A DNA stretch of 64,000 nt from the NCBI GenBank assembly GCA_041891055.1, contig CP169074.1, positions 608,001 through 672,000 on the forward strand, in the 5' to 3' direction. Under the pieces are notes generated by a model, which had not been told where the DNA came from, ran no database searches, and saw only the letters and a program-made list of their open reading frames with translations. Positions 1 to 64,000 of this stretch are shown here, one piece after another (position 1 is the stretch's first letter; every line of letters starts with the position of its first letter). The translations under genes and the position numbers were made by a program. The DNA is from Halorutilales archaeon Cl-col2-1 (GTDB taxonomy: Archaea; Halobacteriota; Halobacteria; Halobacteriales; Afararchaeaceae).

Positions 1-561
1 GAGGAGGGCGACTCCGAGTACAGATGGATAATCGATCCCCTCGACGGAACCACTAACTTCGTACACGGAGTACCCCATTACGCAGTCTCGATAGCCCTCG
101 AAGTCGACGGAGAGGTACAACACGGCGTTGTCTACCACACGCCGACCGACGACGTATACACCGCCTCGGAGGGCGAGGGTGCGTATTTAAACGGCGAAGA
201 GATTTCGGTCTCGTCGAACCCCGACCTGGAGGAGTCGGTGATAGCCACGGGATTTTCGCGCGAGTCGGTTGAAGACGAGGCTCTGATGTCGGCTCTCAGG
301 ACGGTTATAGCTGAGAGCCACGGTGTGAGACGGATGGGATCGGCGGCTACCGACCTCGTCCTAGTCGCATCGGGCGTCCTCGACGGATTCTACGAGAGGT
401 TCCTCAGTCCATGGGATATCGCCGCGGGGTCTCTTATAGTCGAGGAGGCGGGAGGTACGGTCACCGACCTCGAAGGTGGTGAGAGTTACTTCGAGACGGG
501 CGACATAGTAGCGACTAACACCGAGATACACAGACAGGTACTCGACCTCTACGAAGAATAA
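1..561 (+). CDS. suhB: inositol monophosphatase family protein (5'-truncated by window edge)
   Basis: Frame 1 from base 1 reads EEGDSEYRWIIDPLDGTTNFVHG..., continuing to WDIAAG; both are IMPase signatures. Confidence 0.92.
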   Translation, partial: EEGDSEYRWIIDPLDGTTNFVHGVPHYAVSIALEVDGEVQHGVVYHTPTDDVYTASEGEGAYLNGEEISVSSNPDLEESVIATGFSRESVEDEALMSALRTVIAESHGVRRMGSAATDLVLVASGVLDGFYERFLSPWDIAAGSLIVEEAGGTVTDLEGGESYFETGDIVATNTEIHRQVLDLYEE

Positions 562-586
562 GGAAGAACTTCTTCTCTACTCCTAC

Positions 587-1786
587 TTAGTCGGCGTCTG
601 CTGTCATGTCGTCCTGGCTCGCCGCGCAGTTGTTGGGACCGAGTTCGAGGTTTATCGCCTCTTCCTCGTCCTCTATCTCGTTCTGTCCGAGGTTGGTCTC
701 GATTATGTCGGTGTAGTTCGAGGGACGTGACGGCATGTCACTTAGGAGCGACTCGACGAAGTCTTCCTCGTCCATCTGTAGAACCGGGTTGACCTCCTTG
801 AGCTCTCCGACTGATGTCGTCATCGGCTCGGCGAACTCGACTCCGATCGCCTCTCCGTCGGCTCCCACAGAGAAATGTCCCGGGAGTATGTCGGTGTCGT
901 CGTCGAGCGAGAGTATCCTCTCATGTATCGTCTCGTACTGTCTGTGGGCGAAGTCTTCGGCACCCTCGTCTCCACCTTCGAGGTCGGGACGTCCTATCGA
1001 CTCAACGAAGATAGTGTCTCCCGTAGCGAGAGCCTCTCCGTTGATGAGGTAGTTCATTATATCGGTCGTGTGTCCCGGAGCGTGGACTCCCTCGATCTCT
1101 AGGTTCTCGCCGACCTCTAAGACCTCGCCGTCTCCTAGGGTATCGAAGTCACCCTCGGCGCCTCTCTCGGGGGCTCCCTCGGGGAGGTAGTAAGTAGCGC
1201 CGACCTCATGTGCGAGGTCTTCTCCTCCCGAGAGATGGTCAGCGTGGATATGTGTGTCGAGAACGTGTGTTATCTCGTAGCCGTTTTCGTCTGCGATGTC
1301 AGTGAACTCGTCTGTGTGCTGTGTCGCGTCTATGACGACGGCATTACCCGACTTCTTGTCTCCCACGACGTAGCTCAGACAGCCCTTCGCGCGTCTCTGT
1401 ACCTGCTTGACATCGAGGTCGTCGTCACCTATGTCGATGTCGACAACATCGTAGACCGCGCTCCACGCCTCCATGCCGCCCTCGACGTTGTAGACGTTGT
1501 CGTGTCCTCTCTCGTCCATCATGTCGGCGGCGTATCCCGAAGATCCGCCCTTGGCACAGACCATGTAGACGGGCTTGTCCTCGGAAATCTCGTCGGCGTA
1601 CTCGTCGGGCTCTTCCTCTATGTCCATGAAAGGAATGTTCTCCGAACCCGGAATCCTCCAGTCCTCAAACTCGTCCTCGAAACGTACATCGACTATACTG
1701 ATGTCTTCCCCCGCGTCGATCTTGTCTCTGAGCTCCTCGGCAGTTATGCTTCTGTCGGCTTCTCTCTTATCAACGTTGGATGTCAA
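587..1786 (-). CDS. rhodanese + metallo-beta-lactamase-fold fusion (persulfide dioxygenase-like)
   Basis: N-terminal rhodanese (IVDVR, active loop CAKGGSS), MBL motif THIHADH, APGHT, C-terminal LGPNNCA; TTG start. Confidence 0.88.
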   Translation of the reverse strand: MTSNVDKREADRSITAEELRDKIDAGEDISIVDVRFEDEFEDWRIPGSENIPFMDIEEEPDEYADEISEDKPVYMVCAKGGSSGYAADMMDERGHDNVYNVEGGMEAWSAVYDVVDIDIGDDDLDVKQVQRRAKGCLSYVVGDKKSGNAVVIDATQHTDEFTDIADENGYEITHVLDTHIHADHLSGGEDLAHEVGATYYLPEGAPERGAEGDFDTLGDGEVLEVGENLEIEGVHAPGHTTDIMNYLINGEALATGDTIFVESIGRPDLEGGDEGAEDFAHRQYETIHERILSLDDDTDILPGHFSVGADGEAIGVEFAEPMTTSVGELKEVNPVLQMDEEDFVESLLSDMPSRPSNYTDIIETNLGQNEIEDEEEAINLELGPNNCAASQDDMTADAD

Positions 1787-1879
1787 TGTTTAACAACCCC
1801 ACCTGGCAAGAACTAACACGGTATGATTTATAAACCTTCCTCATATCTGAGGGAGACTACGTGGGTAGTAGCTGTCTCG

Positions 1880-2329
1880 TCACAAGTGCGACGCCACGAG
1901 ACCGACTCCGACTGCGACGAGGACGACTCCGTTTAGCTTGACGGATAGACTGTGATACCTCTCGAAAGCGTCGGTGTCGGGGTCTTCGCGTGACTTGTCG
2001 TTCCCCTTTATCTTGGGAATCAGAACCTGGCGCGCATAGAGGTTAAGTACCCCGCCGACGCCACCCGCTCCGACGACTAAGATGAGGGGAGTCGAGAAAC
2101 CATCGACTACGCCGAGAGCGACCGACGAGACGACCGTGACTGAGCCGAGGACTACACCTATGAAGTAGTAGGCTGGGAATATCGAGTTAACTACGTCACC
2201 GGCTCTATCGCGTTCAAGCTCCCCGAATATACGTGGTGCGGCGACGAAGGAGAAGAAGACTATCTCGCCGAGCCAGACCCCTAGCGACGTGTCGATCACA
2301 AGACTCAGGAGGCTTTCTATGTATGTCAT
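1880..2329 (-). CDS. DUF4149/TMEM205-like 4-TM membrane protein
   Basis: FFSFVAAPRIF, IFPAYY and FERYHSLS motifs; four hydrophobic segments. Confidence 0.75.
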   Translation of the reverse strand: MTYIESLLSLVIDTSLGVWLGEIVFFSFVAAPRIFGELERDRAGDVVNSIFPAYYFIGVVLGSVTVVSSVALGVVDGFSTPLILVVGAGGVGGVLNLYARQVLIPKIKGNDKSREDPDTDAFERYHSLSVKLNGVVLVAVGVGLVASHL

Positions 2330-2423
2330 CGCTTACTCATACTAACCTAGAGTATGTTCGGTCTTAGTCTTTGGTATGGGTTACAAGCCAAGGTCTTATG
2401 CTTTACTACGCCGAAACTTCCAT

Positions 2424-3374
2424 ATGTTTGTCGGACACGCGGCTCTGGCGTTTGCGGTTGCGGCTGGGGTCACTGTCGCCGCGGGATGGGATCGTGACAA
2501 AGCCCTCAGGCTCGGCGTCGTAGCCGCGGCTTTTGGCGCTGTTCCCGACGTCGACATGGCCTACGCTGTCTTGGGATTCCTGGGTTCCGGAAGCATCTGG
2601 GGTGGCGTCGAGTCGTTCTGGGAGCACTCGACAGTGACACACAGAGGTATAACTCACTCCCTAATCGTGGGTACCGTCGCTGCGTTCGGGTTCGGAGCCG
2701 CCGCGAGAAGTCTCCTCGTCTCCACGGTCGTGCTCGGGTCACTCGTCGTCGGAGGCGTGGCTCTGGGCGGTTCGTTAACAGGAGGCGTCGCTCTCCTGTT
2801 CGGTTTAGTAGGCGGGGGAATCGGTGTCGTAGCCTCGCGCGAGTTCACGGCGCGAACCGTTACGGGAGCGGCAGTATTGGGCTTAATCACGCACCCCTTC
2901 GGAGACATCTTCACGGGTGAGACTCCGGATTTCGTCTATCCGCTCGGTTTCGAGTTGTTCGAAGACCGTGTCGTCCTCGTCTCCGACGCGACACTGAACC
3001 TACTGGGAGTCTTCCTCTTAGAGCTGTCTGTAATCTGGCTCGGCGTCTACGTGTACAGCCGTCTCAGACGAAGATCCGTGAGGTCCGACATCGACTTACG
3101 AGCACTCGCGGGTGTCTTCTACGTCTTAGCAGTCCCGGTAATTTCTCCACCGACACTCGACAGATCGTACCACTTCGTCTTCACAGCCGTCTCGGTCGGA
3201 GTCGTCGGCAGTCTCCCGCTGAGTACGAGTACACTTCCCTCATCGGTGTCGGATAACGAACTCAAGAACCCCATTGGGATCGACGCCGACTCTGTCTACT
3301 CCGCGACAGTCACCGGACTCACCGGAGTGACAGTAGCTGTCCTCGCGTACGCAGTCGGTTACATAGCTGTCTGA
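2424..3374 (+). CDS. membrane-bound metal-dependent hydrolase (YdjM/DUF457 family)
   Basis: MFVGH, PDVD, HRGITHS and HPFGD motifs; likely start ATG 2424. Confidence 0.85.
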   Translation: MFVGHAALAFAVAAGVTVAAGWDRDKALRLGVVAAAFGAVPDVDMAYAVLGFLGSGSIWGGVESFWEHSTVTHRGITHSLIVGTVAAFGFGAAARSLLVSTVVLGSLVVGGVALGGSLTGGVALLFGLVGGGIGVVASREFTARTVTGAAVLGLITHPFGDIFTGETPDFVYPLGFELFEDRVVLVSDATLNLLGVFLLELSVIWLGVYVYSRLRRRSVRSDIDLRALAGVFYVLAVPVISPPTLDRSYHFVFTAVSVGVVGSLPLSTSTLPSSVSDNELKNPIGIDADSVYSATVTGLTGVTVAVLAYAVGYIAV

Positions 3375-3468
3375 AACACCCGGTCGCTGAAGGGTGCAAG
3401 TAGAATAGTGTTGAGATCGATCAAAGAATTCATACACGGTTGGCAAGATACCCCAGAATTGTGTCTCA

Positions 3469-3630
3469 ATGACCTCCATCAACGATCCGAAAGTCCAAAG
3501 AGACGTGTACATCGTCGTCGCCTTCTTTACCACACTTTCAGTGATTGGTCTCCCGGTAGGCGCGTTCTTAGCCTATCGAGCATTCCAGATTCATCGGTCA
3601 CTCCCCGACGATGATGACGATAGCCAGTAA
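3469..3630 (+). CDS. 53-aa single-TM micro-protein (not in ORF track)
   Basis: MTSINDPKVQRDVYIVVAFFTTLSVIGLPVGAFLAYRAFQIHRSLPDDDDDSQ*; hydrophobic core and acidic tail typical of halophile proteins. Confidence 0.55.
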   Translation: MTSINDPKVQRDVYIVVAFFTTLSVIGLPVGAFLAYRAFQIHRSLPDDDDDSQ

Positions 3631-3787
3631 GGAGTAACTCACTCATTCGTACAGACCGATCACACCTTCCCGCAGATCAAACTCGGTTCGTACCACATTT
3701 GCTCACTGTACTGAACGATGCGTGCGTTCCCTATATTGAACGAACCAATCCAGAATATATCATTTTCTGAGGATTTCAACAGAGCTA

Positions 3788-4147
3788 CTATGTACTAATC
3801 GTCACCTGACCATCGTTATCGATGCCAATCGTTGTTGCAGAATCATCGCTTGGGAATGTGTATGTCTTCACGGTAGTGTTCCCATCAACGGACACTGCGA
3901 CCTCATACTCACCGTTTTCGCTAAAGGAGTCCAGTTGGGTATCTGACTCAGCGTCGAGTGTTCGACCTGCTGAATAGACTAATCCTCCGCCCTTCGTGAT
4001 TTCAACGACAACTGCGTGGCTGATGTCATCCTGATTAACAAGATAGACGGTGTCGGTTGGACTACTGCTGTTCTGGAGTGCAGTACAACCTGCGGAGATG
4101 ACCAGTAAACCTAGCAAAAGGCTGAGTGCGGTCTTTCTAAGAATCAC
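3788..4147 (-). CDS. small secreted lipoprotein, beta-rich
   Basis: Basic N-terminus, hydrophobic stretch and lipobox ISAG-C; lower-GC codon usage. Confidence 0.7.
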   Translation of the reverse strand: MILRKTALSLLLGLLVISAGCTALQNSSSPTDTVYLVNQDDISHAVVVEITKGGGLVYSAGRTLDAESDTQLDSFSENGEYEVAVSVDGNTTVKTYTFPSDDSATTIGIDNDGQVTIST

Positions 4148-4251
4148 ACGATCATGTTACCTATAAGTCAGAAAAGCGTTCCCATTTCTATCGGTCGCTA
4201 CCAATTCTGTCTGAACCCAAGACCGATTAAGGCTCGGTTCGAATCTACGAC

Positions 4252-4866
4252 ATGGAGATTGGCGACGTAGGTATCTTACGAGGTTCGGGAAGACTCAACA
4301 CAACGGTCTCGTGGCTTCTCATACTCTTCGTCTTGGGAGTCGCGAGTGTGAGTCTTCTTAGGGGCGAACTCCTGTGGTCGGGACTCGTCTTAGCCGTCGC
4401 CGTTGTGAGCGTCTATCCCTCCGTGAGGTACAGGAACGTGTCTGCAGTCATACACTGGAAGATACTCCTACTCGCTCTTCTTCCGGTAGTCGGTCAGACC
4501 GTCGGGGCACCTTTCCTCACGACACGTCTCGGAACTTACATCTCGGTTGCGGCTGTCGCCCTAATCGTCGTGGCTGAGATACGTGTCTTTACCTCGACAA
4601 AAATTCCCGACTATCTCACGGCTGTACTCGTAGCCGTCGCCACGGTCGCCTCAGCAGGCATCTGGGGCGTCGTCAGCTGGCTCTCCGACGTCTACCTCGG
4701 GACATCGATGGTGCCGACGGAAGAGGATCTGATGTGGGGTTTCGTCACGGCGACAGCCGCGGGACTAGTCGCCGGAGTAAGCCTAACCTTCTACTTCCGG
4801 CGTGGAGGCTCCAATCCACACTCCTCGAAAAAGGAAGAGAAGGAGGTAGGACATGGAGAGACGTGA
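4252..4866 (+). CDS. multi-pass membrane protein (paired with the downstream gene)
   Basis: About 6 TM segments; overlaps the start of the next gene. Confidence 0.7.
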   Translation: MEIGDVGILRGSGRLNTTVSWLLILFVLGVASVSLLRGELLWSGLVLAVAVVSVYPSVRYRNVSAVIHWKILLLALLPVVGQTVGAPFLTTRLGTYISVAAVALIVVAEIRVFTSTKIPDYLTAVLVAVATVASAGIWGVVSWLSDVYLGTSMVPTEEDLMWGFVTATAAGLVAGVSLTFYFRRGGSNPHSSKKEEKEVGHGET

Positions 4867-5494
4867 CAGATTAATGTCGGAGAGTTCACAGGCACGTATA
4901 AGCAGAGGAATGCAGATTCTACTCGTCATCGTAGCTGTCTACGGACTCCACCGGAGGAGCGTAGGAACCGTGATCAACAGTCTCGTGGGTCTGGTTATAA
5001 CTTTCTTGCCCTCTGCTCTCGAACGCGACTACGAGATACCCATGGACGCGAGGCTAACGCTCTGGATAACTAGCGCGATCTTCCTCCACGCAGTCGGAAC
5101 ACTCGGCCCCTACTCCTCGGTATGGTGGTGGGATCACGTCACTCACACCCTCTCAGCCGCAGTAGTCGCAGGGGCGGGATACTCGACGGTTCGCGCTCTC
5201 GACATACACTCAGACGAAGTCGAGATACCGCCGCGGCTGACGTTCGTGTTCGTCCTGGTCTTCGTGGTCGCCTTCGGTGTCACATGGGAGGTTCTGGAGT
5301 TCGGTGTCGAGAAAGTCGGAGAGGCGACATGTCAGACCCTTCTGACCCAGTACAGCCTCGAAGACACCATGAAAGACCTGATATTCGACATAGTGGGGGG
5401 TGTGATCGTCGGAATCTGGGGCACGGCTTACCTCACCGACGTCATAGGAGGTATAACGAGTCTCCTCGAAGACAGGGAAGAGAAGAGAGAATAG
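4853..5494 (+). CDS. DUF2238-like membrane protein with putative metal-binding His/Glu/Asp residues
   Basis: FLHAVG, WWDHVTH, WEVLEF and DTMKDL motifs. Confidence 0.72.
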   Translation: MERRDRLMSESSQARISRGMQILLVIVAVYGLHRRSVGTVINSLVGLVITFLPSALERDYEIPMDARLTLWITSAIFLHAVGTLGPYSSVWWWDHVTHTLSAAVVAGAGYSTVRALDIHSDEVEIPPRLTFVFVLVFVVAFGVTWEVLEFGVEKVGEATCQTLLTQYSLEDTMKDLIFDIVGGVIVGIWGTAYLTDVIGGITSLLEDREEKRE

Positions 5495-5499
5495 AGGGA

Positions 5500-5607
5500 T
5501 CAGTACTTCTTGCCGCACCGGTCACATCTCCTTTTCCGACATCCCACCCTCATCTCGGGCATCGGTTCATTCTCCTCGTTCTTCGTGCATCTCGGACACA
5601 GTGCCAT
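5500..5607 (-). CDS. 35-aa one-domain zinc-finger micro-protein
   Basis: MALCPRCTKNEENEPMPEMRVGCRKRRCDRCGKKY*; two CxxC pairs. Confidence 0.55.
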   Translation of the reverse strand: MALCPRCTKNEENEPMPEMRVGCRKRRCDRCGKKY

Positions 5608-5655
5608 GTCTGATAATCCCACAAATGCCTAAAATATCCCAAGTATATGACCTGT

Positions 5656-5760
5656 ATGGATTCCGCCCCGGAACCAGACACCGAACGTGGCTGTCCGAAA
5701 TGTGGTCACACAGAGACTGAAAGCCGAAAAAGCATATCGCGACACCGACAACAGCCGTGA
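5656..5760 (+). pseudogene. truncated CPxCG zinc-ribbon ORF (single CPKCG, 34 aa)
   Basis: MDSAPEPDTERGCPKCGHTETESRKSISRHRQQP*; the second Cys pair is missing. Confidence 0.4.
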
Positions 5761-5822
5761 GAGATAACAAGTGTGGATGTTCGACAGGGATATCAGACTG
5801 AGACTCCTTAGGAAAACACACG

Positions 5823-6872
5823 ATGACACCTCTTGAGATAAGTCTCCGTATCGCCGCGGGTCTTCTCCTTATCCTCGCCAACGGCTTCTTCGTAGCCATC
5901 GAGTTCGCTCTGACACGTGCGCGGCAGTTCAGTGAGAAGGAGTTCATCGACGGGGACTCCGCCCTCGAAAGAGCGTGGGAGATGACACAGAACCTAGAGA
6001 TATACCTAACGACGTGTCAGGTCGGCATTACGGCGTCGAGTATCGCTGTTGGTATCGTCGCAGAGCCCGCTCTCGCGGCTCTCTTCGAGCCCTACTTCGT
6101 CGGCACGCCTCTGGCTTCGATAGGAGCAGGTGCGATCATCGCATTCGGTATTATCAATCTCCTACATCTCACTCACGGAGAACAGACGCCGACCTACCTC
6201 GGTGTCGAACGGTCAAGAATGGTCTGTCGGTACGGCGCAGGACCTCTCTACTGGTTCAACCGTCTGATCTCGCCTCTCATAACCTTCGGCGACTGGATCG
6301 CTAAGGCGACACTCAAGGTCTTCGGGATCGAGATGACGGGTGCGTGGCTTGAAACAGAGGAGGAGGTTCTCGAATCACGTGCACAGCTACGTAACCGGCT
6401 CTACTCGCTCCTAGAGGAGGGTGAGATTCCCGAGGAAAGACGTGAGGAAGTCCTCGGAGCCTTAGACGCCGACGAAATTACGATCAACGAGATAATGGTT
6501 CCGAAAGACGAGATCGTATTCCTGTCGACGGCTGATTCTCCCGAGGAGAACCTCGATCGGATACGCAAAACACCCCACACTCGGTTTCCGGTCGTGGGTG
6601 AGGAGGCGACTGACTTCCACGGAATCGTGTATCTCCCCTCAGTCATGGAGCATCTCGACGAACTCAGATCGGGAAGTCTCTCGTTCACCGAGATCGCGGC
6701 ACCCCCGATGACTCTTTCGGCGGATACTAACGTGAGTGACGCGTTCGACCAGTTCCAGGCGGAGGATCAGGAGCTAGCCCTCGTAATCGAAGACGGTGTA
6801 GTCGTGGGACTTCTGACCGCGACCGACGCACTCGAAGCCGTGATGGGTGAGCTCGAAGATCCTCTAGATTAA
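5823..6872 (+). CDS. CNNM/hemolysin-family (CorC/HlyC) DUF21 + CBS pair protein
   Basis: LANGFFVAIEFAL, CQVGIT, GEQTP, HTRFPV and a C-terminal CBS pair. Confidence 0.9.
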   Translation: MTPLEISLRIAAGLLLILANGFFVAIEFALTRARQFSEKEFIDGDSALERAWEMTQNLEIYLTTCQVGITASSIAVGIVAEPALAALFEPYFVGTPLASIGAGAIIAFGIINLLHLTHGEQTPTYLGVERSRMVCRYGAGPLYWFNRLISPLITFGDWIAKATLKVFGIEMTGAWLETEEEVLESRAQLRNRLYSLLEEGEIPEERREEVLGALDADEITINEIMVPKDEIVFLSTADSPEENLDRIRKTPHTRFPVVGEEATDFHGIVYLPSVMEHLDELRSGSLSFTEIAAPPMTLSADTNVSDAFDQFQAEDQELALVIEDGVVVGLLTATDALEAVMGELEDPLD

Positions 6873-6883
6873 AAGCTGCATCT

Positions 6884-6945
6884 GTTTAGCGAAGCCTCGG
6901 GCGGGATTTGAACGCCGGTCAGTTCCTTCCCTAGTTCAGACCGCT
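6884..6945 (-). repeat. duplicated tRNA-Thr 3' end (30 bp) + 20-nt core + degenerate inverted T-arm copy
   Basis: GTTTAGCGAAGCCTCGGGCGGGATTTGAAC at 6884-6913 is identical to 6964-6993. Confidence 0.9.
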
Positions 6946-6972
6946 TGAGGCACGCTAAACTCGGTTTAGCGA

Positions 6973-7045
6973 AGCCTCGGGCGGGATTTGAACCCGCGAA
7001 CCTCGTCATTACCAATGACGCGCTCTACCTCTGAGCTACCGAGGC
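6973..7045 (-). tRNA. tRNA-Thr(GGT)
   Basis: Acceptor stem GCCTCGG/CCGAGGC, anticodon arm CGTCA-TTGGTAA-TGACG, GGTTCAAATCC T-arm; no encoded CCA. Confidence 0.97.
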
Positions 7046-7155
7046 GCAGCTTCGAGTAGGGGGTTCGGCGTAAAGAAGATTTTTATTTGGATCAGGGTGC
7101 CAAAAAGTCATGAAAAATCAGATAGATATAAATAAGATTAGCCACAGGAACAATA

Positions 7156-7476
7156 ATGAAGAAAGCAAAAACAGGGGATAGCATGCCGAGGATAATAAAG
7201 AAAGGTCTCGAAGAACGTGAGGACGCATGGCTCGTGAAGCTAGACGAACCCGCCGAGGTAGAGCATCCGGTGTGTTCAGCGGTAGACAACGTAATGACAG
7301 TAGAGACCGAGTACTTCGTGGTCGACGAGAAGGAGTCATACGGTGACGACGTCGAGGTATGTGCGTTCCCCTCGGACGAGGAGGGTTCGATATCTACCTT
7401 CCTTGAGGTCGCGGGAGGACTCAACAAGACACACGAGGACGTCGTCGGCGAGCTTCGGAACCTGAGTGGCTCGTAG
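7156..7476 (+). CDS. hypothetical acidic protein
   Basis: Open frame with host-like codons; AT-rich promoter-like sequence upstream; start may be ATG 7183. Confidence 0.6.
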   Translation: MKKAKTGDSMPRIIKKGLEEREDAWLVKLDEPAEVEHPVCSAVDNVMTVETEYFVVDEKESYGDDVEVCAFPSDEEGSISTFLEVAGGLNKTHEDVVGELRNLSGS

Positions 7477-7533
7477 GAGTCCTGTATCCGGGAGTATAGC
7501 AAGCTTTTTGTCTCCTAGCTTTCCGTCTTCTGT

Positions 7534-8022
7534 ATGACCAAGAGAAGAGACCTGATAGAGGCATTATCTAAGAACGCGCGTCTGTCTTCTGAGGATCTAG
7601 CGCGTCTCACGGGTCTCGACGAGGACAGGGTCGAGAGCCTCATAGAGGAGATGGAGGACGAGGGTATCATACGTGGCTACCAGGCTATAGTCGACTGGGA
7701 GGAGATAGAGGGCGAGTACGTCAGGGCTATGATAGAGCTCAACGTCACACTCGACCGTGAGACGAGCTACGACGACGTCGCTCGGCGTATAAGCAAGTTC
7801 TCGAAGGTACATTCGCTCAAGCTCGTGAGCGGCAACTACGACTTCGCCTTAGAAGTCGAGGCGGAGTCAATGGCTGAGATCTCGAACTTCGTGAGCGAGA
7901 AGATCGCTCCGGTTCCCGAGGTCACACAGACCGTCACCCATCTCATAATGAGGACTTACAAGGAGGGAGGAACCGAACTGACCGACTCACACGACGACGA
8001 CCGGCTTTCGGTCTCACCCTAA
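7534..8022 (+). CDS. Lrp/AsnC family transcriptional regulator
   Basis: N-terminal HTH (NARLSSEDLA...GIIRGY) and RAM domain (VSGNYDF). Confidence 0.92.
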   Translation: MTKRRDLIEALSKNARLSSEDLARLTGLDEDRVESLIEEMEDEGIIRGYQAIVDWEEIEGEYVRAMIELNVTLDRETSYDDVARRISKFSKVHSLKLVSGNYDFALEVEAESMAEISNFVSEKIAPVPEVTQTVTHLIMRTYKEGGTELTDSHDDDRLSVSP

Positions 8023-8042
8023 CTAATTACGGAGGACAGAAG

Positions 8043-9185
8043 ATGGACATATCCGAAAGGGCGAGACAGGTTCCTCCGTCGGGAATCCGTCGTTTCTTCG
8101 AACTCGCAGAGGAGATGGACGACGTCATATCCCTCGGAGTCGGGGAGCCCGACTTCTCAGCGCCGTGGTCGGCGAGGGAGGCGGCGATAGAGTCGCTAGA
8201 ACGCGGACAGACCTCGTACACTACGAACAGAGGAAAACGTGAGCTACGTGAGGCGGTATCCCGGAAGGTCTCGGAGTACGGTCTCGAATACGCAGCCGAC
8301 GACGAGATACTCGTGACTACGGGAGTGAGTGAGGCTGCCGATCTCGCTCTGAGAGCCCTCGTCGACCCGGGCGACACAGTCGCAGTCGCCGAGCCGTCGT
8401 ACGTCTCTTACGTCCCGGGAGTGATATTCTCAGGGGGTGAGCCTCTCAGGATTCCGACGCGTCTTGAGAACGACTTCAAGCTACGTTACGAAGACCTCGA
8501 AGAAGCGGGTGCCGAAGACGCCGAGGTTCTCATAATCTGTTACCCCAACAACCCCACAGGGGCCGTGATGACTGAGGAAGAACTGAGGGAAGTAGCCGAC
8601 TTCGCGCGCGAGAACGACATAACTGTCGTCTCCGACGAGGTCTACGCCGACCTGACGTACGGGGGAAAAGACGGGGGAGACCACGCCTCGATAGCGACTC
8701 TCGACGGCATGAGAGAACGCACCGTAGTATTCAACGGCTTCTCGAAGGCTTATGCGATGACAGGTCTACGTCTCGGCTACGCACTCGGTCCCTCAGAGGT
8801 CATCGACGCGATGAACCGGATACACCAGTACACGATGCTCTCGGCTCCGACGACGGCGCAGTACGCAGCGATCGATGCCCTCGAATCGTGTGATGACGAC
8901 GTCGCTGAGATGAGACGTGAGTACAACAGGAGACGGCGTTATGTCCTCTCGCGTTTCGAGGAGATGGGCATCGACTGTTTCACCGCCGAGGGTGCCTTCT
9001 ATCTCTTCCCCGAGTCGCCCTACGACGACGAGGAGTTCGCCGAGGATCTTCTCAAGGAGAAGAAGGTCGCTGTCGTTCCGGGTAGGGTATTCGGTGAGAG
9101 TGGCGAGGGTCATCTACGTGTCTCATACGCCACGGGTCTCGACGAGCTCAAAGAGGCTCTCGACAGGATAGAGGAGTTCATATAA
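8043..9185 (+). CDS. PLP-dependent class I/II (aspartate-type) aminotransferase
   Basis: SLGVGEPDF, YPNNPTG, SDEVY, GFSKAYAMTGLRLG. Confidence 0.93.
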   Translation: MDISERARQVPPSGIRRFFELAEEMDDVISLGVGEPDFSAPWSAREAAIESLERGQTSYTTNRGKRELREAVSRKVSEYGLEYAADDEILVTTGVSEAADLALRALVDPGDTVAVAEPSYVSYVPGVIFSGGEPLRIPTRLENDFKLRYEDLEEAGAEDAEVLIICYPNNPTGAVMTEEELREVADFARENDITVVSDEVYADLTYGGKDGGDHASIATLDGMRERTVVFNGFSKAYAMTGLRLGYALGPSEVIDAMNRIHQYTMLSAPTTAQYAAIDALESCDDDVAEMRREYNRRRRYVLSRFEEMGIDCFTAEGAFYLFPESPYDDEEFAEDLLKEKKVAVVPGRVFGESGEGHLRVSYATGLDELKEALDRIEEFI

Positions 9186-9229
9186 GTACATAACACAAGC
9201 CTTAATCTCCGATCCGACGATGTAGAACC

Positions 9230-9799
9230 ATGAAGATATACACGGGAAGAGGTGACAAGGGACAGACTGATCTCAGAAACGGCGGACGCGTCTCTAAGTC
9301 GTCTGCAAGGATAGAGGCATACGGAACAGTCGACGAACTCAACGCACACGTCGGCTTCGCTGCCTCGAACCTCGACGCGGGTCAGCACGGCGATGTCGTC
9401 GACGTTCTCAAGGAGGTACAGAACCGTCTCTTCAAGGCACAGGCTCATCTCTCGAACCCCGACAAGGGAGAAGACGACCCACGTGTCACTGACGACGACA
9501 CCGACTGGCTGGAGGAGAAGTGTGATGACTTCGACGAGGAGATCCCGCCTCTCGAATCCTTCATACTTCCGAGCGGGTCGTCAGCGGGTTCATCTCTCCA
9601 TCTCGCACGTACTGTATGTAGGAGATCTGAGAGACGCTCGGTGGGCCTCCTCGCCGAGGTAGAAGAGACAGAAGGTACCGACGTCGACGACACACAGAAG
9701 GTCGTCCAGTTCCTCAACAGGCTGTCCGACCTCCTGTTCATACTCGGACGTGTGGTCAACCACAGGGAAGGCACCAAGGAAGAACGTCCGACGTACTAG
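9230..9799 (+). CDS. pduO: ATP:cob(I)alamin adenosyltransferase, PduO type
   Basis: KIYTGRGDKGQT, YGTVDELN, RTVCRRSER, LNRLSD. Confidence 0.93.
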   Translation: MKIYTGRGDKGQTDLRNGGRVSKSSARIEAYGTVDELNAHVGFAASNLDAGQHGDVVDVLKEVQNRLFKAQAHLSNPDKGEDDPRVTDDDTDWLEEKCDDFDEEIPPLESFILPSGSSAGSSLHLARTVCRRSERRSVGLLAEVEETEGTDVDDTQKVVQFLNRLSDLLFILGRVVNHREGTKEERPTY

Positions 9800-11155
9800 C
9801 TAAGCCAGTTCTTTTCTCTCAGCCGTCTCCGATCCACGTCCCAGTGTCTCCTCAACCTGTGTGTAGACCAAGACCGCCCCGACCGCGGCGAGGAAAGAGC
9901 CGAAGACGAAGGGGTAGACGTAGCCGTAGTCGACGAGGAACCCCGACGACAGCGGACCTATTGCTATTCCGAGACCAAAACTCATAGTGAGGACTGAGAG
10001 CTGAGTTCCCGACTCGCCAGTCCTTGCTATGTCACCCGCGAGTGCGAGAGCGGGAGCGAAGACCATAGCACCCGCGACACCCTGTACGAAACGCGCGACT
10101 ATCATCTGTGCGGGGACTGTGACGAGACCCTGTGCGAGTGTCGAGGGTACGAGTAAGACGAGTCCCGCGACGATGAATGGCTTACGTCCTATACGGTCAC
10201 TCACGCTACCTATGGGTGCCTGTAGGAGAACCTGTGCGCCCACGAAGGCGGCGAACTCGACACCGAAGAGAAAGCTTCCCTGTCCGAGACGTGCGTTGAC
10301 GTGTGTCTCTATAGCGGCAAGGAGGGCTATCCCGACCGCCATGAAGAGCGAGGCTACGCCGAGAGTGAAGACGGGATCGAGTGTCCTTCGGTCGCCGTCG
10401 TAGAAGACCGAGACAGAGAGATTGCCTCCAGCCTCCTCTTCGAGCTCCTCGGGGTCGGTGACGAGTATGTGAACTAAGAAGATACTCAACATCGCCGAGA
10501 CCGACGCGATGTAGAAAGCAGCGTTGAAGCCGTTTACCGTGAGACCCGCGACCATGTAGGGACCTGCCTCGACTATGCCACCCGCGACTAGAGGTCCCGC
10601 GCCGAAGCCGAGGAGACGGAAGGTGTTGTAGACACCCATGTTGCTACCACGTGTCGTGTCGGTCGCAAGCTCGTTGACGAGTGCTATCGAGGTGGGTATT
10701 GTGAAGGCGACCCCGATACCCTGTACAGCACGGACGACGAACATGACCTCGTAGCTCCCGACTACTGAGTAGAGGAAGTTGGTGACCGCGAGTATTCCGA
10801 GACCCGTTATAACGAATATCTTCCTCCTCCGGAGTGAGTCGGAGAGCCTACCCGTGAAAGGCTGTCCGAAGCTGTTGAGGAAGCCGAACGACGAGAGTAT
10901 TATTCCGGTTATGAGACCTATGCTTATAGCACCCGCCTCACCGACTGAGAAGCCGACGAAGTCGCCGGTTATACGTCCGCTGTGTATGTAGAGAGGGAGT
11001 ACGATTATGAGAAACGAGTTCCCGAGCGAGTCCGCCATCCTCGCGAAAGCGAGAGCGAGTACACGTCTGTCGGTGTCGATTCCGAGGTAAGTTCTTGACT
11101 CCGAGTCTGACTCTGACTCTGATTCTGACTCCGATCTCGACCCGGAACCAGACAT
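9800..11155 (-). CDS. MFS transporter
   Basis: GRLSDSLRRRK and GSVSDRIGRK motif A repeats; about 12 TM segments. Confidence 0.92.
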   Translation of the reverse strand: MSGSGSRSESESESESDSESRTYLGIDTDRRVLALAFARMADSLGNSFLIIVLPLYIHSGRITGDFVGFSVGEAGAISIGLITGIILSSFGFLNSFGQPFTGRLSDSLRRRKIFVITGLGILAVTNFLYSVVGSYEVMFVVRAVQGIGVAFTIPTSIALVNELATDTTRGSNMGVYNTFRLLGFGAGPLVAGGIVEAGPYMVAGLTVNGFNAAFYIASVSAMLSIFLVHILVTDPEELEEEAGGNLSVSVFYDGDRRTLDPVFTLGVASLFMAVGIALLAAIETHVNARLGQGSFLFGVEFAAFVGAQVLLQAPIGSVSDRIGRKPFIVAGLVLLVPSTLAQGLVTVPAQMIVARFVQGVAGAMVFAPALALAGDIARTGESGTQLSVLTMSFGLGIAIGPLSSGFLVDYGYVYPFVFGSFLAAVGAVLVYTQVEETLGRGSETAERKELA

Positions 11156-11964
11156 CAGTCGGTACCTCCTTGCCTCTCTCTTTCACCCCTCTCCCACAGA
11201 GACTCGAATGTCGTGTGTAGCTCGTCGACTACACGTCCGTCCCTGAAGTTTATGACCGAGAGTATCTCCGACTCGTCGGAGGGATGGAGAACCTCTATAC
11301 ACGCCTCCGACGAGTCTATGACGTTGAAACGCTGTCTCGGGACGTCGTCTATACGTCTCAGTTCGAGCCCCTCCTCTATAAGAAGACTCAGGTCGACGAG
11401 TTCGTCGTCCTCTCCGGTTATGAGTCTGACGTCGACGCCGTCATTGAGTATACCGTATATCTTCTCGACGAACCTCTTCTGTATCTCCCTCGGAGTGTCG
11501 CCCGAGCTAGCACAGATTAGTATCTCGTCTTCTGCGGTCGAGAACCTCTCAAAGAGAAGCTCCTTCGCGTTCTCCTCGTGGACTGCTGTGGTCCAGAATC
11601 CCGACCCCGACTCGACGGAGTCGTCGGAGCCGAGACGTGAGAGTAGATCCTTAGCCTCGTCGGCAGCTTCCTCGTACTCCTTCTCCTTCCTCGAAAGCTC
11701 TTCCTCGCGTGAACTCAGAAGTCGACCGACAGCGGTCTCAGGATCGACGGCGGAGTACCTCTTGGGACGTGACTCGTCACATCTCACCAGCGACTTCTCC
11801 GAGAGCGAGTTGAGTACATCGTAGATACGTCCCTTAGGCACCTCCGACCTCCCAGAGATTTCCTCCGCCGAGATCACAGACACCTTAGCGAGAACTAGAT
11901 ACGCCCGAGCCTCGTACTCCGAGAGACCGAGATCCTTCAGACGTTCGAGTAGATCCGTGTCCAT
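11155..11964 (-). CDS. TrmB family transcriptional regulator
   Basis: LGLSEYEARAY, VPKGRIYDVL, RPKRY wHTH; PLD-like C-terminal domain. Confidence 0.92.
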   Translation of the reverse strand: MDTDLLERLKDLGLSEYEARAYLVLAKVSVISAEEISGRSEVPKGRIYDVLNSLSEKSLVRCDESRPKRYSAVDPETAVGRLLSSREEELSRKEKEYEEAADEAKDLLSRLGSDDSVESGSGFWTTAVHEENAKELLFERFSTAEDEILICASSGDTPREIQKRFVEKIYGILNDGVDVRLITGEDDELVDLSLLIEEGLELRRIDDVPRQRFNVIDSSEACIEVLHPSDESEILSVINFRDGRVVDELHTTFESLWERGERERQGGTD

Positions 11965-12085
11965 CTAAGCCATCTTCGGAGACTGTAAACAACACTCTTA
12001 TGGTTTCTTTCTGAGCTTGAAACAACAGTTTGAGTGTTTAGGATAGACAGGATTATATATCGCCGAGACTCGGTTTAACACACGT

Positions 12086-13720
12086 ATGAAACGTGTATCT
12101 GTGTCTGGTGTAGCCACGTTACTACTCGTGATTATGGTATCTGTACAGCCCGTCGCCGGGGCTGACTCGGTGATAGGAAGTCCCGAGATAGATCTGTCTG
12201 TACGTGACAACCATTTCTCGTCTAACACAGACGCCGACGTCGAAGTCTGGATAACTAACAACGGTGACCTCGAACAGGGAGGTCCCGCACAGCACGAACA
12301 GCGCGTCAAGACGGCACGTAACCTCCAGATGAGCATAGACGAGAGCCGACTCGACGCTCCGATAGACGTCCAGTCGGGAACAGTCTCCGTCGGATCAGTC
12401 CCCGAGGGTGGCGCAGGACCCTACTCGTTCGATATCGAGATAGGAGACGCCGAACCGGGCACCTACCGAATTCCGGTCGAGGTGAGCTACGACTACACAC
12501 GTTCGGTTGAGTACAGCGACGTCACAGCGCCCGACTACAACGATTTCTCGCGCGAGGAGACTAAGTACATAGAGATAGTCATCGAGAGGAGACCCGAGTT
12601 CGAGATAGCCACCTCCGAGTCAGAGAATGTCTTCGCTGGAGACACGGGACGTCTTAAGTTTAGCCTCCGAAACACGGGTGTCGAGACTGCTTACGACCCA
12701 CGTATAAGGCTGGAGTCTGGATCGGAAGGTGTCTTCTTCGGAGGCATGAGCCAGAGACAGAGGTCGAGAACCGTATCGTCAAGTCCTATAGAGCCGGGAT
12801 CGGTAAAGGAGTACACCATCAAGGTGGGAGCCGACTCCGACGTAGTACCGGGTAAGTATCCCGTGAACGCAGTAGTCGAGTACGAGAACTCGAACGGGGT
12901 CACAGAGACCTCGGAGACTCTCCGCACTAACGTCGATGTGATGCCTGAGAGGACGTTCACGCTCGAAGACGTATCCTCGGAGGCACTCAGGGTCGACGAG
13001 GACGACGCGACTGTCTCGGGAAGTCTGACTAACATGGGTAGCTCGCCAGTCAGAAACGTCGTCGTGACTGTCTCCTCGGGAGATACGTCGGGTATACGTG
13101 TCACCGGTGGGGAGTCGGCGGTCGGCGACCTCGGAGCGGGAGAGTCGTCGGAGGTCGGGTTCGATCTTTCGGTGAACGAAAACGCCGAGCCGGGCAGCCG
13201 TGAACTCGTCTTCGACGTCAAGTACGAGAACTCATACGGAGAGACGAGACGGTACTCCGAGCCCATAAGGAAGAGCTTCGAAGTCGGTGAGGAAATCGAT
13301 CCCTTCGAGGTCACCTCAGTCAACACGAGCCTCACGTCGGGAGGCACAGCCGAGATGCGTGTCGATGTCACCAACAACGCCGACTACGCGGCTGACAACA
13401 TCAACGCCAAGGTATTCGTGAGCGATCCCATATCGAGCGGCGACGACGAGGCTTTCCTGGGTGAGATGGGGCCGGGTGAGACCAAGACTGCCGTCTTCAC
13501 AGTCAGCGCGACTTCGTCGGCGATCCCGAAGGAGTACACGGGATCGATGGAGATCAGGTACGACGACAGAGGAGGTGACACTCAGTTCACCGACAGCCTC
13601 TCGGTCGGCATACCCATCGAGGAGTCGGAGGGAGGCGGACCCCCGGTTCCGTACGTCGTCGCTGGCTTAGTCGTCGTGGTAGTCGCAGTAGGAGCCTTCG
13701 TCTGGAGACGTAGAACGTAA
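12086..13720 (+). CDS. COG1361 S-layer-family/CARDB-repeat cell-surface protein
   Basis: Signal peptide, repeated Ig-like units (PGTY, LGxLxPGE-like) and C-terminal TM + RRR. Confidence 0.85.
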   Translation: MKRVSVSGVATLLLVIMVSVQPVAGADSVIGSPEIDLSVRDNHFSSNTDADVEVWITNNGDLEQGGPAQHEQRVKTARNLQMSIDESRLDAPIDVQSGTVSVGSVPEGGAGPYSFDIEIGDAEPGTYRIPVEVSYDYTRSVEYSDVTAPDYNDFSREETKYIEIVIERRPEFEIATSESENVFAGDTGRLKFSLRNTGVETAYDPRIRLESGSEGVFFGGMSQRQRSRTVSSSPIEPGSVKEYTIKVGADSDVVPGKYPVNAVVEYENSNGVTETSETLRTNVDVMPERTFTLEDVSSEALRVDEDDATVSGSLTNMGSSPVRNVVVTVSSGDTSGIRVTGGESAVGDLGAGESSEVGFDLSVNENAEPGSRELVFDVKYENSYGETRRYSEPIRKSFEVGEEIDPFEVTSVNTSLTSGGTAEMRVDVTNNADYAADNINAKVFVSDPISSGDDEAFLGEMGPGETKTAVFTVSATSSAIPKEYTGSMEIRYDDRGGDTQFTDSLSVGIPIEESEGGGPPVPYVVAGLVVVVVAVGAFVWRRRT

Positions 13721-13732
13721 AACAAGAACAAG

Positions 13733-15967
13733 ATGGAGTTACTAAGAAAGCCGTTTGAGTACCTCGGCGAGAGGATAGAGAGACATCCCCTCGTCTTCGT
13801 GGCTCTCGCAGTCGTCCTTTTATTCGTCGCGGTGGGAGGAGCCTCACAGATAACCAGCGTGACGGGTGACAGGGCGTTCATAAGCGAGAACCCGACCTAC
13901 GACCAGTACACTGAGAACTTCGACAGAGGCGCGATAGCCGTACTCGTGAGGGGAGAGGTCGACGACCCCAAGACGATGGAGGCGATAGACAGGTTCGACT
14001 CACGTATGTCGGAGGTCGAGAACGTCGAGACGGTCGTGAGTCCCGCCGACAGGGTGAGGGCGGAGTACGGCGGCATACCCGAGTCCTCGGAGGAGATCAA
14101 CTCCGTCGTGGGGAATCCGAGGTACACAGTCGTCCAGGTCGTTCTCAAGCCCGACCTGACACAGCAGGACGAGAAGCCCGTCTACGAGAAGTCGGTCGAG
14201 GCGAAGGACTGGGCGGAGTTCCCCGCGGGAGTATCGGTCACCATCACCGGAAATCCCGCTTTCTCGGCACAGCTCTCCGACACGATACAGAGTAGCACAC
14301 AGAGCCAGCTTCGTCTCGCAGTCGGTCTGATGATCGTCGCTCTCTTCTTCTTCTTCAGAGGAGTACGTCTGCGTCTCCTTCCGATAGTCGCGGTCTTCGT
14401 AGGGGTCATCTATACCTTCGGTGCGATGGGTTACCTCGGAATACCCAACTCGACCCTCACGAGTGCTGTCTTCCCGATACTCATAGGACTCGGCATAGAC
14501 TACTCAGTACAGTTCCACCAGAGATACGAGGAAGAACTCGACAGAAACCCGCCGAGTGTCGCGCTTCCACGTGCTCTCAAGGGTATTGGTCCTGCGGTCT
14601 TGGTAGCTATGCTCGCGGCGGGACTCGGCTTCGCGGCGACGTGGATAACCTCGGTCGGCACGCCCGCACTCGTCTGGTTCTCACAGACGTCGATCATCGG
14701 CATAATCCTCTCGTACATATCCGGGATCATACTTCTCCTCTCAGTCCTGACTATCTACGCCCACTGGAAGGAGAGAGGGTCGAATGTCGACGAGAACGAC
14801 AGGGAGGGAACCTACACGAAGGAGAAGCCGAGACAGGAGGTCATGACGGCAACCCTCTTCGGCAGGATAATAGGAAAGGGTTCGAGGAAGCTGGCTCAGC
14901 GTCCTGGAGCCGTCATACTCGTCGCGGGACTCCTCATGGTGGGGGGTCTCTACGTCAGCGAGGATCTAGACACTCTCACAGACAGCGAGGAGTTCATACC
15001 ACAGGATCTCCCCGCGTACGTCAATCTCCAGAACTTCCGGAGCGTGACAGGAGGCGGAAGTAGCGTTCAGTACTCAGTTCTCGTAAGTGGCTCGGATCTC
15101 AGAAACCCCGAGACACTCGACTGGATGGAGGAGTTCGAGACCGTAGCGACGGGTAAGCCCCTGATTACGGGAGTCGACTCGCCTACCGACCTCGTCAAAC
15201 AGAACAACGCCGGCGAGATACCTGAGACACGTGCGGGCGTCGAAGAAGTCATCTCTCGCCTCACAGAGAGCCAGACTGCTGTCTACTACTCCGACGGATA
15301 CGCACATATCACGGTCAACGCCGAGCGGGGAATGGACACCGACGAAGTACTGTCGTTCGTCGACAACGTCGAGAGAGCGATAGAGACGAGTCAGCCTCCT
15401 CCCGGTGTCGAAGCCGATCTGACGGGGTCGTCGGTTCTCTCGCCACAGAACACAGTCAGCGGAATAGAGTCGAGGAACACGACGACAGCCCTCGGTGCCT
15501 TCCTCGTCTTCATGCTCCTTCTCGTCTACTACAGGAGCCCCGTGAAGTCAGTCGCGCCGGTAGTCCCTATGCTGTTCGTCGTGGGATGGCAGGGTCTATA
15601 CATGTACCTACTCGGAATCAAGGTCTCCCCCCTGAGCGCGTCCCTCGGAGCTCTCACGATAGGAATAGGCGCGGAGTACACAGTGATAGTGATGGAGAGG
15701 TACTTCGAGGAGAAGAGATCGGGAGCCTCGAAGCTCGACGCGATCGAGACTGCGACTTCACGTGTCGGAGAGGCGATAACCGTCTCGGGTCTCACGACTA
15801 TATTCGGCTTCTCGGCTCTGGTCGCCTCGCCGTTCCCGATACTCAGCGACTTCGGTACAGTGACGGTCGGAATACTCGGTATGACACTCGTCGCCGCGCT
15901 CGTGACACTCCCGCCGACACTCGTCCTCCTCGATGGGATAGGGGAGAAGGTTAACGAGAATCTCTGA
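13733..15967 (+). CDS. RND/MMPL (HAE3) family transporter
   Basis: GLGIDYSV and GIGAEY motifs; two-fold 6-TM repeat. Confidence 0.92.
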   Translation: MELLRKPFEYLGERIERHPLVFVALAVVLLFVAVGGASQITSVTGDRAFISENPTYDQYTENFDRGAIAVLVRGEVDDPKTMEAIDRFDSRMSEVENVETVVSPADRVRAEYGGIPESSEEINSVVGNPRYTVVQVVLKPDLTQQDEKPVYEKSVEAKDWAEFPAGVSVTITGNPAFSAQLSDTIQSSTQSQLRLAVGLMIVALFFFFRGVRLRLLPIVAVFVGVIYTFGAMGYLGIPNSTLTSAVFPILIGLGIDYSVQFHQRYEEELDRNPPSVALPRALKGIGPAVLVAMLAAGLGFAATWITSVGTPALVWFSQTSIIGIILSYISGIILLLSVLTIYAHWKERGSNVDENDREGTYTKEKPRQEVMTATLFGRIIGKGSRKLAQRPGAVILVAGLLMVGGLYVSEDLDTLTDSEEFIPQDLPAYVNLQNFRSVTGGGSSVQYSVLVSGSDLRNPETLDWMEEFETVATGKPLITGVDSPTDLVKQNNAGEIPETRAGVEEVISRLTESQTAVYYSDGYAHITVNAERGMDTDEVLSFVDNVERAIETSQPPPGVEADLTGSSVLSPQNTVSGIESRNTTTALGAFLVFMLLLVYYRSPVKSVAPVVPMLFVVGWQGLYMYLLGIKVSPLSASLGALTIGIGAEYTVIVMERYFEEKRSGASKLDAIETATSRVGEAITVSGLTTIFGFSALVASPFPILSDFGTVTVGILGMTLVAALVTLPPTLVLLDGIGEKVNENL

Positions 15968-16043
15968 AAAGACACCTGAACCGAAGAAAAACAGAACAGA
16001 AAAGTAAGAACGGAGAAACCGAATCTGACGTCTTTTTCTTTAT

Positions 16044-17378
16044 CTATGCGAGGAAGACGTGGCGGGGTCTGTCGGCGAGTATCTCCCTGCCTGCGTCGAC
16101 TGTGTCCTTGAAGTCGTCCGAACGGAAGAATCCCATCGCTGCGTCCTTCGAGTCCCATCTCGAAGTTATGAACATGTCGTTCTCGTCCTCGACGTTTTCG
16201 AGGAGATGTGTCTCCCTGTGTCCGTCCATGTCTTCGAGTAGCTCTCCGGCGTCTGCGAACATGCCCTCGAACTCTTCCTTGTACTCGGGCTCGACCTTGT
16301 AGAACATACCCATCGTCGAGAAGCCGCTGCCCTCTCCGGCTTTGCGAGCTCCCTCTATCTCGCCGAGCTCCTCGTAGACCTCCTCCGCCCCCTGTCTCGA
16401 CTCCCAGAGGGATACGACGGCGTTCTCGGCTTCTGTGGTGTAGACGTCTGTCGATATATGTCCGTCGGCGTCTATGCCCGATCTGATCTCCTCGACCTCA
16501 TCGTGGAGGTCGTCGGCGTCTGCGTCGGAGTAGACGACCATCGCGAAGACGTCCTCTCCATGGGGCTCTCCCGAGTAGATTCCTCTCTCCTCAAGCTCCG
16601 CTCTTATGTCGGTTGTCGGGACTTCGTCACCCGACATGAACGCGTCGAGGTCGGAGGCGGGGAAACGGATTCCGGTATAGAAAGGTCCGAAGTCGGCGTA
16701 TTTCGCACTCGCCTCGTCGAAACGCATCTCATAGACTAGGTGCTTGATAGGAATCATGTCGTCTCCGAAGAGATCGACACCCCACTCCCAGTCGTCAATT
16801 CCGACCGATCCCGAGATCGTCTGTGTGACCTCACCGGCGTACTGTCGTCCTATCATCCCGTGGCTCTTCATCATCTCCTCGCGCTCCTCCTTCGGGAGGC
16901 TGTACCAGTTCTGCCCCTTCTCGCGCTTCTTGTTCATCGGGTAGAACGAGACGAAGTTGGTGTCGGGTATACTCGGGTAGAGACGTGACTCGACGAACTT
17001 CCTCGTCGACTCCTCAAGCTCGTCGGAGGCGATCTCCTCGTTTGTGTAGCCTCCGAGCTCTGTGACCGAGACGTGTGAGTCAGTGCGTGTCGTGAACTCC
17101 GCGAGGGCTGTCGACTCGAACTGTCTCTCTATCGCGTTTAGCTCTTCGAGAGTCTCACGCAGATAGATGAACATCAGGTCAGCCTTGTCGCCGACTACGG
17201 AGTAGACTGCCTGGTCGCCCTCGTCTCCGTCTCCTTCGAGATCTTCTAAGAACTCCTCGCCGTCGGAGACTGCGGACTTCTTCTTTCCTCTCCCCGCTGA
17301 CTCCCAGTCGTCCCAGTCGACGGTTCTCATGTCGTGGAGTATGTACCAGCCTTCTGCTGTGTCGGGTGCTTCTACCAT
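16044..17378 (-). CDS. pitA: PitA-type fusion: chlorite dismutase/coproheme decarboxylase-like + antibiotic-biosynthesis monooxygenase domain
   Basis: EGWYILH, FYPMNK, WYSLP, HGMIGR, DDWEWGV, YEMRFDE; C-terminal ABM domain ending RPRHVFLA. Confidence 0.88.
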   Translation of the reverse strand: MVEAPDTAEGWYILHDMRTVDWDDWESAGRGKKKSAVSDGEEFLEDLEGDGDEGDQAVYSVVGDKADLMFIYLRETLEELNAIERQFESTALAEFTTRTDSHVSVTELGGYTNEEIASDELEESTRKFVESRLYPSIPDTNFVSFYPMNKKREKGQNWYSLPKEEREEMMKSHGMIGRQYAGEVTQTISGSVGIDDWEWGVDLFGDDMIPIKHLVYEMRFDEASAKYADFGPFYTGIRFPASDLDAFMSGDEVPTTDIRAELEERGIYSGEPHGEDVFAMVVYSDADADDLHDEVEEIRSGIDADGHISTDVYTTEAENAVVSLWESRQGAEEVYEELGEIEGARKAGEGSGFSTMGMFYKVEPEYKEEFEGMFADAGELLEDMDGHRETHLLENVEDENDMFITSRWDSKDAAMGFFRSDDFKDTVDAGREILADRPRHVFLA

Positions 17379-17475
17379 ACACGAAGATGTCCCGCGACGA
17401 CCTTATATCCCCCGGATACCCGCGTCTCTCCGATAGGTTTTTGTCTCAAGCCGACCAACCTGAGTGCGTGAACGC

Positions 17476-17551
17476 GCCAAGGTGGCAGAGTCCGGCCTAA
17501 TGCAGCGGCCTGCAGAGCCGCCTATCGCCGGTTCAAATCCGGCCCTTGGCT
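17476..17551 (+). tRNA. tRNA-Cys(GCA)
   Basis: GCCAAGG/CCTTGGC acceptor stem, GCGGC-CTGCAGA-GCCGC anticodon arm, U discriminator. Confidence 0.97.
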
Positions 17552-17600
17552 TATACTGGAGGACAAAAAACGTGGAACACGAACTCTTTCTATGAGTGAT

Positions 17601-17628
17601 CCGTGAATCGAAGGTTCACGATGAGTAC
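17601..17628. repeat. REP-like hairpin CGTGAATC-GAA-GGTTCACG + GAGTAC
   Basis: 24/28 identical to the reverse complement of 37181-37208. Confidence 0.7.
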
Positions 17629-17639
17629 TCGGGTCTACA

Positions 17640-18641
17640 CTACAGAATCCCCTCCACAGACTTCCATAGCCTGATCTTGAACGCCGATCCCTCTCCGTCT
17701 AAGCCGTCGTCCTCTATCCATATGCTCCCCCCGTACTCGTCGACGAGGGAGTCGACTACAAAGAGAGAGATTCCCTCTCCGTGGTGAAGCTGGCTCCTCT
17801 CATCACGTCCCAGTATCTTTTCCCTATCTTCCTCCGCGATCCCGGGACCGTTGTCCCTAACCGACAGCACCACGTTGAAACGGTTCTCCTCAATGTCTAC
17901 CTCAACCCTCGGCGTCTCCTTGTCGTTGTGTACGACGCCGTTCTCTATCACGGCTCTCAGAGCCTCTCCGAGATTATCGTCGGCTCTGACCTTAGTATGA
18001 GCCTTATTTCTCAGATATATTTCGGCGTCGTCGAAACGTCGGCGTGCGTCCTCGACTTCAGCCGAGACCACCTCCCTGAGATTTACACCGCGTGGCGTAG
18101 TCCTCTCTTCGAGAACGTCTTCGAGTCTCCGAGCCTTGTCGGCTGTCTGACTCAGGTTCTCTATCTCGTCGACGGGCTTGTCGAGGTATTCAGCTATCTC
18201 GTTCTCCTCTGAGGCGCGAGCCTCCTCCTCGGCTAACTGTATGTACCCCTTTATCACGGTCAGTCTGTTACGCAGGTCGTGGCGCATCACTCGGCTCAGA
18301 ACGGCTGTACTCTCCTTCGCGCGTCTCTCGTCGCCCACTATTCCGAGGACGAAGTAGGCGGAGAGGCTCGCGGCTACGTTGGCTACTGTCTCGGTCGTCT
18401 CCAGTACTGCGTCGGTCTCAGTACCGTCGAGACCCATCGGAGTCGAAATGAAGAAATACGTCTCGCTCGTCTGATGAGCTGCCATTATCGAGAGAAGAGC
18501 GACCAGAAATACGGGCTTCCAGGATCTGAGTCTGTACGTCTTGAGGACTGAGTAGCCTAAGGAGACCGACAGAAAAGCGAGTGGAACTACCGCATATACG
18601 TACACATCGAAAAGCCGAGATCCTATCATACGATTAACCAC
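17640..18641 (-). CDS. membrane sensor histidine kinase (orphan)
   Basis: About 3 TM segments; H-box RHDLRN, N-box ENGVVHN, DNGPGI, GEGISL. Confidence 0.9.
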   Translation of the reverse strand: MVNRMIGSRLFDVYVYAVVPLAFLSVSLGYSVLKTYRLRSWKPVFLVALLSIMAAHQTSETYFFISTPMGLDGTETDAVLETTETVANVAASLSAYFVLGIVGDERRAKESTAVLSRVMRHDLRNRLTVIKGYIQLAEEEARASEENEIAEYLDKPVDEIENLSQTADKARRLEDVLEERTTPRGVNLREVVSAEVEDARRRFDDAEIYLRNKAHTKVRADDNLGEALRAVIENGVVHNDKETPRVEVDIEENRFNVVLSVRDNGPGIAEEDREKILGRDERSQLHHGEGISLFVVDSLVDEYGGSIWIEDDGLDGEGSAFKIRLWKSVEGIL

Positions 18642-18675
18642 AGTGTTGTGAGTTAAATCCTAAATTTGTTTGGGA

Positions 18676-19376
18676 GGCGGTGTTCAGATAAGGAATGAAT
18701 GAAGGATGAGGCGGGGCGTTTTGAGAGTGTCCATGTCCAAAAACGCCTGCCTCAGTAGAGGTATAGACGCAATCGAATTAGGTTTTATGGAACGAGAAGC
18801 GACACCCCAATTTGCGATGAAGGTAGGTATTCAGATGCATTTGGCTGGATTATCGCTATCGAATACCGCCTCTGTACTGGAGTCCTTGGGTGTCGAGCGA
18901 GTGCGTTCAACAATTCACAACTGGGTGCATAAAGCCGATCTACAGCCAGACAGCGGCGGCAGTCCGAATCAGGTAGCAGTTGACGAAACCATGATTCGGT
19001 TCAACGGGAGGTGGTACTGGCTGTACATGGCTGTAGATCCTGACACTAACGACATCCTCCACACAAAGCTTCAACCAACGAGAAACCACTATACGGCAAA
19101 AGATTTCATGAGTGAACTAATCGAGAAACACGACTTGGACGAGAGTCTGTTTCTCGTTGACGGTAACCTGTCGCTTCATGATGCTTGTCGGTACCACTCA
19201 CTCCGATTTCGGGTCACTAAACATGGAAATCGGAACTCCGTAGAACGCGTCTTTAGAGAATTAAAACGCCGTACGCAAGCCTTCTCAAACAGCTTCAGCA
19301 ACGCTCACCTTCAGACAGCCGACGACTAGCTAAAGTCGTTCGCCTTCGCTTGGAATCATCTTATCTGAACACTACC
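18676..19376 (+). mobile_element. IS6 family element (~701 bp)
   Basis: Terminal inverted repeats GGCGGTGTTCAGATAAG (18676-18692) and CTTATCTGAACACTACC (19360-19376), 15/17 match. Confidence 0.9.
18733..19368 (+). pseudogene. IS6 DDE transposase with premature TAG at 19327
   Basis: VAVDET, FLVDG, NRNSVERVFRE; reads ADD*LKSFAFAWNHLI* where TGG (Trp) is expected. Confidence 0.85.
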
Positions 19377-19379
19377 GGC

Positions 19380-19841
19380 TTATCCCCAGAAGTTGTCGCG
19401 GCTTCCAAGCGCAGGGTCGTCTGTCTCGGATTCTGTCTCGGTCTCTGTCTCGGAGGCGTCCTCGTCGTCCGACTCGACAATCTTCTCGTCGGCGTCGTCA
19501 GGGAGTCTCTCTATGAGCTTCGATCTAGCGTAGGAGTTTTTGACCTCGGAGACACGTGCACGTACCTTGACACCCGGGACTACTCCATCTACGAGTATTA
19601 TGAAGCCGTCGTCTGTTCTTCCGAGCCCTTCACCGCTCTGATGTATGTCGGTTATCTCGACTACGACCTCATCTCCGACACTCACGGGCTGTTTACGTGG
19701 AAGCTCTACGCCACATTTCCAGCAGTGAGGCTCGAAGTCGTCAGAGTCAGGAGGAGCGTTCCTCGCGGTACATCTGCTTCTGGGACACGCGAGGTACTCT
19801 TCGTGTCTGTCTGGGTCGTAACGGTTAGAGGCTCGGGGCAT
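19380..19841 (-). CDS. TRAM-domain protein with N-terminal Cys motifs
   Basis: CPRSRC...CWKCG, then PVSVGDEVVVEITDIHQSGEGLGRTDDGFIILV. Confidence 0.85.
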   Translation of the reverse strand: MPRASNRYDPDRHEEYLACPRSRCTARNAPPDSDDFEPHCWKCGVELPRKQPVSVGDEVVVEITDIHQSGEGLGRTDDGFIILVDGVVPGVKVRARVSEVKNSYARSKLIERLPDDADEKIVESDDEDASETETETESETDDPALGSRDNFWG

Positions 19842-19894
19842 TGCTCCTAAGTAGTACGTCTACTCGGAAAGGTCTTTCCTGTCTGAGTCGGGTC

Positions 19895-19960
19895 TCAGTA
19901 GACGAGCTCCTCCTCGTTCTGTGCGATATACAGGACACGTGAGGCGATGTTGACCGAGTG
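19895..19960 (-). pseudogene. phoU: phoU C-terminal remnant (21 codons)
   Basis: HSVNIASRVLYIAQNEEELVY* resembles the haloarchaeal PhoU C-terminus (after ERxGD); lies directly after pstB; no start codon. Confidence 0.7.
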
Positions 19961-19995
19961 GAGTCGTAGTCTCTCGTTTCCGACTTCTTTCTGTC

Positions 19996-20874
19996 TTATC
20001 CGAACTTGCCAGTGATGTAATCCTCTACGCGCTGACTCTCGGGGTTCTCGAATATCTTGTTCGTCTCGTCGTACTCGACGAGTTCACCGCCGGTGAGGAA
20101 GACGGCTGTACGGTCGGAGATACGTGCCGCCTGCTGCATGTTATGTGTCACAATTACGACTGTGTAGTCCTCGGATAGCTCCTCTACGAGGTCTTCTATC
20201 TTCGAGGTGGCGATCGGGTCGAGAGCACTTGCGGGCTCGTCCATCAGGAGAACGTTAGGGTCGACCGCTATCGCTCGTGCGATACAGAGACGCTGCTGCT
20301 GTCCTCCCGAGAGGTCGAGAGCACTCTTGTCGAGCTGATCCTTGACTTCGTCCCAGAGTGCGGCGCGTTTGAGAGCGCGTTCTACACGTTCGTCCATGTT
20401 GTCGGTTATCCCCTGTATACGCAGACCGTAGGCGATATTGTCGTAGATGCTCTTCGGGAACGGATTAGGGTGCTGGAAGACCATACCTATACGACGTCGG
20501 AGCGCGACGGGGTCTATGTCGTTGCCGTAGATGTCAGTTCCGTTGAGGAGTAGCTCACCCTCAATCCTCGCCGACTCTACGAGGTCATTCATCCGGTTGA
20601 TACATCTGAGGAAGGTCGACTTACCACAGCCTGACGGACCAATTATCGCAGTGACTTGGTTCCCGGGAATACGCAGACTCGCATCCTGTATGGCTTCTTC
20701 CTCGCCATAGTAGACAGTTAGGTTGCGCGACTCTATGACGGCGTCGTCTGGATCGACGCTCCCGGGAGATCCCTCTCCTTCCGACTCGACGCCGGTGTCT
20801 ATCAACGGTGTGTCAGTCTGTTCGTCTTCGGTCTCAGTCATCTTCGACTCCTTCTGTGTTTCGTCTTGACTCAT
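19996..20874 (-). CDS. pstB: phosphate ABC transporter ATP-binding protein
   Basis: [30 protein letters not shown]. Confidence 0.97.
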
Positions 20875-20880
20875 TTCGTA

Positions 20881-22500
20881 TCACTCACGTTCGTACCTGT
20901 TTCGTATGACCACAGCCGTCGCGTTCATCACGAGCATCAGAACCAGCAAGACAACAGCTGTCGCCGGGACGATTCCGTGTCTGAAAGCGGCGTCGACGTT
21001 GCTCCTCGCGGCGAATATCTGGAGAGGCAGTGCAGTAGCCGACGAGAAGAGGCCTTCAGGCGGGGAATAGGTCGTCGTAGCTACGGATATTATCACGAGC
21101 GGGGCTGTCTCACCGATGGCGCGTGCGAGAGCGAGTATAGTCCCTGTGAGTATCCCCGGAATAGCCTCAGGAAGGACGACGTTCCGGAGTGTCTGCCATC
21201 TGCTCGCACCTATTCCGTAAGATGCCTGGCGAACAGAGTCGGGGACAGAACGGATAGCCTCCTGTGACGAGACGACAACTATTGGGAGTATGAGAAGTGC
21301 GAGCGTGCCCGATGCCGAGACTACGACTCCTGTTCCGAAGCTGAGCGTGTTTCTGAAGAGCGCGAGACCCAGGAGTCCGTAGACTACGGACGGGACTCCC
21401 GCGAGGTTCGAGATATTGACCTCAAGTACGGTCGCCAGACGCCCTCTCCATCCCGAGTTAGGAGCGTACTCCTCAAGGTAGACAGCCGCTCCAACTCCGA
21501 TTGGAAACGCGAGCACGGACATGAATCCGACTATGACTATCGAGCCGACTATCTGGGGATAGACTCCGGCTTCGCTCGCTGAGAGCCCGTTCCACGAGCT
21601 GAGAAGAAGGGTAGGCGTGAGGTAGCCTTCGAGTCCCTGTATGCCGAGGAGACGTTCGAGATACGCACCTACCAGTACGCCGCCTACGACTATGAAGGGT
21701 CCAAGGACTCCGGTTTTACCCTCGTCTCTGACAGCCGTCAAGACGAAGTAAGCTACGGGAGCCACGAAAGACGAGAAGATGACGACCCAGAACGACGGAT
21801 TAGTTCCCGTGACGAGGAGACCACCTGCGACGGTCAACGCACCAATGGCTACCGAGGCGGATGTTCTCAGACCGTGGCGTCGTGACTTACGGCGCGACCC
21901 TATTCCGCCTAAGAGTAACGCGGCAGGAACCGTCACTATCCCGAAGTAGGCTATCCATTCAGCCGCTATTCCCACGACTGGACGGACGAAGTCGTAGAGC
22001 CCAGCTGCGACACCGACTCCGACAATCACCGAGACGGGAACAGCGGGACCTGTGTACCTCCTGTCTCCTCTCGTGCGTCCGTAGAGTATAACCAGAGCCG
22101 GCGGAACACCTCCGAATACCAGGTAGACGAGGATGTCGTACGGACTGACTGCGTCGGCGACTACGTATGTCACGAGAGCCACCGTTAGGCTACCGAAGAA
22201 GACGCCGAACGACATCGCGTTAGTCGACCGGACTTTGGGATGTCTCCGGGCGTAGACGGTGAAGGCAGCGGTCGGAGCCACGAGAACACCGAAGTAGAGA
22301 AGATACCACCGGGCGGAAGCCGTCAGAGGTCTGAAGGCGTCGAATCCTATGTATCCGAAGAGTACTACGAGAGAGAGTATGCCTATCAGGGTCGCAAACA
22401 GGAGAACCGCCTCGAAGACGCCGTCTCTGATACGTCTGAGACGTGACTCCTTGGCGTTTCTTATACCCTCGACGCCCGTGTCGGTGTCTTGAGCTGCCAT
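20881..22500 (-). CDS. pstA: phosphate ABC transporter permease
   Basis: YLEEYA, NLAGVPSVVYG, ARAIGETAPL; long haloarchaeal-type N-terminal membrane extension. Confidence 0.95.
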   Translation of the reverse strand: MAAQDTDTGVEGIRNAKESRLRRIRDGVFEAVLLFATLIGILSLVVLFGYIGFDAFRPLTASARWYLLYFGVLVAPTAAFTVYARRHPKVRSTNAMSFGVFFGSLTVALVTYVVADAVSPYDILVYLVFGGVPPALVILYGRTRGDRRYTGPAVPVSVIVGVGVAAGLYDFVRPVVGIAAEWIAYFGIVTVPAALLLGGIGSRRKSRRHGLRTSASVAIGALTVAGGLLVTGTNPSFWVVIFSSFVAPVAYFVLTAVRDEGKTGVLGPFIVVGGVLVGAYLERLLGIQGLEGYLTPTLLLSSWNGLSASEAGVYPQIVGSIVIVGFMSVLAFPIGVGAAVYLEEYAPNSGWRGRLATVLEVNISNLAGVPSVVYGLLGLALFRNTLSFGTGVVVSASGTLALLILPIVVVSSQEAIRSVPDSVRQASYGIGASRWQTLRNVVLPEAIPGILTGTILALARAIGETAPLVIISVATTTYSPPEGLFSSATALPLQIFAARSNVDAAFRHGIVPATAVVLLVLMLVMNATAVVIRNRYERE

Positions 22501-23501
22501 TATTCGTACTCCTCCCTGAACCGTCTTCGGACGAGTTCAGCTAAGACGTTCATTCCAAGTGTGATCACGAAGAGTGTCATTCCGAGCGCGAACATCGCCT
22601 CGTAGGTAACCCCGCCGAGTGAGTCAGCACCCGCTATCTGTACCATAGCCGCAGTGATAGTCTGGCTCGACTCGGCGAGATTCCGGAGGACGTCTGGGAA
22701 GTAGGGCATCTGTGGACTCATCCCCATCGCCATAGTCACCGCCATCGTCTCACCTATTGCGCGCGAGATTGCGAGGACGTAAGAAGCGACTATACCCGAC
22801 GTCGCCGCGGGGACGACTACCTTCGTTGAGACGTCGAACTTAGTCGATCCCAGACCGTATGCGGCTTCACGGAGACTGTCGGGAACCGCGCTCAGGGCGT
22901 CCTCGCTGATCGATGATACCATGGGTATTATCATTATTCCCACGACGATACTCGCCGACAGAACATTGAAGGTACCGAGAGATGGGAAGACGAGTGTGAA
23001 CTCGGGGAGTAGGGGGACTCCGGGCGGTATAAGACGCACCGAGACGGGGAGAAATCCGTCGATCAAGGGGGTGACGTAGACGAGAGCCATGTATCCGTAG
23101 ATAACTGTCGGGACTCCCGCGAGTATCTCAAGAGCTGGCTTCAGGATCGATCTCACTCGGTCGCTCGCGTACTCGCTTAGATAGATAGCAGCGGCGAGTC
23201 CGATAGGGAGTGCTATGAGCGCCGACATGACTGTCACGAGGAGGGTTCCGCTAACGAGAGGCAGAACCCCGTACTCGTTGTTGATTATGGGACTCCAGGA
23301 AGTTCCCGTGAAGAAGTCGAGGGGAGATACATGTGTCCAAAACGTGATAGCCCTCCCCGACAGCGACAGTACGATGCCGACAGTCACGAGTATAGTCAGA
23401 ACCGCACTCGCTGCTATGAGACGTCCATAGAGACGTTCCTTCTTTACTACCATCGAGTTTCTCTGGAGCGAATCAGATACTGAGTCCGGTTCGTTACTCA
23501 T
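22500..23501 (-). CDS. pstC: phosphate ABC transporter permease
   Basis: LEILAGVPTVIYG, SRAIGETMAV. Confidence 0.95.
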   Translation of the reverse strand: MSNEPDSVSDSLQRNSMVVKKERLYGRLIAASAVLTILVTVGIVLSLSGRAITFWTHVSPLDFFTGTSWSPIINNEYGVLPLVSGTLLVTVMSALIALPIGLAAAIYLSEYASDRVRSILKPALEILAGVPTVIYGYMALVYVTPLIDGFLPVSVRLIPPGVPLLPEFTLVFPSLGTFNVLSASIVVGIMIIPMVSSISEDALSAVPDSLREAAYGLGSTKFDVSTKVVVPAATSGIVASYVLAISRAIGETMAVTMAMGMSPQMPYFPDVLRNLAESSQTITAAMVQIAGADSLGGVTYEAMFALGMTLFVITLGMNVLAELVRRRFREEYE

Positions 23502-23566
23502 GTGAGTTCTTTACTGTCCTACTAAGAACAGACGTGTTAAATAATATGTGAATCTACCTTACGAGC

Positions 23567-24601
23567 CTAAGCCGAGTACTCGTACTCTCCGGCTACCGCG
23601 TCTTCGAGGTTTGAGAGATTTTCCTCGATCATCTCTTCGCTACTCGGAACGTATCCTATATCCTCGGAGATGAAGTCCTTGCCAGCCTGGTTGGCGTAGA
23701 ACCGTATGAACTCCTGGAGATGGTTCTTCTCCTGTATCTTGTTCATGTTAGCATAGAAGAAGAGAGGACGTGCGAGAGGGTAGTTGCCGCTCTGTGCGCC
23801 CTCCAGGCTCGGCTCAACGGGGTCGCCGCCGTCCTGACTCAGGCTGAGAGCCTTAGTACTGTCAGGGTTATTTGTGTAGTAAGCGAAAGGCAGGTATCCC
23901 ATCGCGTACTCGTCACCCTCGACTCCCTGGGCTATGAGGTCGTCCTCCTCGGTGCCCTCGAAGTCGCTACGTATCTTGCCCTCTTCTCCGATTACGTTCT
24001 CAGTGAAGTAGTCGAAGGTTCCCGAGGTCGTCGCGGGTCCGTAGAGAGCGATCGGCTCGTCGGGCCAGTCGGAGTTGACGTCCGCCCACGTTTCAGGCTT
24101 GGTGTCTGGAGACCAGATCTCACGTAACGTCTCAATGGATATAGAGTCAATCCAGTCGTTTTCGTTGTTGACGATGACTGTAAGTGCGTCCTGAGCGATG
24201 AAGAACTCGACGGGCTCAAAGCCGTTATCACGACACTGCTGAACCTCTTCCTGTGCGATGGGACGGCTCGCGTTGTTGATGTCGGAGTCGCCGGGTATGA
24301 AGACGTTCCTGAATCCACCAGAGCTCCCGTCACGTGTCAGGTTGAAGCTGACCTCAGGATGGGCAGGTGCAGGCTCGGGTTGATTGAATCTACGGCTCAC
24401 CGCCTGTGCTACCGGATAGACAGTACTACTACCCGAGATACGTATGTCTCCCGAGAGCGTTTCAGAGCCGCCGTCATCTCCTCCTTCGCCGTCATCGCCA
24501 CCTCCGCCTCCATTACTCGTACAGCCCGCGAGTCCAGCGACACCCGCCGCACCTGCCGCCTTGATCAAGTCACGTCTCGAAACTCCGTCTTGGTCTGGCA
24601 T
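23567..24601 (-). CDS. pstS: phosphate-binding Tat lipoprotein
   Basis: SRRDLI Tat motif + LAGC lipobox, GSSTVYP, SGTFDYF; likely start ATG 24601. Confidence 0.95.
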   Translation of the reverse strand: MPDQDGVSRRDLIKAAGAAGVAGLAGCTSNGGGGGDDGEGGDDGGSETLSGDIRISGSSTVYPVAQAVSRRFNQPEPAPAHPEVSFNLTRDGSSGGFRNVFIPGDSDINNASRPIAQEEVQQCRDNGFEPVEFFIAQDALTVIVNNENDWIDSISIETLREIWSPDTKPETWADVNSDWPDEPIALYGPATTSGTFDYFTENVIGEEGKIRSDFEGTEEDDLIAQGVEGDEYAMGYLPFAYYTNNPDSTKALSLSQDGGDPVEPSLEGAQSGNYPLARPLFFYANMNKIQEKNHLQEFIRFYANQAGKDFISEDIGYVPSSEEMIEENLSNLEDAVAGEYEYSA

Positions 24602-24639
24602 CGGTTTTGAGAAGTGCTGAAGCCAAAATAAACCTAACG

Positions 24640-24705
24640 GTATAAATATATATTCAGCTACATATATAGAGTTTTGTGCCATTTAGGTATATACTGCTAT
24701 ATAGA
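24640..24705 (-). promoter_or_regulatory. AT-rich pst promoter with repeated TATATA elements (P-box-like)
   Basis: Four TATATA-type motifs (near 24647, 24662, 24687, 24697) upstream of pstS. Confidence 0.5.
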
Positions 24706-25107
24706 CGCATTTAGTTAACTGTTGAACTGTGAGTTCTTCCATAGGAATCTCGAGACAACCCCCAAAGACTCATAAGTATTAATTGTGATCATTCTAGGGT
24801 ATCGCCCGACAGATGCCACAGACATCCAGAGAAGGAAAATGACAGTAAAAGATATCGCCAGAGAAGACGTCGTGACCGCAGATGGGAAAGAGAGCATAGC
24901 AAACGTATGTGAGATAGTGACATCCTCCGCGCCGTGAACGGCGCGGCTTCCCCTACGAGGGGAATCCGGGCTGGCAGGTTTCAGTCCGAGTACGCCGCGA
25001 GCGTCATCTGCGAGGGTTTCTCGCTCGGCTCACGGTGGACTGTGGCGTTCGCAAGACGTTAGGAGTCTTGCGTGCATACTGGAACACGACGTGTTCCAGA
25101 GGCGGTG

Positions 25108-26274
25108 TCACAACCGCTCCCGTCCCCGCGGCGAGTCATTGCGTCCGGGTTCCCAACGGACGCTCTCTCCCCACGGGTCTACGCGACTGGCGATATTTGC
25201 CGCCGCGTTAATATCTGCTTGGAACTCCGATACGTGGCAGTCGTCGTGCGGACACACAAACTCCGCTTGCTGACTCCGCCGACCGAGACGACCGCAAGCG
25301 TGGCACGTCTGCGAAGTGTACGCGGCGTTCACGTATTCAACGCGAATACCTGCCTCGGTCGCTTTATCCCCAATACGCCCCTGTAGCCGGGCGAATGCCC
25401 AGTTGTGGAGGCGGCGGTTCATCCACTTGCCGTAGTCGAGCTGCTCGCGGATATACGACAAGTCTTCGAGTACGATTACCGGATCATCAAACTGCTTGGT
25501 GTACTCGACAGCCTGCCGAGACGCTTTCTCCACGATATCCGTAAGCGCGTTCTGGTAGTAGTTGAATCGCTCGTCGATCCGCCACTCGGCGGCGTCACGC
25601 TCCTGTAGTCGTTTCAAAGTCGTGTGCATTTCTTTGCGGAGGTGTCGTGCCCGACTGCCACTGACGATCATCGGCTTCCGTGGTACGTCGCGTTTCAGGG
25701 CACAGCCCGTAATCAACGCGCTCTCACCTACGTCGAAGCCGATGTACGTTGGGTTGTCCGGTTCGGTCGGTTCTTCGACCGGGTATTCGACGGTGACGTG
25801 TAACTCCCACGATGTGCGGTGTCGTTGTAGCCGCAACTCGCCTGCCTTCGCGTCTTCGGAGAGTAGGTCGAACCACAGAGATTCCTGTTCTGGATTGATC
25901 CGAAGCGGAATCCAGAAGTTCGTTCCGCGACCGGGCTGTGGAACCTGCCACACGAAGCCGTAGTCACGCTCGTCGGAATAGTCGAAGGTCGCCGCCCGAT
26001 TGACGAACCGTAGCGGATGCTCGTTGTCTAACTCCTCGGCGTTGTACGTCGAATGGAGTTTCGGGACGTAGGATTTGAGCGCGTCTTTGGCTTGGTACGG
26101 CAGGTCGTAGGGCGTCACAACGTCGTTGACGGCAGACATTGTGGTCGCTTCGGCATCGAAAGCGTCGTGGAGAGCGTCGCGGTAGGTGTCCAAGAGCCGC
26201 TGTAGGCGTTGCTCTTTGCCCGTGGTGGGCGTTGCGAGCGTGGCTTGTAGCGTCTTCGTCACCGTTTCGGACAC
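25108..26274 (-). CDS. tnpB: RNA-guided endonuclease TnpB
   Basis: RuvC-I GFDVG, RuvC-II VLEDL, zinc finger CHAC...CPHDDC, RuvC-III ADINAA. Confidence 0.95.
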   Translation of the reverse strand: MSETVTKTLQATLATPTTGKEQRLQRLLDTYRDALHDAFDAEATTMSAVNDVVTPYDLPYQAKDALKSYVPKLHSTYNAEELDNEHPLRFVNRAATFDYSDERDYGFVWQVPQPGRGTNFWIPLRINPEQESLWFDLLSEDAKAGELRLQRHRTSWELHVTVEYPVEEPTEPDNPTYIGFDVGESALITGCALKRDVPRKPMIVSGSRARHLRKEMHTTLKRLQERDAAEWRIDERFNYYQNALTDIVEKASRQAVEYTKQFDDPVIVLEDLSYIREQLDYGKWMNRRLHNWAFARLQGRIGDKATEAGIRVEYVNAAYTSQTCHACGRLGRRSQQAEFVCPHDDCHVSEFQADINAAANIASRVDPWGESVRWEPGRNDSPRGRERL

Positions 26275-26328
26275 GAACTTAGTTATGTGTTAAACAAAAT
26301 TAAGTGTATTGGTGAAATAGACTGTTGT

Positions 26329-26466
26329 ATGCCGAACATCAATTTCGAGGTAGAGGATGACCAGTATGAGCGGTTGAAAGAGACGAAGAAGCGGCACGGG
26401 CTGACGTGGAAAGGAATGATGCTGCACGCCCAACGGGAGTTGGATTCCGACGAGAGCGACGAATAG
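26329..26466 (+). CDS. 45-aa ribbon-helix-helix-like protein inside the IS, divergent from tnpB
   Basis: MPNINFEVEDDQYERLKETKKRHGLTWKGMMLHAQRELDSDESDE*; beta-strand followed by two helices. Confidence 0.7.
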   Translation: MPNINFEVEDDQYERLKETKKRHGLTWKGMMLHAQRELDSDESDE

Positions 26467-26927
26467 CGGCTGTATAGTACCATGTCGGATTCCTTCCCGA
26501 CGTAAACGACGGGATTCCCTCCTTGTAGAAAGATGGAAGACGAGACCGTCGGGAGTGTCGTGATAGAGGAGAACGGCTCTCCTGAGGGGCTCGTGACAGA
26601 CAGGAAGATAGCTATGGAGATGGGGCACGGAGTCGACGGCGGAGCGCCCGTAAGCGAGATAATGACGACCGACCTCGTGACTGCCGACGCAGACGATGGT
26701 GTCTTCGAGGTTCTGAGGACGATGTCGGGCGAGAGTATAAGGAGATGTCCCGTAGTCGAGAACGGCGAACTCGCGGGTATCGTCACACTCGATGACATGG
26801 TAGTACTCCTCAGCGACGAGCTCGCCAACGTCTCGGAGGTCATCACAGGTCAGTCGCCGCCGTATTAGGAGTCGAACAGTAACCAAAGTACCTTAACCTT
26901 TTGTTTGGTTGGATTATATAGGGTAAC

Positions 26928-27995
26928 ATGGAAGAGTCCAGCCTCGACCTCGGAGACAGGAACTCTAAGGATGAAGACCTGGAGTGGTGTTACGACACGG
27001 TCCAGGACGTCTCGCGCACGTTTGCTATCACTGTGGATCTACTCGACGAGCCGATGTCATCGTATATCTGTGTAGGTTATCTCCTCTGCCGTATCGCCGA
27101 TACCGTCGAAGACGCCGGACATATACCCCCCGAGGAACAGGCTGAGATACTCGACAGATACAACGACGTACTTGAAGGAGCCGACCCCGAGGAGTTCGAG
27201 GAAGAGGTCGAGGACTGGATTCCCGACGGGAACGACGACGACTGGAAGCTCGTGGGCAACGCCTCGCGAGTCGTAGGTGTATTCAGGTCGTTCTCGCCCG
27301 AGAGCCGGAAGGCGATACTCCCGCCCGTACAGGAACTCGTAGGTGGGATGTCTGAGTTCGTAGAGAGATACTCGTCGAAGGGCGGTCTACGTATACACTC
27401 AGTCGAGGAGTTAGAGGAGTACTGCTGGTACGTCGCCGGAACCGTAGGCGACCTCATAACTAACCTCGTCGTGAGAGGTGCATCGAAGTCGAAGACAAAG
27501 GTCGATGTTCTGAGACAGAACTCACGTTCGTTCGGTCTCCTCCTCCAGTTGGTCAACGTCGCCAAGGACGTCAGGAAGGACTACGAGGAGGAGAACAACG
27601 TCTATCTCCCCGCTGAGTGGCTCGAAGAGGAGGGCGTAGGACAGGAGGAGGTCGCGGATGAGGAGAACGCCGACGCCGTCGCGAGAGTCGTGAGACGTGT
27701 CGTAGACCGCGCCGAGGGCTATCTCGACGACTCACAGAGATATCTCGAGGAGGTTCCCGAGAAAGACGGCAACAACTTAGAGGCGTGGGCAGTACCTTTC
27801 CTCCTCGCGGTCGCTACACTCCGTGAACTCAGGTCACGTCCGAGTGACGTCGTCTTAGAGGGCGACGTAAAGATATCACGCAGAGAAGTGATGGCAATAA
27901 TAGATGCCTTCACGTCGCCCGACTCCGACGTCGGAAAGGAGTCGATAGGCGACCTCAGAAAAACCGTGTCAAGGAAGCCTTTCCACAGATCCTAG
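26928..27995 (+). CDS. squalene/phytoene synthase family (squalene synthase-like)
   Basis: VSRTFA, YLLCRIADTVED, YCWYVAGTVG, LQLVNVAKD. Confidence 0.9.
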   Translation: MEESSLDLGDRNSKDEDLEWCYDTVQDVSRTFAITVDLLDEPMSSYICVGYLLCRIADTVEDAGHIPPEEQAEILDRYNDVLEGADPEEFEEEVEDWIPDGNDDDWKLVGNASRVVGVFRSFSPESRKAILPPVQELVGGMSEFVERYSSKGGLRIHSVEELEEYCWYVAGTVGDLITNLVVRGASKSKTKVDVLRQNSRSFGLLLQLVNVAKDVRKDYEEENNVYLPAEWLEEEGVGQEEVADEENADAVARVVRRVVDRAEGYLDDSQRYLEEVPEKDGNNLEAWAVPFLLAVATLRELRSRPSDVVLEGDVKISRREVMAIIDAFTSPDSDVGKESIGDLRKTVSRKPFHRS

Positions 27996-28258
27996 CGTGG
28001 GTCTACCTTCCAAGTCGTCGCATTGCTCTGGCTCCATCTCTCTATCGAGACGGGGAGATCCGACTCCTCCGACAGCCTTCCGAGGTTGGCTCCGACCTTC
28101 TTCGCCGAGATTCCGAGGTCGCGGGCAATCTTTTTGCTCTTGAAGAAGACCTTCCCCTCTTCGGATCTCTTTCTGAGATACTCGACGATTGCTCTCCGTT
28201 CGTCATTGTAGTCGTCACGTCGGTGCTTGGAAGCCCGGGCTGTCTGTGTCTGCGACAT
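27992..28258 (-). CDS. small haloarchaeal HTH protein (DUF7123-like)
   Basis: FFKSKKIARDLGISAKKVG...IERWS...TTW. Confidence 0.8.
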   Translation of the reverse strand: MSQTQTARASKHRRDDYNDERRAIVEYLRKRSEEGKVFFKSKKIARDLGISAKKVGANLGRLSEESDLPVSIERWSQSNATTWKVDPR

Positions 28259-28316
28259 CGTAATTCTACATCTGCCCGAAAAACAGTTATAACTGACTTA
28301 GGCTAAAAAGACGGTT

Positions 28317-29465
28317 TTAGTCTTCGTCGTCGTTCTCGTACGGAGCGTCCTGGTAGAAGTAGTTGGGTGTCTTCACGGTGTCATCGTAGGGCTTGTGGAA
28401 GATATGTGTCGTCGCGGGCGAGACGGGAGGTATGAGCCAGCTCCATTTCCCCGTGACCTCGCGTCCCTCGTCTTCTTCCTCCTCCTCGAACTGTTCGAAC
28501 TGTTCGGCTGCAGTGTGGTGGTCGACTATCTGTACGCCGTCTTCCTCGTAGGAGTGTAGAACCGCCCTGTTTAGCTCGACTACTGCCTCGTCCTTCCAGA
28601 GTGAGCGCGGGTTCGATGTGTCGTATCCGAGTCCCTCGGCGACCTCGGGAAGCATGTCGTACCTGTCTTCGTCGGCGAAGTTACGCGCGCCTATCTCTGT
28701 CTCCATGTACCAGCCGTTGAAGGGCGCGGCGGTATACTGGAGTCCTCCTATTTCGAGACGCATGTCCGAGACTATCGGAACGGCGTACCATCTCAGACCC
28801 AGATCCTCGAACCAGTCGTACTCAGGATGGCGTATACCGACTTCGAGAGCTATCTCGTCGGGGGCGTCGAAGATCTGAGGCTCGTTGTCCCGGATCTGTA
28901 TCACGAGAGGAAGTAGATCGAACTCTGTCCTCTCTCCGTCGGGCTCCCATCCCCTCGACTCGCAGTACTCGGTGAACTCGACCTCGTCGGGGTCACCAAT
29001 TATGCCGTCTTCTGTCTCGTAACCCGCGTAACGCACGAGTTCGTAGTTCCAGATACGTACCTGCTGTTCGCCCCGCACCATCGGCTTGAATATCGATATG
29101 GCGGGCTTTATGTCGCCATCATTAGTGGCGTACTCGATATGGTCACACAGAGCTTCATATACCCCTTTGGCAGTCTCACGTCCGCGCTCGTCTATGACAT
29201 TGAGCCTGTCCCAGAAGAGACGCCCTATACATCTGTTACTGTTACGCCACGCCATCCGCGCCCCGTGTTCGAGCTCCTCGTAGGTGTGTTCGTAATGCCC
29301 AGTCTCGTCTATCGAGGATCTTATCTCTTCGAGACGTTCGTCGATCTCGTCTTCCTTTCCGAGTTCGGAGTAAGCCTGTCGCACGAACTCCTCAGCCTCT
29401 TTATATACTTGATCGGGGTCGTAGTCGGGAACAGAAGACTCCATGAACTGTTGTATAGTAGTCAC
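28317..29465 (-). CDS. nos: nitric oxide synthase oxygenase (stand-alone)
   Basis: Heme-thiolate AWRNSNRCIGR, Arg-binding FNGWYMETEIG, pterin-site WSWLIPP, IVDHH; start may be ATG 29444. Confidence 0.96.
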   Translation of the reverse strand: MTTIQQFMESSVPDYDPDQVYKEAEEFVRQAYSELGKEDEIDERLEEIRSSIDETGHYEHTYEELEHGARMAWRNSNRCIGRLFWDRLNVIDERGRETAKGVYEALCDHIEYATNDGDIKPAISIFKPMVRGEQQVRIWNYELVRYAGYETEDGIIGDPDEVEFTEYCESRGWEPDGERTEFDLLPLVIQIRDNEPQIFDAPDEIALEVGIRHPEYDWFEDLGLRWYAVPIVSDMRLEIGGLQYTAAPFNGWYMETEIGARNFADEDRYDMLPEVAEGLGYDTSNPRSLWKDEAVVELNRAVLHSYEEDGVQIVDHHTAAEQFEQFEEEEEDEGREVTGKWSWLIPPVSPATTHIFHKPYDDTVKTPNYFYQDAPYENDDED

Positions 29466-29500
29466 GTAGTGCTTTAGAGTCTGCGTTTCGTACCCGGGAT

Positions 29501-30166
29501 ATGACGAGACTCATCGGACATAGAGGCTGTGGGCTCGCACCCGAGAACACGGTAGAGGCGGTCGAGAAGGCAGCCGATTACGTCGATGTGGTCGAGGTCG
29601 ATGTCCGAGCGACAAAGGACGGGGTTCCGGTTCTCCTCCACGACGAGACAGTCGACAGGACGACTTCGAAGACGGGAAGACTCGACTCATACAGGTACGA
29701 GGAGATAGAGGACTTCGTCCCACGTCTCGACGAGGCTCTCGAAGCCGCCGAGGAGTACGGCTTAGACCTCAACATAGAGGTGAAGGAGAGACGTGTCACC
29801 GACGCAGTACTCGACCTCCTCGAAGGCTACCCGGGAGACGTCCTCGTCTCGTCCTTCGACTACGCGGCTCTGAGGGAGTTAGCCGAGAAGTCGAACCACG
29901 GTCTCGCGCCTCTCTTCGAGGAGGGGGACGGATTCGGTGTTGCCGAGGAGGTCGACGCGTCGGCGGTACATCCCCACCACGACCTCGTCGACGCGGAATA
30001 CGTAGACGAAGCCATCCAAAGAGGTCTCGAAGTCAACGCGTGGACTGTCAACGATGTCGGAAGGGCTCTCGAACTCGTCAGTATGGGAGCCGGAGTAATC
30101 ACGGACGTTCCTCACGAGATAGACCCGGAGATGAGAGACCGAGCCGAGGATAACGAAAGCTACTAA
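29501..30166 (+). CDS. glycerophosphodiester phosphodiesterase
   Basis: IGHRG, PENT, VEVDV, HD, NIEVK, WTVN. Confidence 0.92.
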   Translation: MTRLIGHRGCGLAPENTVEAVEKAADYVDVVEVDVRATKDGVPVLLHDETVDRTTSKTGRLDSYRYEEIEDFVPRLDEALEAAEEYGLDLNIEVKERRVTDAVLDLLEGYPGDVLVSSFDYAALRELAEKSNHGLAPLFEEGDGFGVAEEVDASAVHPHHDLVDAEYVDEAIQRGLEVNAWTVNDVGRALELVSMGAGVITDVPHEIDPEMRDRAEDNESY

Positions 30167-30208
30167 AACGCGCGCGAGGAAGATCAAGAGGGTAATAGAG
30201 GTAGAAGA

Positions 30209-31510
30209 ATGGGAGCAGGAGTAACTATAGTCGGTTCTCAGTTAGGAGACGAAGGCAAAGGGAAGATAACCGATCTCTACGGGGAGTCGGCGGATGTCAT
30301 AGTCCGTTTTCAGGGAGGAGACAACGCCGGACACACCGTCGTCGCAGACGGGGAGGAGTTCAAGCTCCATCTCGTCCCTAGCGGCGTCATAAGAGGTAAG
30401 ACAGCAGTCGTCGGCAACGGCTGTGTCGTCAACCCAAGTGTCCTCCTCGAAGAGATAGAAGAGCTCAGGTCAAAGGGCGTCGATCCCGATCTGTATCTCG
30501 CGGAGCGCGCACATATCATAATGCCGTACCACCGCGTCCTCGACGGAATGGAGGAGGACGCCAAGGGAGACATGGCAGCCGGAACGACGGGACGTGGAAT
30601 AGGACCGTGTTACGAGGACAAGGTCGGTAGACGTGGAGTGCGCGCGCTCGACCTTCTCAACCCCGACAGACTCAGAGAGAAGCTAGAGTACGTCGTGCCG
30701 CGCAAGAGAGCTGTCGTAGAGGACGTCTACGGACTCGAAGCGGGTGACGAGTTCGACGTCGACAAGATATACGAGGAGTACGTCGAGTACGGCGAGGAGC
30801 TCGAAGACCGGATAATAAACGCGAGCGAAGTCATAAACCGGAGTCTCGACGACGGCGACGACGTCCTCTTCGAGGGCGCACAGGGAACATCGCTCGACAT
30901 AGACCACGGAATATACCCGTACCTCACGAGCTCTAACACCACAGTCGGAGGAGCGTGTACGGGAAGCGGAGTCGGAGCGACACGTCTCGACGAGACCGTC
31001 GGTGTCATGAAGGCGTACCTCTCGCGCGTCGGAACAGGACCCCTGCCGACAGAGCTCGAAAACGACGTCGGAGACCATCTCGTCGAGGTCGGAAACGAGT
31101 ACGGCACGACGACGGGCAGACGGAGACGTGTCGGCTGGTTCGACCTGCCGATGGTGAGACACGCCTCACGTATAAACGACTTCACTGGAGGTGTGATCAC
31201 GAGCATAGACGTCCTCGACGGTCTCGATGAGGTCAAGGTCTGTGAGGCGTACGACCTCGACGGCGAACGTGTCGAGACCATCCCCGCCGACATGGACGAC
31301 TGGGCGAGATGTGAGCCCGTCTACGAGAGATTCGACGGCTGGGAAGGCGTCGACTGGGACTCGATAGAGACCTACGACGAGATACCCGAGAACGCGCGCA
31401 CCTACGTAGAGTACCTTGAGGACGAACTCGACACCGAGTTCTACGCCGTGAGCGTGGGTCCCGGAAGAGAGCAAACTATAATCCGTACCAACCCGTTTGA
31501 CAAGCCATGA
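30209..31510 (+). CDS. purA: adenylosuccinate synthetase
   Basis: GDEGKGK, GGDNAGHT, EGAQG, GTTTGRRRR. Confidence 0.98.
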   Translation: MGAGVTIVGSQLGDEGKGKITDLYGESADVIVRFQGGDNAGHTVVADGEEFKLHLVPSGVIRGKTAVVGNGCVVNPSVLLEEIEELRSKGVDPDLYLAERAHIIMPYHRVLDGMEEDAKGDMAAGTTGRGIGPCYEDKVGRRGVRALDLLNPDRLREKLEYVVPRKRAVVEDVYGLEAGDEFDVDKIYEEYVEYGEELEDRIINASEVINRSLDDGDDVLFEGAQGTSLDIDHGIYPYLTSSNTTVGGACTGSGVGATRLDETVGVMKAYLSRVGTGPLPTELENDVGDHLVEVGNEYGTTTGRRRRVGWFDLPMVRHASRINDFTGGVITSIDVLDGLDEVKVCEAYDLDGERVETIPADMDDWARCEPVYERFDGWEGVDWDSIETYDEIPENARTYVEYLEDELDTEFYAVSVGPGREQTIIRTNPFDKP

Positions 31511-31701
31511 AGCCAGACCTAATGGATATAATCTGCTGTCCGGTGTGTAAGTCCGACCTCGAACTCACTGTCAACGAGGAGGACGACGACGGCGAGATAA
31601 TCGAGGGTAGTCTCTACTGTGAGAACTGTGACGAGACATACCCCATAGAAGACGGAATCCCGAACCTCCTCCCTCCTGACATGAGGGAAGACGACGAGTA
31701 A
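31507..31701 (+). CDS. trm112: Trm112 methyltransferase activator
   Basis: MDIICCPVCK...LYCENC..YPIEDGIPNLLPP. Confidence 0.9.
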   Translation: MKPDLMDIICCPVCKSDLELTVNEEDDDGEIIEGSLYCENCDETYPIEDGIPNLLPPDMREDDE

Positions 31702-31723
31702 TATAATCTACTCAGTAGTAGTA

Positions 31724-32140
31724 TCAGTATACCTCGTCGGGGTCGAAGACCTTCTCGCCGACGACCTCGCCATCTACTCTTCTGTGGAAACACGACCTGT
31801 AGCCGGTGTGGCACGCGCCTCCCTCCTGTTCGACCTTGAGTAGAACGGCGTCGGCGTCACAGTCGACGAGTATCTCGTCGACGTCCTGGGTGTGTCCGCT
31901 CGTGGCTCCCTTGTGCCATATCTCGTCGCGCGACCTCGAATAGTAATGTGCCTCACGTGTCTCCCGCGTCTTTTCGAGAGCCTCCTCATTCATGTAGGCG
32001 AGCATCAGAACCTCTCGCGTCTCGGCGTCCTGTGTAACAGCAGGGACGAGACCGTCGTTACCGAAGTCGACCTCTATCTCCTCGTTCGAGTTCGAGTGCG
32101 TATCCGCGTCTGAATCTTTGCCCGTCTGTGTCTCAGCCAT
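31724..32140 (-). CDS. hisI: phosphoribosyl-AMP cyclohydrolase
   Basis: [27 protein letters not shown]. Confidence 0.96.
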
Positions 32141-32155
32141 ACCCCGAGTACGCCG

Positions 32156-32986
32156 CTACGTTAGAAAAAGCCAGCGCAAGACAGCGTAGACGACATCGCC
32201 GTAGATCAGAGCGACGACGAGACCCACCGTCATAGGAACTATGAAGGGTATTCCGGGGGTGATCCAGACCTTTTCCGCCTTGAGTATCCGTCTCATCTCC
32301 TCCTCGTCGTTCTCTATGTCGTCGGTGACCCAGTCGGTCTCGTTGACGAATCTCCTGAGACGCAGATCCGAGAAGTCTACATCCGACAGCGACTCTACTC
32401 CTCTCCAGTCTACGTAGTCACGGAAAAAGTCGAGATCCGTACCCGAAAAGGTCATTGACTCGTCGGGTAGCCTCAGAATACGTCCATGTCGCGTGTGTAA
32501 GTCGTCAACTTTGACCTGTCTGCCGACCACCATCAGGACGGGGTTACTGAACCCGTGTCTCAAGATATTCTCGACGAAGAGTCCGAGTGGATATAAAGCA
32601 CCCGCTACGACAGTGTTTCCGAGGACTGTGAGAATGAAGATCCCGGCTTCCGACCGGACTACGGGAAGTCCCCAGAAGTCGGGATATACCGGAAACAGAA
32701 GACTCAGGACTACTATCGCCTTCATGTCGGCACCACCGAAAGCGCCGACACGGTAGAAGAAGTAGCCGAAGACACCGCCGAAAATCAGACTGATCAAGGT
32801 GAAGACTGCGACTCTCTCAGTGTCAAGCAGGAGAAGGTCGACCCCGAGTGCGACGACGCCCACGGCTACCAAGGGATACCAGACCTCGTCGCGTACGCGT
32901 CTCTCCAAAATGTCGCGGTAAGAGGCGTATCCGAAGACTGAGAGCGCGATGACTCCCCGTGCTACATCGAGATAGACTGGATTCAC
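32156..32986 (-). CDS. pibD: A24 prepilin/prearchaellin peptidase (FlaK/PibD)
   Basis: ASYRD, FGGAD, WITPGIPFIVP. Confidence 0.9.
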   Translation of the reverse strand: MNPVYLDVARGVIALSVFGYASYRDILERRVRDEVWYPLVAVGVVALGVDLLLLDTERVAVFTLISLIFGGVFGYFFYRVGAFGGADMKAIVVLSLLFPVYPDFWGLPVVRSEAGIFILTVLGNTVVAGALYPLGLFVENILRHGFSNPVLMVVGRQVKVDDLHTRHGRILRLPDESMTFSGTDLDFFRDYVDWRGVESLSDVDFSDLRLRRFVNETDWVTDDIENDEEEMRRILKAEKVWITPGIPFIVPMTVGLVVALIYGDVVYAVLRWLFLT

Positions 32987-32992
32987 TTACGA

Positions 32993-33409
32993 TCAGGAGG
33001 AGATGTCGGATAGACGTCTCGCCATCTTGACGGCACTCTCGACACCTCTCTTAGCGTAGTCGACACGGCTGTGAGCCTCTATACGTGACATTCCGGGTCC
33101 CGAGACGCCTAGGGCGACGGGTGTGTCGTACTCAAGCGAGAGGTCGGAGATCTTCTGTGACGCATTCGAGACGACTACGTCGTCGTGGTCGGTGTCGCCC
33201 TCTATTACGACTCCGAGTGTGACGACAGCGTCGATGTCGTCCCTCTGACATAGCTTCTTCACGAAGAGAGGCATGTCGTAGACCCCCGGGACATAGACCG
33301 TCTCGGCTATGTCGGCGTCGAGAAAGTTGGCGTGCTCACGTGCGACTTCTTCCATCTCACTCGTTATGTCTCTGTTGAACTCAGCGACTACAAGACCTAA
33401 TCTTACCAT
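32993..33409 (-). CDS. ribH: 6,7-dimethyl-8-ribityllumazine synthase
   Basis: VAEFN, VPGVYDMP, GDTDHD, GVSGPG. Confidence 0.95.
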   Translation of the reverse strand: MVRLGLVVAEFNRDITSEMEEVAREHANFLDADIAETVYVPGVYDMPLFVKKLCQRDDIDAVVTLGVVIEGDTDHDDVVVSNASQKISDLSLEYDTPVALGVSGPGMSRIEAHSRVDYAKRGVESAVKMARRLSDISS

Positions 33410-33473
33410 GGTCGAAAGTCGGAGAAGAAGTGCTTAACTCTTTTCCGTTTCCGTTCTTGTTCGTCGGAGACCT

Positions 33474-33620
33474 TCAGACCTGTTCGTCTAAGACGACGGT
33501 CTCGTCGGACTTGATCCAGGCGAGCGGGTTCCTCGCGTCATAGAGCACCGTCCCGTCGTCGGTGTCGTATGACTCTATGTTCGAGACCTCTTCGTCCATC
33601 TCGCGGCTCGCACTGGACAT
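33474..33620 (-). CDS. 48-aa conserved haloarchaeal small protein (DUF7331-like), divergent from polB
   Basis: MSSASREMDEEVSNIESYDTDDGTVLYDARNPLAWIKSDETVVLDEQV*. Confidence 0.75.
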   Translation of the reverse strand: MSSASREMDEEVSNIESYDTDDGTVLYDARNPLAWIKSDETVVLDEQV

Positions 33621-33732
33621 GTTGTGTGTCACCTTGTACCACGCTTAGGACGCGCAGTATATAACCCTTGTGACTTGTTGTCACACTGAACCCAACCACC
33701 GCGAATATATAGGTGAGACGTCTAATCCGGAT

Positions 33733-36700
33733 ATGGGCGACGGGAACCAGTCGAGCATACGTGACTTCGGGGAGGAACCCGAGAATCCGGGGACGGAGAC
33801 AGAGACCGAAGGGACGGAGATAGGCGTCACCAACATAGATTACACTGTCGAGTCCGACGCCGACGGAGAGCCGTATCCCGTCGTAAATGTCTTCGGAAGG
33901 ACACGCGACAGAGAAGCCAGACACGTCCGTGTCCTCGGATTCGAGCCCTACTTCTATGTTCCCGAAGATCAAGCAGAAGGGATAGACGAGAAGGAGGAAC
34001 GTGTCACGCGCACCGAGGACGGGTACGAGTCGATAGAGGGCGACGACCTCGTCCGTGTCTACACGCGTATACCCGCAGACGTCGGCGAGGTGAGGGAGTC
34101 GTACCACCACTACGAGGCGGACATACTCTTCCCCAACCGTTTCAGGATAGACAAGGGGGTCAAGTCGGGGATACGTATACCTCCGGAGTACGACGGAGAT
34201 GAAGTCATAGAGATAGACGAGTCAGAAGTCGAGCCGTGCGATGTAAATGCTCCCGCACGGACGGGTATCATAGACATAGAAGTTGAGGACAGGCACGGAT
34301 TTCCCGAGAACGGCGAGGAGTCGATAATCTGTCTCACGGCGTGGGACTCGTTCGAAGACGAGTATGACGTATTCGTCTTCGACGCCGACGCACCCGACGA
34401 GGTCGACGGCGCGCGCGTCCACTCTTACGAGACAGAGGAGGAGATGCTCGACGAGTTCCTCTCGTACGTCGAGGAGAAGGACTTCGACCTGTTTTCGGGA
34501 TGGAACTTCAACGACTTCGACGCGCCGTATCTCATCGACAGACTCGACGTACTCGACCTCGACTCGGCGCGTCTGTCACGTCTAAACGAGGTCTGGCACT
34601 CCGACTGGGGCGGTCCTACCGTGAAAGGACGCACGACGTTCGACCTCCTCTACGCCTACCAGAGGATGAAGTTCACGGAGCTAGAGTCGTACCGCTTGGA
34701 CGCGATTGCTGAGGAGGAACTCGGCGAGTCGAAGGTACATTACACCGGAAAGATAGGCGATCTGTGGCACGACGACACCGAACGTCTCTTGGAGTACAAC
34801 AAGATCGACGTCGAGCTATGTGTCCGTATAGACGAGAAGGTCGACATAATAGACTTCTTCCGCGAGCTGTCACGTTTCGTCGGATGTTCGCTCGAAGACT
34901 CGACAACCCCGAGCGACGTAGTCGATATATACGTACTCAGGAAGGCACACGGCGAGTTCGTCCTGCCCTCGAAGGGAGGAGGAAGCGGCGAGGAGTACGC
35001 CGGAGGCGAGGTCTTCGAGCCTATCACGGGAATCAGGGAGAACGTCGCTGTTCTCGACCTGGCGTGTTTCACAGGAGACACGGAGGTTGTGACACCCGAT
35101 GGCGTCGTGGATATCAAACGGATGTCGGAGGGCGACGAGGTGTATACACTCAATCCCGAGACATTCGAGGTAGAGGTGGAAGAGATTATCGAGACACACG
35201 AGTACGACAATAAGTACGGCGAAATACACCACGTCAGCGGTAACACCCACGACTTCAAGGTCACAGAGAATCACCGTTTCCTAGTCTCAAACGAGAGAGG
35301 GTGGGACAGCCAGTCCCCCGAGGACTTCGACTTCATGGAGTACCGTGACGTACCTGGCTCCGACAGGTTCGCTTTCCCGAACCACGAAGCTGTCGAAGGC
35401 GAGACACGGGACGTCTTCGAACTCTGGCGCGATGCCGAGGAGGGCTACGTAGCCCTCTACTCCGACCGTGATCTTCGGTCAGTACGTCACGACTTACCCG
35501 ACGAAGTCTGTGACTCGGTGGAGCTAATACACGGCTCTTCGGGGAGGCTCAAGCTCGAAAAGACAGGGAAGTACCTCGTTCCTCTGGAAACCTACAGGAA
35601 ACACCGTGAAGCAGTCGAGACGGCTGCGGATGAGGTCGTCCTCAAACGCGGAAGGCAGCACCGAGGAGTCCCCACGGAGTTCGACTTCGACGACTGGCTC
35701 CGTCTCATAGGCTGGTATGTCACCGAGGGAAGTGCGCGGAGAAAAGACGACGAGGGAGTACACAGGGTTACATTACACCAGAAAGGAGACGAACGCGACG
35801 AGATACGTGACCTACTCGACCGGATGAGTCTGAACTACTCGGTCGACTCACGCGGTTTCAACCTCTCGAACCGTACTCTCCATGACTGGCTCACGCAAAA
35901 CTGTGGGAGTGGAAGCGAGAACAAACGGCTTCCCGACTTCGTCTTCGACCTCGACTCGTCACATCTCAATATACTCCTTGAGACGCTCGTAAAAGGTGAC
36001 GGAACCCCGTCTGAGAGAACCGGGAACGTCGATAAGTTCTGGACAGCGAGCGACAGACTCAAAGATGACGTGGTGCGTCTCGGTGTCAGGTGTGGACATA
36101 AGCCGACCGTGAAGAAACAGACCGACGGCACCTGGTATGTCTCGTTCGGAAAAAGAGGCTCGTTCAATAAATCCGTAAATGCGTCAGTCGAAGAACATGA
36201 CGGCAAGGTCTACTGCGTTACAGCCGAGAACAACCACGTGGTTCTCGCGGGACGAGAAGGCAAGTTCCAGTGGGTCGGACAGTCTCTCTACCCCATGTCG
36301 ATGGTCTCTATAAACGCGAGTCCCGAGACGAAGGCGGGCGACGAATACGACGGCGATACTTACGAGGCACCTAACGGCGTCGAGTTCAGGAAAGACATCG
36401 AGGGACTCACGAAGACGATAGTCACCGAGCTTCTCGAGGAACGTCAGAAGAAGAAAGACGCGAGGGACGAACACGAGTACGGGAGTCCCGAGTACAATAA
36501 GTTCGACAACCAGCAGAGCGCGATAAAGGTTGTTATGAACTGTTTCTCGGGAGACACCGACGTGGTGACCGAGGACGGTGTGAGGAACATAAAGGACATC
36601 GAGACGGGCGAGTACGTCTACTCAGTCGACCCCGAGACGAAGCAAGTCGAGTTCAAGGAGGTCGTCGAGACCTATGAGTACGACTACTCGGGAGAGATGG

Positions 36701-38688
36701 TCGATATAGAGACCCGGCACACCGACTTTTCTGTCACCCCGAACCACAAGATGCTCGTCGAGACTGAGTCGGGGACAGAGTTCGTCGAAGCAGGCGATCT
36801 CAACGACTACACCAACTACCAGATTCCGACAGGAGATCCCATCGACGGTGAGAAGCCCGAGAAGTTCAGCCTGCTGGAAGAAGGAAAAGCCGAGAATGTC
36901 TTTATCTACGCCGATGGACACGGAACATCCTTCAAGAAGAGTATAGGCGAGGCTTCCAAGAAGCTTGAGTACGAGTCGAACAGGAAGGCATACAGATGCT
37001 CCCTTGGTCACATACGTGAAAACCCCGTGGTCGCCGACGAAGCCGACGAAATCCTCTTGCAGAGGGGAGCGAGACAGTCAACAGTCCCTCACGAGTTTGA
37101 CATCGAGGACTGGCTACGTCTCGTAGGCTGGTACGTGACCGAAGGTTCTGTGTATGAAATCAAGCAAATCGAAGATTTGCGTACTCGTCGTGAATCTTTG
37201 ATTCACGAGATCCACCCAAAGGAGTACGAGACGACGAAGAGAGGGAGGTCGAAGAAGATACAGTTCGCACAGATAGACGGCGACGGCAGGGACTCGATAA
37301 GGTCGCTCCTCGAACGTATGGGTATGAACCCGCTGTCAGAGGAGAGACAGATCAGTGTCACGAACGCCGTAATCGCCGACTGGCTAGTCGAGAACTGTGG
37401 GAGTGGAAGCGAGAACAAACGTCTTCCCGACTTCGTCTTCAGCCTCGACTCGTCCCTCCTCGAAGTACTCTTCGACACTCTCATACAGGGTGACGGAGAC
37501 ACCCACTCGGGAATACGGTACTCGACGAAGAGCGACCGTCTCAAGGACGACATGGTACGTCTCGCCGTACATCTCGGCTACAAACCCATGGTTAGCCGTG
37601 ACTCGGGGGTCTGGAGAATACGTTTCTCACGTAACAAGGGGAGCTTCAGGATGCACAGAAACGGCTCGATATCCCGGAGCCAAGATGGCAAGGTCTACTG
37701 CGTTACAGTCGAGGACAACCACACCGTACTCGCAGGAAGAGACGGCAAGTTCCAGTGGGTCGGACAGTCGTACTACGGCGTAGCGGGTTACCCGCGTTTC
37801 CGTCTCTACGACAGGGAAATGGGAAGTGCAGTTACAGCGACGGGAAGACGTGTCATAGAACACACTCGTGACACCATACAGGAGATGGGTTACGACGTGA
37901 TATATGGAGATACTGATTCAACCCTCGTCGAGCTAGGCTCCGACAGAGAGTTCGACGAGATAATCGAGACTGGCGAGGTCATAGAGGAGAAAGTCAATGA
38001 GAGCTACGACGACCTCGCGCGCGACGAGTTCAACGCGAGTGCCGACACACACAGATGGGAGATAGAGTTCGAGAAGCTCTACCGACGTTTCTTCCAGGCG
38101 GGAAAGAAGAAGAGGTATGCTGGACATCTGACCTGGAACGAGGGGAAGGAGGTAGACGAGATCGACATCACCGGCTTCGAGTACAAGAGGAGCGACGTCG
38201 CCCAGGTCACGAAGGACGTCCAGGAGGAGGTCATACGCCGTATAGTCACCGGAGAAGAGTTCGACAGCGTCGCCGAGTACCTCAGGGATGTCATAGACGA
38301 GTTCAAGGAGGGCGACTTCTCGTACGACTACATAGGAATCCCGGGCGGCATAGGACAGAAGCTCGACGCCTACGACACCGACACGGCACAGGTCAAGGGA
38401 GCTAAGTACGCCAACGAGAACCTCGGCACCAACTTCACGAGCGGGAGCAAGCCGAAGAGGCTCTACATCAAACGTGTCAAGCCGAGCGACGACGGACAGC
38501 AGTACCCGCCGACAGACGTCGTCTGTTTCGAATACGAGGAACAGATACCTGACGAGTTCGTCGTCGACTGGGACAAGATGCTCCAGAAGACGCTCGAAGA
38601 GCCTATCTCGCGCATACTCGAAGCACTCGACTGGTCGTGGAGTGAGGTCGAGAGCGGACAGGAACAGACAGGACTCGGGGAGTTCTGA
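33733..38688 (+). CDS. polB: family B DNA polymerase with two inteins
   Basis: Exonuclease DIEV, GWN..FD; motifs DLA/SLYP, K...N/SYYG, YGDTDS, KKRY; C-terminal PIP-like QTGLGEF; likely start ATG 33733. Confidence 0.97.
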   Translation: MGDGNQSSIRDFGEEPENPGTETETEGTEIGVTNIDYTVESDADGEPYPVVNVFGRTRDREARHVRVLGFEPYFYVPEDQAEGIDEKEERVTRTEDGYESIEGDDLVRVYTRIPADVGEVRESYHHYEADILFPNRFRIDKGVKSGIRIPPEYDGDEVIEIDESEVEPCDVNAPARTGIIDIEVEDRHGFPENGEESIICLTAWDSFEDEYDVFVFDADAPDEVDGARVHSYETEEEMLDEFLSYVEEKDFDLFSGWNFNDFDAPYLIDRLDVLDLDSARLSRLNEVWHSDWGGPTVKGRTTFDLLYAYQRMKFTELESYRLDAIAEEELGESKVHYTGKIGDLWHDDTERLLEYNKIDVELCVRIDEKVDIIDFFRELSRFVGCSLEDSTTPSDVVDIYVLRKAHGEFVLPSKGGGSGEEYAGGEVFEPITGIRENVAVLDLACFTGDTEVVTPDGVVDIKRMSEGDEVYTLNPETFEVEVEEIIETHEYDNKYGEIHHVSGNTHDFKVTENHRFLVSNERGWDSQSPEDFDFMEYRDVPGSDRFAFPNHEAVEGETRDVFELWRDAEEGYVALYSDRDLRSVRHDLPDEVCDSVELIHGSSGRLKLEKTGKYLVPLETYRKHREAVETAADEVVLKRGRQHRGVPTEFDFDDWLRLIGWYVTEGSARRKDDEGVHRVTLHQKGDERDEIRDLLDRMSLNYSVDSRGFNLSNRTLHDWLTQNCGSGSENKRLPDFVFDLDSSHLNILLETLVKGDGTPSERTGNVDKFWTASDRLKDDVVRLGVRCGHKPTVKKQTDGTWYVSFGKRGSFNKSVNASVEEHDGKVYCVTAENNHVVLAGREGKFQWVGQSLYPMSMVSINASPETKAGDEYDGDTYEAPNGVEFRKDIEGLTKTIVTELLEERQKKKDARDEHEYGSPEYNKFDNQQSAIKVVMNCFSGDTDVVTEDGVRNIKDIETGEYVYSVDPETKQVEFKEVVETYEYDYSGEMVDIETRHTDFSVTPNHKMLVETESGTEFVEAGDLNDYTNYQIPTGDPIDGEKPEKFSLLEEGKAENVFIYADGHGTSFKKSIGEASKKLEYESNRKAYRCSLGHIRENPVVADEADEILLQRGARQSTVPHEFDIEDWLRLVGWYVTEGSVYEIKQIEDLRTRRESLIHEIHPKEYETTKRGRSKKIQFAQIDGDGRDSIRSLLERMGMNPLSEERQISVTNAVIADWLVENCGSGSENKRLPDFVFSLDSSLLEVLFDTLIQGDGDTHSGIRYSTKSDRLKDDMVRLAVHLGYKPMVSRDSGVWRIRFSRNKGSFRMHRNGSISRSQDGKVYCVTVEDNHTVLAGRDGKFQWVGQSYYGVAGYPRFRLYDREMGSAVTATGRRVIEHTRDTIQEMGYDVIYGDTDSTLVELGSDREFDEIIETGEVIEEKVNESYDDLARDEFNASADTHRWEIEFEKLYRRFFQAGKKKRYAGHLTWNEGKEVDEIDITGFEYKRSDVAQVTKDVQEEVIRRIVTGEEFDSVAEYLRDVIDEFKEGDFSYDYIGIPGGIGQKLDAYDTDTAQVKGAKYANENLGTNFTSGSKPKRLYIKRVKPSDDGQQYPPTDVVCFEYEEQIPDEFVVDWDKMLQKTLEEPISRILEALDWSWSEVESGQEQTGLGEF
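35065..36282 (+). mobile_element. intein 1 (pol-a site), 406 aa, LAGLIDADG-type endonuclease
   Basis: DLA|CFTGDT...TENHRF...IGWYVTEGS...LVKGDG...WVGQ|SLYP. Confidence 0.93.
36541..37767 (+). mobile_element. intein 2 (pol-b site), 409 aa, LAGLIDADG-type endonuclease
   Basis: VMN|CFSGDT...TPNHKM...VGWYVTEGS...LIQGDG...WVGQ|SYYG. Confidence 0.93.
37162..37212. repeat. in-frame ~51-bp double-hairpin (REP-like) insertion in intein 2
   Basis: GCAAATC-GAA-GATTTGC (37164-37180) and TCGTGAATC-TTT-GATTCACGA (37188-37208). Confidence 0.75.
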
Positions 38689-39669
38689 ATGAGTGAGATC
38701 ACTTTCGTCTCGGGCGGAACAGGCACTCCGAAGCTCTTAGACGGAGCACTCGCGAGTCACAGGATAGACGAGTCGGAGATAAACGTCGTCGTCAACACGG
38801 GAGATGACATAGAGATAGCCGGAAACCTCGTCTGTCCCGACGTCGACACTGTTCTGTATACTCTCGCCGACGTAATAGACAGGGACAGATGGTGGGGCAC
38901 CGTTGACGACACCTACGAGACACACGAACGTCTCACCGACCTCGCCGACGCCGAGGGGAAGACCGAGAGGGTCGAGGCGAACAGGAGTATATCTGAGGGG
39001 AGAGCTTTCTCGGGAGCCGGCGAGTTCATGCTGATAGGCGACAGAGACAGGGCGACACATATCCACCGCACGTCGCTGATAGACGAGGGTAAGACACTCA
39101 CGGAAGCCACCTCTGACTTAGCGTCGTCGATGGGTATCGAAGCCGACGTACTCCCGATGAGCGACGATCCAGTATCGACCTACATAGAGACCCCCGAAGG
39201 CGAGGTTCATTTCCAGGTCTTCTGGATAGCAGAAAACGGCGATCCCGCGGTCGAGAACGTCGAGTTCCGCGGAGTAGACGGTTCCGAGCCGACCGCCGAG
39301 ACCCTCGAAGCACTCGAAAGTCCCGTAGTCATAGGTCCGTCGAATCCCGTGACGAGCCTCGGACCCATACTCTCACTCGACGGTGTTATCGAGGCTTTAC
39401 GTGAGACGAGAGTCGTCTCAGTCTCACCCTTCGTCGGCGGAGATGTCGTGAGCGGTCCCGCGCCTAAGCTTATGCGTGCCGAGGGTCTCGAAGCCAGCAC
39501 GCGAGGCGTCTACGAGGCTTACTCCGAGTTCGTCGACGTGGTCGTCGTCGACGAGACGGAGTCTAGCCTCGACCTCGGCTGTGAGACAGTATCCGCTAAC
39601 ACGGTCATGGAGTCTCGTGAGGACTCGAAGAGACTCTTCGAGACGGTAGCCGAAGCCGTCCAACTCTAA
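38689..39669 (+). CDS. cofD: 2-phospho-L-lactate transferase (F420 biosynthesis)
   Basis: SGGTGTPKL, NTGDD, CPDVDT, GDRDRATH, GPSNPVTS. Confidence 0.95.
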   Translation: MSEITFVSGGTGTPKLLDGALASHRIDESEINVVVNTGDDIEIAGNLVCPDVDTVLYTLADVIDRDRWWGTVDDTYETHERLTDLADAEGKTERVEANRSISEGRAFSGAGEFMLIGDRDRATHIHRTSLIDEGKTLTEATSDLASSMGIEADVLPMSDDPVSTYIETPEGEVHFQVFWIAENGDPAVENVEFRGVDGSEPTAETLEALESPVVIGPSNPVTSLGPILSLDGVIEALRETRVVSVSPFVGGDVVSGPAPKLMRAEGLEASTRGVYEAYSEFVDVVVVDETESSLDLGCETVSANTVMESREDSKRLFETVAEAVQL

Positions 39670-39743
39670 TTTTCGAGAATCGTACTAAGATTTTTCGTCT
39701 AACGAACCAAATTAAACATATGTTTCTGGAATGACCTTCTTAC

Positions 39744-40907
39744 ATGGAGAACGACGACAGTATAACGAATATAACGAGAAGAAGACTTCTGGCTGTGACA
39801 GGAGCGGGTCTCAGTGTAGGAGTCGCAGGCTGTACGGGTGGCGGAAACGGCGGTGAAGGTGGTGACACCAATGCCAACGCCAACGAATCAGGTGGAGATA
39901 CTGGAGAAGGCGGAGAAACAAACGAGACCGACGGAGACTCAGAGAGTGGTGAAGCCCAAGAGACCTCTCTATCTGAGCCCGTTTCTCCCGTTCCAGACGA
40001 CAAGCGGTGTGCCGTCTGTAACATGAAAGCCGCCGAGTACCCCGACTCGAACGCACAGCTCTCGCTCTCCGACGGAGGTCGGGTCTACTTCTGCTCGTCG
40101 AGCTGTTTCACGGCGTACTACGCCTACCCTGACTCGTCGAAGTTCAGCGCTCCCGCGGAGTTCAGCCACGGCGACTGGGAGGACAAGGTCGCACATGCGT
40201 GGGTACACGACTACGGAACCAAGGAGTACATCGACGCTACGGAGGCGAGCTATGTACTCGAACACAACGCTGACAGGATAGAGATGGTCATGGGTGACAA
40301 TCCTCTTCCATACGGAGCCGAGGAAGACGCAGTCGCCTACACCGAGGAGTACGATGACCTCTCGAAACACGACGTTGTTTCCCTCATGGCTTTCGACAGG
40401 TCGCTCGCTGAGAGATACAGCCCTAACTTCATAGCCGAGTCGGAAGTCGAGGCGACTCCGATAACTGAGTCAGTCGATGTCCCCGACGACGCCGAATGTA
40501 CAGTCTGTGGAATGAAGGCGGCGAAGTTCCCCGACTGGAACGCTCAGGCTTCACACGAGAACGGAGACAGGGACTTCTTCTGTTCGCCGGGATGTATGAC
40601 GACCTACTACGCGACGCCTGAGACATTCAACGACGGTAAGACACAGGACGACATAGTCGGAGTCTGGGCACACGACTTCGAGACGAAGGATCTCATAGAT
40701 GCAAGGCTCGCCGACTACGTCCTCGTGACTAACGCCGACAGGGTTGACGATCCGATGATGAAGAACCCGCTTCCGTTCTCTAATCCCGACGACGCGACGG
40801 CGTACATCGACGAGTACGACGACTTATCCGAGGACGACATAATACCGCTGACTTCGTTCGACATGTCCCTCGCAGAGACATACAGAAAGAAGTTCGTGAC
40901 GGGTTAG
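39744..40907 (+). CDS. Tat lipoprotein with two tandem NosL-like (copper-chaperone) domains
   Basis: TRRRLL + VAGC; two copies of CxxCxM...FCSxxC...(V/M)MGxN/MMKNP. Confidence 0.85.
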   Translation: MENDDSITNITRRRLLAVTGAGLSVGVAGCTGGGNGGEGGDTNANANESGGDTGEGGETNETDGDSESGEAQETSLSEPVSPVPDDKRCAVCNMKAAEYPDSNAQLSLSDGGRVYFCSSSCFTAYYAYPDSSKFSAPAEFSHGDWEDKVAHAWVHDYGTKEYIDATEASYVLEHNADRIEMVMGDNPLPYGAEEDAVAYTEEYDDLSKHDVVSLMAFDRSLAERYSPNFIAESEVEATPITESVDVPDDAECTVCGMKAAKFPDWNAQASHENGDRDFFCSPGCMTTYYATPETFNDGKTQDDIVGVWAHDFETKDLIDARLADYVLVTNADRVDDPMMKNPLPFSNPDDATAYIDEYDDLSEDDIIPLTSFDMSLAETYRKKFVTG

Positions 40908-40930
40908 GATAGGAAAAGCCTCAAGCCTCC

Positions 40931-41722
40931 GTGTCTCGAATCTCGGACATGGGCACAGGCATGAAGAGGCTCTCCGCCCGTGTTCCGGGGTCGGAGTATC
41001 TACTTCTATCACGGACGTGGGGGTACTCGTTGATCTTCGTCCTTCCACTCATACTCTCATATCAGACGTTGATAATGGTAACATCCGCGTCGGGCGGAAT
41101 ACGTCCCGTGAACGGAGCTGAGGCAGTTCTCGCGTCAATCCTGGGTTTCATAGGAGTTGAGTCTTATGCCGGCTTCTTCTACGTGGTTATAGGCGTCGCA
41201 GTCGTGGGAACCGTCTACGACGTCTTCTACAACGACAGACGAGTGAAGCCGTCTTACTTCGGTGGAATGTTGCTTGAGAGTCTTGTCTACGCTACCTTCT
41301 TCGGATACGCCGTCTCAGTCGTCACGGGAGCCGTGCTTCCGCCCGAGCTAGTCCCCTCCGACGTCTCTGCGGCGATCTCAGGTATAGAGTCGGCTTCGGC
41401 GCTCGACAAGATTCTGATGAGCGTTGGCGCGGGTATATACGAGGAGATAGTCTTCCGGGTGATACTCATCTCGGGAGTCGGACGTCTCGTAGGTCTCGGA
41501 GACAGCCCCGGCTTCGGGGGGTACATCCTCCTAATAGGGATTTCGAGCATAGTCTTCTCGGCGGCACACGTCACGGGAGACCCGTCGGCTCTCTCGCCGT
41601 ACGTCTTTACCTTCCGTGCAGTCGGGGGTGCTGTCTTTGCTCTCGTCTACCTCGTCAGAGGATTCGGCGTAGTGGTCTACACCCACGCATTCTACGACAT
41701 ACTCGTCTTCTTCGTAGGCTGA
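40931..41722 (+). CDS. CPBP/Abi family intramembrane metalloprotease
   Basis: EEIVFR, FSAAH, HAFYD; start may be ATG 40961. Confidence 0.85.
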   Translation: MSRISDMGTGMKRLSARVPGSEYLLLSRTWGYSLIFVLPLILSYQTLIMVTSASGGIRPVNGAEAVLASILGFIGVESYAGFFYVVIGVAVVGTVYDVFYNDRRVKPSYFGGMLLESLVYATFFGYAVSVVTGAVLPPELVPSDVSAAISGIESASALDKILMSVGAGIYEEIVFRVILISGVGRLVGLGDSPGFGGYILLIGISSIVFSAAHVTGDPSALSPYVFTFRAVGGAVFALVYLVRGFGVVVYTHAFYDILVFFVG

Positions 41723-41761
41723 ACCGGGAGGCTTACGGGTCACGCGACCGTCTATCGTCTA

Positions 41762-42532
41762 ATGGCGACAAACTCGTGGGACGCTGATCTTTACGACGGC
41801 GGCCATCTCTTTGTAGCCGAGTACGGAGAGGATCTAATGGATCTACTCTCGGTCTCCGAAGGAGAACGCGTACTTGACCTCGGCTGTGGAACCGGTCATC
41901 TCACGAAACAGATACAGACAGAGGCTAAGAACGTCGAGGTTACGGGTCTCGACTCGTCGGAGGAGATGCTCGAAAAGGCGCGCGAAACGTATCCCGGGAT
42001 CGACTTCATCCACGCCGACGCGAGGGACTTCGACACGTCTGGATACGACGCAGTCTTCTCGAACGCCGCTCTTCACTGGATAGACGAGAAAGAACACGAC
42101 GACGTATTAGAGGGGGTCGCCGACTCACTAGTCGACGACGGACGTTTCGTCGCGGAGATGGGAGCGAGGGGGAATGCCGACAGAATCGTAACAGCACTCG
42201 TCAAGCGTCTCTCCGAGAGGGGTTACGACGTGACTAGCCCGTGGTACTTTCCCAGCCTAGGAGAGTACGCGAATCTCCTGGAGAGACACGGCTTTGAGGT
42301 GGGTAAGGCGGTCACCTTCGATCGCCCGACTGCACTCGACGGAGGCGAGGACGGTCTCAGAAACTGGATAGAGATGTTCGGCGACTCGTTCTTCTCAGAC
42401 GTTCCCGACGACGAGAGGAGACGCATCGTCTCGGAGGTTGAGAGTCTTCTCAGAGACGACCTCTTCCACGAGGGCACGGAGTCGTGGATCGCCGACTACC
42501 GCCGTCTCAGGTTCGTGGCGTATAGAAGGTAG
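41762..42532 (+). CDS. class I SAM-dependent methyltransferase (trans-aconitate MT-like)
   Basis: VLDLGCGTG, FSNAALHW, ADYRRLRF. Confidence 0.9.
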   Translation: MATNSWDADLYDGGHLFVAEYGEDLMDLLSVSEGERVLDLGCGTGHLTKQIQTEAKNVEVTGLDSSEEMLEKARETYPGIDFIHADARDFDTSGYDAVFSNAALHWIDEKEHDDVLEGVADSLVDDGRFVAEMGARGNADRIVTALVKRLSERGYDVTSPWYFPSLGEYANLLERHGFEVGKAVTFDRPTALDGGEDGLRNWIEMFGDSFFSDVPDDERRRIVSEVESLLRDDLFHEGTESWIADYRRLRFVAYRR

Positions 42533-42586
42533 ATAGACGAGCAAGGACAGACTTAATAAGCGAGCCCCGCAGTTTTAGCCAAGAGA

Positions 42587-43324
42587 ATGTTCAAGTCCGT
42601 TATAAACGCTGGAGTCATAAGCTCGGCGATAGACACCGTCGACGTACTCGTTGACGAGTGCAAGGTGAGGCTTGAGGAAGACGGGATCACTATAAAGGCA
42701 GTCGACCCCGCGAACGTCGGAATGGTCGATCTCTCGATCCCCGAGGACTCATTCGAGTCGTACGAGGGCGACGGTCAGGTCATAGGTCTCAACGTGACGC
42801 GTTTCAAGGACATAATCGGGATGGCGAACAAGGGCGACTCGGTCGAGCTCGAACTTGACGACGAGACCCACAAGCTCAAGATACGTATAAACGGTCTGCG
42901 TTACACACTCTCTCTCATAGACGCAGACGCCGTCAGACAGGAGCCTAACGTCCCCGACCTCGACCTGTCGTGTGAGGTAAAGATAGCAGGAAACGAGATC
43001 AAGAGGGGCGTCAAGGCGGCGGGAATGGTGAGCGACCACATGGAGTTCGGGGTCGAGGGCGGCGACTTCTTCATGCACGCAGAGGGGGACACCGATGACG
43101 TACGTGTCGATCTCCCGGAGGACGAGATAATAGGGATCGAGGGCGAGGAGGCACGTTCGCTTTTCTCTCTCGATTACCTCGACGACATGTCGAAGGCTAT
43201 ACCCAACGACGCCGAGGTCAGGATGGAGATTGGGGTCGACTACCCCGTCAAGATGCATTTCGACATAGCAGACGGCGAGGGTCACGTCACATACCTCCTC
43301 GCACCACGTATAGAGAACGAGTAA
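42587..43324 (+). CDS. pcn: DNA polymerase sliding clamp PCNA
   Basis: AVDPANVGMV, SLFSLDYL, YLLAPRIE. Confidence 0.97.
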   Translation: MFKSVINAGVISSAIDTVDVLVDECKVRLEEDGITIKAVDPANVGMVDLSIPEDSFESYEGDGQVIGLNVTRFKDIIGMANKGDSVELELDDETHKLKIRINGLRYTLSLIDADAVRQEPNVPDLDLSCEVKIAGNEIKRGVKAAGMVSDHMEFGVEGGDFFMHAEGDTDDVRVDLPEDEIIGIEGEEARSLFSLDYLDDMSKAIPNDAEVRMEIGVDYPVKMHFDIADGEGHVTYLLAPRIENE

Positions 43325-43342
43325 GCGCCGAGTAGAGTAGTC

Positions 43343-44449
43343 ATGTCCGTATCAGTACCGATACTCTACGCGCGTTACCCGTTTCTTGAGGGTGCTTCGG
43401 ACACCGTAGAAGAAAGAGTCGACTCGTTCGCCGACCTCGTCTCCGATCCTGTTCTCGAAAGAGCGGAAGAACGCGTTACGCTCGCAGTCGAGGAGAAGAC
43501 AGTCGGCGACATAACCAAGCCCGCGACGACGGAACTTTTCTCGTACCCCGTCGCGCGCGCCGTCGTGAGCGTAGTCGACGACGAGATGTTAACTAGGAGG
43601 TACGCGTGGGCGGAGGCTTCTACGGCTTACGACAGGATAAAGGACGACCTGAGGTCGTCAGAGTCTTTCGGAAGCGTCGAGTCGGCGCGTCTGAGCCTCG
43701 GAGACCTGATAGACGAGTTCGGTCTGGAAGTGGGGGAGATCGACGGCGGATACGAGATACGTCTCGACGACTACCTCGAACTCGCCTCGGGTCTCTCCGA
43801 CAAGAGATGGAAGCTCGTCAACAGGACGGTCGACGACGGCTGGGTAAGGATAGACACGAACGGGATTCTGATACTCGTGAGGGAGGCGATCAGACGTCGG
43901 GTAGAGGACGAACTGCCTCTGAGTATACCGAGAGACGTCGAGGCTCTCGTCTCGGATGCCGTCGAGTCGGTGAGAGAAATCCTCTCAGAAGCCTCCTTCT
44001 CGCGCGAAATAGACGAGGTCGACGAGGACGAGTTCCCGCCGTGTATGAAGACTCTCTTAGCCGAGGTGCGTGAGGGCGAGCATCTCGAACACCACTCGCG
44101 GTTCGCTATAACTACTTTCCTCACCAACATCGGGATGTCGGTCGACGAGATAATAGAGACCTACGAGGTCAATCCCGGATTCGGCGAGGAGATGACGCGG
44201 TACCAGGCTAGCCACATACAGGGTGAGACGAGTCCGACTGAGTACACTACGCCGTCTTGCGCGACAATGGTGACATACGGCGACTGCCGGAACAAGGACG
44301 ACCTATGTGACAAGATTAGCCATCCGCTGGAGTACTACAGGAGACGTCTCGACGCGAAGGAAGAAGAGGACGTGGGAGACGAAGACAACGACTCGAAAGA
44401 TACCTCCACCGGTAAGACGAACGGTGAGTCAGAGGATGACGAAGACTGA
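43343..44449 (+). CDS. priL: DNA primase large subunit
   Basis: ARYPF, FPPCM, HHSRF, YQASHI, PSCATM..C...C Fe-S ligands. Confidence 0.95.
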   Translation: MSVSVPILYARYPFLEGASDTVEERVDSFADLVSDPVLERAEERVTLAVEEKTVGDITKPATTELFSYPVARAVVSVVDDEMLTRRYAWAEASTAYDRIKDDLRSSESFGSVESARLSLGDLIDEFGLEVGEIDGGYEIRLDDYLELASGLSDKRWKLVNRTVDDGWVRIDTNGILILVREAIRRRVEDELPLSIPRDVEALVSDAVESVREILSEASFSREIDEVDEDEFPPCMKTLLAEVREGEHLEHHSRFAITTFLTNIGMSVDEIIETYEVNPGFGEEMTRYQASHIQGETSPTEYTTPSCATMVTYGDCRNKDDLCDKISHPLEYYRRRLDAKEEEDVGDEDNDSKDTSTGKTNGESEDDED

Positions 44450-44460
44450 GACAGCTACGG

Positions 44461-44646
44461 CTATGAGTAGCTCCTCTTAGATATTCCTATTCCCGTGAGG
44501 GTCGAGAGTGCCACGAAGACGAGTAGTGAGGCTAAGAGTCCCCACGACTTCATACCGGGTTCGAGTGACTCAGACACTACGAGTAACGCTACGAAGACTA
44601 TCGTCACGATAAGAGTCGTAGCTACGCTGAACTTGAGATCCGTCAT
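44461..44646 (-). CDS. small 2-TM membrane protein
   Basis: MTDLKFSVATTLIV...; two hydrophobic helices; likely start ATG 44646. Confidence 0.6.
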   Translation of the reverse strand: MTDLKFSVATTLIVTIVFVALLVVSESLEPGMKSWGLLASLLVFVALSTLTGIGISKRSYS

Positions 44647-44713
44647 CGTGTCATTTGAGTTTCGAGTTTCCGAACATAAGAATACCGTTCTGGCTTCGTT
44701 GCCATACTCCACA

Positions 44714-44731
44714 CAACCTATATATAGGTTG
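44714..44731. promoter_or_regulatory. perfect 18-bp palindrome containing a bidirectional TATA
   Basis: CAACCTATATATAGGTTG between two divergent starts (44646 and 44756). Confidence 0.6.
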
Positions 44732-44755
44732 AGAACTCAGGTTGTGACGAGACAG

Positions 44756-45178
44756 ATGAACTGTCCGGGATGTGGAGAGGAAATCTATGAGGAGGAACTC
44801 ATAGACGGCGACTGTCCTCTCTGCGGCGAGACCGTCAGACACGATCAGACCGGGAGAGAACTACCGACCGAAACCGAAGCGGAGGCGGAGCCCAAGACCG
44901 AGGAGGCTCTTGAGAGAATAGTCGGTATCTTCGAAGGCGGAACCGACTCGTTACTAGACCCGATCGAGGACACCGAGAGTAAGAGACGTTACGTCCTCGA
45001 AGTTCCGCCCTCAATCCTCGACAGGCTCAGACCCAAGAGATGTGACGCGTGCGAGAGATGGCATCTCAAGATAGGCAGGAAGGAGTACGACGTGCTTTTA
45101 GAGGGTAACACTGGAGAGGTCGACATAAACTACTACTGCGTCCTGTGTGATCCATCCGAACCCGGGTCGGACGACTGA
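44756..45178 (+). CDS. 140-aa protein with four CxxC pairs (two putative Zn sites)
   Basis: MNCPGC...CPLCG...CDAC...CVLC; ATG 44756 is 25 bp after the TATA palindrome. Confidence 0.75.
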   Translation: MNCPGCGEEIYEEELIDGDCPLCGETVRHDQTGRELPTETEAEAEPKTEEALERIVGIFEGGTDSLLDPIEDTESKRRYVLEVPPSILDRLRPKRCDACERWHLKIGRKEYDVLLEGNTGEVDINYYCVLCDPSEPGSDD

Positions 45179-45193
45179 GAAAGAAGAAAGAGA

Positions 45194-47551
45194 TCAGATT
45201 CTACATCTCTGTCCCGAGTCTATGACCTTTACGACAGTGAGGACTGCGGGGAGTACCACAAAGCCCGCAAACAGTGAGAAGGCTATCGCGAAGACAGTCG
45301 TCCATCCGAAGTTCGCAAGCACGGGGAACCTCGACAGGAGGAGGACTCCGAATCCCGTGATCGTCGTGAGTCCCGATCCGAGTATTGGACGTGAGAGCTT
45401 TCCTATCGCCGTCTCTATGGCGTCGAAGGGTGTCGCTCCGTGTTCTATCATCTCCTCCTCGAACCTCTCGTAGATATGTATTCCGTAGTCAATTCCTATT
45501 CCGAGAGTCAGCGACGACATCGTAACCGTGAGAGGGTTCCACGGAACTCCCGCTACGAACATTCCTCCGGTGACGAGTAATGCCGCGCTGGCTGCGACCC
45601 CGAGGACGAGTATCGCGCTCACGCGGAGCGACTTGAATGTGATCGTGAGGAATATCAGACCGAGACTGAAGCTCAGGAGTGTCATAGGTGTCAGACCCGC
45701 AGTGACGTTCTCTATGACATTCCTATTTAGGACGGGCTTGCCCGTTATACGTACGTCGCCGTCCTTTATCGTCATCTCGGCGTTTCCCTCGAACTCGTCT
45801 ATGAGTGTCCTGACCTCCTCGCCCGCGACATCGTCGACGTAGAAGGCAATCCTCATCTGTGTCGGCTTGTCGTCGGGGTCTTCTATTCCGAGTGTCTCCA
45901 TCTTCGTGAGACGGCTCAGGGACGAGTCGAGACGGTACTGACTCTCAGGAAGCCTGCCGCCGTTTAGCATCTTAGTCTTAGTGACGGGACTAAGAGCCGA
46001 GTTGACGTTGGGATTCTCCGACATAAGACGCTGGTACTCCGAGATCTCACGGAACTTCTCGGGAGTGTAGACATCGCCACCCTCGACGACTGCGTACATG
46101 ACCTTGGGGCTCTCGACGTTATTTTCGAGGAAGGTGAGGTCGTTCTTAGCTTCGAGGTTCTGAGGCCAGAAGTCCATCATCTCCTGTTTGGGCTCGACCT
46201 GTGGGTACGCCCACGCTCCACCTAAGACGAGTACTAAGACGACTGCGAGTGTGAGCTTCGGCTTGTGGCAGATCACGTCGCCCGTGAACCTCTCGAAGAA
46301 CGACTCGACAGGGTCTGGGTCTACTTCGTCTTCGTCTCCGTCTCTTTCGCCTCCGTCGGCTGCGGCGACGGATCTCTGAGGCGTGTCGGTCGTGTCACGG
46401 CTGTCGAACTTGACGAGGAGAGCGGGGAGAAGCGTCACCGAGAGTAACATGCTCGCCAGGACGCTTGACGCACTCGTCACGCCGAACTGTCTCACGGGAG
46501 GCACGCTCGATATGAAGAGCGACCCGAGACCTATCACAGTGGTTCCCATAGCGAGAAGTATCGCCCTTCCGGTTGTCCTCGCCGACATCCCGGCGGCATC
46601 GACGGGGCTCCTGCCGTTTTCCCTCTCCTCGGTGTATCTCGTCTGTATCTGGAGACCGTAGTCGATTCCGAGACCGAGGGCTATCGGCATCACACCGAGC
46701 ATTATGGCGTTGAAGTCGTATCCGAGGACTCCCATGACTCCCATCATCGTCATAAGGGCTGCCATCGTCATTCCGAGAGGGAAGACGACGTGCCAGCCTT
46801 TCTCTATCTTGTTTCTCATTATGAGATAGACGACGAGGAATATCATACCGAAGGCTCCCGCAAACAGCATTATCATCTCGGGAAGCATCAGACCGAATGC
46901 GGCGTTCTCGAAGACTGGCTGCCCCGTAACCGTGACGGTCATACCGGGTGGCGTCTCGACGAACTGTGTCTCCGACTCGAACTCGGAGTAGATTATGTCG
47001 GAGCCACGTCTAGGCATGAAGTTGCCCGTCTTGAGCGTGTCGACGTTTCCGTAGGGAGCAAGGAGTACGGTCATGTCGTTCCTGGGCACGAGGTTGTCGA
47101 CGACATCCGCGGAGCCCGAACCGTAGTTTCTGACTCGGTCTATCGACTGTCTGACTCCGTACTCCGTCTGAGGCATCTCGCCGTCGTTCCCCATACGGAC
47201 TATGTCGGCGAGACTCGTGACCCCCTTGACGTTGTCGACTGACGAGTACCTCTTGTCAAGCCTGTCTATCGCACGTATCGTCTCGGGGTCGTAGAGGTCG
47301 TCCGACTCGACTACTACGAAGACGTTGTTGCCCTCGTCGAATTCCTCCTTGAGATGTGACCAGTCGTCCCACGTCTCCGACTCCTCCTCTATGTAGAGGC
47401 TCATTCCCATCTGCATCTGTATCGACGACGCCGCCGACGCCGCCGAGATGACGAGGACTACGGCGACTATCCCGAAGACTATACGTTGGTTTTCAGATGA
47501 GAACCGTCCTACGTCTTCGAGTACGTCCTTTACTTTTTCCTCTAGGCTCAT
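45194..47551 (-). CDS. RND/MMPL (HAE3) family transporter
   Basis: GLGIDYG and GIGIDYG motifs; duplicated 6-TM architecture. Confidence 0.92.
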   Translation of the reverse strand: MSLEEKVKDVLEDVGRFSSENQRIVFGIVAVVLVISAASAASSIQMQMGMSLYIEEESETWDDWSHLKEEFDEGNNVFVVVESDDLYDPETIRAIDRLDKRYSSVDNVKGVTSLADIVRMGNDGEMPQTEYGVRQSIDRVRNYGSGSADVVDNLVPRNDMTVLLAPYGNVDTLKTGNFMPRRGSDIIYSEFESETQFVETPPGMTVTVTGQPVFENAAFGLMLPEMIMLFAGAFGMIFLVVYLIMRNKIEKGWHVVFPLGMTMAALMTMMGVMGVLGYDFNAIMLGVMPIALGLGIDYGLQIQTRYTEERENGRSPVDAAGMSARTTGRAILLAMGTTVIGLGSLFISSVPPVRQFGVTSASSVLASMLLSVTLLPALLVKFDSRDTTDTPQRSVAAADGGERDGDEDEVDPDPVESFFERFTGDVICHKPKLTLAVVLVLVLGGAWAYPQVEPKQEMMDFWPQNLEAKNDLTFLENNVESPKVMYAVVEGGDVYTPEKFREISEYQRLMSENPNVNSALSPVTKTKMLNGGRLPESQYRLDSSLSRLTKMETLGIEDPDDKPTQMRIAFYVDDVAGEEVRTLIDEFEGNAEMTIKDGDVRITGKPVLNRNVIENVTAGLTPMTLLSFSLGLIFLTITFKSLRVSAILVLGVAASAALLVTGGMFVAGVPWNPLTVTMSSLTLGIGIDYGIHIYERFEEEMIEHGATPFDAIETAIGKLSRPILGSGLTTITGFGVLLLSRFPVLANFGWTTVFAIAFSLFAGFVVLPAVLTVVKVIDSGQRCRI

Positions 47552-47583
47552 TGTGTGGTAGGTAAGATGGATGTAGCCTGATC

Positions 47584-49197
47584 TTATAGACCTACGAGAC
47601 CGAGTAGGCTACCCAGGAGTCCGCCGCCTCCCTGGGTGACTCTTACGGGAGCCTTCTGTATGTCGGTCACGACCTTGTCACCGAAGGCGTTGTCGTACTT
47701 GATAGCCATGTCGACTGAGTACTCCTTCGGGGTAGCCGAGCTCGCGACGCTGACCTTGTAGGTCACAGTAGTACTCTCACCGGGTTCGAGGTCGCCTATG
47801 TAGGCAGTGTCGTCGTCTGTCGAGAACGGCGTGTCGACGTTCATCCTCGCAACGGCGTCTCTGTAGACACCCTCACCCGTGTTCTCTATCTCGACCTCGA
47901 CAGTGTCGGTAGCCCCGGCTTCTATCTCAGGAGTATTGAGGACGTCGAAGGTCATCTCAGGACCGACGTCTACTGAGACAGTGTTGACGTCGGAGGTCGT
48001 CTTCTCGTCGAAGTAGTCGTAGTACTCAACCGCGAAGTCGAGCGAGTAGTCTTGGGGAACCGCCCTGTCGACTACCTCCGCCTTGAAGCTCGCGTTTGCG
48101 GTCTCACCGGCTTCGAGATCACCAAGGCTTGCCGTGGTCGAGACAGGTACGAAGGGCTCTGTCGGATGCATTACAAGTTTGGCGTTGTCGACCGAGGTGT
48201 CAGCCTCATTAGTGACCTCGACGTTGACCTGTCCCATTGAGTTGACGTAGAGATCGGTCGATGACGCCGACATGTCGAACTTGATCTCTTCGTCAACCTC
48301 GGCTGTTCCAGTCTTGACGTCCGACTGTCGTGCGACACCGTTCTCGTCCTCGTACGAGACGCGGAAGTTGACGGGGTATCTACCCGCGACTGCCTTAGAG
48401 CCGACTTTGACACGGAAGTCAAAGGTCTTCTCCTGCCCTGGCTCTAAGCTGCCGACCGACTTCGAGTTGTCCTCCGAGGTTATGGGACTGCTGTCGACTA
48501 TCTGGAGCGTGGCGTCGTGTGCGGTCTCGTGTCCCTCGTTACGTACTGTCGCGGTTATACTGCCCTCACTGTCGACCCTGAGTGACTCCGACTCCATATC
48601 TACTACGTCGAGGTCGAATGTCGAGTCTACACGTACGGTGATATACTCGGTCTCTGTCTTCTCGTTCCTTATGATCTGGTAAGACGAGTCACGCGCGACC
48701 GAGTCGACGCTCATGTAAGTGACGTACTCGTAGTCGATCTCGACAGGGAGTCTGTAAGTACCCGGTGTGGCGTTCTCGTCGACCTCCATCATCACTCCGA
48801 CGGATGAACCTCTCGAAGGCGTCACAGTGCCCGCTGACTGGGTGTCAGATCTTATGTCTACGGGAGCGTCACCGCTTCTGACGTCGACCCTCGTGGTTAT
48901 CGCCGCGCCGGGCGTCGACGTATACCGGTTGCCTATGATCTGTGATAGCTCCTGTATTCCGTTAGGAGTCTCGGCTATCGTACTACCCCTATTCTGTACG
49001 TCGATCCTGAGACGAGTTGTCTCTCCCGGATCTACGACGTTTGACTCACTTCCTATGCTCGTCATCAGGTCGGGCTCGTCGTAACGCACGCTCTCCTGGG
49101 CTCCTAATGCGGGAGCGGAGACGAGAACAACCGCCGAAACTACCACTGCTAGAACTACTGCGCCGTGTCTCAGAGCTGAGTTCATCTTGGATTTCAT
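47584..49197 (-). CDS. COG1361 S-layer-family cell-surface protein
   Basis: Signal peptide and Ig-like repeats (PGTY, GSLEPG, GDLEPG); start uncertain (49197 or 49185). Confidence 0.85.
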   Translation of the reverse strand: MKSKMNSALRHGAVVLAVVVSAVVLVSAPALGAQESVRYDEPDLMTSIGSESNVVDPGETTRLRIDVQNRGSTIAETPNGIQELSQIIGNRYTSTPGAAITTRVDVRSGDAPVDIRSDTQSAGTVTPSRGSSVGVMMEVDENATPGTYRLPVEIDYEYVTYMSVDSVARDSSYQIIRNEKTETEYITVRVDSTFDLDVVDMESESLRVDSEGSITATVRNEGHETAHDATLQIVDSSPITSEDNSKSVGSLEPGQEKTFDFRVKVGSKAVAGRYPVNFRVSYEDENGVARQSDVKTGTAEVDEEIKFDMSASSTDLYVNSMGQVNVEVTNEADTSVDNAKLVMHPTEPFVPVSTTASLGDLEAGETANASFKAEVVDRAVPQDYSLDFAVEYYDYFDEKTTSDVNTVSVDVGPEMTFDVLNTPEIEAGATDTVEVEIENTGEGVYRDAVARMNVDTPFSTDDDTAYIGDLEPGESTTVTYKVSVASSATPKEYSVDMAIKYDNAFGDKVVTDIQKAPVRVTQGGGGLLGSLLGLVGL

Positions 49198-49291
49198 AGC
49201 TTGGTGAAGATTGTACAATTCTTTGTCTGAAATAGCTCTCCCAGGTATATATACTATACGTGTTCTTCAATTCTTCTGAGAAACCGCGGCT

Positions 49292-49762
49292 CTACTCCAT
49301 CAGGTCGATGTAGTTGAAGAGCGTCGTGTTAGCGAACTCGACCGTCTTACGTGTCTCTATTAGGTCGTTGACGAAACGATCCTTTCCAAGAGCGTCGTGG
49401 TAGACGAGGCGTGAGACGTCTATGTAGTCGAGATCCTCGAAGTCGCCACCGTACTCGAAAGTTCCACGTTTCTGAAAGAGGAATCTCTCTAGCTTCGTCT
49501 TGAGTTCGGTCGTCTGTCTGTCGTCGAGTCCGGCTACCGCATCGCGCTGTTCGTCGTCGAGTACGAGACGTGAGACTATGTCTATCTTGTCGGACCCCTC
49601 GTTCGTCTTGAGGACGTGGAGGTTGAACTCACCCATCCTGACTGAGAAGTTAAAGACACTGTGTTCGTCGTCGACCTCTTCGTGTTCGATGGCTTCCTCG
49701 GTGAGCCATCTTTCTACTGTTTCTCTGACCTCGGCGTCTGACGAGTCTGAGTCTATGGACAT
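49292..49762 (-). CDS. hypothetical protein (DUF2299/YbjN-like fold)
   Basis: VERWLTEE...FNFSV...RLVYHDALGKDRF pattern. Confidence 0.6.
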   Translation of the reverse strand: MSIDSDSSDAEVRETVERWLTEEAIEHEEVDDEHSVFNFSVRMGEFNLHVLKTNEGSDKIDIVSRLVLDDEQRDAVAGLDDRQTTELKTKLERFLFQKRGTFEYGGDFEDLDYIDVSRLVYHDALGKDRFVNDLIETRKTVEFANTTLFNYIDLME

Positions 49763-49820
49763 AGAGGGAGATTATCTATCAGACGTAAAAGACCTGCTAT
49801 ATAATAGGCGGAGACTGTGT

Positions 49821-51044
49821 TCAGAGAGGCTTAATCCTGTCACCGTTAGTTGGGTAGCACATTCCGTCCATCAGGAGATGTTCGAGAGTCTCGTCGGCGA
49901 CCTCCTCGTCTATCCCCGACTCTACCGCGCGTGAGATTATGGTCGACCTCTCAACACCCTCGTCGCCGTTCTCCTCTTCTATTATCCCCATGACGACAGA
50001 CTCTGGACTGTCCGAAGCCTCGGTGTCATCTTTCTCAGCGTATTCACCGGTAGATTCCTCGGCTTCCTCCGTGGATTCGTCCTCGTAGCCAGCATCAGTG
50101 TCCTCTCCCGACTCTATCTCGGTCGCACTCTGGAACTCCGATCCGAACTCCTCCTCGACTGCTTCCCTCTCACCCTCATCCCAGTCCCAGTCGGGCTCGT
50201 CTTCGAAGTCAATATCGGCTTCGGTCTCCGTCTCCGAGGCTGAGACTGACTCCGTCTCGTCAGTGTCGGTCTCTGCCGCTCCGTGTGAGTCTATCTCTTT
50301 CTCGTCGGAGCTCGAAGCCGTAGGCTCAGCTTGTGCATCTGTCTCAGCCGAAGTCTCTTCCTCAGTCTTGGATTCAAGCTCGGTATCTGCCAGTCTCTCT
50401 TCCTCTTCGCCCTCGGCAGTATCCGTATCTGCGATCTCTTCGAGAGCATCGAGACATTCACGTCTGAGCGAGTCGAGGTACTGAGTGTCGGTTCCATACT
50501 CGTCTATCGCCATCTTGACATCGGCGTCCTCGCCCTCGCCTTCTAACACCGACTCGACGTTTTCTATTCTACTGAGGCTTCTCTCGGCTGTGTTGACGAC
50601 CCATCTGTCACGTGTCTCGGAGTCGACCTCGCTGACTTCCTCGGGACGGACGCTCGTGTAGACCTCGTCAGAGTCGTCGGGTTCGTAGGTTCTCGCCTTC
50701 CCTACGACCGCGACGAACGACGGAACATCGGCCTCCGAGAAGAAGTTCATAGCGTCGGGCTGATACTGTCCGGCGTAGACGACGAATGCGCCGGTCGGAT
50801 CAGCTATCCTCGCTCTATAAAGGTCGTCGTCGAGTCTCTCGACCTCGGTGACGACCCCTACGATGAAGAGACGGTTAACCTTCGCCCCGGTCGGCGTGAG
50901 GACGTAGTTGGGGGCACGGTCACCCTCGCCCTGTTTGAACGAGTAAGTCGAGTCATCGTACTCCGTGGCGAAGAGACGCCATGCGACCTCCCTGTTGAAG
51001 CCGTTCGACGTCTCCGTACGGTTCTGTGTCTGTGTTTCACTCAT
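49821..51044 (-). CDS. RPA-associated protein (OB fold, acidic linker, C-terminal wHTH)
   Basis: REVAWRLFATE, PTGAKVNRLF, DPTG, YAGQYQP; overlaps the rpa stop codon. Confidence 0.88.
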   Translation of the reverse strand: MSETQTQNRTETSNGFNREVAWRLFATEYDDSTYSFKQGEGDRAPNYVLTPTGAKVNRLFIVGVVTEVERLDDDLYRARIADPTGAFVVYAGQYQPDAMNFFSEADVPSFVAVVGKARTYEPDDSDEVYTSVRPEEVSEVDSETRDRWVVNTAERSLSRIENVESVLEGEGEDADVKMAIDEYGTDTQYLDSLRRECLDALEEIADTDTAEGEEEERLADTELESKTEEETSAETDAQAEPTASSSDEKEIDSHGAAETDTDETESVSASETETEADIDFEDEPDWDWDEGEREAVEEEFGSEFQSATEIESGEDTDAGYEDESTEEAEESTGEYAEKDDTEASDSPESVVMGIIEEENGDEGVERSTIISRAVESGIDEEVADETLEHLLMDGMCYPTNGDRIKPL

Positions 51045-52323
51045 GCTTCTGTATTACCTCTCTTGCCATAGACTCGGGGGGGACGTCGACCTCCGACAGA
51101 TCCTTGACTTCCATGTTGGCGCCGTACTCTCCGACGCTGACGTTTCCACGTGCCATCCACTCTCTTCCCACCATCTCGTCGGCTATCGCTTCCTCGACAA
51201 CAGACTGATCCATCGCCTCCCTCGCCTCTTCCTCGGCGTCTTCGAGACTTCCGCCGTAGACCTTCTCTGTCAGATCACGTCCGAGAACGAGAGTGAGTGC
51301 CCCGGTTCCGTCGTCGAGAACCGCCTTAGTACGCATGTCGGAGACACCCTCGACTTCCCCATGCGCCCTGCACTGCCCCTTCTGTATCACTCTGCCACAT
51401 TCGGGACATCTCTTTATTATACCAGAACCGTCCTTAACTGAGATAACGGTTCCCGTGACTGCGACGTCGAAGGCTCCCCCGTCCTCGACAGCCTCCCTCA
51501 CGGTGACTTCCGAGGTTTCGTCGTCGACTTCGACTTGGGTCTCTGCCTCCTCAACGGCTGTATACTCTCCCATGTTTATCTGAGGCACGCCGCGGTACTC
51601 GTTGACGTAGGCATTCTCGACTCTCAAGGAATCATCCTCTTCGAAGTCGCGGTTCTCCCAGTCGGTGAAAGGTAGCCGTCCCGACGCGTCGGCGAGGACA
51701 CCCGACTTTATACGTGTCTCACCCTCACGTCCGTCTATCGTCCTCTCCTCCGACTCGACGACGGCTGCTTCGAGATCGACGGCGCGGTCGCCCTCTCTTA
51801 GGTCGGCGATATCACGGACTCCATGAGTCCCGTACTCAGTCTCAATGTTCTCAGCGTCCTCGACACGTGTCTCGTTCCCGAGGTTTATCTGTCTCTCACC
51901 GTTCCACTCGCGGACATCGGATCCCTCTATACGTACGGTGTCACCGGCTGAGAGACCGAAGTCATCCCAAGCCGTGAACTTGATGACGTCGGTCTCGTCG
52001 GCTATCTCTCCCTCGAATATTGTGTTCGCGTCGCCTCCCGATCGTATGCTACGTCTTCCGACACTCAGAACCATCCCCTCGACAGTGACTCCTTGATCCT
52101 CGGTACTGAGTTCATCTATCCCCATCGGCTCAGACGCGGCTTCGTCTGTGGAGTCGGACGAGGAGTCGGTGGAGTATCTACGTCTGAGAGTCTTCTTAGC
52201 TTCGTCTATCGGAACGCTGTACTCGACGAGATTCCGGAGTCTCTCCTCGACCTCGTCGGCGTCGGCATCGAGACTCTCGGCGAGTTCGCGCGCGTGTCTC
52301 GAAACATCCGTCCCATTCATCAA
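51037..52323 (-). CDS. rpa: replication protein A (three OB folds + zinc finger)
   Basis: IADETDVIKFTAW, LADASGRLPFTDW, CPECGR..C..H, LDDGTG. Confidence 0.92.
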   Translation of the reverse strand: MMNGTDVSRHARELAESLDADADEVEERLRNLVEYSVPIDEAKKTLRRRYSTDSSSDSTDEAASEPMGIDELSTEDQGVTVEGMVLSVGRRSIRSGGDANTIFEGEIADETDVIKFTAWDDFGLSAGDTVRIEGSDVREWNGERQINLGNETRVEDAENIETEYGTHGVRDIADLREGDRAVDLEAAVVESEERTIDGREGETRIKSGVLADASGRLPFTDWENRDFEEDDSLRVENAYVNEYRGVPQINMGEYTAVEEAETQVEVDDETSEVTVREAVEDGGAFDVAVTGTVISVKDGSGIIKRCPECGRVIQKGQCRAHGEVEGVSDMRTKAVLDDGTGALTLVLGRDLTEKVYGGSLEDAEEEAREAMDQSVVEEAIADEMVGREWMARGNVSVGEYGANMEVKDLSEVDVPPESMAREVIQKHE

Positions 52324-52471
52324 GTTGAAATGGTGTTTGTGGGTTAAAAGCCTTGTTCAGACCAGACCGAGACGTCCTAGCCCGAAGCCATCAGAGACAC
52401 ATGGAATTCATCCACAACTCGGTGGGTTCACCGTTAGATTTATTAGTAGTCAGCCTCGGAATACGGAGGGT

Positions 52472-54871
52472 ATGGGTGGAGTGATTCTAGGTAAGATTAG
52501 GCAGAGCTACGGTCTAAAATTACTCGTGTCATTCTTTCTGATACTCGGATTGATAGGCGGCATAGGCGGATATATGTATCTCGACTCGAAGGCGACACTG
52601 ACTCAGGACGCTAACCAGAAGATGGAGACGACTGCGGAGCTACATTCGAGTCAGATGGAGAGCTGGATAACGTCGTCACGGCAGCAGGCTCGTATGATCT
52701 CGGAGTCGGAGCACGTATCGACGGGAAATAGACAGGAAGTTAAGACATACGTCGACGGTCTAGTTGAGGACGACGAGACTGTTCAGGGGACTAGAGCAAT
52801 ACATTACATAGATACAGAGACTACTGAGATACTCACGAGCAGCCTCGACGGGAGGATAGGTGGTAATCCGCGACAGGAGGGTGCACCCTGGGCTCAGGAA
52901 GACCTGACACAGCTTGAGACTGATGAAGTCAAGATATCGGCGTTCAAGCCGGAAGTGGCTAATGCCACAGTAATGACGTTCGTAACCCCTGTCCCCGACG
53001 GAGAGAACCGTGGCATAGTTCTAGTCACGAGTATAAGTGAGGTAGCTAAGGGTCTCGAACAGCCCGTGGATTCGAGTGGTACGAAGATAGTCTCCTCCGA
53101 GGGGCGTGTCATGCTCAGTCAGAAAAATCCCAACTCTGTCGGGACTCAGAACACCGAGGAGGAGGGTGTGAGTTCTGACGCCGTGGCAAGTGCGCTTGAC
53201 GGTAACACGGGCGTAATCCAGGCTGACGGTGAGACAGTAGTTATGGGATATTCACCCATCGAATCTCTCAACTGGGCAGTGGTTACACACGCTCCGTCAT
53301 CGAGTCTCCTCTCGGTACAACAGAGCGTTTCGATGGGGATACTCGGAATACTCGTCTCCGCGGTGTTCGGAATGGGACTCATAGGGGTCACAATAGGACG
53401 TAACACACTCAGTTCCGTCAAGACGCTCTCCTCGAAAGCCGAGGAGATAGAGGACGGAAATCTCGACGCTGATCTTAGCTCCGACAGAAAAGACGAGATA
53501 GGCGGGCTTTTCTCGTCGTTCGACAGCATGAGGTCGTCTCTCAAGGAGAAGATAGACGAGGCAGAGAACGCGAAGGAGGAAGCAGAGACGCAGAAGGAAG
53601 AGGCAGAGGAGGCGAAGAGGGAAGCCGAGGAGATGAGACAGCATCTCGAAGACAAAGCCCAGGAGTACGAAAACGTCATGTCAAAGGTTGCCGACGGCGA
53701 CCTCACCCTCAGAATGAACTCCGACAGCCAGAGTGACGCCATGAACTCAATCGCTCAAGGCTTCAACTCAATGGTCAACGACTGGGAAAACGTCATCAGC
53801 GAAATCCGTAGCTTCGCCGACGAAGTCGCCGAGTCGAGCGAACAGGTCACTGCCTCAAGCGAAGAGGTCAAAACCGCCAGCCAGCAGGTCTCCGAATCAA
53901 TTCAGGAAATCGCCGACGGTGCCAACAGCCAAAACCAAAAACTCGACGACGTCTCTAACGAAATGAGCGACCTCTCGGCGACAATAGAGGAAATAGCGTC
54001 GTCAGCGGACAACGTCGCTCAAAAATCAAAGGAAACCGCCGAAATCGGCGAATCCGGCAAAAACGCCGCCTCCAACGCCATCGACGAAATGAACTCCATA
54101 GAGTCCAAAGCCGACAAAACCTCCGACGAAATCAAAGCTCTCGACGACAGGATGAAAGAAATCGGCAATATCGTCAACGTCATCACTGATATCGCCGAAC
54201 AGACCAACATTCTCGCCCTCAACGCCAACATAGAAGCCGCAAGAGCTGGCTCCGGCGGCGACGACGCTGGCGAAGGCTTCGGTGTCGTCGCCAACGAGGT
54301 CAAAAGCCTCGCCGAGGAAACTAAAGAGTCCGCCGAGGAAATCGAATCCATAATCGACGAAGTACAGAACCAAACCTCAACCGCCGTCGACGACATGAAC
54401 GAGATGGAAGACAGAATCTCCGATGGCTCCAACGCTGTTAGCGACGCTGTCGACGCGCTAGAGGAAATCGTCGAAAACGTCAACGAAACTAACACCGGCG
54501 TCCAGGAAATCTCTGGCGCTACTGACGACCAAGCCGACTCAACTCAAGAAGTCGTCTCTATGGTCGATGACATCGCCAGCGTCTCCGAAGAAACCTCCTC
54601 ACAGTCCGAAAACGTCGCCGCCTCCGCCGAAGAACAAACCTCCGCTCTCAACGAAGTCTCCCAAAACGCCTCTAAACTCTCTGATAGAGCAGAGAGGCTG
54701 AACGATCTCCTCGGAGAGTTCGAGGTCGAGGCTGGTGGCAGTAGTCAAGACATCGAAGAAAACGTGGACGTGACAGACGTAACAGACACCGAGACAGAAG
54801 ATAGCTGGGGATCGGCAGAGACAGAAGCAGCCGACTCCGGGGTCTCAGCAGACGGGAGAGGCGACGACTAA
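52472..54871 (+). CDS. methyl-accepting chemotaxis transducer (Htr; Cache sensor, 2 HAMP, signalling domain)
   Basis: TM1, extracellular domain, TM2, RKDEIG HAMP, IAEQTNILALNANIEAARAG; likely start ATG 52472. Confidence 0.95.
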   Translation: MGGVILGKIRQSYGLKLLVSFFLILGLIGGIGGYMYLDSKATLTQDANQKMETTAELHSSQMESWITSSRQQARMISESEHVSTGNRQEVKTYVDGLVEDDETVQGTRAIHYIDTETTEILTSSLDGRIGGNPRQEGAPWAQEDLTQLETDEVKISAFKPEVANATVMTFVTPVPDGENRGIVLVTSISEVAKGLEQPVDSSGTKIVSSEGRVMLSQKNPNSVGTQNTEEEGVSSDAVASALDGNTGVIQADGETVVMGYSPIESLNWAVVTHAPSSSLLSVQQSVSMGILGILVSAVFGMGLIGVTIGRNTLSSVKTLSSKAEEIEDGNLDADLSSDRKDEIGGLFSSFDSMRSSLKEKIDEAENAKEEAETQKEEAEEAKREAEEMRQHLEDKAQEYENVMSKVADGDLTLRMNSDSQSDAMNSIAQGFNSMVNDWENVISEIRSFADEVAESSEQVTASSEEVKTASQQVSESIQEIADGANSQNQKLDDVSNEMSDLSATIEEIASSADNVAQKSKETAEIGESGKNAASNAIDEMNSIESKADKTSDEIKALDDRMKEIGNIVNVITDIAEQTNILALNANIEAARAGSGGDDAGEGFGVVANEVKSLAEETKESAEEIESIIDEVQNQTSTAVDDMNEMEDRISDGSNAVSDAVDALEEIVENVNETNTGVQEISGATDDQADSTQEVVSMVDDIASVSEETSSQSENVAASAEEQTSALNEVSQNASKLSDRAERLNDLLGEFEVEAGGSSQDIEENVDVTDVTDTETEDSWGSAETEAADSGVSADGRGDD

Positions 54872-54874
54872 GTA

Positions 54875-55726
54875 TTACCGTGAACTCGGCTCCGCCTTGT
54901 CGGAGTCCATCCCCGAACCCGCGGTTGAGGCGGGCTCTGTGTCTTGTTTTTCCTCGTTGAGATCCGACCGAGACCTCTCGACATCGGCGTAACTTCTTAT
55001 CGCCCTCAGGAAGTCTATCTTCCGGAACGCAGGCCAGTAAGGATCACAGAAGTAGACAGCCGACTCGCTCCCCTTCGCCTGCCACGGCAGGAAGTTCGAG
55101 AGACGCTCTTCGCCCCCCGTCCTTATCATGAGATCGACGTCGTTCGACTTCGGAGTGTAGACATACTCGGAGACAGTATCGATGTCTATCTCGTCGGGTT
55201 CGAGGTCTCCGTCTTCCACCTCTCTGAGAACCTCACGCGAAGCTCTGAGTAGCTCGTCGCGTCCTCCGTATCCGACTGCGACGTTGAGATGGAACTCGTC
55301 GTACTCGCTCGTCTTCTCCTCCGCTTCTCTTATAGCTCCCTCGACCCTGTCAGGGAGACGTCCGAGGTCGCCCACAGCACGTATACGTATCTCGTTCGAG
55401 TGTATACGTTTGTCTTCGGCGAGTTCGAGGAACTTCTCCTCCATGAGGTCGAAAAGTGAGTCGAGTTCGTTCTCGGGACGTCGGAAGTTTTCTGTCGAGA
55501 ATGTGTAGAGGGTGACCTCCTTCACGCCGATTTCGGACGCCCAGTCGAGTAGCTCCTCCGCCTTCTCGGCTCCGTGTTTGTGACCTTCTTCCGGCGGCTT
55601 TCCGTTCGCCGTCGCGAAACGTCTGTTACCGTCCTGTATCACGGCTATGTGTTCGGGAATCCTCTCACCATCAATCTGACGTCTCAGGAAGAACTCGTAG
55701 ACCCTGTTGGCGACTTTCCTCATCAT
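54875..55726 (-). CDS. uppS: cis-prenyltransferase (polyprenyl diphosphate synthase)
   Basis: HIAVIQDGNRR, FSTENF, YGGR, RTGGEERLSNFL. Confidence 0.95.
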   Translation of the reverse strand: MMRKVANRVYEFFLRRQIDGERIPEHIAVIQDGNRRFATANGKPPEEGHKHGAEKAEELLDWASEIGVKEVTLYTFSTENFRRPENELDSLFDLMEEKFLELAEDKRIHSNEIRIRAVGDLGRLPDRVEGAIREAEEKTSEYDEFHLNVAVGYGGRDELLRASREVLREVEDGDLEPDEIDIDTVSEYVYTPKSNDVDLMIRTGGEERLSNFLPWQAKGSESAVYFCDPYWPAFRKIDFLRAIRSYADVERSRSDLNEEKQDTEPASTAGSGMDSDKAEPSSR

Positions 55727-55828
55727 CAGTATCTTATCTGTCTGTTCTGTCTAAGAAAGCTCGTCTTATTAATTCACGGGAATAGAACAAATACGAACGG
55801 GCTCACTCCTCCTTACAGTCGTCGTTGT

Positions 55829-55884
55829 ACGGGCCGGGAGGGATTCGAACTTTGGTCATTGCATTCCCGAGTTCGAATCCTTCC
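55829..55884 (-). repeat. duplicated tRNA-Lys 3' end (22 bp) + 20-nt core + inverted T-arm copy
   Basis: ACGGGCCGGGAGGGATTCGAAC at 55829-55850 is identical to 55895-55916; GTTCGAATCCTTCC at 55871-55884 is the inverted copy. Confidence 0.9.
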
Positions 55885-55895
55885 TGAGAGTTAAA

Positions 55896-55970
55896 CGGGC
55901 CGGGAGGGATTCGAACCCTCGGTCATCTGGTTAAGAGCCAGACGCTTTAACCGGACTAAGCTACCGGCCC
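55896..55970 (-). tRNA. tRNA-Lys(CTT)
   Basis: GGGCCGG/CCGGCCC acceptor stem, TCTGG-CTCTTAA-CCAGA anticodon arm, GGTTCGAATCC. Confidence 0.97.
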
Positions 55971-56089
55971 ACTGCGTTTCTAACTTTGACGGGGTATTCT
56001 TTATAGGTTGTGATTCGAACTCGGGGATGCAGTCCCCGACGACAGCCCCATGAAAAGCTTCTTACGTCGGTATTTCAAATCTGTTATGC

Positions 56090-56779
56090 ATGCCAGAACT
56101 GGAAAGAAGACCTCCTGTTAAACACGAGGCGGTAGCAGTCCTTAAGATACTCGGTCTTGAGGGTGGTGTCGAGAGGGAAGTCAAGACTTCGTGTAGCGGT
56201 CTCGGAGAGAGGATCGGCACGAGCGACCAGACTGTTTCGCGGAGGCTCCAGTCCCTCGAAAGCTCCGATCTCATAGACCGTGAGATGGCGGCTGACGGAC
56301 AGTGGATCGAGATCACAGACGAGGGTGAGAGAGTCCTGAGGAACGAGTACGAGGAGTACAGGAGGATCTTCGAGGACGCTACGACTGTCGACCTCACGGG
56401 CGAGGTCGTGAGCGGAATGGGTGAGGGCGAGTACTACATCTCACTCGACGGATACCAGAGACAGTTTCAGGAGAAGCTCGGATACGAGCCCTTCCCGGGC
56501 ACTCTCAACATAGAGCTCGATGACGACAGCGTGAGGGCGAGATCAGCGGTCAACAATGCCGACGGAATTCTGATAGAGGAGTGGGAGAACGAAGAGAGAA
56601 CCTTCGGCGCTCTGACGTGTTACGAGGCTGAGATCGGCGGCGTCGACGGACATCTAGTGAAGCCTCATAGGTCACATTACCCAGAGGACATGGCGGAGGT
56701 CATAGCCCCCGTGAAGCTGAGGGACGAACTCGGACTCGAAGACGGCGACGGCATAACTGTGGAGGTGAAGCTGAGATGA
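56090..56779 (+). CDS. ribK: CTP-dependent riboflavin kinase with N-terminal wHTH
   Basis: SDQTVSRRL HTH; SGMGEG.YY, PFPGTLN. Confidence 0.93.
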   Translation: MPELERRPPVKHEAVAVLKILGLEGGVEREVKTSCSGLGERIGTSDQTVSRRLQSLESSDLIDREMAADGQWIEITDEGERVLRNEYEEYRRIFEDATTVDLTGEVVSGMGEGEYYISLDGYQRQFQEKLGYEPFPGTLNIELDDDSVRARSAVNNADGILIEEWENEERTFGALTCYEAEIGGVDGHLVKPHRSHYPEDMAEVIAPVKLRDELGLEDGDGITVEVKLR

Positions 56780-57450
56780 TTTCCGAGGCAGTCGACGACC
56801 TGAGGGAGGGAAAGCCCGTCTTAGTATACGACTTCGACGACAGAGAGGCTGAGACCGACATAGTCTACGCCGCCGAGAAGGTCGATCACGACGACATAGC
56901 ACGTCTCAGGAACGACGCAGGGGGTCTGATCTGTACGGCTATACATCCCGAAGCCGCTGAGAGACTCGGTCTTCCGTTCATAGCCGACGTCCTCCAGGAC
57001 AATCCGCTAGTCGAGGAGGCGGGCGACCTTGGGTACGACAGCCGTTCGTCGTTCTCTCTCTGGGTCAACCACAAGTCGAACTACACCGGAATTACCGACA
57101 AAGACCGCGCGAAGACTGCGCGTAAGCTCTCGGAAGCCGTCGGGTCTTCGCTCTCGGAGTCGGCGTCGGAGGAGAGTCTGAGTATCGAGGAGGAGTTCCG
57201 CACGCCGGGACATATGGCTGTTCTCAGAGCCGACGAGGATCTCTTGGAAGGCAGACAGGGACAGACAGAGATGAGTGTGAAGCTCGTCGATGAGGCGGGT
57301 CTGACACCCGCGGCAGTAATCTGTGAGATGCTCGACGACGAGACGGGTGAGGCTCTATCGAAGGAGGACGCGAAGAGATACGCAGACGAGAACGGTCTCA
57401 CTTTCGTCGAGGGAAGACAGTTAGTCGAGGTCGCCGACGCCGAGTCTTAG
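56776..57450 (+). CDS. ribB: 3,4-dihydroxy-2-butanone-4-phosphate synthase
   Basis: DDREAETD, GGLIC, TGITDKDRA, GQTE, ICEML. Confidence 0.95.
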   Translation: MISEAVDDLREGKPVLVYDFDDREAETDIVYAAEKVDHDDIARLRNDAGGLICTAIHPEAAERLGLPFIADVLQDNPLVEEAGDLGYDSRSSFSLWVNHKSNYTGITDKDRAKTARKLSEAVGSSLSESASEESLSIEEEFRTPGHMAVLRADEDLLEGRQGQTEMSVKLVDEAGLTPAAVICEMLDDETGEALSKEDAKRYADENGLTFVEGRQLVEVADAES

Positions 57451-57487
57451 TCGAGTGGTTGATCTGAGTTCTGGTTTCTATTCTGCT

Positions 57488-58609
57488 TCACAGCCCTGCG
57501 ACGTCCTCGATAGCGTCGGTGAGCTTCTTGATCGAGTCGACGTCGTGCTCTCCCATATGTCCGATCCTGAAGGTCTTCTCGCCGAGGGTCGACCCGTAGC
57601 CGTTCGAGAACACCATGTCGTACTTCTCGGAGACCTCCTCGATAGTCGCGGCGACATCGATCCCGTGTGTGTTCTCGATACAGCCGACTGTCTGTGACTC
57701 GTATCCCTCCTCGGGGAAGATCTCGAAGTGGTCGCGTGCCCAGTCGCGTGTGTACTCAGCCATCTCGCGGTGTCTCTCGTCACGAGCCTCGTGTCCCTCT
57801 TCGAGCATGTGCTTCATCTGTTTCCGGTAGGCGAGCATCACGGGGATTGCGGGCGTCGAGTGGGTCTGACCCTTCCTGTCGTAGTAGTCGAGCGACCTCT
57901 GGAAGCCGCCGTACCACGACGCCGAGTCCTTCTCGACCTCACGTTCGTATGCTTCGTCGTTGACGACACAGACACCGAGTCCGGGGGGCATGGCGAACGC
58001 CTTCTGGACAGAAGTGAATATGACGTCGATTCCGTGTGCATCGATGTCGACGTAGTCGCCTCCGAGAGACGAGACAGCGTCGACTATGAAGTAGGTGTCA
58101 GGGTACTCGTCGACGACGTCGCCTATCTCCTCTATCGGGTTACGGACTCCCGTAGAGCTCTCGTTCATCACGCACGTGACTGCGTCGTACTCCTTGTCGC
58201 TCGTTTCGAGTGCCTCGCGGACGTCTTCGGGCTTGACAGCCTGACCCCAGTCGTACTCTAAGGTATCGACGTTCTTCCCGAGACGCTCAGCGACGTTCGC
58301 CTGTCTCTCGCTGAAGCTACCACACGTCGTACACAGGACGTCGTCGTCGACTAAGTTGAGTACTGAGCTCTCCATGAACTCGGTTCCCGAACCCGTGAGG
58401 ATGATGACGTTGTGTTCGGTGCCGAGGAACTCCTTCGTGTCCTCGACTATTGTCGTGTAGAGGTCGGTCATACGATCCATACGGTGACCGAACATCGGCT
58501 GACACATCTCTTCGATTACGTCTTCACGTACCTCGGTCGGTCCTGGTATGTACAGCGTCTTATTGGGGTAGTCGTCCTTGTATTCGCGTTTCTGAGTCAC
58601 GTAATCCAC
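57488..58609 (-). CDS. class V PLP aminotransferase (serine-pyruvate/alanine-glyoxylate type)
   Basis: IPGPT, NESSTG, VDAVSS, SVQKAFAMPPG, FRIGHMG. Confidence 0.92.
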   Translation of the reverse strand: MDYVTQKREYKDDYPNKTLYIPGPTEVREDVIEEMCQPMFGHRMDRMTDLYTTIVEDTKEFLGTEHNVIILTGSGTEFMESSVLNLVDDDVLCTTCGSFSERQANVAERLGKNVDTLEYDWGQAVKPEDVREALETSDKEYDAVTCVMNESSTGVRNPIEEIGDVVDEYPDTYFIVDAVSSLGGDYVDIDAHGIDVIFTSVQKAFAMPPGLGVCVVNDEAYEREVEKDSASWYGGFQRSLDYYDRKGQTHSTPAIPVMLAYRKQMKHMLEEGHEARDERHREMAEYTRDWARDHFEIFPEEGYESQTVGCIENTHGIDVAATIEEVSEKYDMVFSNGYGSTLGEKTFRIGHMGEHDVDSIKKLTDAIEDVAGL

Positions 58610-58683
58610 CTAGTAGGGTAGAGTCTGTAACGCTGCGACATGGTACTTTTGATTCAGAATAAAATGAGAGGGTCGAGAGTGTC

Positions 58684-59151
58684 TCAGTCGTCGTCTGAGT
58701 CTTCGAGTATCTTCTTCGTCTTCGAGTGCCTGTACCTGAAAAAGCCCTTAAGCTGGAGCTTCACGAACGAGTTGGGTATCTTCCCCGACTCGTACTCGAC
58801 GGTGTCCCTCATTACTGTTCCGCCGTCGGATCTCTCGAAGCCGTGTGTGTGTCTCCATTTCTCGAAGGGTCCACGTTCCATCTCGTCGACGAAGAAGGCT
58901 CTTCCCTCGTCGAAGTCGGACTCGCGCTCGACTATTGTCGAAGTCCAAGAGACTCGTAGGAGACCTAACGGCTTGACCGAGAGACGGATCTCCGAGCCCT
59001 CGGTGAGTTCGTCGGCGTCACCGTTCTCGACTTCGAGAAGACGGAGGTTCATCCAGCCGGGTGTCAGACGTTTGAGACCCTCGACTCCCGAGTGGAACTC
59101 CCAGACGTCTTCGAGGGGCGCGTCGATGTATGTCTCGGACTCGAACTCCAT
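58684..59151 (-). CDS. SRPBCC (START-like) family protein
   Basis: IDAPLEDVWEFH, LTP, FVDEMERGPFEKWRHTH. Confidence 0.85.
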   Translation of the reverse strand: MEFESETYIDAPLEDVWEFHSGVEGLKRLTPGWMNLRLLEVENGDADELTEGSEIRLSVKPLGLLRVSWTSTIVERESDFDEGRAFFVDEMERGPFEKWRHTHGFERSDGGTVMRDTVEYESGKIPNSFVKLQLKGFFRYRHSKTKKILEDSDDD

Positions 59152-59257
59152 ACACGACATACGGCTTCGAGAGGTATTAGATTGGGTGGTGGGAAACACG
59201 AGAGAGATAGAAGGATCTTGGAAAGCTTTACTTCAGCGCGCTCACAGAAACACGTAG

Positions 59258-60166
59258 ATGGGCAGACCCACAGTACATATCATACCGGTCGGGTTCGACT
59301 ACGACCGTCTCATAGCTCCGCTTATAAGGGACAAGCTCGACGTCGACCGCGTGATTCTCCTTCAGGGGTCGGTCGGGAGCGAGGAGAACGTCGAGTACTC
59401 GAAGAAGGTCGCGGCGAAGCTTGAGGAGGACTTCGAGTCGCTCCTCGACGCCGAGACTGAACGCGTGACACTCGAAAACGTATACGACTACCAGGAGATA
59501 TTCGCGCGCGCATACGGTCTGATACTCGACGAGTTCACATCGGGAAGAGAGGTCTACGTCAACGTAAGCGCGATGCCACGTACTGTCTCTTTCGGGTTCA
59601 CGACTGCGGCACACGCCGTCATAGTCGAGGAGGACGAGGCGAGAGAGCACATACACACCTACTACACCGCCCCCGAGAAGTACCTCGAAACAGATCTCGC
59701 CGAGGAGCTTCAGGAGATGGTTCATCTCCTCAGACGTCTCAAGAATGAGGGTCTAACAGACAGCGTCGAGTCGGACCTCGACGAGAGGTTCGCGGAGGCA
59801 AACGACCTACTCGACGAGTTCGACGAGCGCGGTACCACGGTCGGAGCGAAGAGCTTCGACGGCTCACACATAATAGAGATACCCGTCGCTCCTCTGAGCA
59901 AGATAAAGCCGTTCGAGCGCGTCATACTCTTCAAGCTACACGAGGAGGGAGTTGTCAAGTCGGTTAGCGAACTCGCCGACCATCTCGCCGACGACCTCGA
60001 CGAGGAGTACACCGACTCGTTCCGGTCGAAGGTTATCTACAACACTCGGTCTCTGCGCGAGAAGGGCTACATACTACAGGAGGAGTCGGGGAAGAGCCAC
60101 GAGACGCGTCTGTCGAGACTCGGTGAGCTATGGGTCGAGTCACACAGACACGACACTGAGACATAG
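59258..60166 (+). CDS. DUF6293/HFX_2341-family protein (Rossmann/CARF-like + wHTH regulator)
   Basis: VHIIPVGFDYDRL, YVNVSAM, YYTAPEKY, C-terminal RLSRLGELW. Confidence 0.75.
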   Translation: MGRPTVHIIPVGFDYDRLIAPLIRDKLDVDRVILLQGSVGSEENVEYSKKVAAKLEEDFESLLDAETERVTLENVYDYQEIFARAYGLILDEFTSGREVYVNVSAMPRTVSFGFTTAAHAVIVEEDEAREHIHTYYTAPEKYLETDLAEELQEMVHLLRRLKNEGLTDSVESDLDERFAEANDLLDEFDERGTTVGAKSFDGSHIIEIPVAPLSKIKPFERVILFKLHEEGVVKSVSELADHLADDLDEEYTDSFRSKVIYNTRSLREKGYILQEESGKSHETRLSRLGELWVESHRHDTET

Positions 60167-60169
60167 ATA

Positions 60170-60892
60170 TCATATATATAGTGACGGCAGAAGTCCCACT
60201 ACTACCACGAACTCAATCAGGTTGTTGAGGAAATGCATCAGCCACGCTCCTGTCAGACTGTCGTACCTGAGACGGAGCCAGGTCAGGAGTAAACCCAAGA
60301 GTAAGGCGTTTATGACCCCCGCGACACCTGCTGTGAAGACATGTATCAGACCGAAGACGAGTAATGAAATCACCCCAGCCGTGGCTTGGGTGTGTCCCCG
60401 TTCGAGTAGTATTCCGAGTAACAGACCGCGGAAAAGAAGCTCCTCGGCTACTGGAGCCACAACCACAGCCACCAGAAACACCGACACGGCTTCGGGAGTC
60501 GAAGAGAATGCCGGAGGAGTATACCGACTGACACCGAGGACATCCGAGAGAAGAGTCGTAGTCCGCCATCCGACCGCCACACCTAACACTGTTGCTAAGA
60601 CTCCTGCAACGGTCTCAGACCTCGAAGGACGTCTCGCAGCCCTAATAGCTTCCCAGACATCGTCGCTGACACGTAGATACACGGCTACGAGGGTTCCGAC
60701 GTTAGCGACTCCGTAAACTACGGTAGGGAGCTTCGAGAAGATCCGTGTGTCGTCTCCTCCGTTGACCGTATAGACGAGGGTGACAGCCACTAATGTCACG
60801 ACGATGGGAGCGAGTGGTACGGCTGCCCACCGTGTCCCGAGTTGTGAGAGGGGAGTGACAGTCCTCTCAAGACGCTCTTGGGAGGCAAGCAT
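60170..60892 (-). CDS. CPBP/Abi family intramembrane metalloprotease
   Basis: AEELLFRG, FGLIH, HFLNN; likely start ATG 60892. Confidence 0.88.
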   Translation of the reverse strand: MLASQERLERTVTPLSQLGTRWAAVPLAPIVVTLVAVTLVYTVNGGDDTRIFSKLPTVVYGVANVGTLVAVYLRVSDDVWEAIRAARRPSRSETVAGVLATVLGVAVGWRTTTLLSDVLGVSRYTPPAFSSTPEAVSVFLVAVVVAPVAEELLFRGLLLGILLERGHTQATAGVISLLVFGLIHVFTAGVAGVINALLLGLLLTWLRLRYDSLTGAWLMHFLNNLIEFVVVVGLLPSLYI

Positions 60893-60983
60893 CCCATCTA
60901 AGGAGTATAAGAGGAGAGTCACAAAACTTCCGGGTCTACCGAGGCACAGATTATATAAATTAGTCAGGACAATTCCGTCCGAA

Positions 60984-61736
60984 ATGATAGAACACGAGAA
61001 GAGAGGCGACGCTTTCTGGATAACCATAGACCGTCCCGAGAAGATGAACTCGCTCGACCTCGAAGACTGGGAAGGTATCTCGGACGGGCTCGAAAAAGCG
61101 GAGGAAGAGGCGAGGGTCGCAGTCATAACCGGTGTGAACGACGTCTTCTGTGCGGGTGACGACATACAGGTTCTTGACGACCTCGACGACGCCGACGACG
61201 TCGAGAAGCTCGGCGAGATGCTCTTCGACGTTCTTCAGGGAATAGAGGAGACGGGAGTGCCTGTGATAGCCGCTGTCAACGGACTCGCATACGGTGGCGG
61301 ATTCGAGATAGTCGCGGCGTGTGACCTCGCAGTCGCGGCTCAGGGTGCTTCGTTCGCGCTCCCCGAGACACGTATAGGCGCGTATCCGCCCTACGCCGTC
61401 GAGAGGGTCGCCGAGATGGCGGGACGTAAGAGAACGATGGAGATGATACTCACGGGAGAGTCGATAGACGCCGAGACCGCCCTCGACTGGGGACTCGTCA
61501 ACCGCGTGGTTCAGAAAGACGAGATAGAGGAGACTGTCGACGAGTTCGTCGAAGCGATCTGTATGTCGCCCAAACGTTCGACTAAGATCGCTAAGAAGTA
61601 CGCCAACCAGCGGATCTCCGAGACGGGAGAAAAGGAGAGGATGCTCGGAGGCTTCGCACATCTGTTCATGTCGGAGGAGTCACAGGAAGGCGTCAGAGCC
61701 TTTGTGGAGGACAGGGAGCCGTCGTACAGGAAGTAG
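60984..61736 (+). CDS. enoyl-CoA hydratase/isomerase family
   Basis: FCAGDD, AVNGLAYGGGFE, LPETRIG; likely start ATG 60984. Confidence 0.92.
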   Translation: MIEHEKRGDAFWITIDRPEKMNSLDLEDWEGISDGLEKAEEEARVAVITGVNDVFCAGDDIQVLDDLDDADDVEKLGEMLFDVLQGIEETGVPVIAAVNGLAYGGGFEIVAACDLAVAAQGASFALPETRIGAYPPYAVERVAEMAGRKRTMEMILTGESIDAETALDWGLVNRVVQKDEIEETVDEFVEAICMSPKRSTKIAKKYANQRISETGEKERMLGGFAHLFMSEESQEGVRAFVEDREPSYRK

Positions 61737-61786
61737 CGATCGGCGTCCTTCGTGGGAAATAAGATTTCGGAGTTCGACGTCGAAGC

Positions 61787-62713
61787 ATGGAACTCAAAGA
61801 CTCGTCGGTGCTCGTAACGGGCGGAGCGGGATTCATAGGAAGCCATCTGATCGAACGTCTCCATCCGTCGAACCACGTCGAGGTCGTCGACAGCCTGAGT
61901 TCGGGGAACGCCGACTACCTCCCCGACGAGGTCAAGATACACGAGGTCGACCTACTTGACACAGACGCCCTCTCCGAGGTCATGAAGTCTGACTTCGACT
62001 TAGTGTTTCACTTAGCCGCGAACCCCGACGTCAGAAGCGGTGCGGAGAAGACGAGCCTCGACCTCGAACAGAACACGGTCGCGACTAACAACCTCCTTGA
62101 GTCGATGAAGGCAAACGGCGTCGACAAGATAGCGTTCACTTCGACGTCGACGGTATACGGCGAGGACGTTCCGATGCCGACTCCCGAGACGTACGGTCCT
62201 CTGAAGCCCATCTCGCTCTACGGAGCCTCGAAGCTGGGATGTGAGGGACTGTGTACGGCTTACGAGGGTAGCTTCGGATTCGACACGTGGATATTCAGGT
62301 TCGCTAACATAGTGGGTGAGAGAGGACACGGCGTAGTCCCCGACTTCGTCGAGAAGCTGGAGAACGATCCCGAGAGACTCGAAATACTCGGCGACGGCAG
62401 ACAGAGGAAGTCATACCTACACGTCTCCGACTGCGTAGACGCGATGGTACATGCGGTCGAGAACGCCGACGGTACTGTCTACAACATCGGAAGCCGTGAC
62501 ACCGTCTCTGTCACAGAGATCGCAGAGATAGTTAGTGAGGAGATGGGTCTCGATCCCGATTTCGAGTACACGGGTGGACGACGCGGCTGGACAGGCGACG
62601 TCCCTGAGATGAGACTTTCTGTCGAGAAGCTAATGGATACGGGATGGCAGCCCCAACACGACAGCGAGGAAAGCGTCAGAAAAGCTACGCGAGAGATCAG
62701 TTCTAGCCCCTGA
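61787..62713 (+). CDS. NAD-dependent nucleotide-sugar epimerase/dehydratase (GalE-like)
   Basis: TGGAGFIG, STSTVYG, YGASK. Confidence 0.92.
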   Translation: MELKDSSVLVTGGAGFIGSHLIERLHPSNHVEVVDSLSSGNADYLPDEVKIHEVDLLDTDALSEVMKSDFDLVFHLAANPDVRSGAEKTSLDLEQNTVATNNLLESMKANGVDKIAFTSTSTVYGEDVPMPTPETYGPLKPISLYGASKLGCEGLCTAYEGSFGFDTWIFRFANIVGERGHGVVPDFVEKLENDPERLEILGDGRQRKSYLHVSDCVDAMVHAVENADGTVYNIGSRDTVSVTEIAEIVSEEMGLDPDFEYTGGRRGWTGDVPEMRLSVEKLMDTGWQPQHDSEESVRKATREISSSP

Positions 62714-63449
62714 GTCGTTCCTGTATTCCGACCTTGAGTACCGACTTGGCTATCTCAGCACCTCCTGAGAGGGGATCGAGCTTCGAGTCGCCCGCCCTCT
62801 CACGGTACTCTATGGGTATCTCACGCACATCGTAGCCTCTCATCACGGGTCTCATCAGAAGCTCAGCGGAGAGACCCGTGTTCTCTGTCCAGTCTACCGA
62901 CTCGACGACCTCACGTCTGTAGGCACGCATTCCCGTGGTGGTGTCGTGGACACGTCTTCCCATGAGGACTGTCGCTGTCAGTGCGAAGACGACGTTTCCG
63001 AGACGGTTCATCGACGGCATCGCGTCGGCACCGTGGTAGAGTCTGTCGCCGCTCACGACGTCGTATCCCGAGTTTATGGCTTCGAGAAACTCGGGTAGCT
63101 GTTCCATCGGGTAGGTGTCGTCACAGTCGGTCGTGACTATCACCTCCCTGTCGGGTGTGAGAACAGCCTCACGTACTGCGACCCCGTAGCCCTGGGGCTC
63201 CTGTTCTATCACCCTCGCCCCCTTCTCCCTCGCTATCTCCGGGGTCGCGTCGGAGGAGCCGTCGACACAGACCACCTCGGCTTTACCGTCGGTGACCTCA
63301 TGAATGTCGTCGAGAACCTTTCCGACAGCTTCCTCCTCGTTGTAAGTCCCCATTACGACGCTGACGTCTGTGAAGTCGTATCCGTCGTGGCTTTGGCTCG
63401 CTGTCTCGTCCTGTGTCTGAGTCTGAGTCGTGAGTGTCTGAGACGACAT
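62703..63449 (-). CDS. GT2 dolichyl-phosphate hexose transferase-like
   Basis: GTYNEE, GYG, TDCDDTY, DTTTGMRAY. Confidence 0.88.
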   Translation of the reverse strand: MSSQTLTTQTQTQDETASQSHDGYDFTDVSVVMGTYNEEEAVGKVLDDIHEVTDGKAEVVCVDGSSDATPEIAREKGARVIEQEPQGYGVAVREAVLTPDREVIVTTDCDDTYPMEQLPEFLEAINSGYDVVSGDRLYHGADAMPSMNRLGNVVFALTATVLMGRRVHDTTTGMRAYRREVVESVDWTENTGLSAELLMRPVMRGYDVREIPIEYRERAGDSKLDPLSGGAEIAKSVLKVGIQERLRG

Positions 63450-63504
63450 CTGTGTAGTCGTAGATGTGTCCCCGCCTACTTAACTTCTTAGGTTAACCTA
63501 AAAA

Positions 63505-64000
63505 TCAGAGGTACTCGTCTATGTGGTCGGCAGCCTTGAGCGAGAGGGCGGCTATCGTGAGGGTAGGGTTCATCGCGCCGCTCGTGACAAAGACGCTACT
63601 CCCGGCTATCCAGAGGTTGTCGAGGTCGTGTGTCCTCATACGCGGATTCACGACCGACTCGTCAGAGTCGGTTCCCATCCGTGTGGTTCCCATGTGGTGG
63701 TAAGCCGGACCCGTGTTCTCGGGACTGACCTGCCACGTCACCTCGGCTCCCATCTTGGAGAGTATCGCCTCCTGTACCGTGTTCGCACGACGTATAGAAC
63801 GTCTCGTGACCTCGTCTATCTCCCAGTTTATTTCGGGGACAGGATTGCCGTTGTGGTCGGTCTTCGAGGAGTCGAGTCCGACGTAGTTTTTCTTCCGGGG
63901 TCTCTGACCCACGAGACCGCCGACACCGACCGAGTTTCCGTACGAGTCCCTGAGATCCGAGAGGAGTGAGTCGCCCCAGTCGTCGGAGCTGAGCGCAGTC
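63505..64000 (-). CDS. GMC family oxidoreductase (C-terminal part; 5'-truncated by window edge)
   Basis: HHMGTTRMG, NLWIAGSSVF, NPTLTIAAL; frame open to the window end. Confidence 0.9.
   Translation of the reverse strand, partial: TALSSDDWGDSLLSDLRDSYGNSVGVGGLVGQRPRKKNYVGLDSSKTDHNGNPVPEINWEIDEVTRRSIRRANTVQEAILSKMGAEVTWQVSPENTGPAYHHMGTTRMGTDSDESVVNPRMRTHDLDNLWIAGSSVFVTSGAMNPTLTIAALSLKAADHIDEYL

Follow-up and report, generated by a model that had tools for sequence, protein, structure and literature searches.

Why should the 3′ end of a tRNA gene be followed by an exact second copy of itself, with an inverted copy and a short core between the two, and why should a related core reappear behind a different tRNA? 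These questions are raised by the tRNA-Thr and tRNA-Lys loci in the window analyzed here, a stretch of 64,000 nucleotides from Halorutilales archaeon Cl-col2-1. Judging from the sequences compared, the two features are members of one haloarchaeal family, the "tRNA-tail hairpin cassettes," which is absent outside this group in the genomes sampled. In our literature searches, we found no description of such cassettes.

Layout of the cassettes at tRNA-Thr and tRNA-Lys

The gene for tRNA-Thr(GGT) is located on the minus strand at 6973-7045 (ARAGORN; 69.4 bits with the Rfam tRNA model), and all parts of its cassette are read on the same strand. The proximal copy, which we call A, consists of the tRNA bases from G53 to the 3′ end (6973-6993) and therefore lies within the gene itself. 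It is followed by a 9-nt trailer, TCGCTAAAC in tRNA sense (6964-6972), which is duplicated along with A (33-nt repeat family D1). The resulting 30-nt unit (6964-6993; 21 nt of tRNA and 9 nt of trailer) recurs exactly at 6884-6913, where A occupies 6893-6913 and the trailer 6884-6892. This duplication had been described in the initial annotation of the window, and our blastn comparison agrees with it at 30/30 positions and a spacing of 80 nt; a repeat finder run on the same locus returned 33 nt at 97%, again with 80-nt spacing. The 20-nt core that had been placed next to the distal copy is likewise present, at 6914-6933, where it is defined by alignment A1 and pair counts and scores 59.3 bits with our covariance model R1. 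Within this core, the bases at 6917-6931 form a mini-hairpin, GGGAAG-GAA-CTGACC, with tandem G.A pairs, and the rest of the core consists of linker bases.

Between the core and the gene lies the inverted copy, A′. A degenerate inverted T-arm had been noticed here, and it is indeed found at 6934-6951 (GCCTCAAGCGGTCTGAAC in tRNA sense) as a decayed inversion of the T-loop, the T-stem and the acceptor 3′ strand. It is not the T-arm alone, however: The whole inverted segment, 6934-6960, is a decayed reverse of the complete 30 nt, trailer included. Because A′ at this locus contains the inverted trailer, it appears to have been copied from local DNA. In predicted folds, the partner of A′ is 6893-6913, and the inverted trailer copy (6953-6960) can pair with either the proximal or the distal trailer. 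Pairing with the proximal trailer gives the previously noted 8-bp hairpin, CGCTAAAC-TCG-GTTTAGCG, which is present at 6953-6971 with its loop at 6961-6963.

The same layout had been claimed for the tRNA-Lys locus, and we find it behind tRNA-Lys(CTT) (55895-55971; ARAGORN), also on the minus strand. Here, A′ (GGAAGGATTCGAAC in tRNA sense) is located at 55871-55884 and belongs to an inverted repeat, I5, of 15 nt at 93%. The core at 55851-55870, recognized in the sequence, in alignment A1 and in the pair counts (50.7 bits with R1), is identical to that of the Thr cassette at 13/20 positions, as originally counted. Its mini-hairpin, GGGAAT-GCA-ATGACC, spans 55854-55868 and is closed by a U-A pair instead of the G-C pair of the Thr copy. 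The distal copy repeats the 22 nt from G53 through the tRNA terminus without a mismatch (55829-55850; blastn 22/22). The DNA between the direct repeats is non-coding and measures 50 nt at Thr and 44 nt at Lys.

Direct repeats of a tRNA 3′ end recall ordinary scars of prophages or integrative plasmids, that is, attL/attR pairs whose cargo has been deleted, and real islands with such repeats do exist in this genome at tRNA-Ala(CGC) (~18 kb), tRNA-Glu(CTC) (~57 kb) and tRNA-Gln(TTG) (~5 kb). The att repeats of these classical islands are plain, however, and contain neither the core nor the inverted arm. When the two loci were examined as att pairs, the direct tRNA 3′ repeat was present (30 nt at Thr, 22 nt at Lys), but an integrase or cargo was absent; no integrase or integrase remnant was found in the cassettes read, and no viral or plasmid attP with the core was found in the collections searched. 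What recurs instead, at 14 tRNA families and in 44 genera, is a non-coding stretch of ~45-110 nt that contains the same conserved hairpin. The earlier argument that a plain prophage att scar is insufficient is supported, and we consider such scars a very improbable origin of the cassettes.

The genome has 11 matches to tyrosine recombinases (PF00589), none of which adjoins a cassette, and its single Y1 transposase match, of interest as the TnpA/TnpB partner that an IS200/IS605-derived PATE would have, is unlinked to any of them; a larger version carrying an integrase or TnpA, for which the initial annotation had suggested looking, did not turn up. There are no matches in this genome, which is 99.5% complete, to the reverse transcriptase (PF00078) that a retroelement product would require. 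A MITE was rejected, since the repeat varies in length (10 to 99 nt from G53) and the inverted arms take their sequence from the local tRNA instead of being element-specific. A blastn search with a single 105-nt query from another genus, which may miss diverged copies, gave no match in 50,697 phage or 72,556 plasmid records. A pattern scan of IMG/VR returned 2 matches, both of them unrelated low-GC sequences of a tRNA-like gene.

A covarying hairpin behind haloarchaeal tRNA genes

All 43 tRNAs of this genome (ARAGORN calls, without introns) were compared with the whole 2.06-Mb sequence, and 11 of them have a short-range duplicate of their 3′ end, in one and the same layout when read in tRNA sense: Phe, Thr(GGT), Lys(CTT), Ser(TGA), Leu(CAA), Tyr, Val(GAC), Ile, Arg(GCG), Leu(TAG) and Gln(CTG). 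At tRNA-Val(GAC), the cassette has become an array of 12 tandem units with an 81-bp period, and decayed copies are located behind Leu(GAG), Met and the distal Gln(TTG) copy. A core-only pattern, AGGGAA.{4,10}TGACCG, occurs 19 times in the genome, 17 times directly 5′ of a tRNA-tail copy; one of the remaining two sites belongs to a second unit behind tRNA-Leu(TAG) and the other lies elsewhere. The full motif occurs 18 times, always in a cassette, and its reversed control not once. The motif occurs far above chance, and the enrichment at tRNA 3′ flanks that had been anticipated is borne out; nor are the cassettes all ends of known integrative elements, the other finding that would have told against the initial annotation. 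R1 gave 19 matches at E ≤ 5e-9, distributed over 8 tRNA loci, with weaker ones at Leu(TAG), Leu(GAG) and Met, and on the real tRNAs of this genome it reached E ≥ 0.03 only.

In tRNA sense, from 5′ to 3′, a unit consists of the tRNA, a trailer or spacer, A′, the core (~20 nt) and A. The left edge of the direct copy A falls precisely on G53, which immediately precedes the T-loop, and the copy continues as far as the tRNA 3′ end or into the trailer; the bases 5′ of G53 (CGNGG) resemble the 5′ strand of a T-stem in its general form. A′, which inverts A imperfectly, comprises the T-loop and the T-stem 3′ strand, in some copies with the acceptor 3′ strand and trailer as well; it extends into the acceptor strand at Ile, Tyr, Arg(GCG) and Ser. 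In what we call "type-2" units, the arms start in the acceptor strand instead of the T-loop. Across the wider family, A′ is reliable for the T-loop and T-stem only: Beyond the T-stem, 32% of 133 copies had their own tail placed within the best 10% when it was ranked among unrelated tails. Because this specificity is modest, the term "acceptor-stem mimic" is true of some copies and not of all. The notion that every copy mimics the acceptor stem was therefore dropped, A′ fitting its own acceptor strand only modestly better than unrelated ones. Every copy is predicted to fold as one long imperfect hairpin with a small hairpin as its cap.

The complementarity of A′ to the T-loop and T-stem of the tRNA suggests that A′ might act as an antisense, in cis or in trans, pairing with the T-arm of the pre-tRNA and modulating its folding or processing while the distal A competes with it. 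Alternatively, the distal A, being an exact att-like copy in a genome where integrated islands at tRNA genes are common, might serve as a spare attachment site that draws integrating elements away from the gene. Against the first idea, the tRNA folds before A′ is made, and the A′:A hairpin, which is intramolecular, would be strongly favored; against the second, a decoy would bring little benefit, as integrating elements normally restore the tRNA end. The conserved mini-hairpin is explained by neither idea, and we regard this pair of roles as distinctly improbable.

That the core is itself a covarying hairpin goes beyond the initial annotation, as do the spread of the family across nearly all haloarchaea and the age of some copies, which are old orthologues. 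The core reads GG-GA-R...Y-GA-CC, in which a pair of G-C base pairs is followed by two conserved G.A/A.G oppositions and then by a Watson-Crick stem with a short loop; the wider consensus is CA-GG-GA-R...Y-GA-CC-GNG with a variable upper stem. We tested the helix in alignment A1, which retains 19 of 29 regex rows: Six were dropped as nested longer alternatives, and four long-loop or diverged copies were left out as well, namely Leu(TAG) in both species of the genus, Leu(GAG) and Gln(CTG). In these 19 copies, the helix is 98.7% paired. One of the covarying pairs is C-G in 10, G-C in 7 and U-A in 1, and another is A-U in 17 and G-C in 2. The observed covariation score was reached by none of 500 shuffles, and shifting the partner column abolished the pairing. 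Other genera have a longer upper stem that is fully compensated, e.g., GGGAGCGCC-UUC-GGCGCGACC and GGGAAGAGC-GUU-GCUCUGACC. Over 148 distinct copies, the upper-stem pairs comprise 410 Watson-Crick, 17 G.U, 2 A.C and 16 other combinations. Since copies from related species are not independent, these and the other copy counts overstate the support. Changes in A′ are wobble-making at 186/1222 sites and A.C-making at 137/1607, a difference dominated by one conserved U.G53 position and hence of little weight.

This hairpin corresponds to none of the RNA classes with which we compared it. Rfam 15 gave no family for the cassette at the gathering score, either at the Thr locus or at six other loci. 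A tRNA or cloverleaf was rejected, as even at E ≤ 10 Rfam finds the true tRNA alone at the Thr locus and true tRNAs alone at the six others. The tandem G.A pairs have Watson-Crick pairs on both sides and no 3-nt bulge, which excludes a kink-turn. Neither a C box, as in box C/D RNAs, nor a consistent ACA 3′ of the hairpin, as in H/ACA RNAs, is present. Around the two T-loops, the sequences resemble each other and are not complementary, which leaves no way to form the bulge-helix-bulge of an intron. An argument for RNA from a UNCG tetraloop was also abandoned, since with the correct stem the loops have 3 nt (UUC, UCU, UCC).

The predicted fold is asymmetric between strands. Of 133 distinct copies, 123 fold more stably as the sense strand and 7 as the antisense strand; with the arms taken by themselves, the numbers are 102 and 20, and with the core by itself 119 and 2. 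The G.A pairs of the core become C.U on the opposite strand. The arms of the Thr and Lys cassettes are exceptions that fold better in antisense (-41 vs -34.2 and -32 vs -23.1 kcal/mol, respectively), and the G-to-A changes in their A′ give C.A mismatches on the sense strand and G.U pairs on the antisense strand.

We then consider how far the family extends. R1 was calibrated quickly and its E-values are rough; at E ≤ 1e-4, it matched 127 of 151 genomes of the haloarchaeal order and 44 of 47 genera, with 1-21 matches per genome. In a phylum-wide sample, also of 151 genomes, 19 matched, all of them in the haloarchaeal order, and the 0/130 matches outside the order serve as a control that ordinary tRNAs do not score. 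A strict short-form pattern searched in 201 genomes gave 18 and 6 copies in the genus and single copies in 5 other genomes, and the reversed pattern gave 0 matches in the same 201. The exact pattern was found in at least 120 stretches of named genomes; the titles among the matches listed are haloarchaeal (Haloferax, Halorubrum, Natrinema, Haloarcula, Halobellus, Natrialba and others) or belong to MAGs, one of which, among the matches listed, is labelled Methanobacteriota.

The genomic context was inspected for 27 of ~650 R1 matches and for 82 pattern copies in 80 named loci, the pattern-derived set being biased towards the consensus. All 27 R1 loci have the cassette 3′ of a tRNA end and on the same strand (3 of these tRNAs were called only with introns allowed). 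A same-strand tRNA lies upstream in the locus for 78/82 pattern copies, and 74/82 are located within 300 nt downstream of a same-strand tRNA with the same T-loop, at a median gap of 56 nt; the usual position is about 40-150 nt downstream of the tRNA gene, on its strand. Identity to the tRNA is exact from G53 to the tRNA end in 49/74 and has at most 2 mismatches in 60/74, it continues at least 5 nt past the tRNA end into the trailer in 14/74, and the exact run from G53 measures 10 to 99 nt. The host tRNAs represent 14 amino-acid families and 23 anticodons; in Haloferax and Halorubrum species, cassettes follow tRNA-Val(TAC), Arg(TCG), Gly and Leu(CAA). In 26 of 29 model-derived copies, A′ reflects the T-loop variant of the host (GTTCGAA or GTTCAAA), in agreement with the earlier observation that the arms follow the local tRNA while the core is common to the loci. 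At tRNA-Leu(CAA), the cassette is an orthologue, flanks included, in several genera and families; its stems are conserved and mainly the loop varies. Since some copies are such old orthologues, the "tiny mobile element" of the initial annotation is not established.

Turnover of the cassettes and possible role

A comparison with the sole other species of the genus reveals both persistence and change. Cassettes at Thr, Ser, Ile, Arg(GCG), Tyr and Leu(TAG) are common to the two species. The Val units number 12 here and 1 in the sister species, where the Lys(CTT) cassette is truncated, retaining A′ and missing the core, A and 27 nt; the sister species alone has cassettes at Lys(TTT), Arg(TCG) and Leu(TAA). 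At Lys(TTT), the two species differ by a clean 72 nt whose edges are the direct repeat, and a difference bounded in this way would look the same whether it arose by gain or by repeat-mediated loss. The trailer copies at Arg(GCG) agree within each species and differ between the two, i.e., they change in concert. Within the genus, the core is identical at Thr, Ser and Lys(TTT), and other lineages have core styles of their own over several tRNAs; such shared styles would fit spread of the cassettes, or gene conversion via conserved flanks. Arrays also occur elsewhere, with 4 units in genome G190 and 2 in genome G046. In contigs of four DNA metagenome runs over 4500-9500, we found only a sister-like variant with a 1-nt deletion at 6914 and a different left flank, and no excision junction.

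These observations bring to mind a recombination site made of folded single-strand DNA, at which a tyrosine recombinase supplied in trans would cross over in the T-loop. The sense hairpin of A′, core and A would rebuild a double-stranded T-arm region in its stem, as in integron attC or the CTX attP, and the cassettes would be miniature, gene-less integrative units accumulating in arrays. The T-loop is one of the classic crossover sublocations of tRNA-integrating elements, and it would fix the left identity edge at G53 while the right edge varies; the likeness of the CGNGG before G53 to a T-stem 5′ strand points the same way. A hairpin with conserved imperfections and a variable terminal structure is in keeping with this scheme, and G.A pairs and GAA triloops are stable in DNA too. 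The arrays (12 units at tRNA-Val, 4 and 2 in the two genomes above), the presence/absence difference bounded exactly by the direct repeat at Lys(TTT), and the identical cores at Thr, Ser and Lys(TTT) can be counted on the same side. On the other hand, no recombinase is linked to any copy, and the phage, plasmid and viral collections gave no relevant match. If crossing over in the T-loop brought in a foreign cassette, the 3′ end of the tRNA would be replaced and a single-copy tRNA destroyed; the type-2 arms begin in the acceptor strand and not in the T-loop, the Leu(CAA) copy is an old orthologue instead of a recent arrival, and the clean loss is equally explained by ordinary recombination between repeats. 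Taken as a whole, including the attC-like stem and the gene-less units, we judge this explanation unlikely, though it keeps a real chance.

The indels, changes in copy number and truncated copies between the two species could also mean that the cassettes are inert by-products of replication, in which tandem duplication of the tail and hairpin-primed template switching at GA-capped trailer hairpins produced an A-A′-A arrangement, and in which conservation reflects gene conversion and hairpin stability and not function. Ordinary tRNA trailers of haloarchaea commonly contain GA-capped hairpins, e.g., GAACGAAGTGA, and the Thr inverted copy, which includes the trailer, points to local DNA as its source. 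Random template switches, however, would not be expected to yield one conserved junction. Moreover, the base of the core with G53, GG-GA...GA-CC-GNG-G53, is kept over 44 genera while the changes in the upper stem are compensatory, the pairing is asymmetric between strands in 123/133 copies, and the Leu(CAA) cassette has been retained as an orthologue across families. Inertness of both the cassettes and their conservation therefore seems to us improbable.

For the family, the analysis establishes the anatomy, the covariation in the mini-hairpin, the confinement to tRNA 3′ flanks, the distribution and a fold that is asymmetric between strands, together with a rapid turnover in which the direct repeats allow cassettes to be gained or lost and arrays to grow. 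Our preferred reading of them, to which we would give somewhat less than an even chance, is that the cassette is a structured RNA of the tRNA 3′ trailer that would be expressed with the tRNA and kept like it by gene conversion. This is suggested by the pairing on the sense strand, by an orientation that follows the tRNA, by the long conservation of some copies and by the stable tRNA 3′ trailers of ~60 nt that are known in Haloferax volcanii (PMC3495736).

We propose that the cassette would be transcribed as part of the tRNA 3′ trailer and that the trailer RNA would fold into a long hairpin in which the tRNA's own T-loop and T-stem make up the 3′ arm and the end of the tRNA makes up the 3′ end. 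A structured module of this kind would act in cis, possibly as a second processing or termination signal for tRNase Z, RNase P or the CCA-adding enzyme, or alternatively as a stabilizer from which a discrete trailer RNA would result. The acceptor strand and discriminator of the tRNA form the end of the hairpin in several copies, and these enzymes could conceivably read them as a second end signal. Some observations count against a structured trailer RNA: The Rfam tRNA model is blind to the cassette, the arms at Thr and Lys fold better in antisense, and the signal from T runs is weak, T5 runs within 45 nt being found in 0/102 cases after the proximal tRNA end and 8/102 after the distal copy, and T4 runs in 5/102 and 15/102, respectively. 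A 2012 Biochimie paper is said to describe 47 extra tRNA-like elements of H. volcanii that were not cleaved in vitro.

How, then, is the cassette maintained? The identity of A in some cases continues past the unpaired acceptor strand into the trailer (the 14/74 copies above), which is needless for the hairpin and points to a DNA-level process. Both the A-tRNA identity and its extension into the trailer are better explained at this level, and we suppose that gene conversion or unequal exchange involving the neighboring gene would preserve the match of A to the tRNA. The origin of A′ is best explained by hairpin-primed template switching, by which, as in quasi-palindromes, A′ may be both made and repaired, and the cores may be homogenized between loci through their conserved flanks. 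Going further, the cassettes could be an unrecognized class of appendage, a self-renewing hairpin that copies the end of its host tRNA both ways around a conserved, G.A-clamped mini-hairpin and gives rise to a discrete trailer RNA mimicking the top half of a tRNA; we regard this as possible but rather doubtful.

The ends of tRNA genes are among the best-studied microbial loci, and the haloarchaea include model organisms; the cassette is nevertheless located behind up to ~1/3 of the tRNA genes of a genome, in most genera, and is found neither in Rfam nor in the literature searched. If it functions as RNA, it would be a new part of archaeal tRNA transcription units and a candidate signal for the processing of 3′ ends or for termination, two steps about which little is understood in haloarchaea. 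Should it instead be a recombination site of folded DNA, archaeal tRNA genes would have in it their first attC-like system. On either reading, it would account for many "partial tRNA" calls that are usually taken as prophage scars, it offers a natural system for the concerted evolution of a gene and a neighboring repeat, and the covariance model is ready for use in annotation.

Relation to known systems

Among systems based on DNA, integron attC sites and the folded attP of CTX share with the cassettes an imperfect, strand-specific hairpin with conserved irregularities and a variable tip, and they share the occurrence in arrays. The cassettes, in contrast, have no link to IntI or Xer and no R′/R″ consensus, and their arms come from the host tRNA. 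The attL/attR sites of islands with tyrosine integrases of the T-loop class are alike in that an intact tRNA gene is followed by a repeat of its segment between T-loop and 3′ end, and in that tandem arrays can form. Unlike these, the cassettes have neither cargo nor integrase, add the GA mini-hairpin and the inverted tail, and are chromosomal only in the collections searched.

A parallel in the trailer of a tRNA is found in E. coli, where the 178-bp rtT repeats behind the tyrT tRNA-Tyr genes are co-transcribed and processed into RNA. They too are tandem units, each of which carries the tRNA 3′-terminal bases. The rtT repeats belong to one locus in one lineage and have no inverted arm or mini-hairpin, whereas the cassettes are spread over 14 tRNA families and 44 genera. 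Within the haloarchaea, the t-elements of H. volcanii are described as tRNA-like processing signals for tRNase Z and RNase P (PMC4326828). Both are non-tRNA structures made of tRNA-like parts that enzymes acting on tRNA ends could potentially read; the cassette differs in that it has no cloverleaf and goes unseen by the tRNA model, and in that its T-loop is paired with A′. The PATEs, SMRs and MITEs of haloarchaea, as presented in the accessible part of a survey of Haloquadratum mobile elements in which no tRNA-linked repeat is described (PMC3119063), resemble the cassettes in being small, non-coding, hairpin-bearing, multi-copy and transposase-free. They show no tie to tRNA genes and carry no copy of their target in direct and inverted orientation, and it is these two features that distinguish the cassettes from them.

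Cassette units and hairpin caps at tRNA ends

Outside the window, the tRNA-Val(GAC) locus of Cl-col2-1 carries a tandem array of 12 units of 81 bp, all of them complete cassettes, in which a core mini-hairpin lies between an inverted and a direct copy of the tRNA end (G000:C1:1464033-1464944, in whole-genome coordinates); the sister species has 1 cassette unit at this locus. Haloarchaeal tRNA trailers repeatedly contain GAACGAAGTGA or related motifs (GAGCGA..GCGA), which cap hairpins with tandem G.A pairs; examples among many loci are the trailers of the tRNA loci L045, L059 and L061, as well as G000:C1:1218979, 1916270 and 1916325. Such caps are found also in trailers without a cassette. The cassette core may have been built from them. 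In type-2 units (G000:C1:1916285-1916320 and locus L193 of the sister species, G001), the cassette mini-hairpin has the acceptor 3' strand on one side and the complement of that strand on the other, with no other flanking arm. One type-2 unit of the sister species sits exactly where tRNA-Leu(TAA) ends; Cl-col2-1 lacks it.

Surroundings of tRNA-Thr and tRNA-Lys

Adjoining the cassette of tRNA-Thr(GGT), a 349-aa ORF (window 5823-6872) is missing in the sister species, where two other ORFs stand instead, one small and zinc-ribbon-like, the other a short membrane ORF; the window counterpart of the zinc-ribbon ORF is broken off at about 5714. Window 5715-6872 is a gene replacement, and it ends a few bases from the distal tRNA-Thr tail copy (6884-6913). 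Immediately upstream of tRNA-Thr, window 7080-7200 is strongly AT-rich (the genome has 55% G+C).

Upstream of tRNA-Lys(CTT), the plus strand at window 56012-56040 reads GATTCGAAC, then a perfect 7-bp hairpin (TCGGGGA-TGCAG-TCCCCGA). This element forms an inverted repeat, I1, with part of the Lys cassette (20 nt at 95% complementarity) and may be a decayed cassette in reverse orientation.

tRNA calls and classical islands

The default tRNA scan overlooked intron-bearing tRNA-Trp and tRNA-Met (G000:C1:1589558-1589753 and 941738-941844), and several further "intron tRNAs", whose called introns are very long, appear spurious. The genome contains three integrated islands of the classical type, bounded by fragments of tRNA-Ala(CGC) (G000:C1:1671458-1689671), tRNA-Glu(CTC) (G000:C1:1277907-1335129) and tRNA-Gln(TTG) (G000:C1:1799511-1804508); the first two contain tyrosine-recombinase genes.

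Follow-up and report, generated by a model that had tools for sequence, protein, structure and literature searches.

REP and REPIN sequences are short, non-coding palindromic repeats that form hairpins and occur in many copies outside genes (PMC3337134); they are bacterial elements that turn over quickly and are non-autonomous. These features are shared by a family of small cassettes located behind tRNA genes in one haloarchaeal order, which is described here starting from the cassette of a tRNA-Lys gene. The att duplications produced by T-loop-targeting integrases are reported (Williams 2002) to be direct repeats of the tRNA 3' end beside a tRNA that stays intact, and the cassettes show the same two features. 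For haloarchaeal integrases of the SNJ2 type, att cores of 14 bp at the tRNA 3' end have been reported (PMC5861418). The attC sites of integrons and the folded attP of CTX-phi have a layout to which that of the cassettes is analogous: an imperfect palindrome with a conserved inverse core and core at the base of the stem, strand-specific non-Watson-Crick features and a cassette-like tandem arrangement.

The inverted triplications formed by ODIRA share with some cassettes a direct-inverted-direct layout, with junctions at short inverted repeats that are able to form hairpins (PMC11790251). The t-elements, which carry tRNA-like processing signals, are known from plant mitochondria and from the region upstream of 5S rRNA in Haloferax volcanii (PMC4326828); like the cassettes, they are partial tRNA look-alikes outside tRNA genes, and some cassettes have a hairpin base that resembles an acceptor stem. 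The MITE, PATE and SMR elements of Haloquadratum are small transposase-free repeats, some of which are associated with palindromes and some of which move in an unexplained manner, and in their description none is said to be tied to a tRNA tail or to duplicate it (PMC3119063). Another of the closest items found in the literature concerns annotation problems with tRNA fragments (PMC9897764). No description of a palindromic module built on a tRNA tail was found in the open full-text literature that was searched. In 2012, Hoelzle et al. reportedly described 47 tRNA-like elements of Haloferax volcanii, and these elements may overlap with the cassette family.

The cassette lies in a window of 64,000 nt (the whole stretch of DNA that was analysed) behind a tRNA-Lys(CTT) gene on the minus strand, which was placed at 55895..55971 by ARAGORN and at 55896-55970 by the Rfam tRNA family RF00005 (75.6 bits), and the duplicate is templated by the last 22 nt of this gene. 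Read away from the tRNA on the same minus strand, it begins with a 10-nt spacer, TTAACTCTCA (55885..55894), which contains no run of at least four T. The spacer is followed by an antisense arm A', GGAAGGATTCGAAC (55871..55884), an inverted copy of the T-loop and the 3' strand of the T-stem in 13 of 14 positions that is also present in the sister genome (G001). Next comes a 20-nt core, TCGGGAATGCAATGACCAAA (55851..55870), which fits the structure of the family and is covered by a match to the covariance model R1 (55840-55881). The last element is a direct copy A, GTTCGAATCCCTCCCGGCCCGT (55829..55850), an exact 22-nt duplicate of the tRNA that begins at G53 of the T-arm and ends one base beyond the discriminator. 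Within the core, a mini-hairpin, GGGAA-T-GCA-A-TGACC (55868-55854, minus strand), has junction bases on both sides and comprises GG/CC pairs, a tandem G.A/A.G, an A-T and a T-A pair, and a GCA triloop. The tail copy is located 66 nt, start to start, from the original tRNA 3' end, and the chance of a given 22-mer recurring within 400 nt (approximately 400/4^22) is negligible. The succession of antisense arm, core and tail copy had been proposed in a sequence-only reading of the locus and was borne out, as was its statement that no integrase or cargo lies between the repeats: the copy begins 44 nt from the tRNA, and there is therefore no gene between them.

The cassette occupies part of the 168 nt that separate the tRNA from a co-directional prenyltransferase gene, and a divergent riboflavin-kinase/DHBP-synthase pair occupies the other flank of tRNA-Lys. 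The proteins encoded in the window are strongly acidic overall (D+E 17.3%, K 2.9%), which, together with the occurrence of the same element in members of the Halobacteriales, marks the host as a haloarchaeon. Since no T-run precedes the cassette, there is no obvious terminator between it and the tRNA, and it may well be transcribed. Folded as RNA, arm, core and copy together are predicted to reach -23.1 kcal/mol (z -3.15), a value that none of 200 shuffled sequences equalled, and the predicted DNA fold of the hairpin reaches -12.4 kcal/mol (z -3.0). The predicted ensemble of tRNA-Lys plus cassette holds both pairings, and in its centroid the 5' acceptor strand is paired with the downstream copy.

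The genome of the window (G000; 2.06 Mb, four contigs) contains 43 tRNA genes according to ARAGORN, and 13 of these are followed within 400 nt by an exact copy (13-22 nt) of their own tail. Such a copy is lacking behind the tRNA-Cys gene within the window. At all 13 loci the tail copy begins at the T-loop, and its right-hand limit varies, lying in some cases within the acceptor strand and in others as far out as +9 (Thr), +19 (Arg(GCG)) or approximately +60 (Ile of the sister genome). A search of this genome with R1 gave 25 matches (E <= 0.02). Trailers of tRNA genes called by ARAGORN hold 24 of them, and the 25th (C1:1589443) is located approximately 70 nt from a T-loop-like fragment without an ARAGORN call. 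Although the Lys cassette had been taken for the second copy of a pair, it is one of about 15 loci in the genome and a member of a family that extends across the order. The core motif was found at many tRNA loci, contrary to the possibility that it might be absent from all others, and it does not occur on the three small contigs of the genome. A run of at least four T separates the tRNA from the cassette at 7 of the 13 loci, and the cassettes of Lys, Thr, Ser, Leu(CAA), Tyr and Gln(CTG) are preceded by none.

The likeness to the tRNA-Thr locus that the sequence-only reading had pointed out is reflected in the R1 matches at both loci, with similar E-values (6903-6944, E 1.3e-11, for Thr; E 2.4e-11 for Lys). 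Behind tRNA-Thr(GGT), the sister cassette (6881..6972, minus strand) consists of an inverted copy of the tail and its flank, the core TAGGGAAGGAACTGACCGGC and a direct copy, the latter being approximately 30-33 nt long (a 33-nt repeat at 97%) and located at a distance of 80 nt. Its inverted arm reads GTTTAGCG-TGCCTCAAGCGG-TCTGAAC, and a perfect copy would read GTTTAGCGAAGCCTCGGGCGGGATTTGAAC. At some loci (Thr, Tyr and Ser), A' copies the entire tail, and even the flank, in inverted form with internal deletions, and these units, like some in other genomes, have the direct-inverted-direct layout. Other loci carry more than one unit: tRNA-Val(GAC) is followed by 12 tandem units of 81 nt, and at Leu(TAG), Leu(CAA) and one tRNA-Met the first unit has a decayed second one behind it.

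To describe the common structure, 36 distinct units, drawn from the window's genome and its sister, from further members of the order and from metagenomes, were aligned (alignment A2), and R1 was built from these 36 copies. The order of parts is spacer, inverted copy A', core and direct copy A, in which A comprises the tRNA from G53 to the 3' end plus a variable stretch of flank, and the core is a mini-hairpin of the form GG-GA-x-y-loop-y'-x'-GA-CC with a loop of 3-4 nt or longer. In the A2 structure, 87.3% of the cells are paired, compared with 81.6 +/- 0.7 after shuffling (0 of 500 shuffles as high) and with 15-48% in controls with slid partners. The inner pairs of the core covary: pair 18:26 is AU in 22 copies, GU in 7 and GC in 6, and pair 19:25 is CG in 27, GC in 6 and UA in 1. 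In an independent count over 48 distinct cores, pairing was found in 88 of the 96 inner cells, compared with 71.2 +/- 2.6 after shuffling (0 of 2000 shuffles as high), and among 32 matches to the core pattern outside cassettes the inner pair is formed in 11. All 36 copies have the tandem G.A/A.G without variation, and it is specific to the sense strand, as the opposite strand would read T.C. The hairpin is under structural constraint. The 20-nt core recognized by the sequence-only reading is present and is shared with the Thr locus; however, it is a structured mini-hairpin and not a linear motif. Mismatches in the stems showed no clear wobble bias (G.T 49 versus A.C 32 in the inner stem, 30 versus 41 in the long arms), these counts being biased by the search patterns. 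Loops of the GNA type are found in 25 of the 48 cores, and the closing pair is C-G in 33. C(GNA)G triloops, as known from the literature on d(GCGAAGC), are unusually stable in DNA and favour DNA over RNA hairpins.

The arms follow their tRNA to different degrees. Pair 7:38 is UA in 19 copies, CG in 13 and something else in 4, that is, the antisense arm follows the A or G at T-loop position 57, and the rare T-loops TTCAAGT, TTCAATT and TTCAACT of one genome (G022) are mirrored in both arms. Beyond the T-loop, the sequences suggest that the arms are weakly tRNA-specific: when local alignments were made without the T-loop, the cognate tRNA ranked 1-4 at 8 of 13 loci, and an ungapped anchored test was clear at 5 of 11 scorable loci. 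The antisense arm had earlier been called Lys-specific, a claim that is regarded as weak: its specificity is modest, and its T-loop part tracks the local T-loop variant throughout the family.

The covariance-model search that had been proposed together with the sequence-only reading was extended to a sample of the phylum. With stricter filters, R1 matched 22 of 24 other genomes of the same order (1-25 matches each) and none of 126 genomes from the phylum's other families. Two pattern searches over 401 genomes of the order were positive in 13 genomes with a strict pattern and in 71 with a looser one, approximately half of the inspected matches to the latter being true cassettes; the reversed-pattern control gave no match in either search. 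Only 28 of 49 cassette-like matches carry a copy of the cognate tail. When the twelve top R1 matches from twelve genomes were inspected, 10 had a tRNA gene on the same strand 30-130 nt upstream. In G022, all 26 R1 matches are located 34-330 nt behind a same-strand tRNA gene, and 25 different tRNA genes are involved. In these other genomes of the order, the module is very regular and is composed of the tRNA, a T-rich flank, a first hairpin and then the T-loop palindrome with the core at its tip. The stem of the first hairpin consists of the flank and its inverted copy, and its tip is GAACGAAGTGA or a relative; the same 11-mer is often found inside the core at the tip of the T-loop palindrome. 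The order of parts in these units may be written as flank, loop, inverted flank, inverted tail, core and tail. A search with an A-T variant of the core among 185,579 species representatives gave 29 stretches, of which approximately 17 were true cassettes by reading, all from Halobacteriales or relatives, and the rest were intron-bearing tRNAs or chance matches in coding DNA. Similarly, a metagenome scan gave 23 stretches, approximately nine of them true cassettes by reading (contig GC 0.64-0.70), and the remainder were intron-bearing tRNAs or coding matches.

Comparison between the window's genome and its sister genome, which are approximately 88% identical in the Lys region, showed both conservation and turnover of units. 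Orthologous units are kept in the sister genome behind Ile, Ser(TGA), Arg(GCG), Thr(GGT) and Val(GAC). At its tRNA-Lys(CTT), the spacer and the antisense arm are kept and the next 70 nt are missing (alignment A1). The missing stretch (55798..55867, minus strand) takes in the greater part of the core, the whole copy and the 31 nt that follow it, and it also lacks a counterpart in a relative of approximately 90% identity, represented by a related contig in the metagenome runs X2 and X3, in which the same skip appears as a joint 55797>55868. Other metagenome joints at the Lys locus are short contigs from foreign tRNA-Lys genes. Further differences between the two genomes were found at other tRNA genes: tRNA-Lys(TTT) is empty in the window's genome and filled in the sister genome (a 46-nt insert plus a 26-nt repeat), tRNA-Arg(TCG) has an extra unit of 79 nt only in the sister genome, and the 12 units behind tRNA-Val compare with one in the sister genome.

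Within the sister genome, an exact 38-nt stretch (antisense T-loop, core and T-loop) is common to the Lys(TTT) and Ser(TGA) units and includes a base specific to that genome, and the Lys(TTT) unit retains the fragment GTGAGG of a Ser-type arm; this shows the copying of a unit between tRNA loci within the lineage. These comparisons show that units have been gained, lost, amplified in tandem and copied from locus to locus. The flanks carried along in the direct copies also change together with their originals. Both flank copies of Arg(GCG) share two substitutions within each genome, and those of Ile are near-identical over approximately 60 nt in the sister genome and diverged in the window's genome. 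The patterns show that direct copies have been re-homogenised against the tRNA gene. Since flank copies evolve in concert, the exactness of the Lys copy requires no selection on the copy itself.

In the window's genome, no cassette was found to contain or adjoin an integrase or recombinase gene; the genome has 11 tyrosine-recombinase matches and a single Y1 transposase, none of them linked to a cassette. Three pattern scans of 2.9 million viral contigs for a viral parent gave 0, 5 and 0 stretches, none of which was true, the five being rejected as chance matches in coding DNA. The idea that the copies serve as decoys for attB gained no support, as no viral or integrase link was found. An origin of the cassette by reverse-transcriptase snap-back became less probable, as a search with RVT_1 gave no match in the genome (99.5% complete). 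In Rfam, the cassette matches no family, and only the tRNA reaches threshold. The K-turn, C/D box, hammerhead, BHB intron, CRISPR repeat, SD-like motif and ORB box were dropped by eye, their defining spacing or bulges being absent and no Rfam match being found. Classical att repeats do exist in the same genome and differ in appearance from the cassettes: those of tRNA-Glu(CTC) measure 41 nt and are separated by 57 kb, the tRNA having three integrase matches next to it, and those of tRNA-Gln(TTG) measure 43-44 nt and lie 4.9 kb apart.

Set against the described systems, the cassettes show several peculiarities. Unlike REP and REPIN sequences, they occur only behind tRNA genes, as judged by 24 of the 25 strong matches, their arms copy the neighbouring tRNA instead of one fixed sequence, and the tRNA tail is duplicated; moreover, no link to a RAYT was found, the single Y1 transposase gene being located elsewhere in the genome. 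Compared with integrase att sites, the repeats of the cassette are only 44 nt apart without integrase or cargo, an inverted arm and a conserved hairpin are added, and no matching attP was found on a virus or plasmid (among the viral contigs and the three small contigs). The 14-bp cores given for SNJ2-type integrases in PMC5861418 differ from the cassette repeats, which range from 13 to more than 60 nt. The sequence consensus of attC is unrelated, and the arms of the cassettes are derived from tRNA, which also distinguishes them from MITEs, together with a duplication of 13 to more than 60 nt where MITEs have a target duplication of fixed length. Relative to ODIRA (PMC11790251), the scale is 20-80 bp and not kilobases, and no replication origin is involved as far as is visible. 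In addition, the hairpin at the cassette junction is conserved across the order and is not a chance repeat, and the core is foreign to each tRNA and common to different loci and genomes. The fold of the cassette, unlike that of t-elements, is not tRNA-like, because its T-loop sequence is paired and not looped.

On present evidence, the family is tentatively regarded as a REP-like palindromic DNA repeat that is anchored on the T-loop and resides in the tRNA trailers of one haloarchaeal order, a reading whose probability falls somewhat short of even; the Lys cassette is best read as a small, partly decayed member. The gain and loss, amplification and copying of units, the constraint on the hairpin and the homogenisation of copies lead to this reading, together with a lean to a hairpin at the DNA level, which comes from the GNA triloops and from the T-runs at 7 of 13 loci. 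The unit would then behave as a selfish or structural repeat of the REP type, with a hairpin that forms on the sense strand, either in non-template DNA or in read-through RNA. Its spread might proceed by copying between homologous stretches, for which the T-loop sequence, nearly universal and present on both arms, would offer the match; this sequence would also allow repeated conversion from the tRNA gene. Fold-back or template switching at the stable hairpin tip could produce the direct-inverted-direct layout, and the tail copy would be kept identical to the gene; the template-switch step is suggested by this layout and by analogy with ODIRA (PMC11790251). If the cassette also served the host, for example by shielding the tRNA unit from the co-directional prenyltransferase gene that starts 168 nt downstream, this would be a secondary role. 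On the other hand, the conservation of the core across families of the order and the near-universal presence of the element there (22 of 24 genomes, with up to 26 matches behind 25 different tRNA genes in one genome) are explained no less well by a selected function in the host, or by a trans-acting protein dedicated to the element, than by selfish spread, and the absence of a linked mobilising enzyme among the recombinase and transposase matches of the genome argues against a REP-like repeat. It is rather doubtful, but conceivable, that the T-loop palindromes represent a new kind of element, either a tRNA-homing DNA hairpin or an order-specific cis-element of tRNA units. In its self-propagating version, this joint reading would use the universal T-loop as landing homology and the stable G.A/GNA mini-hairpin as a fold-back primer, without an enzyme of its own; in the other version, the cis-element would be read by some haloarchaeal protein.

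An unlikely but serious rival is that the cassette is a functional, RNA-level part of the tRNA transcription unit, so that a read-through pre-tRNA would carry a stable trailer hairpin. Such an RNA could possibly act in termination or insulation, serve as a processing signal or as a protective cap, persist as a stable trailer RNA, or form the two-state switch of the sequence-only reading, in which the antisense arm would pair with either the real T-arm or the copy. The conservation of sequence and structure across the order, the co-orientation with the tRNA at a distance of 34-330 nt, the sense-strand-specific tandem G.A, folding that is better than in shuffled sequences and the predicted pairing of the 5' acceptor strand with the copy all speak for it. 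So do the six loci at which no T-run precedes the cassette, the position of the Lys cassette before a co-directional prenyltransferase gene and a stable tRNA-His 3' trailer of approximately 60 nt in H. volcanii, as reported in PMC3495736. However, transcripts of the other seven loci would meet a T-run before the cassette, the set of cassette-bearing tRNAs differs between sister species, the arms show no clear wobble bias, and most tips are C(GNA)G triloops, which favour DNA hairpins. In addition, the 12-copy tandem array, the decayed copies and the non-cognate tails are hard to reconcile with a needed RNA function. Less probable again is site-specific recombination at the T-loop, in which the substrate of a tyrosine recombinase would be a small single-stranded circle or hairpin in its folded form, in the manner of attC or the CTX-phi attP. 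Insertion of a circle at G53/T54 would give the order tRNA, tail, spacer, inverted arm, hairpin and tail. The left limit of the duplicate, fixed at the T-loop at 13 of 13 loci, speaks for such a mechanism, and the T-loop is reportedly a known integrase sublocation (Williams, 2002). The duplex sequence of the T-loop site is recreated in the stem of the hairpin, one-unit insertions and deletions between the sister genomes are clean, tandem units occur, and the genome holds both tyrosine-recombinase matches and classical att repeats of 41-44 nt. Nevertheless, no cassette contains or adjoins a recombinase gene, double-stranded circles could not be formed by units as small as 66-81 bp, movement into a new tRNA would begin with the breakage of that tRNA, the viral contigs gave no true match, and the right limit varies from 0 to approximately 60 nt past the tRNA. 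A classical variant, in which the cassette is an att scar whose element body was later deleted, cannot account for the recurrence of one 40-nt remnant at dozens of loci throughout the order.

If this reading of the family holds, up to half of the tRNA genes in a well-studied archaeal group carry a conserved structured module in their trailers that was found neither in Rfam nor in the open literature searched. The tail copies can be mistaken in annotation for att sites or tRNA fragments, and genomic-island finders that are keyed on repeats of tRNA tails could be misled. The family may also serve as a natural system for the study of how short palindromes originate, spread and remain identical to a neighbouring gene in polyploid archaea, and if the hairpin is transcribed, it bears on the ends and processing of haloarchaeal tRNA transcripts. 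The covariance model R1 makes the family searchable, and deletion and mapping experiments would be straightforward in model haloarchaea with genetics.

Two minor observations show further arrangements of the units. In one genome (G258), a 2.5-kb insert with a nucleotidyltransferase and no integrase is located between two cassette copies. In the window, a second, partial unit in inverted orientation lies upstream of the tRNA-Lys promoter (56012..56040, plus strand), where GATTCGAACTCGGGGATGCA is complementary to 55860-55879 in 19 of 20 positions; 19 nt of this unit are missing in the sister genome, and in the window it runs on into a small hairpin, GGGGA-TGCAG-TCCCC.

Upstream of the promoter of the tRNA-Lys(CTT) gene in the window, an inverted partial cassette unit lies on the plus strand (window 56012-56040), and the gene is therefore flanked on both sides by a 19/20 inverted repeat, the two arms of which are 132 nt apart. 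In the sister genome, 19 nt of this partial unit are absent. Outside the window, 12 identical 81-nt cassette units were found in tandem behind tRNA-Val(GAC) (G000:C1:1463973-1464945), whereas the same tRNA gene in the sister genome is followed by a single unit. All of the units in the window's own genome carry TTCAAAT, in contrast to the TTCGAAT of tRNA-Val itself.

Repeats of tRNA 3' parts were also observed elsewhere in this genome. A 41-nt copy of the 3' part of tRNA-Glu(CTC) is located 57 kb away from the gene (G000:C1:1277907-1335129), and three tyrosine-recombinase matches adjoin this tRNA (C1:1330164-1334263), which together look like a classical integrated element. Two tRNA-Gln(TTG) 3' parts, identical over 43-44 nt, lie 4.9 kb apart (G000:C1:1799511-1804579), with no integrase match between them; the second is followed by a decayed cassette, in which the arm and core are present and the T-loop copy is absent. 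In the sister genome, a large element appears to have been integrated in tRNA-Lys(TTT) (L006, G001:C3, about 30100-30200), where the cassette comes immediately after a 41-nt partial tRNA that resembles an attR, and the same flank as in G000 lies beyond it.

Inserts within and between cassettes were also identified. Small extra palindromes occur within the tail copy, at the T-stem/acceptor boundary, at loci L014/L023 (G258:C7), L115, and L120, the last of which also shows several recurrences of 14-nt copies of the tRNA end. At L032:3600-5900 (G258:C7), two near-identical cassette copies are separated by about 2.5 kb, a stretch that contains an ORF for an MNT-type nucleotidyltransferase and lacks an integrase.

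About 70 nt upstream of one match of the covariance model (G000:C1:1589443-1589584, minus strand) there is a T-loop-like fragment for which ARAGORN called no tRNA; this fragment may belong to an intron-bearing tRNA gene.

With regard to tRNA trailers, that of tRNA-His(GTG) in G022 (L144, G022:C5) is 135 nt long and contains two hairpins; in Haloferax volcanii, the tRNA-His trailer has been reported to be stable and about 60 nt long (PMC3495736). The 11-mer GAACGAAGTGA and its close relatives form a recurrent hairpin tip in trailers of the window's genome and other genomes (such as at L047, L066, L076, and L141), and three of the four occurrences of GAACGAAGTGA in G000 are behind tRNA genes.
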